UHGV virus genome: UHGV-0213311
Direction: 5' to 3' (one strand)
DNA: 39,041 nt
Source: a virus
A program made the translations under genes and the position numbers. Positions 1 through 39,041 of this stretch are shown piece after piece. Under the pieces are notes generated by a model that saw nothing but the letters and a program-made list of their open reading frames with translations, did not search any database and was not told the origin of the DNA. Positions within the stretch are counted from its first letter, which is position 1. Every line of letters starts with the position of its first letter.

Positions 1-3
1 ATT

Positions 4-723
4 ATGAAAAATACGACATTTGCAGAAAGGCTAAACTTAGCCATGAAGATGAGAGGAATGACTCAAGTTGAATTAGCTGAGTCAGTAGGGATGGCGCAAC
101 CTAGCGTCTGGAAACTCACGTCTGGAAAGGCTCAAAGTTCGAGAAAGGCCGTAGAAATAGCTAAATCACTAAACGTCGACCCTGTATGGCTAACGACTGG
201 AGGTGGTGCTATTCCTGATTTCTTACAGAAAGAAAAGGATGGTGTTAGCAAAGATGAGCTATCAATGCGAGAAATATCTGAATGGGGAAATTCAACTCCG
301 TTAGATGATGATGAGGTAGAAGTGCCCTATTTTAAGAGTATAGAATTAGCTGCAGGGGTTGGCTGTACAAATAACGAAGATCACAATAACTTTAAATTAA
401 GATTTTCTAAATCAACACTAAGAAGATATGGAATATCACCAAGCGGTGTGTGTGCATTCCCTGTTCATGGTGAGAGCATGGAGCCAATAATCCCCAACGG
501 AACAACAGTTTTTGTGAATTGCAACGATAAGAAAATTGTTGATGGAGGGGTATACTTTATAGAGCAAGATGATCTATTTAGAGTAAAGGTCTTATTAAGA
601 CAGCCTGGCGGCAAACTGATAATCAGGAGTTACAATTCAGTAGATTACCCTGACGAAATAGCAGATATTGAAAGCGTAAAAGTTGTAGGCCGAGTTTTCA
701 ATATGTCTGTAATGTTAATATAA
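4..723 (+). CDS. cI: CI-type prophage repressor (N-terminal XRE-family HTH plus C-terminal LexA/S24 peptidase-like autocleavage domain)
   Basis: N-terminal HTH 'MTQVELAESVGMAQPSVWKL'. C-terminal S24 signature 'PVHGESMEP' (Gly-x-Ser-Met) with a downstream Lys in 'FRVKVL'. 239 aa. Sits divergently to the Cro-like gene if the window ends are joined. Confidence 0.85.
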   Translation: MKNTTFAERLNLAMKMRGMTQVELAESVGMAQPSVWKLTSGKAQSSRKAVEIAKSLNVDPVWLTTGGGAIPDFLQKEKDGVSKDELSMREISEWGNSTPLDDDEVEVPYFKSIELAAGVGCTNNEDHNNFKLRFSKSTLRRYGISPSGVCAFPVHGESMEPIIPNGTTVFVNCNDKKIVDGGVYFIEQDDLFRVKVLLRQPGGKLIIRSYNSVDYPDEIADIESVKVVGRVFNMSVMLI

Positions 724-740
724 AAAGAGAATCACCACCC

Positions 741-767
741 AAGCCCTCTTCATGAGGGCTTTTTTAT
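741..767 (+). terminator. Rho-independent terminator downstream of cI
   Basis: Inverted repeat AAGCCCTC-ttcat-GAGGGCTT followed by TTTTTTAT, 18 nt after the cI stop. Confidence 0.7.
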
Positions 768-1082
768 ACCTAAAAATCACCGTTCGTCACATTTCAATAA
801 AAAATTAAAAAATAAATAGCCTTTTAAAACAAAAATATATAGCCAAATATAGCTTTTATATATCTCAGGCTATTTACATCAATAATAACTTTAGCTATAT
901 TAAACCACATCGAAGGGAAACCAGAGATAAAAGATAGTCGAACGGCGCGACTTTAAACCATGCGTCGGGCACTCGGCGGGCTCAGGGCAGTATGCGAAGT
1001 TGGAAGAGCGGCAATGAGATGCACTAATAGATGATTTATGAAACATCAATGTTTGCATAAGTCATTTAATCGGAGGTAGCAA

Positions 1083-1265
1083 ATGAAATACATCATCACC
1101 TGCCCTGTGTGCAAAGTTAAATTTGACGTGAGAATACCACTCATGCATATCAATCAACATCACGCAAAATCAACTGATTCTGAATTAATGAAGATCAGAG
1201 ATGCACGACGTGAGGCACTTAAAACAAAACAGCCGAGCAGTGAGTTCGGGGTGACGGCGAGGTAA
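1083..1265 (+). CDS. Small C2H2-like zinc-finger protein, first ORF of the leftward early operon
   Basis: Strong RBS GGAGGT 6 nt upstream of the ATG. C-x2-C-x11-H-x3-H arrangement (CPVC...HINQH). 60 aa. Confidence 0.5.
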   Translation: MKYIITCPVCKVKFDVRIPLMHINQHHAKSTDSELMKIRDARREALKTKQPSSEFGVTAR

Positions 1266-1280
1266 AGCCCACGGATGGGG

Positions 1281-1817
1281 TTAGTCATCAAGGCGTCCAG
1301 TGAATTGCCTAACGCATTCTGAGTAATAATCGGGATTAATTATAAACTCATTAGTATGCCTCATACTCAAATGCTTTGACGAATCATGGATAATGTCTTT
1401 ATCCAACAGTGAGTTAATAACAGGGTCATTTCTCTTTCCACCCAGAAACTCCTTGCCAGTGTCAATGAACATGGCTAGGTAATCCTTTTCATCCTCAGAA
1501 AGGCTTGAAATAACAAATGATATTTTTTGCTGATTATTACGCTTTATTGATTTTAACTTTACGGAATTAATTATACCAAAAGTTAATAAATATATTCTTT
1601 TTGTTATATCTGAAAGAAAGAAGCTAACAGGAATAATAAAAAGAACAGCATTGATATTATTTACCGAACCAAAAATTGGCTTTGCGTTAAGAAAATCAAA
1701 GAATGATTCAGGTAAAAATAACCACAGACTGACCAGATATAACAACCACACCATAGTAAACCTCAGTGAAATTTGGTTTTTCAAATAGGCAATCACTGCC
1801 TCAATCCAATTCGGCAT
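1281..1817 (-). CDS. Membrane protein with SieB-like architecture (N-terminal TM helices plus soluble C-domain); possible superinfection-exclusion or abortive-infection cargo gene
   Basis: 178 aa with two or three hydrophobic helices in the first 70 residues. Encoded opposite to the early operon, next to cI. Size and topology resemble superinfection exclusion protein B of lambdoid phages; the family assignment is an inference. Confidence 0.45.
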   Translation of the reverse strand: MPNWIEAVIAYLKNQISLRFTMVWLLYLVSLWLFLPESFFDFLNAKPIFGSVNNINAVLFIIPVSFFLSDITKRIYLLTFGIINSVKLKSIKRNNQQKISFVISSLSEDEKDYLAMFIDTGKEFLGGKRNDPVINSLLDKDIIHDSSKHLSMRHTNEFIINPDYYSECVRQFTGRLDD

Positions 1818-1991
1818 GGTTGATAATCTCTTATTCTGTAGGGGTAAGTTGATTATAGCCGGTTTCTCTCTGTAGGGGTATAGAGAGAACCACTGATGCC
1901 CTAAGTGGATAAATAAATGGGCACAGTTAACTAATTACAGTCCATTCTGTGGGCTGTGGTGAGTTGATTAAACAAACAAAAGGAATTTCAC

Positions 1992-2687
1992 ATGCCAAAT
2001 CATGTAACAAACATTGTTGAAGCTAACCCTGTAGTAATTAACGCGATGCTTAATGACGATGGAGTTGTAGATTTCAAAGTAATTAACCTAATGCCAGATG
2101 ATTTAAGTATCAATGGCGCAAGCGGGTTTTATGGTGACGCTGAAACCGCTGCGAAGCTTATGTGCAGAGAAAAGTTAAGTGAAAGCCATTTCTTTGCAAG
2201 GCTAGAAGCATCAAATAGACGTGAAGCTAACGCTCTAAACATGACAGATGAAAGCTTTGAACAGTTTGTCTGCATGATGAGAAATAAGCGTAAACACGGT
2301 TTTTACCACAGTATGGACTTTGCTAGAAATGTATGGGGAACAAAATGGGGAGCTTATAACTCATCTAAAGAATCAGACAATAAAGTCTCATTTGAAACCG
2401 CATGGTCTCATCCATTCCCTGTATTAAAATCACTCTCTCAGAAATTCCCAAATGAAGAAATCATAGTTAATTATGCCGATGAAGATACTGGCAGTAATTG
2501 TGGTTACTACACAATCAAAAATGGCGAAATCATCATTGAAAGCATCGCGCCATCATGGAATGAACAGACCGATGAAGAAAAGCGTAAATGGACAGAGTTC
2601 GCTTTTAAATTAAATCATCCAGACAGTAATCCTCGTGAATATGGATATAACGAAAACTGGGAATATGACGAAAGCCTAGAAAGTTAG
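1992..2687 (+). CDS. Hypothetical early protein (231 aa)
   Basis: RBS AAAGGA upstream. Long ORF in an otherwise gene-dense early operon. No recognisable motif. Confidence 0.6.
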   Translation: MPNHVTNIVEANPVVINAMLNDDGVVDFKVINLMPDDLSINGASGFYGDAETAAKLMCREKLSESHFFARLEASNRREANALNMTDESFEQFVCMMRNKRKHGFYHSMDFARNVWGTKWGAYNSSKESDNKVSFETAWSHPFPVLKSLSQKFPNEEIIVNYADEDTGSNCGYYTIKNGEIIIESIAPSWNEQTDEEKRKWTEFAFKLNHPDSNPREYGYNENWEYDESLES

Positions 2688-2720
2688 GTTGGTGAGTTGA
2701 TTAATAGATAGGAGATAGAG

Positions 2721-2996
2721 ATGGAAATATGGTTTAAGGAGTTTGAGTCACACGGGCGTCAGATTCTAATCAAGAAAGCTCATAACGCCGATGAGCAAAA
2801 AATCGGAGTGCAGTATTGCTGGCCTGAGAAACTTTTCGAGGTCGATTTTGGATTATGGATAGATTACGACGACGATAATGAGGAAGGCTGTAATAAAGCG
2901 GAAGAAGCACGCAACAAGCTATTCGACACCATCGATCAGGAAGCAGTAGATGCCACAGTGAGTAACTTAATTCAAAAACTCAAGCTTGATGATTAG
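2721..2996 (+). CDS. Hypothetical acidic early protein (91 aa)
   Basis: RBS TAGGAGATAG upstream. Tightly spaced after the preceding gene. Confidence 0.55.
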   Translation: MEIWFKEFESHGRQILIKKAHNADEQKIGVQYCWPEKLFEVDFGLWIDYDDDNEEGCNKAEEARNKLFDTIDQEAVDATVSNLIQKLKLDD

Positions 2997-3025
2997 CATC
3001 GTGTTTATTTAATAACGGAGGGAGT

Positions 3026-3298
3026 ATGACAATAGATGATTTCCACAATGGAAAGTTACCCATGCCGAAATTATTTAGAGCTGTTCGAGTAGAGTTTGAT
3101 TCACTGGTTCCAAATGGTCCTAACGATGAATATTGGGTTACAACAATCAGGTATGTAAGACGAGTTAGACATACTGATGGTTGGCGCTGGCAATTGGTCA
3201 GGACGCATCATAAGGGTTTGGATAGATGGGATCCATTCTTAGAGTTAGATAGGGAAGGACTTAATGACATTAATCATGTGTACGGACTAATTAAATAG
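3026..3298 (+). CDS. Hypothetical early protein (90 aa)
   Basis: RBS GGAGGGAG 5 nt upstream. Shares a 15-bp start-region repeat with the next gene. Confidence 0.55.
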   Translation: MTIDDFHNGKLPMPKLFRAVRVEFDSLVPNGPNDEYWVTTIRYVRRVRHTDGWRWQLVRTHHKGLDRWDPFLELDREGLNDINHVYGLIK

Positions 3299-3310
3299 TT
3301 AGGAGGGAGT

Positions 3311-3655
3311 ATGACAGATAAAACAATGGAATTTAAAGGAACGCCTGCGCCATGGGTTGTTGATATTAGAAATGGGTGTTGCGCTGTTTACCAGAAAAAT
3401 AGAACTAATGATACGGCTGGTTGCCATCGTGATGATGATAGAAATATCGTATATAGCTCAAAAGGTGCTAGATATGACGAAAAATTATGTCACTGGGTTA
3501 TGGATGAAGAAACTCAAGCCAATTTTACACTAATCGCAACAGCACCAGAGTTATTAGAACAGTTAATCAGACTTCGCAATAAAATTGCAAGCTATAAACC
3601 AGATGATGATGATTTAGACATCGTTGACGCAGTAATCTCAAAAGCCCTCGGTTAG
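3311..3655 (+). CDS. Hypothetical early protein (114 aa), Cys/His-containing
   Basis: RBS GGAGGGAG upstream. ORF length. Confidence 0.55.
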   Translation: MTDKTMEFKGTPAPWVVDIRNGCCAVYQKNRTNDTAGCHRDDDRNIVYSSKGARYDEKLCHWVMDEETQANFTLIATAPELLEQLIRLRNKIASYKPDDDDLDIVDAVISKALG

Positions 3656-3713
3656 CAGTAACCACCGCACCAACACCAGATAACCACCCTATCGCTCACC
3701 TAGCGAGGTAACA

Positions 3714-3890
3714 ATGAAAACTAACTATTACAGCGCTATGCGTGATTGCATGGCGGTGCGTATCACTACGCCTTTTCTACAACTAGCTCGTCAGGCGGCA
3801 AGGATAGCCGTCTCGACTAATAACAAGGATGTTTGGCGGTTGGCGAGTCAACTACAGAAGATGGCTTACGGGAGGAAAATATGTCACTGA
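3714..3890 (+). CDS. Possible small early protein (58 aa); not in the ORF track because it is under 60 aa
   Basis: ATG preceded by GAGGT. Overlaps the start of the next gene out of frame. Confidence 0.3.
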   Translation: MKTNYYSAMRDCMAVRITTPFLQLARQAARIAVSTNNKDVWRLASQLQKMAYGRKICH

Positions 3891-4156
3891 CTATACGTTA
3901 CACCTATGCAGATATGACCAGTAGAAACCGAAATAATGGCACGGAAATAGCCTTTCAGAATCTTAACGATGTCCGCATTGAAACAGAATCATTCAGGGAA
4001 CTTACTCAATATTACCAACCAGAGCCGTCAGAAGTCGTTGATTACATCATTAATCAGTATGACGCAAAGTCACTCGCCACGGCTATTCATCTCTCAGGAC
4101 GAGGGGAAGTAGTCGCAAAGATACTCAATGAGTTGTATTTCAGGAGGGTTGCGTGA
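3881..4156 (+). CDS. Hypothetical early protein (track ORF 3833..4156; likely true start at 3881)
   Basis: GGGAGGAAAAT immediately upstream of ATG 3881. The track start at 3833 lacks an RBS. Confidence 0.55.
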   Translation: MSLTIRYTYADMTSRNRNNGTEIAFQNLNDVRIETESFRELTQYYQPEPSEVVDYIINQYDAKSLATAIHLSGRGEVVAKILNELYFRRVA

Positions 4157-4404
4157 TTACCAACACCTACGGACTCAGAAACGACTGGTACGAACGCCAA
4201 ATGGAACGAGAAGCGTTTGTTAATTCTCAGGAAGAGAAAATATCAGTTGATGAGGTTATGGATAGCCTGCCAGAAGAACTGTTATGTATGGATTTAGCAA
4301 GGAAGTTAAATCCTGTATTTGAAATTAGTCCCCAAGCACTGGATGCGGTTTTAGATGGAATTAGAACAGCGATACAGATTGGGATAGATAAGGAGATATT
4401 GTGA
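4153..4404 (+). CDS. Hypothetical early protein (83 aa), translationally coupled on both sides
   Basis: GTG start overlapping the preceding stop (GTGA), with AGGAGGG upstream. Its stop overlaps the RecT start. Confidence 0.5.
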   Translation: MITNTYGLRNDWYERQMEREAFVNSQEEKISVDEVMDSLPEELLCMDLARKLNPVFEISPQALDAVLDGIRTAIQIGIDKEIL

Positions 4405-5285
4405 GCACGTCAATTATTGAGTTTGTGCAACAACAAGAGTCATTATTTTGCAACGCACTAACAGATCAAACGATCACATGGGCTAAGGAAAGCCAGTTTG
4501 CAATTCAGGCATTCCAACGAAATGACGAGCTAGCAAGAGTGGCTATGGAAAACCCCGCTAGTGCTCAGAATGCCATTATTAACGTGGCGGCTATTGGGAT
4601 TACATTAAATCCAGCAAGTAAGTTGGCGTATTTAGTGCCAAGAAAGGGTTTTGTTTGCCTTGATATCAGCTATATGGGTCTCATGCACCTAGCTCAGGCC
4701 ACTCAAGCTATCGAATGGGGTCAATGCAAGTTAGTCCATGAAAATGACGTTTATGAATCTAATGGTCTAGACACCCCGCCAACCCACAAATATAACGCAT
4801 TCAGTGATAGAGGTAGTGTTATTGGTGGTTATTGCACAGTAAAAACAGCAAGTGGCGACTATCTCACGGAAGAGATGCGATTGGATGAGATAAAGGCTGT
4901 TGAGGCTACGAGCAAGTCAAGAAATGGCCCATGGAAAACATGGTGGGATGAGATGGCTCGTAAAACAATTGTGAAAAGAGCGAGCAAATACTGGCCTCGT
5001 CGTGAAAGGTTAGATCAAGCCATTGATTATGTGAACACCGAGGCAGGCGAAGGCAATGATTTTGATGTGCCAGCAAATAAAGCAAAGGACATAACGCCAG
5101 CAAGCGAGGATCAACTAAAAGCTATCACGGACTTGATGCTTAAAGTTAATGGCGAATGGAGTGACGCATTCTTCACATTCATTAGTAAAAAATTCAACCA
5201 TCAAATATCCCATCCAGAGCAATTAACCGCATTTGAAGCCAATACCATTATCGACATGCTAAGGAAAAAGGCAGAAGGGAAATGA
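4401..5285 (+). CDS. recT: RecT/Bet-family single-strand annealing protein
   Basis: GTG start with AAGGAG RBS. 294 aa. RecT-like core, for example 'GIGITLNPASKLAYLVP' and 'KTWWDEMARKT'. Followed by a coupled exonuclease gene. Confidence 0.75.
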   Translation: MSTSIIEFVQQQESLFCNALTDQTITWAKESQFAIQAFQRNDELARVAMENPASAQNAIINVAAIGITLNPASKLAYLVPRKGFVCLDISYMGLMHLAQATQAIEWGQCKLVHENDVYESNGLDTPPTHKYNAFSDRGSVIGGYCTVKTASGDYLTEEMRLDEIKAVEATSKSRNGPWKTWWDEMARKTIVKRASKYWPRRERLDQAIDYVNTEAGEGNDFDVPANKAKDITPASEDQLKAITDLMLKVNGEWSDAFFTFISKKFNHQISHPEQLTAFEANTIIDMLRKKAEGK

Positions 5286-5980
5286 TTAGTAATGACATTA
5301 TTCTAAGCAAAACAGGCATCGATTTAACCAAAGTAGAGCAAGGAAGCGAAGAATGGATGTCTATCAGGCTCGGTGTAGTAACTGCCTCTGAGGCATGGAA
5401 GGTTATCTCTAAGCCAAAGTCAGGGAAAAAATGGCCAGACACAAAGAAAACATATTTAAACACCCTTATTGGTGAAGTCTGTACAGGAGTTTACAAGGAA
5501 GTATCAGCAAGGACGCTGGAATGGGGTAAAAACTACGAATTAGAAGCAAGGATGACATTCGAGTTTTACACCGGATTAACGGCAAAGGAAGTGCCAATAA
5601 TATTTAAAGATGAGCAACTACGGATAGCTTGCTCACCAGACGGCATTTGCAGTGATGGCTCTGGATTAGAGCTTAAATGCCCTAATAACACGGACGTATT
5701 TATAGACTTAGCATTGAATGGCATCAATGCAATGAAAAAGGAATATGTGGCTCAAGTTCAATATTCCATGTGGGTTACAGGTAAGGATATCTGGCACTTT
5801 GCAAATTTTGACCCACGCATGCCGGCAGGGAAAGAAATCGCATATTTCCCTGTTGAGCGTGACGAAAAAATGATGAAAGAATTTGACGAGTTAGTACCTG
5901 AGTTCATTGAGGTGATGGATCAGGGGTTAAACAAGTTAGGCATTCAATTTGGCAATCAATGGAGTGTATATGGCAATTAA
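5282..5980 (+). CDS. YqaJ / lambda-Exo-like recombination exonuclease
   Basis: ATGA overlap with the recT stop. N-terminal 'GSEEWMSIRLGVVTASE' typical of the YqaJ viral recombinase exonuclease domain. Confidence 0.75.
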   Translation: MISNDIILSKTGIDLTKVEQGSEEWMSIRLGVVTASEAWKVISKPKSGKKWPDTKKTYLNTLIGEVCTGVYKEVSARTLEWGKNYELEARMTFEFYTGLTAKEVPIIFKDEQLRIACSPDGICSDGSGLELKCPNNTDVFIDLALNGINAMKKEYVAQVQYSMWVTGKDIWHFANFDPRMPAGKEIAYFPVERDEKMMKEFDELVPEFIEVMDQGLNKLGIQFGNQWSVYGN

Positions 5981-6425
5981 CACAATAACGGCAAGTGGAA
6001 ACTTAGGTAAAGATTGCGAACAGCGATGGACGCCAAATGGTAAAGCGGTTGCATCTTTTAGTTTACCTGTGAAACAAGGTTACGGAGAACATGAAAAAGT
6101 ATCTTGGGTTATCTGCAAGATGTTTGGCCCTAAAGCTGAAAAGTTACCTCCGCACCTAACCAAAGGAATAAAGGTTACAGTTACTGGTGAGTTCGTCATG
6201 GAAGAATGGACTAGCCAGAACGGTGAGAAAAAATCAGCACCAGTAATTATCGTTGATCAATTAGATTTTGGCGGTAACGGTGGTAATCAGGCAGGAAGCC
6301 AGAAGACACAGCAGAATCAAGGATGGGGTCAACCACAGCAACCGCAAGCACAAAAACAAGCATCGAGTAATCAAACACCACAAAGTGAACCTCCTCAAGA
6401 TTGGGATGATCAAATACCCTTCTAA
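5970..6425 (+). CDS. ssb: Single-stranded DNA-binding protein (track ORF starts at TTG 5949; likely ATG 5970)
   Basis: 'NTITASGNLGKDCEQRWTPNGKAVASFSLPV' matches the SSB OB-fold N-terminus. Gly/Gln-rich linker. Acidic C-terminal tail 'DWDDQIPF', as in the canonical SSB DDDIPF tail. Confidence 0.8.
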   Translation: MAINTITASGNLGKDCEQRWTPNGKAVASFSLPVKQGYGEHEKVSWVICKMFGPKAEKLPPHLTKGIKVTVTGEFVMEEWTSQNGEKKSAPVIIVDQLDFGGNGGNQAGSQKTQQNQGWGQPQQPQAQKQASSNQTPQSEPPQDWDDQIPF

Positions 6426-6455
6426 TCCCTACCCGTTTAACCAAAGGATATAGCC

Positions 6456-6632
6456 ATGAACTTAGTAATACGCAATTTAAGCACAAATGAAAAGGTGACA
6501 CTAACTATAGCTATTTCAGAAGAAGATTTTAATAAATTATCCGAGAGAGAACAGGACGATTTAATAGAAAACGTAACGGCTGATTATTACGAAAATAAAG
6601 CAGCGGAAGAAATAGAGCGTAAATTTAAATAG
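6456..6632 (+). CDS. Possible small acidic protein (58 aa); not in the ORF track
   Basis: AAGGA 8 nt upstream of the ATG. Fills the gap between ssb and the next gene. Confidence 0.3.
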   Translation: MNLVIRNLSTNEKVTLTIAISEEDFNKLSEREQDDLIENVTADYYENKAAEEIERKFK

Positions 6633-6671
6633 CTCAGGGAATATTTGCAAGGATGCAAACAGGAGATAGAT

Positions 6672-6866
6672 ATGACTATTACATTAACAACGAAGCAAAT
6701 AATGGCTATGGCTGATTTTGTCGGCTTAAAAGTAGAACCTCACGGATTAGATATTAATGATGAGACTGAATACACCATCGAGCCACGTAAAGATAAAGAA
6801 ACCGGTCGTGTGCATGTATTTTACTGTACTGAATATCCAGAAGAAGGCGCCATTCAGCTGGACTAA
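6672..6866 (+). CDS. Hypothetical protein (track ORF 6645..6866; likely start 6672)
   Basis: AGGAG 6 nt upstream of ATG 6672. Confidence 0.45.
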   Translation: MTITLTTKQIMAMADFVGLKVEPHGLDINDETEYTIEPRKDKETGRVHVFYCTEYPEEGAIQLD

Positions 6867-6900
6867 TTAACTCGCAGGGATGCAATAAGAGGAATGAATA

Positions 6901-7185
6901 ATGGCAGTAGTTCAATTTTATACAACAAGAAGAAAAGACGAAGACCCATCACAAATTACTAATAACCTCAGATATGAAATACCAGATGATCATAATTTCA
7001 GTTCTGATGATGACGACTTTAAATTTTGTATTGAAGCATGTGCAGAATATTATCACGATGACTGTGACGGATGCGAGGATCGATGGCCGTTGTTATTCAT
7101 GTTATGGATTGACGACCAATATCTTGGCACGTTTGAAGTTGAGCGTGAGTTTGACCCAGTGTTTTCAGCAAATAAGGTGGAGTGA
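6901..7185 (+). CDS. Hypothetical highly acidic, Cys-rich protein (94 aa); first gene of the AT-rich island
   Basis: RBS AGAGGA. Asp/Glu-rich run 'SSDDDDFKF...DDCDGCED'. Confidence 0.5.
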   Translation: MAVVQFYTTRRKDEDPSQITNNLRYEIPDDHNFSSDDDDFKFCIEACAEYYHDDCDGCEDRWPLLFMLWIDDQYLGTFEVEREFDPVFSANKVE

Positions 7186-7643
7186 TGGATAAATCAAGAC
7201 AGCAATTTGAAGAATGGCGCAGTAAGAATAAATCATCAACGATAAATCTATTCGATGTATGGCAAGCATCACGCGACTCACTCGTATTAGACCTACCAGA
7301 AAGAGAAAAGAATAAAGGAAATTATGATTTTTTCACTGATGGATATAATAGTGGAATATCAGTATGTGAAATTTCATTATTAGATAACGGAGTGAAAATA
7401 AAAAATGAATATAACAGAGAGCAAATGAAATTAGGCGTTCTATATGCTCGCAATCATTTAATTAGCGCATACAGAGCTAACTTTATAGAGTGTGATGAGA
7501 AGCAGTTCGCTTATATCATGGCCCAATTATCTCACGTTGTAAAGGAATCTATCGATATTGAATTAATGATGGATAGTGTTTTGTCATGCAATGATGAAGC
7601 TGAAAATTGGATTAAAGAAATTCTAATTAAACATTCTAAATAA
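7185..7643 (+). CDS. Hypothetical protein (153 aa) immediately upstream of the D12 methyltransferase
   Basis: RBS AAGGTGGAG. ATG 7185 (the track gives GTG 7182). Very low GC. Confidence 0.5.
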   Translation: MDKSRQQFEEWRSKNKSSTINLFDVWQASRDSLVLDLPEREKNKGNYDFFTDGYNSGISVCEISLLDNGVKIKNEYNREQMKLGVLYARNHLISAYRANFIECDEKQFAYIMAQLSHVVKESIDIELMMDSVLSCNDEAENWIKEILIKHSK

Positions 7644-7775
7644 ATAACCATGCAAATAATCGGATATGTATTACTCATGCTAATACAGGGTTCTGCTGTG
7701 CCTGTGACGGAAGATATATACACGCAATCGGAATGCAATAAACGCGCTGAATAATAAACAATTAACGGAATTCAC

Positions 7776-8732
7776 ATGAGATATATAGGATCTAAGATAA
7801 ACCTAATTGATGAAATAAACGTTTTTATTAATGACAACATCAAAGATAGTAATGAAACATTTCTAGATTTATTTGGTGGAACTAATTGTATTGGTAGGTT
7901 TTTCAAAAGTAAATATACAATTTACTCAAATGATGCCCTTTATTTTAGCTACATTAATTCAAAGGCAATCATAGAGAATGATAACTCTATGAGTTTTAAT
8001 AAATTAATAAATATAGGAATAATGAACCCTATTGATTACTTGCAGTCAAATGCTGATATGTGTATAGAAGATAAAGCAGTTGGATACTATGAGAAAAATT
8101 ATACACCATCAGGTGGTGCAATGTTTTTTACAAAAGAGAATGGAAAGAGGATCGACTATATTAGAGATATGATAGAATATTGGTATAATGAAAATTTATT
8201 GAGCGTATATGAATATTATTATTTAGTTTCATGTTTGATTGAGTCGTTACCTTTCATTAGTAATACTACAGGTACATATAGCGCCTATCTAAAACATTGG
8301 GATAAAAGAGCGTTAAATAAACTAACACTAAAACCACTATCGATAGAAAAAAACAATAGAAGCAATAAGTCATTTAATTTTGATGCCAATAAGTTAGTTA
8401 GAAATATCTATGCTGATATCACTTATATAGACCCTCCATACAACAATAGGCAGTATGCGTCCAACTATCACGTTCTGGAAAATATAGCAAGGAACAATAA
8501 ACCTGAACTTAAAGGGAAATCTAAACTATTTGATTGGTCTAACTTAAAAAGCGATTATTCGGTTAAAAGAAAAGCATTTGAAATAATGACTGATTTAATA
8601 AGCAACGTCCAATCAAAACATATTGTATTGAGTTACAGTAATGACGGAATTATAACAGAAAAGGAATTAATTGATTTACTGAAGAAAAACTCAATTAATG
8701 GGGTAGTTAAATCAAAAAAAAATCCAATATAG
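7776..8732 (+). CDS. D12-class N6-adenine DNA methyltransferase (Dam/DpnM-like)
   Basis: N-terminal 'RYIGSK' (motif I) and 'DPPY' (motif IV), 'FGG' near the N-terminus. 318 aa. GC far below the rest of the window. Confidence 0.75.
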   Translation: MRYIGSKINLIDEINVFINDNIKDSNETFLDLFGGTNCIGRFFKSKYTIYSNDALYFSYINSKAIIENDNSMSFNKLINIGIMNPIDYLQSNADMCIEDKAVGYYEKNYTPSGGAMFFTKENGKRIDYIRDMIEYWYNENLLSVYEYYYLVSCLIESLPFISNTTGTYSAYLKHWDKRALNKLTLKPLSIEKNNRSNKSFNFDANKLVRNIYADITYIDPPYNNRQYASNYHVLENIARNNKPELKGKSKLFDWSNLKSDYSVKRKAFEIMTDLISNVQSKHIVLSYSNDGIITEKELIDLLKKNSINGVVKSKKNPI

Positions 8733-8865
8733 AAAGTACACATCAAAGGTAAAATCTAATGTCACTAATGTGTATGAAATATTATTTTACATAAGAAAAA
8801 AATAAACGTGCTGAATATTTAATGTCAGTGAGGAATGTTGAAATTGTTTGTGGAGAAATATACAG

Positions 8866-9231
8866 ATGAGACAAATTAAAATAAGTTCTGGTTCGTGGCA
8901 AAAAGATTTAGAAATGGTTATCACTGTTATCGATGAAGATAAATTTAAAGCTCAGTGCGAACAAATTAATAAATTCTATTGTGATGCAGAGTATAGAGCT
9001 AAAAAATACGGAAGCCATGAAAAGGCTGGATTTGCAATGTTCTGCGCGGAATGTTTCCAACAGGTGGCATTTAATAACTTCAAGGATGAGGAATGGGTTA
9101 CCGAACAATTCGATTGGTCTAAAGATAAGGGAATTGATGGATATCCTTCGCTAGATGATATGGGAATTCGAATCGATGAAATTGAGTCATGGTTTATTGA
9201 TTACGACGAAATAGAAATCACAGGATGGTAA
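8866..9231 (+). CDS. Hypothetical protein (track ORF from TTG 8848; likely ATG 8866) downstream of the D12 methyltransferase
   Basis: GGAGA 9 nt upstream of ATG 8866. AT-rich. No known motif. Confidence 0.5.
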   Translation: MRQIKISSGSWQKDLEMVITVIDEDKFKAQCEQINKFYCDAEYRAKKYGSHEKAGFAMFCAECFQQVAFNNFKDEEWVTEQFDWSKDKGIDGYPSLDDMGIRIDEIESWFIDYDEIEITGW

Positions 9232-9234
9232 TTA

Positions 9235-9453
9235 ATGAAGCAAGTTCAAGCAATGACAACGTTAGTATTAATTGATGGTATTACTTATCAAATAGCATTA
9301 CCAAAGCAATATGTTTCTCTTCAGGCGAAGCAAGCATTGATGTTTGCTCAAGAGTTCGGCGGTGTAATTATCCCATGTACGTTTACTAACATAAAGCCAA
9401 TGGAAGCCGATGGATTGCCTTTTAATATAAGTGATAGCAAGGATGAGGGCTGA
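9235..9453 (+). CDS. Hypothetical protein (72 aa)
   Basis: RBS AGGATGG upstream. Abuts the preceding gene. Confidence 0.45.
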   Translation: MKQVQAMTTLVLIDGITYQIALPKQYVSLQAKQALMFAQEFGGVIIPCTFTNIKPMEADGLPFNISDSKDEG

Positions 9454-9988
9454 TTACGGAGGTAGCCACACACCAAAGGAATTGCGTGATAGATGGCAAA
9501 CTCCCCTACCTTTATTTACAGCACTGGACGCTGAATTTGGTTTTTATTTAGATGCCGCTGCCGATAAAAATAATGCTCTCTGTTCTCATTACCTAACCGA
9601 AAAAGACGACTCGTTAAATTGCGATTGGGAAAGTTACGGGGCTATTTGGGTGAACCCCCCTTACAGTGAAATTCAACCTTGGATTAATAAAGCCGCCGAG
9701 CAATGTAAAAAGCAATTACAGCCTATCGTGATGTTAATTCCTGCTGATACTTCTGTCGGTTGGTTTAATTCTGCATTAGAAACAGTTGATGAAGTGAGAC
9801 TAATTACAGGAGGAAGAATATCTTTTATTAATGCAGGAACAAACAAACCAGTTAACGGTAATAATAAAGGCTCAATGCTTTTAATATGGAGACCATATAT
9901 CAAACCACGAAAGATAATTAATACTGTCGATAGAGACGAGTTAATTAACATCGGCAATAAAATATTAAATGAATGGAAAATAGCATAG
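9431..9988 (+). CDS. Phage Dam-family N6-adenine DNA methyltransferase (small T1/lambdoid-type)
   Basis: 'WQTPLPLF...DAAA' N-terminal motif plus 'NPPYS' catalytic motif. 185 aa. Usual position between the recombination module and xis. The true start may be M5 at 9443. Confidence 0.7.
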   Translation: MIARMRADYGGSHTPKELRDRWQTPLPLFTALDAEFGFYLDAAADKNNALCSHYLTEKDDSLNCDWESYGAIWVNPPYSEIQPWINKAAEQCKKQLQPIVMLIPADTSVGWFNSALETVDEVRLITGGRISFINAGTNKPVNGNNKGSMLLIWRPYIKPRKIINTVDRDELINIGNKILNEWKIA

Positions 9989-9995
9989 GTGAATT

Positions 9996-10190
9996 ATGGA
10001 CATTATCGACTCAGCAAATGAAACAAACGAACTATATATTCAAGTGTCATTATCAAATCGCAAGGCGGCAATTAAATCATATAGCGGAATGTGTATCTGG
10101 TGTCACGAAGAACCAGTTGCACCTAATAGCGCATACTGCAGTAAAGATTGCGGCGATGACCATGAGCAATATAAACGGAAAAATGGATAG
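9996..10190 (+). CDS. Small Zn-ribbon protein (64 aa)
   Basis: CIWC...CSKDC four-Cys arrangement. GGTGA RBS. Overlaps the alternative-frame ORF 9973..10212, which is considered less likely. Confidence 0.4.
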   Translation: MDIIDSANETNELYIQVSLSNRKAAIKSYSGMCIWCHEEPVAPNSAYCSKDCGDDHEQYKRKNG

Positions 10191-10199
10191 GAGAATGAA

Positions 10200-10568
10200 A
10201 TGGAAGGGATGACCATGCCAAGAAAAGAAGCTGCCGCATATATTGGTATATCAGAAGACACACTCTCTCGTTGGTGCAAGCTAGGATTGATTGCATACAC
10301 AAGAAAGGACCCATCAAAGAAAAACTCGCCATATCTATTTACGAGAGCTGCGTGTATTGCGGCAGCTAATAAATCAATTCACAATATACCAGTGAACGCT
10401 GGTGAGACACGAGAGGGAAAATCATGTCTTTATTCAGAAGAGGTAAAATATGGTACGGAAACTACACGACGCCAAGCGGTAAAAGAATCAAGGAGTCTCT
10501 TGGCACAGAGGACAAGAAGCTCGCGCAGGAGTTGCACGACACAAGAAAGGTCGAGTTATGGCGCATAG
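10200..10568 (+). CDS. xis: Excisionase-like HTH protein (Xis/AlpA-type)
   Basis: AGGAG RBS. N-terminal '[25 protein letters not shown]' HTH typical of phage excisionases. Immediately upstream of int. The 3' end overlaps int by about 145 nt, so the functional protein may be shorter. Confidence 0.55.
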
Positions 10569-11581
10569 AACGTCTTGGTGACTTTCCTGATGTTACTTTC
10601 GAAGAGGCTATAGTTCGATGGATTGAAGAGAAAGCAGACAAAAAATCACTGGATGACGATAAAGGTCGGCTTTCTTTTTGGTTAGATCACTTTGAAGGTT
10701 ACCGACTTAAGGATATTACAGAAGCAAAAATATATTCCGTTATCAATAAGATGGTAAACAGAAAAGCAAGGGAGAGATGGGAAAAACAAGCGGAATCAGC
10801 CAAAAGAAAGGGAAAGGAAATCCCTGCATTTACTGATGTCCCTGTCAGTAACGCAACCAAAGCAAAGCATCTCGCCATCATGAAATCTCTGTTAAGAGCT
10901 GCTGAACGTGACTGGAAATGGTTAGAAAAATCTCCCGTTATCAAAGTTCCAACAATCAGAGAAAAGCGGGTTCGGTGGTTAGAACATCATGAAGCTAAAA
11001 GACTGATTCAAGAATGCCCTGAACCACTGAAATCCGTAGTTACATTTGCATTGGCCACTGGATTAAGGCGATCCAATATTATCAATTTAGAGTGGAGTCA
11101 AATTGATATGCAAAGGAAAGTTGCATGGATAAACCCAGAGGATAGCAAATCAGGCCAAGCAATTGGTGTTGCTTTAAATGACACTGCTTGTCAGGTTCTT
11201 AAGGAACAAATAGGAAACCATCACAAGTGGGTATTTGTTCATACTGAATCAAAGAAGAGACCAGACGGAACATTAACGCCAAGCGTTAGAAAAATGCGAG
11301 TTGATTCTAACACAGCATGGAGAGCAGCGTTAAAAAGAGCAGGAATAGAAAACTTCCGCTTTCATGATCTGCGCCACACATGGGCGAGCTGGTTAATTCA
11401 GTCCGGAGTTCCGCTTTCAGTATTACAAGAAATGGGCGGATGGGAATCAGTTGATATGGTTAGAAGGTATGCTCACCTAGCGCCTAATCATTTAACTGAA
11501 CATGCAAAGCAAATAGACAGTATTTTTGGCACTTGTGTCCCAAATACGTCCCACTTAAGAAAAGTAGAGAATTTAAAATGA
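10424..11581 (+). CDS. int: Tyrosine integrase (lambda Int family; tRNA-Arg-targeting type)
   Basis: N-terminus '[14 protein letters not shown]'. Box I 'ATGLRRSN'. Box II '[15 protein letters not shown]'. Catalytic Tyr in 'VRRYAHL'. Adjacent to the tRNA-derived att core. Confidence 0.9.
11536..11554 (+). repeat. Putative Int arm-type binding site (copy 1 of TGTCCCAAAT-N-CGTCCCA)
   Basis: 19-bp element TGTCCCAAATACGTCCCAC. It recurs at 11756..11774 and partially (ACGTCCCACC) at 11701..11710, flanking the att core. Confidence 0.5.
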
Positions 11582-11605
11582 GTGTAAGTTATTGATTTTA
11601 AATGG

Positions 11606-11660
11606 TACGCCCTACAGGATTCGAACCTGTGACCTACGGCTTAGAAGAGCGTAGAATTAT
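11606..11660 (-). other. attP core: 3' portion of a tRNA-Arg(UCU)-like (argU-like) gene, anticodon loop to CCA end
   Basis: The reverse complement reads CTTCTAAGCC...CACAGGTTCGAATCCTGTAGGGCGTACCA: T-arm GGTTCGAATCC, acceptor 3' strand, CCA end, TCT anticodon in a CTTCTAA loop. The 5' half does not fold, so this is a partial copy, as is usual for attP. Confidence 0.6.
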
Positions 11661-11755
11661 GCTTTAATATCAACTAAATACAGTCTCACCAAGCGTTCAC
11701 ACGTCCCACCTTACCTAAAGTTACTTGAAGTTGACTTATGCTACTTCATGTTGCT

Positions 11756-11774
11756 TGTCCCAAATTCGTCCCAT
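11756..11774 (+). repeat. Putative Int arm-type binding site (copy 2)
   Basis: TGTCCCAAATTCGTCCCAT. 18/19 identity with 11536..11554, on the other side of the att core. Confidence 0.5.
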
Positions 11775-11821
11775 CAATTCCCCCACCCTGCTATACTCTC
11801 CAAAAACTAACCGGATCTAAT

Positions 11822-12052
11822 ATGAACCTCGCAAACCTAACTCAAGAAGAAAAAGACAAGATTAATATCGATTTGGCCGCAAGTGGTGTCGCATATAAAG
11901 AACGCCTCAATATGCCAGTTGTTGCCTCAGAAGTTGAACGACAACAACCAGCACATTTGAGAACGTACTTTAATGAACGATTAGCGTTTTATCGTGAGAG
12001 AAGTAAGAAACTTCCAGATGCGAATTCTGTGCAGTATTTGAAGTCGGAGTAA
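11822..12052 (+). CDS. Hypothetical small protein convergent with the tailspike (track ORF 11738..12052; ATG 11822 preferred)
   Basis: The ORF ends exactly where the tailspike gene ends on the opposite strand. The upstream part of the track ORF lies over arm-site repeats. Confidence 0.35.
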
Positions 12053-13909
12053 TTACTCTTTTTTCTCACAAATTATCGCCTTAAGCGCTATTTGCATAGA
12101 GCGTGGTAGTGATGTTGGTTTTACTTTCATTCTATTTAGGGTTATTAGCGCACCAGAAGAACTACTGATCATAAATGAATTGCTAGATATGTTAGATATT
12201 GACACTGATCCACCACCAACCCCAAATAGCACAGGAAATCCAGTTATCCCACCATGGGTTATCTTGATGCCATTCGACTTGTCTATTGTTATGTTTTCAG
12301 ATACGAATGGTGGAATGCTTGATGAACTCAAATCTGGTGCTCTCATCAAATCACCATCTGTTGAAACTGCAAATGAAACATCCATTAAAAAAGATAAATC
12401 TATAGCAAATTCATTATTCCCAACAGATACAATTGTAGGGAAGCACTGAACACCAAAAACCTTACCACCCTCATTCATTTCAACATCAAGACCAAGTATC
12501 CAGTTAGCTCTACTTTGCAAGTAAAGCCTAACTTTATCTTCTAACATTTCTATTCTAGAGATATTTATCGTTCTATATGAGTACCCGGTATTCGACTTAT
12601 CAAGTAGTGTTAAATTTCCATCAGAGCCAACCAATAACCTACCATATGTATATCTCCATATTTGGTCTTGTGGTAATAGTGGGGTTCCATACATTTCAGT
12701 TTCAAATTCTGAGGAAGGGTTTTTATTAAATAGAGAATCAACAATAACACTGGCTGATTCATGCCCCATAACATTATATCCATTTTGAGTGTAATGAACC
12801 CCCTCGCGCAACAATCCATTGCCAATAGTAAATGTCCCGCAACCAGAATAAGCCATCACCATCCAGTCATATGATTGACACAAATAATCTTGAGCTGTTT
12901 GCATGGCATACCAACTCATTTCTTTTCTATTTTGAGGGCACCCAACTCTATACAGGAAGCACTTATCAAGCCCCATATCTGAACGCATATCTCTAATTAG
13001 TTGATCTAGCTTATTTTGATATTCCTGTTTTTTGGTTCCTAGCGTCATATCTGTTTCGCCTTGATGAAACAAGATTGACTTATACCCTATTGATATACCA
13101 TCTCTATTTGCAACAATCATTGCGGAGTTGAATGAGCTAATCATCTTATCATATACGGTATTTGATGGGGTTAATGGCTTTGATAGTTCAACAATAGAGG
13201 ACTCACCTTTGGCGCATGGTATAATTAAAACCTTTCTCCCAGTTCTTCTAATATACTCGTTAGCAAATGTAGCCCATGCATGACCAGTGCTAACATTTCC
13301 AGATGAGTAAGGGAGTGCCTTTGTAATTTTTTTTATTTGGTTATCTTTGTAATCAAAGAACATAGCCCCATCAATAACATCGGGGAATCCATAAGTATCT
13401 TGAGCATACCCAACCGCATTTGATTGCCCATACACAACAAATATATCAAAAACATCTCCTCGATTGTAATACTGATTACTGACAAGAGATGACGCCTCTC
13501 CTAAGTTGCTAAAGTGTTCATCTCCAATCATAGATGAACCACTGCTTGATGATATTTCGTCAAGAAATCTTTTTTCAAACTGGTCTGGATCATACTTCAA
13601 TACATTTGGGTAATAGAATTGTTGCCCCCCATAGCTGTCATACACAGCCATGCTGTGACCTTCAACTGTCACAAATTTAGCGATTTGTCCATTGTAAACA
13701 GGGAAACCAGCTTGATTTATGGAGATTGGTTGAGTGGTTTTAAGTAAGCTGCCATTTTCTTTCTCAATATAAACCTGAATTTGATTTTCTGGCAGTGTTG
13801 GATCGGTATCTATTTTACCAATAAAAATCTTACCGTTGCTCGCCGCTTGGAACTTCCTCGCGAGAGTGAATAATTGTGATGGCATGCTGACGACAACATT
13901 TGGAATCAT
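12053..13909 (-). CDS. Tailspike: P22 gp9-like head-binding N-domain fused to an SGNH/GDSL-type esterase domain (track ORF extends to 14005)
   Basis: 'NVVVS...[13 protein letters not shown]...QIQVYIE...[13 protein letters not shown]...NVLKYDPDQ' matches the P22 tailspike N-terminal domain. '[12 protein letters not shown]' is the GQSN block of the SGNH/sialate-O-acetylesterase-like family. AGGA RBS precedes ATG 13909. Confidence 0.8.
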
Positions 13910-14068
13910 TTCTTTTTCCTTTAAATAACCGAACGCTTTAACCCCAAACAAAGAGGTTAAGGTTCCTGTAAATAATTTAGATATTAATTGCCTTCTATTC
14001 ATCACAATCCCAACGTAAATAAAATTTATTATTTATATTATATTGTAATGAATAGATATATGAAGCGA

Positions 14069-16099
14069 TCAGTCTCGTAATTCAGCCTGCGAACCGGCAC
14101 TTAAACTTTGTGATATTGTAGAGACTGCCTTTTCGAACTTGCTTGTTCCTTCAGGTGTTCCTGCTAATCTCATCACTGCTTCTCTAACCGGTTTACTTTC
14201 ATAAATGCGAGCTAGTGCGCCATAAGTTCCAGCACCAATTGCCGTTGATGGTTTTATGGCCGCGCCTAAACCAAGTATGAAAGGGATTGCTTGCTGACCA
14301 GTCGGCGTTGTGACACCTGCTTTTGCGGCTTGCTTGGTTGCTTCTAAATACTTCTTTAAACCATTTATATAAATAGCATCTTGACCTCTAAATGCTATCC
14401 CTGTTTGGTTTGACATGATATTTAGTTGCCTCAAAAACTGATCGGGAGAATCACCGGCTTTCTCAATCGCCTTGCCAATAATGGCATTCCTCATTTGAGC
14501 ACGACCTCGGGTGTCAACTGAGTTATACAAACTTCTAATTTCAGATCTGTTTTTGCTAAATAAAATATTATTAACTACCTCTGGCGTTAAATCACCTTTG
14601 GTTAAGATGTTCTTCAATCGAGTATTTAATATTTTATTTGCTTCATCAGCATAGATAGCATTGGCTTGGTTATATTTGCGTAAAGCATCAGCGCCTAAGT
14701 TTGTTGATATTGCATCACTAGCGTCATCAGTCATGGCTTTATAAACTCTATTTATTGCGGCATCAGAGCGATTAGGCATAGCCATTCTTTCACCCTTAAC
14801 GTCTTGTCTAAATTGAGTCCTTAAGTCTCTTAGTTGAGAAATATCAACGTTACCAGATGCAAGCTCATTCCTGTAAGACTGCAATTTTGAGATGGTCTGT
14901 GTGTCAGCAACCTCACCAAGTTTAGATAATTTAGCTATTTCGCTATCAATCTGATTTATTGCTCGGTTAGGTGTGATAGACACACCAGATAACGCATTCT
15001 GGATTGACTCTAACCTTTCACCAGCTGCCTGTTTTATTGTTGATGTTTTTCGCTTCAAACTCTCAACAACTTGGCTAGGATCGTACTCTCCAAACCTGTC
15101 TGCGAAATCTCGAACAAGTTTACTCCTCGCCTCTTGTTGATTTGATCGCAAACCTGCAGTACCAGCAAAAGGAATATTTTCAGCAGCTCCTTGAGCCAGC
15201 CTACCTGTTTTTGATTGCGGTGGTACAACGTCAGTTGTGTATAGAGGCACATTGTTCTGCTTAGCAAATTCAGACAGTTCAGACGCTTCTTGAGTCGGCT
15301 TGCCAGTTGCTACTCGATAACCACTATTAACAAGCTTCTCTGCCGCTTTAAATCCACCTCCAAGTCCTGCTGATAATGCTGTTTGTAGCGGGTTAAAATC
15401 ACCACCACCCGCCATATTAACGGACGATTGTAGAGCTAGGTCTGTACCTGCTGATTTTGCGGTAGCGCCTAATACAGTTGATGCTCTCCCTGCTGGAGTG
15501 AATGCTGCCGCGTTCGCGATAAACGGCATGATATCTTCAGCTGATAGGCCAGGCTTATTTAATGCATATCGGCCAGATGGTAAGTCAACTAATAGGTTCC
15601 CCTTTTCATCTTGAGATACCTTACCTCCCATATTCCCGATCACTTTTACAAAGTCGTTGTCGTTGCCGAACATTTGCACCCAAGCCGCTTTCATTGCGTC
15701 AGTATTAAATGCATTCATTTCTGGCGAAGACATGATCCCCTCTAGCCCTTGGACTTCAGGAGTCATCTTGCTTTCACCAGTAAAGGCATCTATTACGTTT
15801 TCACGGAAACTTTTGGCGTCCTCAGACGATTGCTGTAACCCTTGAGAAAGATTCTGATTGGCTTGCTTCATGCCCGCGATATAACTATTTTCTGGCTGTG
15901 CTGGTTGGGTTTCTTGCTCTTGCTGAGGTTGAGGGAGTGGATATGCCTTATAAAACTGTTGTCTTGCATTATCTATATCATTACCAACATTAGGAGCGAC
16001 CACATCATTAAAATATTGCTCTTGCGCTTCTGCTTTTTGTTCGCTAGATAGTGACTGGTACTGAGGTGATGCGATCACCTCTTTCCATGGTTTAGCCAT
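14069..16099 (-). CDS. Ejection (injection) protein, P22 gp16-like
   Basis: 676 aa. Position immediately upstream of the tailspike and after the gp20-like gene. Gly/Ala/Gln-rich low-complexity regions typical of E-proteins. Confidence 0.65.
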   Translation of the reverse strand: MAKPWKEVIASPQYQSLSSEQKAEAQEQYFNDVVAPNVGNDIDNARQQFYKAYPLPQPQQEQETQPAQPENSYIAGMKQANQNLSQGLQQSSEDAKSFRENVIDAFTGESKMTPEVQGLEGIMSSPEMNAFNTDAMKAAWVQMFGNDNDFVKVIGNMGGKVSQDEKGNLLVDLPSGRYALNKPGLSAEDIMPFIANAAAFTPAGRASTVLGATAKSAGTDLALQSSVNMAGGGDFNPLQTALSAGLGGGFKAAEKLVNSGYRVATGKPTQEASELSEFAKQNNVPLYTTDVVPPQSKTGRLAQGAAENIPFAGTAGLRSNQQEARSKLVRDFADRFGEYDPSQVVESLKRKTSTIKQAAGERLESIQNALSGVSITPNRAINQIDSEIAKLSKLGEVADTQTISKLQSYRNELASGNVDISQLRDLRTQFRQDVKGERMAMPNRSDAAINRVYKAMTDDASDAISTNLGADALRKYNQANAIYADEANKILNTRLKNILTKGDLTPEVVNNILFSKNRSEIRSLYNSVDTRGRAQMRNAIIGKAIEKAGDSPDQFLRQLNIMSNQTGIAFRGQDAIYINGLKKYLEATKQAAKAGVTTPTGQQAIPFILGLGAAIKPSTAIGAGTYGALARIYESKPVREAVMRLAGTPEGTSKFEKAVSTISQSLSAGSQAELRD

Positions 16100-17544
16100 T
16101 AATCACCCCATAATGAAGAATATCCGCTTTGGTTACTGCTAGCCGGTTGCTGTGTTGCTTGCTTGCTTGATGGTGCACCTAGATTGGCGTTATTCCTTGA
16201 ATTAAATGCCTTCGTGTATTGGTCAATTATTTTCACCGAATTCTGTAATGCTTCAGGGCTGGAATAATCAAGCTGTGGCATTGACTGGAAGAACATTTTT
16301 GCTTCTGCAACCGTATTAATCCCACTAGCACCCATTTCTCTAGCTGCGCTAATACCTTGATTTTGCATATTACCTTGTATACGCTGAGCTGCATTATATA
16401 AAGATCTTGCCTCTCTATTTACTGTCCTAGTTCCTGCGTCAGCTGTTATAGGCGTTGTTCCTGTCCCTCCAGTAATACCAGTGATAGCATTTAATTGAGA
16501 TATAGGCGCATTTGCGATTAAAGATAAATCCTCATTCATGCGTGTGGTTGATGCATTATTTGCTGTAGACGACACACTTGATAAAGCATTGACAGGAATG
16601 GTGACTACATTACCGTTAGCGTCGAAACCCTTGTAATACTTAGAATCTCCTGCGCCTTGAGCTTTAGGGTCAATCATTACAGTTTGCCCATTGGATAACT
16701 GAGCCTGTTGTAATTCACTCTCTCCCCTACCTTTTAACGCTAAAAACTGCTTACGTTGCTCAGGGGTAAGAGATACCATGTACTCGTACTCTTGCACAGA
16801 TGCAGGCTTACTTCCTGAAGAGTTAGCAGATCTAATAGAGTTTTGAGCGGAGATATTTTGCCCTCTAATTTGTATTTGATGACCTTCTCTTGTTAACGCT
16901 TCACTGGCTTGATTGCTACGGACTGTCTCGGAAAGTTTATCTCTATCAATAGAACGACCTTCGATTTTATCCTGAATATCAAAATACTTATCAGGGCCTA
17001 ATGCAGACATGCCGATATGGTCAGCTAACTCTATAGCCCCTTTGGGGTTTTCATTTGCCATAGCCAGAGCCTGCTGAGGGTCAATACCTAATCGTCTTAA
17101 CTCATCAGCGTTTTTACGGATATAATCAGTGGCATTACCACTATTAATAGCCATCCGGTAGCCAGATGCTATGTTTCCTAAAGATTCCCTGACGTCCTCT
17201 GATATTCCCTGCATACCTGAGGTTATTTTCTCAGCCTGATCTGGATATGTAGCCATTAACTGTCTCATAGCGTCTCTATCTCCAGATGCGTACGCCTTAC
17301 CCCACAAAGATTGGAATTCCTTATCCCTCTCCTGAGCTTGCTGTTGCTTGTACATTTCACCAAGCCCACCAAGCCCTTGGGCTAACTGCAAACCGATGTT
17401 ATTAGCTCCAGACCTTTGTATGTCATTATTTTCTCGGATCATAGCAAGAGTTGCGTTTGCGTCACTTGCTTTGGGGGCATTAGTATTATTTAAACCAATA
17501 CCGCCAAGAAATCCCCCTGACCCTTGCTGGTTCCATGTAGCCAT
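16099..17544 (-). CDS. Ejection protein, P22 gp20-like
   Basis: 481 aa (P22 gp20 is about 471 aa). Conserved gene order. Confidence 0.65.
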   Translation of the reverse strand: MATWNQQGSGGFLGGIGLNNTNAPKASDANATLAMIRENNDIQRSGANNIGLQLAQGLGGLGEMYKQQQAQERDKEFQSLWGKAYASGDRDAMRQLMATYPDQAEKITSGMQGISEDVRESLGNIASGYRMAINSGNATDYIRKNADELRRLGIDPQQALAMANENPKGAIELADHIGMSALGPDKYFDIQDKIEGRSIDRDKLSETVRSNQASEALTREGHQIQIRGQNISAQNSIRSANSSGSKPASVQEYEYMVSLTPEQRKQFLALKGRGESELQQAQLSNGQTVMIDPKAQGAGDSKYYKGFDANGNVVTIPVNALSSVSSTANNASTTRMNEDLSLIANAPISQLNAITGITGGTGTTPITADAGTRTVNREARSLYNAAQRIQGNMQNQGISAAREMGASGINTVAEAKMFFQSMPQLDYSSPEALQNSVKIIDQYTKAFNSRNNANLGAPSSKQATQQPASSNQSGYSSLWGD

Positions 17545-17553
17545 ATCATCACC

Positions 17554-18213
17554 TTAAAATAATGAACCAAGAACACCAAGACCACCACCTATTGCAGCGC
17601 CCCATGGACCACCAATAGCCATTCCGGCAGTAGCACCACCAAGTCCACCAGTTATTGCTTGCTGCATACCAGACGGTCTATTCGCTGTCGCCGCCTGAGC
17701 TGCCGCATTTTGTTGTAGTAACTGACCTGTATTATTGGCGTAACTCTGACCTGCGTTTGCCTGACCTTGTAATGCGCCTAGACCTATATTCGCCAGATTC
17801 TGATAGTTGTTCATTTGATCAGAAAGCCAGCTTTGTCCTAACATTGGCGCAATAGAAGCGAGTTGATTGCTTGTCGCAGTGGAACCAAGCCCCCCCATGG
17901 CTTCTGCACCTGCTAACTGCTGGTATCTGGCTTGGTTTGCTAAATCATTAAACTGTTGAGAATTGTAGTATTGGTTTAGTGCGTTACCTTGCCCCTCTAA
18001 TGTTGACAGATTTTGCATTTGTCCAACGTACTGTTGCGCCATAGGTGTAAAAGGAGCCAAGTTATTCATGGTTGTCTGCCATATTTCACGCTGTAACGCT
18101 GTAGCTTCACGAGTAGCATCAGCTTGAGCACCTGCACCACCGTCACCGCCCCCTTTCATATATCCATGCATGGGTAGCAGTGAGTTTCTGAATCTCTCTG
18201 AAATAATCAGCAT
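17554..18213 (-). CDS. Ejection protein, P22 gp7-like (Gly/Ala/Gln-rich)
   Basis: 219 aa. Position. Composition. Confidence 0.6.
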   Translation of the reverse strand: MLIISERFRNSLLPMHGYMKGGGDGGAGAQADATREATALQREIWQTTMNNLAPFTPMAQQYVGQMQNLSTLEGQGNALNQYYNSQQFNDLANQARYQQLAGAEAMGGLGSTATSNQLASIAPMLGQSWLSDQMNNYQNLANIGLGALQGQANAGQSYANNTGQLLQQNAAAQAATANRPSGMQQAITGGLGGATAGMAIGGPWGAAIGGGLGVLGSLF

Positions 18214-18668
18214 TTTAATAACTCCTCGTACTGTTTGCGTTTGAGTTGATAGATGGTGACACCTACTGGTCTGCCATTACTCATATATGCATCATCTAAA
18301 TGACCGACACGAGTAGCACCAAGCATTTTCACAATAACGCGACCATATTTTGTGGTATCGGGAACCATAGTTACTGAGTTAGTGAATTGACTATTTTCCA
18401 GCAACCACTTACAGAATAATTTGTGTGCATCAAAGGCGTACTTACCACGAAATCCAGCATCAAAGATGGCGTGGCACTCAACAACTGTATGCCAGAAGTT
18501 ACGCACCTCGAAAACACCAACCAACAGAACTCCTTCATAAATACCTAAGTAAAGCGCATCAGGTTTAATGAAATACTGATCATTACTATCAACGATATTT
18601 CCCGTGTTCGACTTATCATTTAAAAACTCAGATAGTCGAATAGGATTATCAATAATTTTAATTTCCAT
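18207..18668 (-). CDS. Head-assembly / ejection-associated protein, P22 gp14-like
   Basis: 153 aa between the needle and gp7-like genes. Confidence 0.55.
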   Translation of the reverse strand: MEIKIIDNPIRLSEFLNDKSNTGNIVDSNDQYFIKPDALYLGIYEGVLLVGVFEVRNFWHTVVECHAIFDAGFRGKYAFDAHKLFCKWLLENSQFTNSVTMVPDTTKYGRVIVKMLGATRVGHLDDAYMSNGRPVGVTIYQLKRKQYEELLKC

Positions 18669-19366
18669 TAGTCTATTAATCCGTGTGAACGAAGCGCATC
18701 TTCGAGCGCCTTGATTCGTTGCCTTGCCTCGACTACCCCACTTGCTAGAGTTTGCATTTCTGAGCGAGTGTAATCGGCGCTGAATGAGTAGGATTGGTTA
18801 GCATTAAACGAACCCTTAAGTGACGTACCCGTTGCTGATGTAAAGCCGGTAACTCGAGAACCAACAACTTTAGTTCCGTTTACTGAGTAGGATGTTGAAA
18901 CATCGATGGGCGATAAAAGCTTTTGTTTTTCTGTTTTGCTGAGAGAAACGTAATCAACTTTAATTTCAGATATTCGTCCATCTAGGTCTTGTATCTTTAT
19001 TTTCAGCCCATCAACGTCCTGCTCAACGTTAAGGACTCTTACCTCTAACTTAGATAAATCCTCTTCCGTTTTTGTGATGCGGGATTCATGATTTGCTAAT
19101 TGGTTACCATGCAGAACAATAGTCTGCTCAGCATCACCAAGCCTTTCCTCATGATCATCTAGAATAATGTCTTGTTCATCATTTTTAACTTGAGCATCAA
19201 AAGCCTCAGCACCAGCCTCATTTGCACGACCAGCCACTTTTGCCATATCATCAGCTCCACTTAACACTATGCGTCGATATGTTTCACTGAAATTAGCAGG
19301 TAGGATATCTGGAACAATATAAGCGGATTGAATTTCTATGGGTTTAGAAAGGTTTTCATTTGCCAT
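18668..19366 (-). CDS. Tail needle (cell-puncturing plug), P22 gp26-like
   Basis: 232 aa. 'QVKNDEQDI', trimeric coiled-coil heptads and C-terminal '...ALEDALRSHGLID' closely match the P22 gp26 layout and termini. Confidence 0.85.
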   Translation of the reverse strand: MANENLSKPIEIQSAYIVPDILPANFSETYRRIVLSGADDMAKVAGRANEAGAEAFDAQVKNDEQDIILDDHEERLGDAEQTIVLHGNQLANHESRITKTEEDLSKLEVRVLNVEQDVDGLKIKIQDLDGRISEIKVDYVSLSKTEKQKLLSPIDVSTSYSVNGTKVVGSRVTGFTSATGTSLKGSFNANQSYSFSADYTRSEMQTLASGVVEARQRIKALEDALRSHGLID

Positions 19367-21147
19367 TATTCAACCCTCATAGACAGATCACTCAGTGTTA
19401 CAGGTGACTTAGTGATAACGCGAACCTTAAACCCTATATTTTTTCTCACTCTTCCTACTCGTCGCCATAACACACGGCGGTCATATTGGAATGGTGAGTT
19501 TTGTTCAATCATTTGTTCTCGACCAAAGTTAATACCATCAGTCGTTGCAGACAGAAATAACTTATCGGCAATTTGAGCGACGCCTGTTGATGCCTCAAGC
19601 TCTAAATCGAACACCCTTGCGTTATCGGCTTTAGCCATAGGTGTGTATAAAATATGCTCCACCTGCTTGTCATACTGAGATGATTTATTGAAAGCAAGAT
19701 TACCAATAACTCCCTCATTCTTATCCGCGACAGTGATCTGATTACCTTCGTACATAAAATCAATTGCACGATATGTTTCTTCATACAGTCCAGACTTTAG
19801 AATGCACCACTGCGGATATTGCTGACTGCCCGCTGCATCAAAGCAAAGCGTGTGACGCTGTAAGTGAACAATGAGTAACTCATGACCATCAAATCGAATA
19901 GATTCAAGAACCGCATGTGATAACTCGTCTGACGTATAGCTACGAATGATCTTATCAATACTTGCTGTGGAAATTTGGCTAGCCGTTCCAGCACCAAGAA
20001 TATAAATAGAAGGCGCGCCGTTTGCAGGGTTACTGATGAATGCGAATGATTCTCCAAACTTACACTTAGCATCACGACCAGCAATACCCATCTGAACAAA
20101 ATAAGATGGTTGTGGCGCATATATTACTTGTGACGCACTCGTTGAGCCGGTAATGGTGAAGTATTCGATGGTTGACGAACCAAAACAAAGCACCATGTCA
20201 CGCCAAGAATCGATAGCAATGATGCCGTCAGGCTGTGATTCAGCTGTGTAAAATGGACGATAGCGATCAGGTTTAGACTCATCTTCTAAGTCAGTAACTC
20301 CGAACCTTTCACCGCCTTTCTGTAGCCAAATATAACGACCACGATTACGAGCGACATCAACAACATCACCTAATTCGTATTGAGTATATTTTTCGACTAC
20401 CTCTAGCACCTCTTGCGTCATTATAAATTCAGTAACGTCTCTGACTGTTTGCTCGCTAGATTTGGCAAGGTTCATTTTATACGTGACTGTAATTTTACCA
20501 CCTGCGCGCTTAACACCTTCTACCAGAACATCAGTAAGATAAGGCTTATCATCTTCTTCCTGCTGAGATAATTTAACGCCTACCATTTGCTCAGTGATAA
20601 GCATCTCATTACCGGTTTTACCATCAGAAGTTTTAGGCGTGATTTTTAACGTTAAGAACCCATCCAGATCACCCTTTGTGAGTGGCACAAAGTCATCATT
20701 ACCGTCTTTGTGAGTCCATTTTTTAACGTCACGTTTATAGCCTTCAGTAATTACTTTTTCTTCAGGCCAGTTAGATAATTCCTTAACCTCACCGTCATAG
20801 CGATAGAGTTTTAATTTACCTCCTGACGCTACTGCTTGACTGTAACCAGAGTGCGCCATGGTAACCCTGTCTTTACCTTGAATGTCAGCAATAGCATTCT
20901 GTCCACGATAAAGCTTATTACCACACACGCGATAGACCGTGTTGTTTTTCGTGTTGTACTGGACACCACGAGACACACCATCGACACCATGACGCTTTTC
21001 TAATGCAGGGAACGAACGCAAATAACCGGACGCATTCAATACTTCTTTCGGTGTGGCCAACATATTAACTGGAAGACCATCAATATAATCTGCTGTGTGC
21101 GGGTCTTTCCTCAATCCTCTAGCAAGAGGGATCTGAATCCTTGGCAT
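19366..21147 (-). CDS. Tail hub protein, P22 gp10-like, with roughly 120 extra residues
   Basis: N-terminus 'ADYIDGLPVNMLATPKEVLNASGYLRSFP', internal 'PDRY...ESQPDGIIAIDSWRD' and C-terminus 'KSPVTLS...' match gp10. 593 aa against about 472 aa for P22 gp10. Confidence 0.8.
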   Translation of the reverse strand: MPRIQIPLARGLRKDPHTADYIDGLPVNMLATPKEVLNASGYLRSFPALEKRHGVDGVSRGVQYNTKNNTVYRVCGNKLYRGQNAIADIQGKDRVTMAHSGYSQAVASGGKLKLYRYDGEVKELSNWPEEKVITEGYKRDVKKWTHKDGNDDFVPLTKGDLDGFLTLKITPKTSDGKTGNEMLITEQMVGVKLSQQEEDDKPYLTDVLVEGVKRAGGKITVTYKMNLAKSSEQTVRDVTEFIMTQEVLEVVEKYTQYELGDVVDVARNRGRYIWLQKGGERFGVTDLEDESKPDRYRPFYTAESQPDGIIAIDSWRDMVLCFGSSTIEYFTITGSTSASQVIYAPQPSYFVQMGIAGRDAKCKFGESFAFISNPANGAPSIYILGAGTASQISTASIDKIIRSYTSDELSHAVLESIRFDGHELLIVHLQRHTLCFDAAGSQQYPQWCILKSGLYEETYRAIDFMYEGNQITVADKNEGVIGNLAFNKSSQYDKQVEHILYTPMAKADNARVFDLELEASTGVAQIADKLFLSATTDGINFGREQMIEQNSPFQYDRRVLWRRVGRVRKNIGFKVRVITKSPVTLSDLSMRVE

Positions 21148-21616
21148 CTGGCTTTCTCCTGTGAAAATATCGCTGACCAGTCATCGTTAATAATCGATTA
21201 CCTGAGCCAATAGGGAAACCATCTGGATGATGAGATCTGGCATTTTTAGCTCTCTTTAAAGCACAGCTTCGCATGAGTCTTTCTTTGCCATATCTAGCAG
21301 TTGTAATGACCTTATCAAGCGGGGCAATTTGGTAATCAGGTGCAATGCGAGTAGCTAAGTTGTAGATAACTGCGTTAATGGCTTGTTTGTTTAACCCGTG
21401 TTCATCACCTTGATCGATAGGAGTGTCTTCATCAGCGAACTTATAGCCAGTATGAATTCCTGCACCATCTTCAAACCATTCGTACATCATTGATTCTAAA
21501 TCAACCACGCCATCTTCTAATGACTGAGGCTCGATATCGGTTAATGTAGCATCGGAAGCAACGCCTAATTTACGTAACGCCGCTACGACCAACTCACCCT
21601 TCGTTGTGATCTGCAT
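21119..21616 (-). CDS. Tail adaptor / head completion protein, P22 gp4-like
   Basis: 165 aa (P22 gp4 is 166 aa). Position between the coat-proximal ORF and gp10. Confidence 0.7.
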   Translation of the reverse strand: MQITTKGELVVAALRKLGVASDATLTDIEPQSLEDGVVDLESMMYEWFEDGAGIHTGYKFADEDTPIDQGDEHGLNKQAINAVIYNLATRIAPDYQIAPLDKVITTARYGKERLMRSCALKRAKNARSHHPDGFPIGSGNRLLTMTGQRYFHRRKPDAKDSDPSC

Positions 21617-21803
21617 CTTTCACCGCCTTTTTCTTGGTAGCGGGTTTCTTTTCTGGTTCTGGTAGTTCCTGTGTATCATTTGGGTTTTTATGCCAACCAT
21701 CACTGAGATAGTTTTCCACCTCATCATCTGGAACTGTAATAATTTGAAGATTCATACCCCAAACTTTCACATCACCATTAGCTTTATAAAGCATCGTTTT
21801 CAT
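21594..21803 (-). CDS. Small Lys-rich hypothetical protein between the coat terminator and gp4 (track ORF extends to 21848 through the terminator hairpin)
   Basis: GGAG 6 nt upstream of ATG 21803. The N-terminal 'MLFGSFGSLFLLE' of the track ORF is a translation of the terminator hairpin. Confidence 0.4.
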   Translation of the reverse strand: MKTMLYKANGDVKVWGMNLQIITVPDDEVENYLSDGWHKNPNDTQELPEPEKKPATKKKAVKDADHNEG

Positions 21804-21814
21804 TGTCATCTCCA

Positions 21815-21839
21815 ATAAAAAAAGGGAGCCGAAGCTCCC
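21815..21839 (-). terminator. Rho-independent terminator after the coat gene
   Basis: GGGAGC-ttcg-GCTCCC followed by a 7-U run on the - strand, 17 nt after the coat stop. Confidence 0.7.
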
Positions 21840-21855
21840 GAATAACAACGAGGGT

Positions 21856-23139
21856 TTATTTTTGACCAGTCAGCCCAACACCAACTGCTTCAGGTCGTTT
21901 GGTACATGCAGAATACCAAACCGCAATACGACATTTACCTTCCAGTGTTGAGATATCACCCTGATATGCAACAACGCCATTTAAACCAACAGAAGGAATG
22001 TTAAATGCCTCTGTCTTCATGCCACTAAACAGCGCATGGTTAAGCGGTATAGGTTGGGATAGCAGAGTAATTGAATCATCAGCCCAGAAGATGTTTGTCT
22101 TAGACGTTTTCACGTTAAGGACATTAATTGCCGCGCCATTTGCAAGAGATGTATTCACGTTGGCATATGCGCGTTGCTCTGGTTTTAAATCTGTATCATC
22201 AAGTGCAATCGGCTTAGGCATAATAGTAATGTTGTTACCTTCAACACCAACAACAGCAAATGTTGCATCCTGAGTCAGTAAGTCTTTCGCCATTTGCGAG
22301 ATGAACTTAACACCAGCAAAACTGATCTTATCACCGCGTTTAAATGCTGAACCGTCACTAACTTTAACTACTGCTGTGCGGTTATCAACGTTCTCGCGGT
22401 TACCATCAACATCTCCCTTCCACGCCTCAGGCTTGAACTTCTGCGCGCCATCGACAGTAACACCCGTTGCTGTTCCGGCTGTTAGAGTTGGTAATTTAGG
22501 TGAACGGAGGACATCATCAAAACCAGCAACTTGCTTTTGGATAGTGCCTGATTTGTATGCTTCCTCTTGAATGCGGCCGTATAAATCCTTACCAACCAAG
22601 TTATAACCAGCTTTTAGGTAATCGTCAGGGTTAAAGAAGTAACTCAACCCTTCATTGCGGTTTAACTCACGAGAGAAGATAAGAGATTCGGCCTGAGACA
22701 CAAAACCCCAAGAATCTGCGCCATTTGAAAGATCGCCTGCATCAGCAATAACTAAAGATGCCGTGTCTGCTGCTTGCTTAGCAATTGAAGTCTCAACGTT
22801 ATTAGCCAACTTTAACCCAGATGCACGAATGCGACGACGCAATGAGGTTTCATCGCGCACATCATCGGCACGCAAACCAAAGAAGTCATTATCAGGAACG
22901 CCCATGTTACATTTAACAGAAAGCTCCAAGATGCCTGTCGCTTTATTGGTTAAATCCCAACCTTGTTGAGTCGGTGCTTCTTGCTCTACTGGCATCCAGA
23001 TAGTGTTTTGTGAGCGTTGCATATCACCAGCTGGAGGCGTGTATTTACCTACACGCTGAGCCATTGGACAGTTATTTTCGATAGTGTTTACTACTTCATC
23101 CACCATATAGGTGATAATTTGACCTTCATTTAAAGCCAT
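21856..23139 (-). CDS. Major capsid (coat) protein, P22 gp5-like
   Basis: 'MALNEGQI...[10 protein letters not shown]...GWDLT.KATG.LEL' and the C-terminal 'RPEA.GVGL.GQ' match the P22 coat. 427 aa. Confidence 0.9.
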
Positions 23140-24053
23140 TATTTTATTCCTTGTAATTTAGCCTTGATAGCGCGGTACTTTTGAACATCACCTTTACTTG
23201 CTGCATCATCCATTTGCTTTTGTAATGCCGCGACATTTGCCGCCGTAACATCACCGCTAATAGGCTCGTCAGCGGGTGGTGCAGATGAACGTTGTGTACC
23301 GCGAGGCTTGAGAGTTAAACGATCAGCTAATCGAGTTAGTTCGATAGTGACTTGAACTGGGTTTTTGCTAAATAAATCTTTGGCTTTTTCAGGATTTGCA
23401 CCTAGGTAGTAAATGATAGCGGCTGATTTTTCGGGAAAGTTCTGCGCGATACCCTCATAAACACCTTGAGGTAATACTTGCAACGCTGAATCTTCCTTTT
23501 CCTGATAGTCAGGAAGGTTTAATTTCTCAGCCGCATCATAATGAGCCTTGATTGCATTAGCGATTTGTTGACCTTGCTGTGTGTATTCCTGAGTTTTACG
23601 ACCTTGATCCGCCACAGCTTTACTTCTTGCGTCCAAAGCCTTGTTTTGCCATTTCAGCAACTCAGCCTGAAACGCAGCGCTAGCCTTATGTGTGTCATAG
23701 TCATATTTACCGAGTACCTCCTCAGATAAAAAATCATCCAGCTTAGGCATTTCTGGTAGCTCAGGATTTACCCGCAAGTTTTCAGGAAGTTCGCCATTTT
23801 CAATTGCTGCTATCTGTTGCTCAATTTCTCGCTGACGTTTACGAGCGATGCGTTTCGCTGCTTGGATAGCGTTATTGTTTGGTTTTCCTTCCTGTGGTTT
23901 CTCATCGTCTTTCAGGACAATCTCGAAGCCTTCCTCCTGTCCTGCTGCTGAGTTGGCATTTTCAGCAGACTGACTTTCTACGGATGCCGCCGCCTGATCG
24001 TCGGACAAGTTTAATTCTTCAGAGTTATTCTGAATTTCGGTGGTTGTACTCAT
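23139..24053 (-). CDS. Scaffolding protein, P22 gp8-like
   Basis: 304 aa. Acidic, helical. Position between portal and coat. Confidence 0.8.
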
Positions 24054-24067
24054 GATATTTAACTCTC

Positions 24068-26158
24068 TTACATGGATTGAGGATTATTCTCGACGTTATT
24101 GTCGGTAGGAATGTTTTGTTGTTGCTGTTGTGCAACCTCGTTCAGAAGTTTAATTGCTTGCATCATTGCGCCTTGCTTCAAGTCCTCAGCCTTAGCTAAG
24201 GTCAATGTAGTGTTGGCCTGTGATTCAAGCGCATTATTCTGAGCGGTAAATGCTTTGATTTGTGTTTCAGCCATGCGATTCTGTGCGTTAACCAGTTCGG
24301 CTTCCGCTTTCTTCTGCTCGGCTTGTGCTGCTACCATCATTGGATCTTGATTGCTTTGCGATGCCTGTTGAGCTTCCATCAACCATTGTTGTTCTTCCTC
24401 GGTTTCTGGTTTCTTCAAGCCATTAACAATCAATTCCTTGTTGGCGTAATCTCTGATGTATTCGACCCCTTTACCTTCCATCATATTTGCATATGTCAGC
24501 ATCATGACATTCCACATTGGATGCTCTACTGGAACCTTGGTGATAAGCTCGCCTATCTCAGCCCTAGCAGCATCTTTTTGTGATTGGAAAGATGGTCCTA
24601 CATCAGTAAATGTTTCGTACTTGCCTCGGATATCATTGCGAACAATCATTTCACCTTTGCGGAAGTCTAATTCTTCCTGCATTAGCTCAACCTGACTCTC
24701 ACCTCCATCCTCGGCAGTTGTTGTTACTGTTCGATTGGTGTCGTATATCTCAGCTGCGATTGATGCGTAAATTTCACCATCACGGCGCATTGCGATAGCT
24801 AAGTTATCCTGAAATACATACGTTTCTAGGTCGATGCGACTATTTAGTTGATTGACGGTATCAAACGCCACCTGACCATTGGCCGCCTCAGTATCGACAC
24901 CGACACGAGCGGTTGATTTAGCCGCTTCCGTTGCCGCTTCTAGTAGTAATGCATCAGCCTGTGAAACCTCGGCATTCTCCATATAAGCAACGGGCGAAGG
25001 AGGCAGGTCAGCATTGTTCTCATCAGTACGGTTGAGTAGATAGTAAGGGTAATCGTCCTCACCGCTAAACATGTGTTCATACCCTGCTATTTGCTCAGGG
25101 AAAAAGAAAGGTTTCTTCTTAGGTGACTTAGCAGCGGTATCGGCAGACTTGGATAAGATAAAGTTACGCAACCGTTGAGCATCTTTCGATAGCCTAACAA
25201 CGCCTTCATACAGTTCATTATCATCAAAGAATGACCACTCACCATACACAGGCACGATTGGAATATGCTCGCCAGCTATCGGCATTCTATCTTTCAGAAT
25301 ACCTGTGCTGGTGATGATTGATTTATAGACTCTGCGCTTTTTAACCTTACGCTCACCTACTTTTTCATAACCAGCATCAGCCAGTTCATCAATCTTTTCT
25401 TTCGCTTCTTTTGCCGAGTATGTTTGAAGATCATTAGTTAGCGGATCGCGATAGACAAATACTAACTCCCTCTTTTCCTCAACTTCGTAATACTCAGCAA
25501 CATGAATTGTCTTTCCATTCGACCAAGTGAAAAGTAAGTCATTGTTCGGTGATTGGAATGATGGTTGAATGTCAGGATCTAACCCGTACTGCTCAGCGAA
25601 CGCTTCCCATCCATTAATATTCATTGCGTGAATGATGGTGCAATTCTTAGCGTCAGACTTATCCATTGCCTTAGCATTGCAATCCCATATAACGTGAGTA
25701 CAAGACTCATGCATTGGAACGCGTCGGATAATCTGATTATTACTGGTTGGGTTATCGTCCTCATATTCAGTGACTAGTCGCCAAGCACCGTAACCACATT
25801 CGATTTGTTCTCTTACTGCCACGTTAACGGCAATCTTTGAGCTATTGTTTCGCATGTCAGTTCGATACATGCCCATAAGAATATCAGCGGCATCGGCTGG
25901 AGCGTTATCCTTCGGTCGATACTGAACCTCAATAGGATTCTTGCGCATCTCAGCAACAAGCTTACGAACCATTGGGCGCACTACATCAAACTGACCTCGG
26001 TATTGCAATGTGACGTAGCTTTCAAGCCAATCATCCCACTGACTAACGCGACTAAAGAATAAATCGTTTCTCGCCTCCGTTCTGGCATTTTCAGATGCAG
26101 AGTAATCGAGGTCGAATTTGCGAAGTATTTTCTCAAGCCGCTCGTTTCTATCGACCAT
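24068..26158 (-). CDS. Portal protein, P22 gp1-like
   Basis: '[40 protein letters not shown]' N-terminal block and the Gln-rich C-terminal barrel region. 696 aa. Confidence 0.9.
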
Positions 26159-26160
26159 TA

Positions 26161-27594
26161 TTATCTCCTAATCGGCCTAATCGGTGCGGGAATTACTCGT
26201 TGCTTAACTTTCCCTACTTCACCAAATCGTTTAGCGAATCGTCGCATCATATAGGCGTATCGAGTAGCATCAAGTAAGTCGTCACGAGTTTTAACAATCT
26301 TTCCTTTTTCGTCGCGATGATAGAAGTTGTATTCTTCAAACCAATCACGCAACCCACGGAAAACTTTAAATCGCCCTGTTCTCATTAAGTCGTATATTTC
26401 AAATAGACCAGCTTCAACAGAGCGTGATTTATCAGGCCATTGAGCAGGGTCATTAAGCATCTTAAACCCTGCGTCTTCGTAATATTCTTTTTGCTGTAAA
26501 CCAGAGCCTTTTTCAGTTTGCAAGCCATCTTGAGGCCACGCGGTAGGAATATCTTTAGCCCACTTATTTACAGCTCCCCACGCCTCAGCAGGTGAAGTCT
26601 TACTAGCCTTCCATGCCCTAGTGACGTAATAGGCATCATTATCTAAATCAATAGCTAGCTGTACGTGTGCTTGAGGGTGATCCCAACCAAAATCCATGCC
26701 ATCAATGACAGCCCAATGCTCAGGGATAGGGAACGGGTCACACGTTATAAACTCTTCACCAAAGTCATAAATACGACCATGACCAAGCATCGGGATACCT
26801 TTGGTTCGCATATCACGCTGATGAGGCGGGAACGAAGCCAGTAATTCAGTTTTAACTTTTTCGCTCAAGTGTGGCGCATCATCCCAACCAACATTCATAC
26901 AAGTTTGAGCAGATGACGGAGAATCCATAAAGCTAATAACTAAATCAGTTCTCCCGTTCTCTGGTGTAAATGTCAGGATGCCACGACCACCACGACCTTT
27001 ATCGCCCGTTGCGGTACGAGTTAATACCTGCGGATAAATAGTAGGGTCTTTTGGCTCCTCATCGATATGGAACCAATCAACGCTATCACCCATCAGAGCG
27101 TGCTGACCTTGAGAGTATGACCAGAATTGTATTTTGGCTATATCTCCGCTTTTATGCCGTATGTATGCAGAACGAACGGCATTTGCAGCCCCTTGAGCCG
27201 CCTCGGTACTAATTATTCTGTCTCCGGGTATCAACCCACCTTCCCATCCATTATCTGTTCTGCGACCTAATATTGGAGCTTGAAGAAGGTCTCGGCACTT
27301 TTCACCAGAGTAACCAAGGCACCAGATAAGCGGTGCGTGGTCAAACCTGTATCCGTCCCAATTGTCAGGGTAATCACCCATAGCATGAATAGCATCAATG
27401 TATGTAGCTGTGTCTGTTTTACCTACACGGTTTGCTGCAATGAGTGCTATTTGTGAATATTCGCTACTGAGCGCAATAAATTTCTTTTGCCAAGGGTAGC
27501 GAGTTTCGTAATAGGTTTTATAACGGTAGACATTTGCGCGACGGGATTTTTCTTCAAGGAGCCTAAGAAGCTCAATTTTCTGCTCCCTGTCCAT
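26161..27594 (-). CDS. terL: Terminase large subunit
   Basis: Walker A 'ANRVGKT'. 477 aa. Overlaps the TerS gene end. Confidence 0.85.
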
Positions 27595-28012
27595 TACTTA
27601 GCTCCTTAATGCGCTTATCCAATTCTTCATCAGTCAAATCAGTGATAGTAATTTTCTGTTCATGTTGAATGCGATCACCATAACGTTTAGGTGCCAGCTT
27701 AGATGCGTACCATTTACGGGCATCAACCTGCAAACGAGCCTTAGCAACTGCCGCACCATCTTCAATAACCGCATCAGATAAGTTAATGATATCTTCGGCT
27801 AATAATTCCGCCTGAACCTCGCGCGCGTGCGCGTATTGTTCCCGAAACTCTTCATGCCTTTGCAACCATTCCATCACCGTGCTTATCGCAGGTAGGCTAG
27901 GTCTTTTGCATATCTGTCGCAGGCTTTCACCTTCCATTAATAGCTTGCAAATATCCTCTGCAACTTCCGGCATATAACTAGACGGGCGACCACCTTTGTT
28001 TTTCTTTGTCAT
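27572..28012 (-). CDS. terS: Terminase small subunit
   Basis: 146 aa. N-terminal 'GGRPSSYMPEVAEDICKLLMEGESLRQIC' HTH typical of small terminases. Position. Confidence 0.75.
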   Translation of the reverse strand: MTKKNKGGRPSSYMPEVAEDICKLLMEGESLRQICKRPSLPAISTVMEWLQRHEEFREQYAHAREVQAELLAEDIINLSDAVIEDGAAVAKARLQVDARKWYASKLAPKRYGDRIQHEQKITITDLTDEELDKRIKELSNGQGAEN

Positions 28013-28395
28013 AAGTCATCACCATTAGCACTAATTTTGTAATAAAACTTATTTATCTCATTACTAATCCAACCAGTTAGATACGCCAACGCCTCATGAT
28101 TTTCGTAATCTACTTTGATGCCAACTATTTCTAACACCTTCCATGCTGCATGCACTGACTCATGAGATACAACATCAGCATTAAAACAATCGACATCTTT
28201 AAAGCTAATGAGGATTATCATCTCGCCAGTTTTTGTATTTTCAATCTGAACAACCTGCCCCATATTTGATGGGGTATGAATGCTAGGTCCATAGATACTA
28301 CCTGCAACATCCTCGGTAGCGCAGATATGAATGTTAAGTCCGTATATGGGGACTTTTATTTTTTTATGTAATTTCATATATCCCCCTTTAATCAA
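28009..28395 (-). CDS. Hypothetical 128-aa protein with an HExxH motif, translationally coupled to terS
   Basis: 'VSHESVHAAW' (HExxH) with a downstream 'ENHEALAY'. ATGA overlap with the terS start. Confidence 0.5.
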   Translation of the reverse strand: MIKGGYMKLHKKIKVPIYGLNIHICATEDVAGSIYGPSIHTPSNMGQVVQIENTKTGEMIILISFKDVDCFNADVVSHESVHAAWKVLEIVGIKVDYENHEALAYLTGWISNEINKFYYKISANGDDL

Positions 28396-28431
28396 TTATC
28401 CAGCCCACTCGTAAATGAGCTGTGTAATTAA

Positions 28432-28881
28432 CTAAGCTGATGGTAATGTGAAGCTAGGCGTTTGTTGTGTTCCGTCGGTCATTTCAATGGTTAAAGTAAC
28501 AACACCGCCTTCCTGTGACGCAGTGATAGTTTTGATACCCACGCCATCAACTCCGTTTTTACCATTAACACCATCTTTACCAGAATCACCTTTATCGCCC
28601 TTATCTCCTTTGGCGCCATTACCACCTGCAACAGGTTTGAACTTAGCCAAGAATTCACTTTCTGGAATTGCGAAATCTTGACCAGATTCATCTCTAAAAT
28701 AAAACCAACCAACCTGTAATTGTGTGCGCTTAAGAAATTCAAATGTGACGTAAACCAATTCAGGCACATTAAGTAATTCGATATAAACATCATTACTCAG
28801 GATTCTATTTTTAATAGAAGTAATTTTTTGGCCGGATACTAATTTTTTACCGTCCGAAAATACGGGCCATGGATATATCAC
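28432..28881 (-). CDS. Collagen-like repeat protein (ten Gly-X-Y triplets)
   Basis: 'GGNGAKGDKGDKGDSGKDGVNGKNGVDGVG' between an N-terminal domain and a C-terminal Thr-rich beta-like tail. 149 aa. Confidence 0.55.
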   Translation of the reverse strand: MIYPWPVFSDGKKLVSGQKITSIKNRILSNDVYIELLNVPELVYVTFEFLKRTQLQVGWFYFRDESGQDFAIPESEFLAKFKPVAGGNGAKGDKGDKGDSGKDGVNGKNGVDGVGIKTITASQEGGVVTLTIEMTDGTQQTPSFTLPSA

Positions 28882-28890
28882 TGTTAACTC

Positions 28891-29154
28891 CTATGTGAAT
28901 AGGTCTAGTGCTTCTTGAGCTTCTCGCGCCGCTTTCTGTGCTCGTGATACAAACTCACTTTCAGTCTGGCACTGCTTATATGTGTCTTTGAATAACTCAA
29001 ACTTGAGCGCATCGTCTTTTACGAACTCGATAGCCGCTTGAGCCGCTGCGGTATCATTGCCAACTAACCGTAATAGCTCTAAGCGCATTTGATTCTGTGC
29101 TGTAATTTCTGTCATTTGATGTTCCTGTGTGAAGTTAATCTCAACCTTCATCAC
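28891..29154 (-). CDS. Hypothetical helical protein (87 aa)
   Basis: ORF with Ala/Gln-rich helical composition. Position in the same - strand run. Confidence 0.4.
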   Translation of the reverse strand: MMKVEINFTQEHQMTEITAQNQMRLELLRLVGNDTAAAQAAIEFVKDDALKFELFKDTYKQCQTESEFVSRAQKAAREAQEALDLFT

Positions 29155-29430
29155 GTATCACTACGTTAATCAGGTCGCTTCTAGTCTGTTCCTAGCAGTC
29201 AAGATAGGGATCGACCTCCTTAATGGATAAACGACTTATCTAATTGCTGATATATATATTTACTTAAGCTATACTAAGTAATTATCACTATACTTTGATT
29301 AATATCCTGTTAGTTTGCCCATGCACCCATGCTGGGCTTTTTTTATTCTTTTGGAATGCTTTTATCCAACTCTTCACGGAATTTAACTGGATTATCTGAA
29401 CCTTCTACTGCCATGATATTTCTCCATTAA

Positions 29431-29465
29431 AAAGCCCCGCTATTGCGAGGCTCGTTGTTGTTCAA
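29431..29465 (-). terminator. Rho-independent terminator after the membrane-protein gene
   Basis: GCCTCGC-aata-GCGGGGC (7-bp stem with one G-U pair) followed by TTTTT on the - strand, 20 nt after the ORF stop. Confidence 0.55.
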
Positions 29466-29486
29466 TTTCCCGTATTTGTCGTTTTG

Positions 29487-29915
29487 TCACTTAATTAGTG
29501 AAGCTGCGTATTCGATTAGATATAGCTTTGGAGCTAAAAGTATCTTTAACCACATAGAAAAACCGCCTATGAAAATAACGACACCAAGAAACAGAATTGG
29601 TACTGGTAATATCGCCCTGAATAAATCATACATAACTGAGTTAATGTTATAATTTATTTCTCCTGCATGATAAGTCCATATAGCACCGTTAGATTTAGCT
29701 TTCTTAGCCCATATAGGCATAAAAATCGCCAGTGCAATAAGAGTTACACCAACAACAGACCAGATAACTCCCATTGTCATTTTCCACGTCAGTAATTGAT
29801 GAATTACCTCTGGCAAATTGGCTTGACTAAATGCAACTGTTGAATCAATGCCATTTGATGCTTTTTCCAATAAATCAGTAAGTGCCCTTGAAACCTGCTC
29901 ATTCATCGTAAACAC
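29487..29915 (-). CDS. Multi-pass membrane protein downstream of the spanins (cargo-gene candidate)
   Basis: 142 aa with three or four predicted TM helices ('VIWSVVGVTLIALAIFMPIW', 'ILPVPILFLGVVIFIGGFSMWLKILLA'). Own terminator. Confidence 0.5.
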   Translation of the reverse strand: MFTMNEQVSRALTDLLEKASNGIDSTVAFSQANLPEVIHQLLTWKMTMGVIWSVVGVTLIALAIFMPIWAKKAKSNGAIWTYHAGEINYNINSVMYDLFRAILPVPILFLGVVIFIGGFSMWLKILLAPKLYLIEYAASLIK

Positions 29916-30367
29916 TCCGTTTTAATATAATTCTGCAAATACAAAGTTTGCTGTTCGTTCTCGACTATCATTTCTCTGAGACGTAGATAATCTTGTTCAA
30001 CTGCTTTGTTAAGTCGTGCGGTGGCTTCATCGCTTCCGCTTTCGGTGGAATTCTTGGTGACTGTTGGACACTTGGCTTTGATGTACACCCGCTTAGAGCC
30101 AGAGCTAACAGCATCACGCAACCTATCAATTTCATTCTTTGCACTAGCTAACTCCTGTGAGTGACGAACATCGAGTTGATTTAATCGAGTGATACGGGCT
30201 TGATAGTCTTTGTTGATTTCTACTTGTTGTGATAATTGAGTGGTTAGTTCAGCATTTGAATTTTTCAGCTTATCAATTCTGCCGCTCTGCCACTCAATAG
30301 TGATGATCATTGCCAGAATAACGCCCACGGACACTATTGTTTCGCCTAGATTCATAACAACAACCAA
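29903..30367 (-). CDS. i-spanin (Rz-like)
   Basis: N-terminal TM 'IVSVGVILAMIITI', coiled-coil body, C-terminal Cys. Directly after the endolysin gene. Confidence 0.75.
   Translation of the reverse strand: MVVVMNLGETIVSVGVILAMIITIEWQSGRIDKLKNSNAELTTQLSQQVEINKDYQARITRLNQLDVRHSQELASAKNEIDRLRDAVSSGSKRVYIKAKCPTVTKNSTESGSDEATARLNKAVEQDYLRLREMIVENEQQTLYLQNYIKTECLR
29968..30114 (-). CDS. o-spanin (Rz1-like lipoprotein) embedded out of frame within the i-spanin gene; not in the ORF track
   Basis: Translates to MLLALALSGCTSKPSVQQSPRIPPKAEAMKPPHDLTKQLNKIIYVSEK. Lipobox L-S-G-C. Pro-rich. 48 aa. Wholly inside the Rz ORF in the +1 frame. Confidence 0.65.
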   Translation of the reverse strand: MLLALALSGCTSKPSVQQSPRIPPKAEAMKPPHDLTKQLNKIIYVSEK

Positions 30368-30756
30368 GCATCTTCAAAGACTTTCTGACTGTATGGTTGG
30401 TACCCAAGCTCGACACCAACAATGGCCGTAGCCAATGCGATAGCAACTTCTTTTTTGCTTACTGATACACAATCTTCCGTACTTACATTCAATTCTTTCG
30501 CGACTCGCTGAATGTAACCCTCGGTATTATTTTCTTTTGGTGGGGCGTAGCGATTAATAATTTCACGGATAGAACATAATCCGTATTTCTTTTCGTAGGT
30601 TCGCATCAATACATAAATTGCACGAATACCGTACTCTGTAGATACAAATTGGCAGAAGTCTTTATCTGTTTGCTGTGCTGATAGTCCTTGCCAAGGTTCT
30701 CCGTGTCGAAGATTGCCTGGATTGTTATTACGCTCACCGCGAGCTGGTCTAGTCAC
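30352..30756 (-). CDS. Putative endolysin (small peptidoglycan hydrolase)
   Basis: Position between holin and spanins. ATGA overlap with the holin stop. N-terminal 'NNNPGNLR' motif seen in a family of small enterobacterial prophage lysis enzymes; this assignment is from memory only. Confidence 0.5.
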   Translation of the reverse strand: MTRPARGERNNNPGNLRHGEPWQGLSAQQTDKDFCQFVSTEYGIRAIYVLMRTYEKKYGLCSIREIINRYAPPKENNTEGYIQRVAKELNVSTEDCVSVSKKEVAIALATAIVGVELGYQPYSQKVFEDAWLLL

Positions 30757-31058
30757 TTCTTACCCCCTGTAAACTTATCCCAGAAGAAATCCAATGCTAA
30801 AGAGCCAGCGGAACCACATAAGCCAGCCGTAAATAACGTGTAGTAGAATGAGGCGTTAAGCTCTATTGATATAAGACCACCCATCATTCCAGCAAAGCCA
30901 GATACGAACATTTGCATAATTGCTCCTACCCAACTCCACCGATAACCATTACGTTTATTGTCAATAATGTATCTAGCCAATCCGCCGTATAGGGATATAG
31001 CGAATATGACACCCCATGCGGTGGCACTGAATTTGTCTTTCTCGTCCATTCGTGTCAT
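30753..31058 (-). CDS. Class I holin (lambda S-like) with an MTRM dual-start motif
   Basis: Three TM helices plus a charged C-terminus 'DKFTGGKK'. Starts M1-T-R-M4, analogous to lambda S107/S105. AAGGAGG RBS lies inside a stem-loop. Confidence 0.75.
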   Translation of the reverse strand: MTRMDEKDKFSATAWGVIFAISLYGGLARYIIDNKRNGYRWSWVGAIMQMFVSGFAGMMGGLISIELNASFYYTLFTAGLCGSAGSLALDFFWDKFTGGKK

Positions 31059-31063
31059 ACCGC

Positions 31064-31078
31064 CTCCTTTCTGGAGGA
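31064..31078 (-). promoter_or_regulatory. Stem-loop occluding the holin Shine-Dalgarno (sdi-like)
   Basis: CCTCC-agaaa-GGAGG on the - strand. The GGAGG arm is the holin RBS, 6 nt before the first ATG. Confidence 0.45.
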
Positions 31079-31155
31079 ATTAGTTAATAGAACGCCGACT
31101 CACAGCTCGTGTGTGAATGTGAGGTGTTGTGATTGATTCTGTGGTTGGCATATAC

Positions 31156-31178
31156 GAAAAAAGACCGCCTAAGCGATC
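31156..31178 (-). terminator. Candidate late-leader terminator (tR'-like) about 100 nt upstream of the holin
   Basis: GATCGC-ttag-GCGGTC followed by UUUUUU on the - strand. Confidence 0.45.
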
Positions 31179-31477
31179 TTCAAAATGAGTTGTTCGGAAT
31201 AACCGAACATGTGAACTATCCGGAAATTCCGGAGAGTTGGATTTGTAAGCAACCATTACAGGTTTAATTAGCGATATCGGAATTCCGGCATCGGAACAAT
31301 ATCAATAACTTATTCCCTCGAATTCGGGGGAATTAAAATAGAAAGGGGCACCAGATATCCGTCGACCAAAACATCATCTGGTGTCCCTAATCACACAACT
31401 CTCCAAAATGAAGAGTGCATTTAGTCAAAAGATCAACTGTAATGTGGTATTGCGGATTTTCTTTTGTCTAAACTTGG

Positions 31478-31500
31478 ACAAAAACCCCGCCGAAGCGAGG
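31478..31500 (-). terminator. Candidate early terminator of the PR' transcript, about 45 nt downstream of the putative start
   Basis: CCTCGC-ttcg-GCGGGG followed by UUUUUGU on the - strand. Confidence 0.45.
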
Positions 31501-31552
31501 TCTTGAATTCTTTTAACGTTAACGAAATGGCAATAACCCATCGTTAGAACAA

Positions 31553-31580
31553 TATTTACACAGAAAAGTGTAAAAGTCAA
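31553..31580 (-). promoter_or_regulatory. Candidate late promoter PR' (and presumed Q-utilisation region) just downstream of Q
   Basis: On the - strand: TTGACT, 16-nt spacer, TAAATA. 25-50 nt after the Q stop codon. Confidence 0.5.
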
Positions 31581-31604
31581 TTCATTCGTTAGAAGTATTC
31601 GTTT

Positions 31605-32360
31605 TTAATTTGTTACCTTTTTTAGTATGTAATCTGCGTTACTTTCTCCTTTTTCACACTCAACCGCCAATGACTCATAAAATTTACTAACTGAACGCTT
31701 CCATTGATCAATCGTAATCCCTAAATGAGACACAGCCTGAAAAGCCTTTGACGCAGGTATTCGCTCGTAACCACGACCAGAACAACGCTTACAAGGCATA
31801 CTGACAGCTTCACCAGTTAACCTTAGCGTTTCCTTGTCTATTGCCATGCCACGCCCTTTGCAGTCATTGCACGCACAAGAAACATAACCTTTACCATTAC
31901 ACTTATCACAAGCGCATGACTCGGTGTCATCAATAATGCGAACTTCTTTACCAAAGACTTTTTTAACCTTAATCGCCTTTACCTTAAAACCTGAACCATT
32001 GCACTTTACGCACTCAGTAACACTCGATGCTGATCTGCAATAATCTGCATAAGCGAATTTTGCGAGTATTTGCATTACCTTTCGCTTAACATTCATGTCG
32101 AGCTTGCGTAAGGCTGGAACCTTGTCGCAATGATTCAATGCATGCCGAGTTAAAAGTTGTATCGCTTTCACTTTGTCATTCTGGCTTATCTCCATCTTTC
32201 CCGAGAACGCAGAAAAGCCGAATGACTCTTTACTTTGACAATATCCAAAGGCACCCATGACATCAGTGCCGGCTAATCTATCTGGCGATGTTGAGCTAGG
32301 CGCATCTGATATTGATGTGGTTTTAGCGAAGTGATATTTGACAGCGCTTTCTAGATTCAT
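31605..32360 (-). CDS. Q: Late-gene antiterminator Q (zinc-binding Q family of phage 82 / P22 gp23 type)
   Basis: 251 aa. Multiple CxxC pairs ('CVKCNGSG', 'CACDKCNGKG', 'CACNDCKGRG', 'CKRCSGRG'). Position immediately upstream of PR' and the lysis cassette. Confidence 0.7.
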   Translation of the reverse strand: MNLESAVKYHFAKTTSISDAPSSTSPDRLAGTDVMGAFGYCQSKESFGFSAFSGKMEISQNDKVKAIQLLTRHALNHCDKVPALRKLDMNVKRKVMQILAKFAYADYCRSASSVTECVKCNGSGFKVKAIKVKKVFGKEVRIIDDTESCACDKCNGKGYVSCACNDCKGRGMAIDKETLRLTGEAVSMPCKRCSGRGYERIPASKAFQAVSHLGITIDQWKRSVSKFYESLAVECEKGESNADYILKKVTN

Positions 32361-32572
32361 CTCGCCTCCGGTAATACTGTGTGGTATCTATCGCAACCTA
32401 CTGAATGCATGATCGGTAGGTTTGCTCTTCTAGCCCATCCCGTTTCTACAACTTCCATGAAGCCATGCTTTTTCTGAACTATAGATAAGTAACGCTTAGG
32501 CTTATTTCCTGTCGCCTCTGTCTCTGCTCGGTATCGGCATTCTTCAATAGCTGCGATTAAGTCAGTAAACAT
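32357..32572 (-). CDS. Hypothetical nin-region protein (71 aa)
   Basis: ORF overlapping the Q start and the NinG-like end by 4 nt and 1 nt. Confidence 0.4.
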   Translation of the reverse strand: MFTDLIAAIEECRYRAETEATGNKPKRYLSIVQKKHGFMEVVETGWARRANLPIMHSVGCDRYHTVLPEAR

Positions 32573-33192
32573 TAAACCACCTCCGAATATTGATCCTTTC
32601 GCCTTTTCTCATACCAACGGGCCCTGCGAGTGAATATGGATTTCATTCGCTTGAGATATTCGATGTCGAATTTACGGACCATGTTATCGTGCTCTAAACG
32701 AATTACTCGCTCTTCGCCGATTTTATTGATGAGATTAATGCGATATGGAATGAGATTTCCTGACAGGTCCCTATTGCAGTGAACACAGCCAGCATGAATA
32801 TTGAGCAAATTAAATCTTAAATGACTTGCAGAACCTATTGACCTGTAATGACTAGCATCTACGGAACCACCTCTTACCCCATAATTTAAGGGCCGACCGC
32901 AAGCAATACATGGCTGACCGTAGTCTCGCCAAAAGATGTATTTATTTACTGCCGCTTGGGCCTCTTTTTTCCAGTCTGATTTTGTCTTTAATTTTTCCTT
33001 TCGGATCCGCAATAACTTCCTTTCCTCAGATAAGCGTTTTCTACGGTCCTTTTCTTCGGTCCGTTTAATTTCATTTGAGGCAAATTTTATTGCGCAGGAT
33101 GTGGAACAAACTTTTTGGGTAGATAGGTAGGGAGTGAATTCTTTGTTGCAGACTTTACAGGTTTTTAGCTTCGGCTTTTTAGCCTTAGCCAT
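32572..33192 (-). CDS. ninG: NinG/Rap-family protein
   Basis: 206 aa. N-terminal 'CKVCNKEF...STQKVCSTSC' zinc-finger, basic middle and 'CIACGRPL...HCNRD' match the NinG architecture. Confidence 0.65.
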   Translation of the reverse strand: MAKAKKPKLKTCKVCNKEFTPYLSTQKVCSTSCAIKFASNEIKRTEEKDRRKRLSEERKLLRIRKEKLKTKSDWKKEAQAAVNKYIFWRDYGQPCIACGRPLNYGVRGGSVDASHYRSIGSASHLRFNLLNIHAGCVHCNRDLSGNLIPYRINLINKIGEERVIRLEHDNMVRKFDIEYLKRMKSIFTRRARWYEKRRKDQYSEVV

Positions 33193-33334
33193 ACATCACC
33201 CCAAAATAACCCCAAGAATTAACATGGCAATAAACCACATTGCGACAAATTTTCCATAGCGTAATAAATTGGCATTAAACATTGGTTCAAACTCCTTTTG
33301 TGGTTTCTTTGGATATTTATGTTTGTGTCTATAT

Positions 33335-33469
33335 TTACTGCGACACCTCAGCATCTCCCTCTCCTTTGATTTTATCCATCACTTCTAAATGAGCATATTC
33401 ATCAGCACACTGAGCACACACGTAAATTTCATCATCTGTTAGCGGTCTATTGCATGATTGGCAGTTCAT
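33335..33469 (-). CDS. Possible 44-aa Zn-ribbon protein ([10 protein letters not shown]...CAQCADEY); not in the ORF track
   Basis: ATGA overlap with the phosphatase stop. Two CxxC pairs. Confidence 0.35.
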
Positions 33470-34128
33470 TTGATTTGCCTCATAGTTAGCCCATAACCAA
33501 ACACTGCCCCAGTATCGATGTATTCCTGATTAGCGCGCTTTTCTATACCTTTAATCATTGGTGTGTGACCAAATAGAAATAGGTCAGCACCTTTAATCTC
33601 ACGCACATTCTCGTCACCTATACGCTCACGACTCCAAATGACATACTGCTCATCTACTGGTTTGCCGAACTCATATTCATCGGATGGATAATCAGCATGA
33701 GCAATGACTGTCTTTTTGCCGCCTGCATTGACCTCGATAATTAGCGGTAACATTTCTGCGTATGAGATATTTGTCGCTGTTCGAATTGCTTCGTCAGGAT
33801 CAATGCTTAAAAACCAAAATCCCCCATTCGCTAGCCAGCAATCTCTATTGCCTTTGTGCATAACAACATCAATAGCCATTTGCTCATGATTTCCACGTAC
33901 AGCCCTGAACCATCTTTCATTAATCAGGTCTAGGCATTCGACATTCTGATCACCCCTATCGATTAGGTCACCAACTGAAATCAATAAATCTTTTTCTTTA
34001 TCAAAATCAATTCGATACATATTCCTTTTTAATAAATTGAAACACCCATGAATATCACCAACCACCCAAATATGCCGATACTGATCCCCATTGATTCGGA
34101 GGTAAATTCCGTTTCTTTCTTCGCTCAC
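33466..34128 (-). CDS. Ser/Thr protein phosphatase (metallophosphoesterase, lambda NinI/PPase-like)
   Basis: 'VVGDIHGC', 'GDLIDRG', 'GNHE' and 'GHT' calcineurin-like motifs. GTG start. Confidence 0.8.
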
Positions 34129-34270
34129 TTTCTCGCCCTCCGCTTCTTGGCTACTGGTTTCTCTTTGGGTTCTTCGTTGTCAATTTGCTTACCTTGTGGC
34201 TGCAAACATTGAGGAATGAATTCCATCCACTTTTTCATGCTCTCTAATGTGTTATTTCTCTTAGCCATAA

Positions 34271-34714
34271 TTATTCATCCTGTTCCCTTTTCAATTTCAT
34301 ATATTCAGAGTTATCAGGTATCGTCACGAAACAACCTATACCTACCGCCCAGCGTTCTACCTGCTCCATGAAGTGGAACATTTCACCCGTATCAAGTTTT
34401 GATGTTTTCCGAAGCGCCCTTACGCGCTCTGTAAGCTGTGTAGTAACGTCAACCATATCGACCACCTCGTAACCTAGGAATGTATGCTTAAGCATTTCCT
34501 TAACGGTTTCCGGTGTGTAATTGGCGTTGTTCTTACATAGATATTTGCTTATCTCTGAGCACCACAAATGAAAAGTGGAATTCTGAGATAATGAACGCTT
34601 GTTTTTCCAAGGCTTGATAATGATTCGGTGTGGTTGGTTTGTTGCTAGAACTTCTTTGAGGTGTTGCCATGCGGTATTTTTGGTTGATTCGTGGAAGAGA
34701 AAATCTGCTTCCAA
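34271..34714 (-). CDS. ninB: NinB/Orf-family recombination mediator
   Basis: 'KRSLSQNSTFHLWCSEIS' aligns with the lambda NinB 'RSLDQNRKLWACLGDVS' block. 147 aa. Confidence 0.65.
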   Translation of the reverse strand: MEADFLFHESTKNTAWQHLKEVLATNQPHRIIIKPWKNKRSLSQNSTFHLWCSEISKYLCKNNANYTPETVKEMLKHTFLGYEVVDMVDVTTQLTERVRALRKTSKLDTGEMFHFMEQVERWAVGIGCFVTIPDNSEYMKLKREQDE

Positions 34715-34723
34715 GTTAGCCTC

Positions 34724-34933
34724 CTATGCTTTCTTCCCTCGGTTTACGAACCAATTGACAGCGTCAACTATTTGCTCGTCTTCGTACCAATTCTCAATCC
34801 ATCGGGTTTCATATTTATCTTTGAAAATAGTAGGACCGCAATATGGGTGCCATGACATATAAATATATCGCCCGTCATTTAATCTGAGCCGATACATCCG
34901 ATAACGGCTGATATGTATTATTCCATTACTCAC
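34724..34933 (-). CDS. Hypothetical nin-region protein (69 aa, Trp/Tyr-rich)
   Basis: ORF in the gene-dense nin-like run. Confidence 0.4.
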   Translation of the reverse strand: MSNGIIHISRYRMYRLRLNDGRYIYMSWHPYCGPTIFKDKYETRWIENWYEDEQIVDAVNWFVNRGKKA

Positions 34934-35049
34934 TGTTAGCTCTCCTGTTCCATGCTGCTACAACTCCCACCATTGGTATTTTCGCTTAGCTTGTAAAATT
35001 AGCTCTTGCCAAATTGCTACGGCTTCTAGTTTTAATCTGCGATCGTCCA

Positions 35050-35307
35050 TCATTCACCCTCTGGCATTGGTGGGAGTAGTAAAGGCATCCAGTGCGTTAT
35101 TGGGTAATTATCATCTTCAATAAACTCATCACTATCGCTGATAAAATGACTGTAAGAACGCGACCAAATCCAACCTTCTCCACATGTATCAGAACGCATG
35201 AAAACGTGGTATACAAACTCTCCATTACCTCTGAACCATCCAGCAAATACTGGCGCGTCTAGTTCTGGCAATGTCTCACTACACTTAACCCAATTAGCTC
35301 CCTGCAT
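35050..35307 (-). CDS. DUF551-like phage protein
   Basis: 'WIKCSERLPE'-type N-terminus and 'W.W' spacing typical of DUF551 prophage proteins. 85 aa. Confidence 0.45.
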   Translation of the reverse strand: MQGANWVKCSETLPELDAPVFAGWFRGNGEFVYHVFMRSDTCGEGWIWSRSYSHFISDSDEFIEDDNYPITHWMPLLLPPMPEGE

Positions 35308-35518
35308 TAGATGCCTCCTTTCGGTTTAGTCTTTTAACAAACGCATCAGAATCAATTCTTAAAAGTCGATTCATAACTTTTTCACAACGATATGGTTTGT
35401 GCATTTTTCGATTGCGATCCGCTGTCTTTTTTCCGCCTCTCACATATCTACGCTTGCGTATCATTGCCTCATCAGCGTAGAGCCACATCAACTTTTTAAA
35501 TTCTGTTCCTTTCATCAC
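35294..35518 (-). CDS. Hypothetical basic protein (74 aa)
   Basis: Lys/Arg-rich ORF overlapping its neighbours. Confidence 0.4.
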   Translation of the reverse strand: MMKGTEFKKLMWLYADEAMIRKRRYVRGGKKTADRNRKMHKPYRCEKVMNRLLRIDSDAFVKRLNRKEASNAGS

Positions 35519-35530
35519 TCAACACCTCAC

Positions 35531-35779
35531 TTAATTGCCGATATCTACGCTATGTAACTTGCCACTACAGAACGGACAGAAGTTTAAATGCGTTCTATTT
35601 CCATTCCCTTCATCGTAATAAACTGCTTCACCAAGACTATCTCCAGTCCATGTGTCGATGGCTGAGTATTTAAATATCCCTCTAGTCTTACCGTGTGGCG
35701 ATTTTGTCTTTGCCGCTTTGCGCATAAAGTCACACAGATAGCTTGCGTATTTTGTTCCGTTTGATTCGCATTTTTTCAT
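35531..35779 (-). CDS. Hypothetical Cys-rich (zinc-binding?) protein (82 aa)
   Basis: 'YLCDF' ... 'CPFCSGKL' Cys pairs. Confidence 0.4.
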   Translation of the reverse strand: MKKCESNGTKYASYLCDFMRKAAKTKSPHGKTRGIFKYSAIDTWTGDSLGEAVYYDEGNGNRTHLNFCPFCSGKLHSVDIGN

Positions 35780-35798
35780 CTAAAAATCCTCTTGCGTG

Positions 35799-37169
35799 TT
35801 AAACGTTGGCGCCTTGGAATCGGCGTTGCTGTGGTCTGCTACTTTGTTGACAGATGCTTGATGCCTGCGCCTGATCAGTATCAAGAAAGTGACCGTTTTT
35901 AAATAACTGATAAACCGTACCCAGTTTCCCGAATCGGTTTTTTGTCACAATTATTTCTGCGTAATCTGCTGCAGGGGAGTTCTCGTTATAAACTGCATCA
36001 CGGTAAAGCATGATGATGCTATCTGCATCTTGCTCTACGCTTCCTGAGTCTCTTAAATCCGCATTGGTAGGTCGTTTGTTAGGTCTCTTTTCAACATCAC
36101 GAGATAGCTGACTTAGTGAAATAACAGGAGTTCTGATATTTTTAGCCAACCCTTTCAACGTTGCTGAAATATGAGCAATAGCCAAATCGTTACGCTCTGC
36201 ACGAGGCTTCTCGATTAACCCTAAGTAATCAACCATGATTAACGATAATTCAGGGTGACGTTTCTTGTGTCGTGTTGAAATTGCAGTGATTTGTTCAACG
36301 GTTAACTTACTGGCATCGACAACCCAAACATTCAGTCCAAGTAAATTACCTGCCCCCATTGATACCCTGCCCCAATCTTCGTCACTCATACGAGATGGGT
36401 TTCTCAATGCGCTAACAGATAGGTTTGCTGATCCTGCAATCTGACGCTCTACGATTTGCTGAGAGTCCATTTCCATTGAGAAAATTAAAACGCCTTTCTT
36501 GGTGTCAGACCCGATAACATTTTGAGACGCAACGCCTTCTGTAATTTTCAGTGCGATTTCTGTTTTACCCATTCCTGGTCGAGCGGCGATAATGACCAAA
36601 TCAACAGGGTTGATGCCTCCCATAATTTCATCTAATTCGCGGATCCCCGTTTTTAGTGTGTCCGATTCCTCGCCTTTGTTAACACGCTCTTGTAAAACTT
36701 CGGTGTAATCTTCGATTAACGACGAAACATGGACGGGAGCAATATCACCATTCGATGAATGAATATCGGATGCCTGAGCAAGAAAACTTTCCATTGCCTC
36801 ACTGGCTTGCTCAATGGTTCCGTTTTCAATCACACCACGCACAGAATCCATTAACTGGATCATAGCTCTACGGTTATGATTATCGGTCACCATCTTGGCA
36901 TAGCCTTTTAGGTTGGCTGCGCTAGGGCAATCCTTGGCTGTTTGAATGATGTTTGCTAGGTGTTCACTTCCCATTCCTTCAGCAACCATCATCATATCGA
37001 TGACACCGCGAGACTTGGCTTGTTTTTGAATAACTTGATAGGCTTCTCGATAGAACCTAACTGAAAATGATTCAGGCTCTAAAGTGGCCAAAACATCCGA
37101 GGCATCAGGTGTTAACCCTGAAATTAACAAACCGCCAATAACACTTGCTTCAAATTCCGTATTGATCAC
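35799..37169 (-). CDS. DnaB-like replicative helicase (P22 gp12-like)
   Basis: Walker A 'ARPGMGKTE'. DnaB N-domain 'EASVIGGLL'. RecA-like C-domain. GTG start abutting the stop of the initiator gene. Confidence 0.85.
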
Positions 37170-38045
37170 TTAAAACCCCCTGTCAGCAAATTTACCTTCT
37201 CGAACACCTGTCAACGTTGTTTCTCTTAGCAGATAATCAATGTCAGCCGTCCAGCCTGTATCGTTTTCACCAAAATAAAATGGCTTAGCCATTCGGACAA
37301 AGGCTCTAACGTAGGCTCGCCAACCATCAACATTTGACGTTGCAAGGTTTTTGATTATCTTCCTGATCCGTGTTTTACGTTTCTCGTTAGCTTCCACAGC
37401 ATGAGGCAGTCTGTCACCAACTTCCTCGTTGTAGGCATTGAGATATTCATCGTAGTTAATTGGAGTTGATTTTCTCTTGGTAGGTTTTACCGATTCTCCC
37501 CCTTTCACCTCGTGAGGGGTAAGGGGTGTATTACTTTCTTTCTTGTCTTTTGTATTATTGTCTTTTGTGTTTGACCGTTTCGGTAAAGTGGTTTTTACCG
37601 TTTTAGTAAAACTATTCTTTACCGTTTCGGTAAAACTTTTACTGTTTCGGTCAATGTCAGTTTCCCACTCAGAAATATTCTTATTCATTCCAATTTTTCG
37701 ACCTTCCTGAATAAAGATTTTCATCCGAACTAATTGATTTTTAGCGGTGGAGCATTTAGTGCTATCAATCTTTGTCATGCTTTCAAGTTGTTCATTACCA
37801 ACCCAATCCATTTTTTTATTAAAGCCGTATGTTTTTCTCCACACAGCCATAACCATTAATAATTGGTGCTTGGTCAACCCAGCAAGCATGATTGCATCTA
37901 ATAACTCATTCGCTATTCTGGTGTAGCCGTTATCAAGGTCAGCCACTTTGCTCTCCATGACCTCTGGCTCAGGTCTAAAATCATCAAGATATTTTATTTC
38001 CGCTGACATGCTGACCTCCTTGTTGCTTTCTAAACTCTTCGACAA
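37170..38045 (-). CDS. Replication initiator (lambda O / P22 gp18-like) containing the origin iterons
   Basis: N-terminal O-like HTH domain ('YTRIANELLDAIMLAGLTKHQLLMVMAVWRKTYGF'). Internal repeats 'TETVKNSFTKTVKTT' encoded by the DNA iterons. Confidence 0.75.
   Translation of the reverse strand: MSKSLESNKEVSMSAEIKYLDDFRPEPEVMESKVADLDNGYTRIANELLDAIMLAGLTKHQLLMVMAVWRKTYGFNKKMDWVGNEQLESMTKIDSTKCSTAKNQLVRMKIFIQEGRKIGMNKNISEWETDIDRNSKSFTETVKNSFTKTVKTTLPKRSNTKDNNTKDKKESNTPLTPHEVKGGESVKPTKRKSTPINYDEYLNAYNEEVGDRLPHAVEANEKRKTRIRKIIKNLATSNVDGWRAYVRAFVRMAKPFYFGENDTGWTADIDYLLRETTLTGVREGKFADRGF
37574..37654. repeat. Four iterons, ACCGTTTCGGTAAA-like, at 20-24 bp spacing (putative replication origin)
   Basis: ACCGTTTCGGTAAA (37574), ACCGTTTTAGTAAA (37597), ACCGTTTCGGTAAA (37621), ACTGTTTCGGTCAA (37641). 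Flanked by AT-rich sequence. Inside the initiator gene, as in ori-lambda. Confidence 0.65.
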
Positions 38046-38178
38046 ATCGCTTGCCGAAATTCCTGTTTTTTGCCGCTGCTACCAATAGCCCATCAGGGCT
38101 ATCAGGATGTACTCTTTCTTCTTGATTTTGGTTGATAAATCGGCGTTTCTTTGCCATAATTACCTCATTGGGTTGTTG

Positions 38179-38523
38179 TTAAATTAAGTCCATTTGTTGA
38201 GAAGCCTCAGTTACTGCTGGGGCTTTTCTTTTAACCTTTCCCTTCCCTTCAAGAGCCTGAATAACCCTTTCTGCATAATCACCTTCAAGAACAACTTTCG
38301 TTGGCTTATCGCTGATATTTACAGAGTCAGGGGGTAATCCGAACTTACTTACCAACTGGCAAGCTAAATCGAATATTCTGGCTTTATCTCGACTGGATTT
38401 TGAAGGGTGTATTCCTAGCGCCTTAGCGAGTCCGTTATTACCGACTGAATACATTTGTTGAATGTAAAACGTCATCAATTCGTTTGATGAGCACTCTACT
38501 TTGATATTTTTTGCACATTCCAT
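38179..38523 (-). CDS. cII / P22 C1-like lysogeny-establishment activator
   Basis: HTH 'LAKALGIHPSKSSRDKA'. C-terminus 'KRKAPAVTEASQQMDLI' resembles the C-terminal tail of P22 C1. Position between cro and the replication genes. The true start may be an internal Met at 38475. Confidence 0.55.
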   Translation of the reverse strand: MECAKNIKVECSSNELMTFYIQQMYSVGNNGLAKALGIHPSKSSRDKARIFDLACQLVSKFGLPPDSVNISDKPTKVVLEGDYAERVIQALEGKGKVKRKAPAVTEASQQMDLI

Positions 38524-38725
38524 TTGTTAAAGTCCTTCTTAGATTACTTCCCATATTGGGAACAGCAGTAATGATCCGTGGCTCATTCCATATGAGCGGA
38601 TTGTTGATAATTGTCGGGATAGTGTCTCTTTCTCCCTCATCCGACTTTTAGCCATCCGTTTTGGCAGATCCTCGGGGCCGACAATATACTGTGCCGTTCA
38701 GTTACTGCTTTGTTTTGTGATCTGA

Positions 38726-38938
38726 TTAACCAAAAATCTCGTGTAAATCAGGTCTTAATTTGCTCGCTTGAACTACTCCGTTTGTTGCTAGTTCAATGCG
38801 TTTTGCGCTAGTGGCAGATGGTTTTTTCTTTCCATGTAACCAAGCCCATACAGAAGGTTGTTTTACGTTACATATCTCAGCCAGCTTCTGCTGACTACCA
38901 ACCATGCCAATAGCCTTATCAATTAATTTATTTCTCAT
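38726..38938 (-). CDS. cro: Cro-like repressor (XRE HTH)
   Basis: 70 aa. 'SQQKLAEICNVKQPSVWAWLHGKK' shares the 'QPSVW' recognition region with the CI N-terminus. Divergent from cI across the window junction. Confidence 0.75.
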   Translation of the reverse strand: MRNKLIDKAIGMVGSQQKLAEICNVKQPSVWAWLHGKKKPSATSAKRIELATNGVVQASKLRPDLHEIFG

Positions 38939-39041
38939 AAATAACCTCGGCTGTTGGAATATAGCTAATAATAGCCAAGGTTATTCGTGAAGTAAATAGC
39001 TTTAGCTGTTTGTTGTAAAATAACCTCGGCTATATAATGAA
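38939..39041. promoter_or_regulatory. OR-type divergent promoter/operator region (continues into window positions 1-3)
   Basis: 14-bp direct repeat AAATAACCTCGGCT at 38939 and 39018. AATATAGCT motif at 38958, also present twice near the presumed OL at 846 and 893. TATAAT at 39033, which would give a leaderless or near-leaderless cI mRNA. Confidence 0.5.

Follow-up and report, generated by a model that had tools for sequence, protein, structure and literature searches.

Organization of the Methyltransferase Locus

The 39,041-nucleotide stretch of viral DNA analyzed here (UHGV virus genome UHGV-0213311; hereafter, the window) carries a D12-class N6-adenine DNA methyltransferase gene among small phage genes. 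The four open reading frames described in an earlier note on this DNA, which was made from the sequence alone, were found at the positions reported there and are listed in Table 1 together with the features identified in the present analysis.

Table 1. Genes and sequence features around the methyltransferase gene, in window coordinates.
Feature	Position	Strand	Description
94-aa ORF	6901..7185		94 aa
153-aa ORF	7182..7643		153 aa
Small conserved phage ORF, 5′ part	7650..7754	+	MQIIGYVLLMLIQGSAVPVTEDIYTQSECNKRAE (translation); 34 codons plus stop; truncated by the insertion
17-bp direct repeat, left copy	7737..7753	+	AATAAACGCGCTGAATA; brackets the insert
Low-GC cassette	7754..8800	+	1,047 bp; 22-bp leader plus methyltransferase gene; limits from alignment to methylase-free phages
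D12-class N6-adenine DNA methyltransferase ORF	7776..8732	+	318 aa as read in the window; premature end KSKKNPI, then stop
A9 homopolymer	8714..8722	+	Longest homopolymer of the window; frameshift site; A8 in the intact allele
+1-frame continuation	8722..8805	+	IQYRKYTSKVKSNVTNVYEILFYIRKK, the conserved C-terminal 27 residues, then stop codon TAA (8803-8805) of the intact 342-aa enzyme
Terminal A7 run	8796..8802	+	Overlaps the last Lys codons, directly before the stop; second slippage-prone tract
17-bp direct repeat, right copy	8801..8817	+	AATAAACGTGCTGAATA; includes the stop codon of the intact methyltransferase
Small ORF, displaced 3′ remnant	8801..8869	+	NKRAEYLMSVRNVEIVCGEIYR, then stop; from the sequence and comparison with loci L001 and L002
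DUF2528 ORF	8866..9231		121 aa

All four genes had been assigned to one AT-rich island of approximately 6.9 to 9.3 kb. The sharp drop in GC content is genuine and cannot be put down to chance. The composition calculated by windows was not uniform, and the minimum of 27.7%, against a mean of 40.8% (z = −4.0), coincided with the 1,047-bp insert; the three 500-bp windows spanning 7501-9000 had GC contents of 0.300, 0.298, and 0.278 (mean of the window, 0.408). The lowest of all 1,047-bp sliding windows started at position 7760 with a GC content of 0.276, and the lowest one not overlapping the insert reached 0.351. The extent of the island was nevertheless overstated. Gene by gene, the 94-aa gene (0.379) and the DUF2528 gene (0.355) fell inside the range of 0.31-0.43 observed for the other early genes, the 153-aa gene had a value of 0.320, and the sole outlier was the insert itself (0.277). 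Likewise, comparison with methylase-free phages reduced the acquired segment from four genes to a single one, at 7754-8800.

The limits of the insert were evident from the alignment to related phages devoid of the methylase, in which position 7753 is joined directly to 8801. In phage MZ614453, the segment 7650-7753 runs directly into 8801-8856, the two sharing the 17-bp repeat, so that a single repeat copy is present at the empty site, which was seen in both MZ614453 and Pm34. The uninterrupted small ORF of the insert-free phages comprises about 51 codons (seen in loci L002 and L003). A pattern search found two copies of the 17-bp repeat in the window versus none expected from 100 shuffles; the copies differ at one position, which splits the match into two 8-mers, and the repeat is kept at both cassette ends in most other loci. 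The ATG of the methyltransferase lies only 22 bp past the upstream stop, and on the other side the TGA of the small-ORF remnant overlaps the ATG of the DUF2528 gene (ATGA). The segment thus behaves as an accessory gene: phages that are otherwise collinear differ in whether they carry it, its limits are discrete, and its GC content is atypical. Promoter-like sites were no commoner in the window than in shuffled sequence, terminator-like sites were in slight excess (5 versus 2.0 ± 1.5 in shuffles), and none of either kind flanked the cassette. In contrast to a classical moron, which has its own promoter and terminator, the cassette of this Proteus phage appears to have neither and looks embedded in an operon. 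Scans of the window for tRNA genes and Rfam families gave no matches.

Characterization of the Methyltransferase and Its Relatives

The 318-aa product matched PF02086 over residues 3-278 with 129.6 bits, above the Pfam gathering threshold of 22 (E = 2.2e-37), and the sequence repaired at the frameshift gave the same result. This match, together with RYIGSK at residues 2-7 and the catalytic motif IV DPPY at 219-222, bears out the D12 classification already proposed for this protein. The AdoMet-binding motif DLFGGTN is located at residues 31-37. Residues D31, F33, G35, D219, P221, and Y222 are the same in all 92 homologues compared, and at least 90% of these also share P220. The repaired methylase also matched the PADLOC MTase_II profile PDLC03287 (E = 3e-135; profile positions 1-339 of 646). 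An AF2 model was obtained with a pLDDT of 93, and its top PDB structural matches in Foldseek were EcoDam, T4 Dam, and DpnM (TM-scores of 0.33-0.49, which denote similarity at the family level). Like these three enzymes, the phage protein combines the xxIGSK and FxGxG AdoMet motifs with a large inserted target-recognition region, DPPY, and a C-terminal beta-strand pair. Unlike the solved Dam enzymes, to which it is 10-14% identical, it has a longer target-recognition region (342 aa versus about 260-280 aa), and the copy in the window has its last 27 residues out of frame. Since a phmmer search of the PDB sequences gave no match and the Foldseek similarity is at the family level only, no target sequence can be assigned from the solved enzymes; the specificity is probably not GATC.

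No close donor of the gene was found, the best non-Proteus relative being 61% identical. The closest of these relatives that bear a taxon name (54-61% identity) belong to the Firmicutes, in agreement with the horizontal acquisition from a low-GC source that the earlier note had suggested, and the two staphylococcal homologue genes measured had a GC content of 24-25%. In Mammaliicoccus sciuri, the locus is composed of three methylases, M1 (342 aa), M2 (291 aa), and M3 (240 aa), and a 471-aa endonuclease, while that of Staphylococcus hominis encodes a fused 597-aa methylase and a 467-aa endonuclease, the latter 61% identical to the M. sciuri endonuclease. Both endonucleases match PADLOC REase_II (PDLC03445; E = 2e-59 to 3e-64), and a search for solved-structure relatives of this partner endonuclease found none. 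The phage methylase is 54-55% identical over its full length to M1 and to the N-terminal half of the fused enzyme, and the phage gene derives from the first methylase, or from the N-terminal half of the fused methylase, of such multi-methylase Type II (IIA/IIS-like) systems. In contrast to the staphylococcal systems, the phage gene stands alone as an insert within an operon of the phage, and the window lacks the 467-471-aa endonuclease, the third methylase (N6_N4), and the second D12 methylase or half. The two-domain FokI methylase is of the same multi-methylase Type II kind. The methylases of these systems act on an asymmetric site, each modifying one of its strands (PMC4081073). Given an origin from one half of an asymmetric-site system, the predicted target of the phage enzyme is probably asymmetric and may be methylated on one strand only.

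Frameshift at the A9 Run and Distribution of the Alleles

Truncation of the methyltransferase by a frameshift had been missed in the earlier reading of this DNA. The one extra A of the A9 run shifts the frame at codon 316, and the product stops three codons later; the length of the tract within the ORF therefore sets the reading frame, A8 giving 342 aa and A9 giving 318 aa. The M. sciuri homologue matched positions 8716-8799 in the second frame by tblastn with 68% identity, and within the tail E334 is common to all 92 homologues, while each of Y318, R319, and Y321 is kept by at least 90% of them. In the AF2 model, the out-of-frame tail corresponds to the end of strand 312-317 and the whole of strand 333-341. 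A complete Rossmann-type core with the C-terminal strand pair is absent in the frame of the window and present in the A8 allele (protein P0123), and the catalytic motifs FGG and DPPY are intact in the 318-aa product. Because the strand end, the entire last strand, and residues Y318, R319, Y321, and E334 are lost, the A9 copy is, judging from the model, most likely inactive or nearly so, and some residual activity of the 318-aa product may persist. A pN/pS of about 0.25-0.35 among the intact alleles speaks, together with the conserved residues and the strands of the model, for the importance of the tail. The terminal run is also variable, being A6 in loci L023 and L024, where the methylase reads on into the tail of the small ORF to give a fusion of 364 aa.

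In Proteus mirabilis, most copies carry the A8 tract and with it the 342-aa reading frame. In the related loci, the tract was A8 in 20 and A9 in 4 (the window, L004, L005, and L006), and the 342-aa form predominated among the 18 members of the 90% cluster. The exact 318-aa product was present in 3 contigs and its exact A8 counterpart P0123 (342 aa) in 16, and about 50 contigs with A8 stand against two independent A9 sources; these allele counts rest on exact-protein look-ups, since IMG/VR, the GTDB species representatives, and the JGI metagenomes yielded neither relatives of the D12 gene nor a match to the pattern flanking the tract. The two A9 sources have different upstream modules and share an identical 3.3-kb segment, and the SNP haplotypes of the cassette are identical between the A9 loci and some A8 loci. 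Haplotype comparison could not demonstrate a recurrent origin of A9, and the identical 3.3-kb haplotype around both copies makes a single origin possible. The retention of A9 in two prophage mosaics indicates that it is not strongly counter-selected. That the extra A is an artefact of sequencing or assembly, the gene being intact in the real phage, is very improbable. Homopolymers are the classic site of indel errors and the window sequence stems from a run-level assembly, but the same 318-aa allele occurs in the assembly of an independent P. mirabilis isolate (GCA_036905015.1, also SRR28034977), in a prophage with a different upstream region, and it has been deposited under several NCBI accessions.

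Neighboring Genes and the Restriction-Modification Reading

The identical 342-aa methylase was present in at least 10 mosaic prophage contexts with differing upstream and downstream neighbors, and only the segment 7650-8856, corresponding to the small ORF and the methylase, was common to them. This unit of small ORF plus methylase circulates among mosaic P. mirabilis prophages. Proteus phage Pm34, which lacks the methylase, carries the 94-aa gene and the N-terminal half of the 153-aa gene. The 153-aa ORF itself joins in frame two small genes of 75 and 81 aa, each of which stands alone in sibling prophages. The orphan status considered in the earlier note is thus supported by the variable neighbors of an identical protein and by the absence of the partner endonuclease and of further methylases from the window.

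The same note had also raised a compact restriction-modification or other defense module in which one of the neighbors (94 aa, 153 aa, or DUF2528) acts as an unrecognized nuclease. Only the physical adjacency and the lack of annotation of these genes speak for such a module, and we consider it very unlikely. The neighbors occur without the methylase, the methylase occurs without them, and no similarity to nucleases was found, so that a restriction-modification or defense function of the group is not supported. The three neighbors matched no PADLOC defense model and no PDB sequence, and the model of DUF2528, the sole neighbor modeled (pLDDT 92.6), matched no solved fold in Foldseek (best E = 0.73) and thus no nuclease fold. 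The doubt that the earlier note itself expressed over FIECDEK in the 153-aa protein was justified. As for the true partner endonucleases of the Firmicute homologues, tblastn of the 467-aa and 471-aa proteins against the window found nothing (best E = 2.4), nor did it find a homologue of the second or third methylase (M2, best E = 1.8; M3, best E = 8.5). There is consequently neither an adjoining cognate endonuclease nor a constant partner gene, as in a Type II system, nor a second methylase or D12 domain, as in a two-methylase module. Moreover, the methylase is frameshifted and yet the phage persists, a condition that would be lethal with an active cognate endonuclease. The 94-aa, 153-aa, and DUF2528 neighbors are ordinary phage early genes.

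The Proposed Accessory Methylase Cassette and the Possible Role of the Homopolymer

The best explanation of the locus, which we hold with a probability of about 80%, is an accessory cassette of one gene (a "moron") that forms the low-GC patch and encodes an orphan D12-class (alpha-group) N6-adenine methyltransferase, the copy in the window being frameshifted. The cassette is inserted into the small conserved ORF in the early-left operon of a temperate, P22-like phage of Proteus. Predicted to have no promoter of its own, the methylase would be transcribed as part of the early operon once the phage infects or is induced, and the intact A8 enzyme (342 aa) is predicted to carry out S-adenosylmethionine-dependent methylation of adenine at a specific site. 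Orphan methylases of phages generally have a protective, anti-restriction role; by analogy, methylation would pre-protect the phage DNA from the restriction enzymes of other Proteus strains. Slippage during replication could return the A9 allele to A8 and so give back some full-length enzyme, and the loss of one A during transcription of the run could likewise yield some.

The small ORF has a further occupant in sibling phages such as vB_BPM-V3, where it holds a C5 methylase gene with a poly-G run of G6, G7, G8, or G9, of which only G7 is in frame. The homopolymers might therefore constitute a genuine phase-variation switch operating by high-frequency slipped-strand mispairing between A8 and A9, and across G6 to G9 in the C5 cassette, with the window caught in the OFF state. 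We regard this as unlikely, albeit less so than the other alternatives. It would account for a break located exactly in the longest homopolymer of the window, for the occurrence of both A8 and A9 in natural isolates, for the variation of the second run at the 3′ end (A7 or A6), and for the four poly-G lengths of the sibling cassette, where chance is unlikely to have placed a run of G7-G9 in a gene with a GC content near 34%. Phasevarions, which comprise Type III mod and other methylase genes that contain simple-sequence repeats, resemble this arrangement in that a homopolymer inside the ORF differs in length from isolate to isolate and controls production of the complete protein. They are, in contrast, chromosomal Type I/III systems of host-adapted pathogens, while the present gene is a phage-borne orphan with two A-tract lengths. 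That the D12 tract shows only two lengths weighs against a switch, as does the presence of A9 in two independent sources, both on one 3.3-kb haplotype, against some 50 A8 contigs; an identical segment of this kind fits a single mutation inherited by descent. A8 runs are also to be expected in a Lys-rich gene with 72% A+T, and the M. sciuri homologue has A8 runs elsewhere. Poly-A tracts of 8-9 are, in addition, weakly mutable in mismatch-repair-proficient enterobacteria.

A programmed recoding site at A9, using transcriptional slippage or a +1 ribosomal shift to make both the 318-aa and the 342-aa proteins in functional form, appears still less probable. Runs of nine A are prone to transcriptional slippage and are established slippage sites in bacteria, such as the A9 of Thermus dnaX (PMC1088944), and a poly-A tract (A11) rescues the frameshifted tssM in Citrobacter rodentium (PMC4256274). 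As in these two genes, the phage gene has a sense-strand A9 near its 3′ end with the conserved C-terminus in another frame, and the A9 allele has been kept in two prophage backgrounds. In dnaX and tssM, however, the run and the frame arrangement are conserved, whereas in the phage gene A8 is the norm and A9 the minority. Since A8 alleles, which specify the complete protein without any shift of frame, make up the great majority of copies, recoding does not represent the conserved condition; a run at the corresponding position is missing from the Firmicute homologues, and a truncated protein devoid of the core strands has no evident use.

Implications and Related Phage Methylases

The accessory-cassette reading makes the locus a routine case of a phage gaining an orphan methylase, and its value is mainly corrective: the "island" consists of one gene, that gene is frameshifted, and there is no hidden nuclease. 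For annotation, the deposited 318-aa P. mirabilis "DNA adenine methylase" should be read as a truncated allele of a 342-aa enzyme. The finding is also relevant to phage-therapy work on Proteus, because the methylase content of a phage affects its host range. Of wider interest is the presence of two unrelated methylase classes in the same small ORF, each with a homopolymer polymorphism that decides whether the enzyme is produced. Our literature search for Proteus phage methylases and for phage-borne phase-variable orphan methylases found no directly relevant paper. As a speculation to which we give little weight, Proteus lambdoid/P22-like phages might keep a slot in this small early ORF for exchanging orphan methylase cassettes (D12 m6A and C5 m5C) toggled by homopolymer slippage. 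If so, a phage or lysogen population could hedge between protection from classical restriction in the ON state and escape from methylation-dependent Type IV restriction or from a cost of methylation to the host in the OFF state. If switching were rapid and reversible, phase-variable methylation would extend from the chromosomal systems of host-adapted pathogens to temperate enterobacterial phages, and A8 and A9 lysogens would offer a simple test system.

Known phage orphan methyltransferases that serve as anti-restriction accessory genes, such as T4/P1 Dam and the PF05869/TIGR01712 enzymes, share with the D12 gene its occurrence as a single gene with no endonuclease, its position in an early operon, its atypical GC content, and its movement between mosaic phages. 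Methylases of PF05869, in contrast, belong to another family, whereas the D12 gene corresponds to one half of an asymmetric-site system and is frameshifted in the window. A second methyltransferase, of the phage Dam family PF05869, which the earlier note did not report, is encoded at 9431-9988, 700 bp downstream of the D12 gene and in the same operon.

Genome context and early operon

The window holds the complete or almost complete genome of a temperate, P22-like Proteus phage. Long stretches match the Proteus phages vB_BPM-V3 and Brookers at 93–94% identity, the latter being described as P22-like (PMC9022592), and the same prophage is found integrated in P. mirabilis chromosomes beside folD and cysS (L013). 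The cassette lies in the early-left operon, encoded on the plus strand. An intact phage N6-adenine methylase (PF05869, E = 1.5e-74; TIGR01712, E = 1.7e-59) is situated 700 bp downstream of the D12 gene in the same operon and is replaced by an MT-A70 methylase in other mosaics. The excisionase and integrase ORFs overlap by 145 bases in different frames.

Features of the early-left operon and adjacent region
Feature	Coordinates	Strand	Remarks
RecT	4401-5285	+	
YqaJ exonuclease	5282-5980	+	
SSB	5949-6425	+	
Small ORFs	6456-6866	+	
94-aa ORF	6901-7185	+	
153-aa ORF	7182-7643	+	
34-codon ORF	7650-7754	+	5′ piece of the small ORF split by the cassette
D12 methyltransferase	7776-8732	+	
DUF2528	8866-9231	+	
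72-aa ORF	9235-9453	+	
Second methyltransferase	9431-9988	+	Phage Dam type
DksA-like zinc-finger protein	9996-10190	+	
Excisionase	10200-10568	+	phrog_2907, E = 1.5e-31
Integrase	10424-11581	+	
DNA polymerase III theta subunit homologue	11738-12052	+	PF06440, E = 5.9e-35; between integrase and tailspike genes

Boundaries and base composition of the D12 cassette

The cassette was delimited by aligning the window to three related phages without the D12 gene. Positions 7650–7753 and 8801–8856 are adjacent in MZ614453, and both alignments share a 17-base overlap; the 17-mer AATAAACG(C/T)GCTGAATA is located at 7737–7753, with a second copy at 8801–8817 (0 copies expected by chance). The inserted segment, 7754–8800, comprises 1,047 bp, namely the methyltransferase gene preceded by a 22-bp leader, and the stop codon of the intact gene sits within the right 17-bp repeat. 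A small conserved ORF of about 51 codons, uninterrupted in Pm34 and MZ614453, is split by the insertion into a 5′ piece of 34 codons and a 3′ remnant whose TGA overlaps the DUF2528 start codon. No promoter or terminator signals above shuffled expectation were found at the cassette, so the D12 gene is probably transcribed within the operon. MZ614453 is labelled ‘Salmonella phage MS2 LVA’ and UNVERIFIED; across 9.5 kb of structural genes, its identity to the Proteus phage is ~94%, it has a Proteus-type early region in common with the window, and its Salmonella host label looks doubtful.

The GC content was 0.300, 0.298, and 0.278 in the three 500-bp windows over 7501–9000, compared with 0.408 for the whole window. 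By segment, it was 0.379 in the 94-aa gene, 0.320 in the 153-aa gene, 0.277 in 7754–8800, and 0.355 in the DUF2528 gene. The lowest value of all 1,047-bp sliding windows (0.276) started at 7760; the cassette had z = −4.0, and the lowest non-overlapping window of this length reached 0.351. The earlier note had described a four-gene AT-rich island and suggested a windowed GC plot. The ORFs and motifs that it listed are present and both the methylase and the dip are real, but the extent was set too wide: the minimum coincides with 7754–8800, so that the supposed island amounts in essence to a single gene rather than four.

Relationship of the methylase to its neighbours

P0123, the exact 342-aa counterpart of the D12 protein, was encoded in 16 contigs, and the ten contexts retrieved all differed on both sides. 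Their recombination module was RecT/YqaJ, ERF, or DUF3799; the immediate upstream gene (80–152 aa) belonged to different families; downstream lay either DUF2528 or, ahead of NinX, a 57-aa ORF; as second methylase there was PF05869 Dam or MT-A70; and integrases were of at least three types. Only 7650/7655–8856 of the window was common to all, and on these contexts the D12 methylase is not linked to its neighbours. Pm34, a methylase-free phage, has the 94-aa gene together with the part of the 153-aa gene that encodes the N-terminal half. The 153-aa ORF itself joins two small genes in frame: in four sibling loci (L014, L017, L019, L022), 7 bp (AATGAAT) are tandemly duplicated at ~7403, which yields separate 75-aa and 81-aa products, and the C-terminal module of the ORF, with the ‘FIECDEK’ motif, is a stand-alone gene in another prophage (L015). 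The DUF2528 family (120 aa) is widespread in phages and prophages of Morganellaceae, Vibrio, and Aeromonas; its confident AF2 model (pLDDT 92.6) had no match among solved folds in Foldseek (best E 0.73). PADLOC defence models and a PDB sequence search gave no match for any cassette neighbour. A restriction-modification or other defence module, one of the possibilities raised in the earlier note, is thus not supported, given that the neighbours vary among prophages and lack such matches, and that the partner endonuclease of the Firmicute homologues has no counterpart in the window. The acidic 94-aa protein has four cysteines with CxxxC...CxxC spacing and resembles PHD and CXXC zinc fingers only at insignificant levels (E = 0.2–1.4), and its gene is conserved in Pm34 at 87% nucleotide identity.

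Origin from a Type II system

The Proteus copies of the D12 gene fall into a single cluster at 90% identity (18 sequences), in which every named member is from P. mirabilis. The next relatives of the protein are only 54–61% identical, the named ones belonging to Firmicutes (Vagococcus, Staphylococcus, Lactococcus, and Mammaliicoccus). The homologue heads a set of three methylases in M. sciuri (D12, 342 aa; D12, 291 aa; N6_N4, 240 aa), which are opposed by a 471-aa protein on the other strand, whereas S. hominis has the first two methylases joined in one 597-aa protein that adjoins a 467-aa protein. The 467-aa and 471-aa proteins share 61% identity, and both match PADLOC REase_II (E = 2e-59 and 3e-64). 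The phage protein covers positions 1–339 of the 646-position PADLOC methylase profile (E = 3e-135), and the second M. sciuri methylase covers positions 363–642. The phage gene is thus the ‘first half’ of a multi-methylase Type II system, left as an orphan; in systems of this type, each of the methylases acts on a single strand of an asymmetric site (PMC4081073). Whereas the M. sciuri and S. hominis systems include a second methylase, or half, and an endonuclease, the window has no counterpart of either, and tblastn against the window detected neither the endonuclease nor the second or third methylase (M2, M3). The other suggestion of the earlier note, an orphan methylase of low-GC origin, proved correct: the staphylococcal homologue genes (M. 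sciuri and S. hominis) have 24–25% GC, near the 27.7% of the cassette, and the partner genes were not found. The segment is a phage-borne orphan methyltransferase cassette of a kind already known, present here as a frameshifted allele. In S. hominis CP020618 (L008, 1–6794), the fused homologue and endonuclease lie beside ccr-type serine recombinases, SAUGI, DUF960, and DUF1643, and therefore in an SCC-like mobile element.

Frameshift in the D12 gene

The methyltransferase ORF exists as first listed, but the frameshift in it had been overlooked. The ORF stops at 8732 after ...VVKSKKNPI, and the +1 frame goes on with IQYRKYTSKVKSNVTNVYEILFYIRKK up to a TAA at 8803–8805; deleting one A from the A9 run (8714–8722) gives a 342-aa protein identical to P0123. 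The M. sciuri homologue likewise aligned in two frames by tblastn (residues 1–316 at 7776–8726 and 313–340 at 8716–8799). Among 24 loci, the window included, the tract was A8 in 20 and A9 in four (the window, L004, L005, and L006). L004 comes from the window's own source run, and L005 and L006 are identical to each other, which leaves two independent sources for A9. In the second, a P. mirabilis isolate assembly, the prophage differs from the window in its recombination module and is base-for-base identical to it from 7300 to 10600. The presence of the allele in both sources argues against a sequencing artefact, and this identity means that A9 may stem from a single mutation.

In the lost tail, E334 is invariant among 92 homologues, and Y318, R319, and Y321 are conserved in at least 90%. 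The intact protein was modelled with AF2 (pLDDT 93, pTM 0.91), the nearest solved folds being EcoDam, T4 Dam, and DpnM; in this model, truncation deletes the end of strand 312–317 and all of strand 333–341. From conservation and model, we infer that the window's copy is inactive or strongly impaired; pN/pS of ~0.25–0.35 among intact alleles fits a gene whose function is normally maintained. Replication slippage from A9 to A8 could restore the full-length enzyme, as might slippage during transcription, for which runs of nine A's are a known site (PMC1088944); in Citrobacter, a frameshifted tssM gene owes its rescue to a poly-A tract (PMC4256274).

Homopolymer variation in the two methylase cassettes

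In vB_BPM-V3 (L001, PQ539422; 1545–2510), the small ORF that the D12 cassette splits is interrupted at a different codon by a C5 cytosine methyltransferase (PF00145, E = 6.8e-27); L032–L040 also carry a C5 cassette in this ORF. The vB_BPM-V3 gene is broken at a G9 run, and its annotation in the deposited genome is a hypothetical protein of 242 aa. In Proteus prophages and metagenomes, G6, G8, and G9 give products of 241, 247, and 242 aa, and G7, the sole in-frame length, gives the intact 320-aa protein. Because the run is long, has four natural lengths, and lies in a gene of ~34% GC, it resembles a simple-sequence contingency locus. For the D12 gene, true phase variation through its A tract is unlikely, as only two lengths were seen, A9 may have a single origin, and a gene rich in A+T and in Lys can be expected to contain runs of A; the case is much weaker than for the C5 poly-G. 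Of wider interest is that two methylase classes occupy one slot, each with a homopolymer on/off polymorphism. The terminal A7 run of the D12 gene (8796–8802) is A6 in two P. mirabilis prophages (L023 and L024), where the stop is lost and the methylase reads on into the last 22 residues of the small ORF; the resulting protein has 364 aa, and its new stop overlaps the MT-A70 start.
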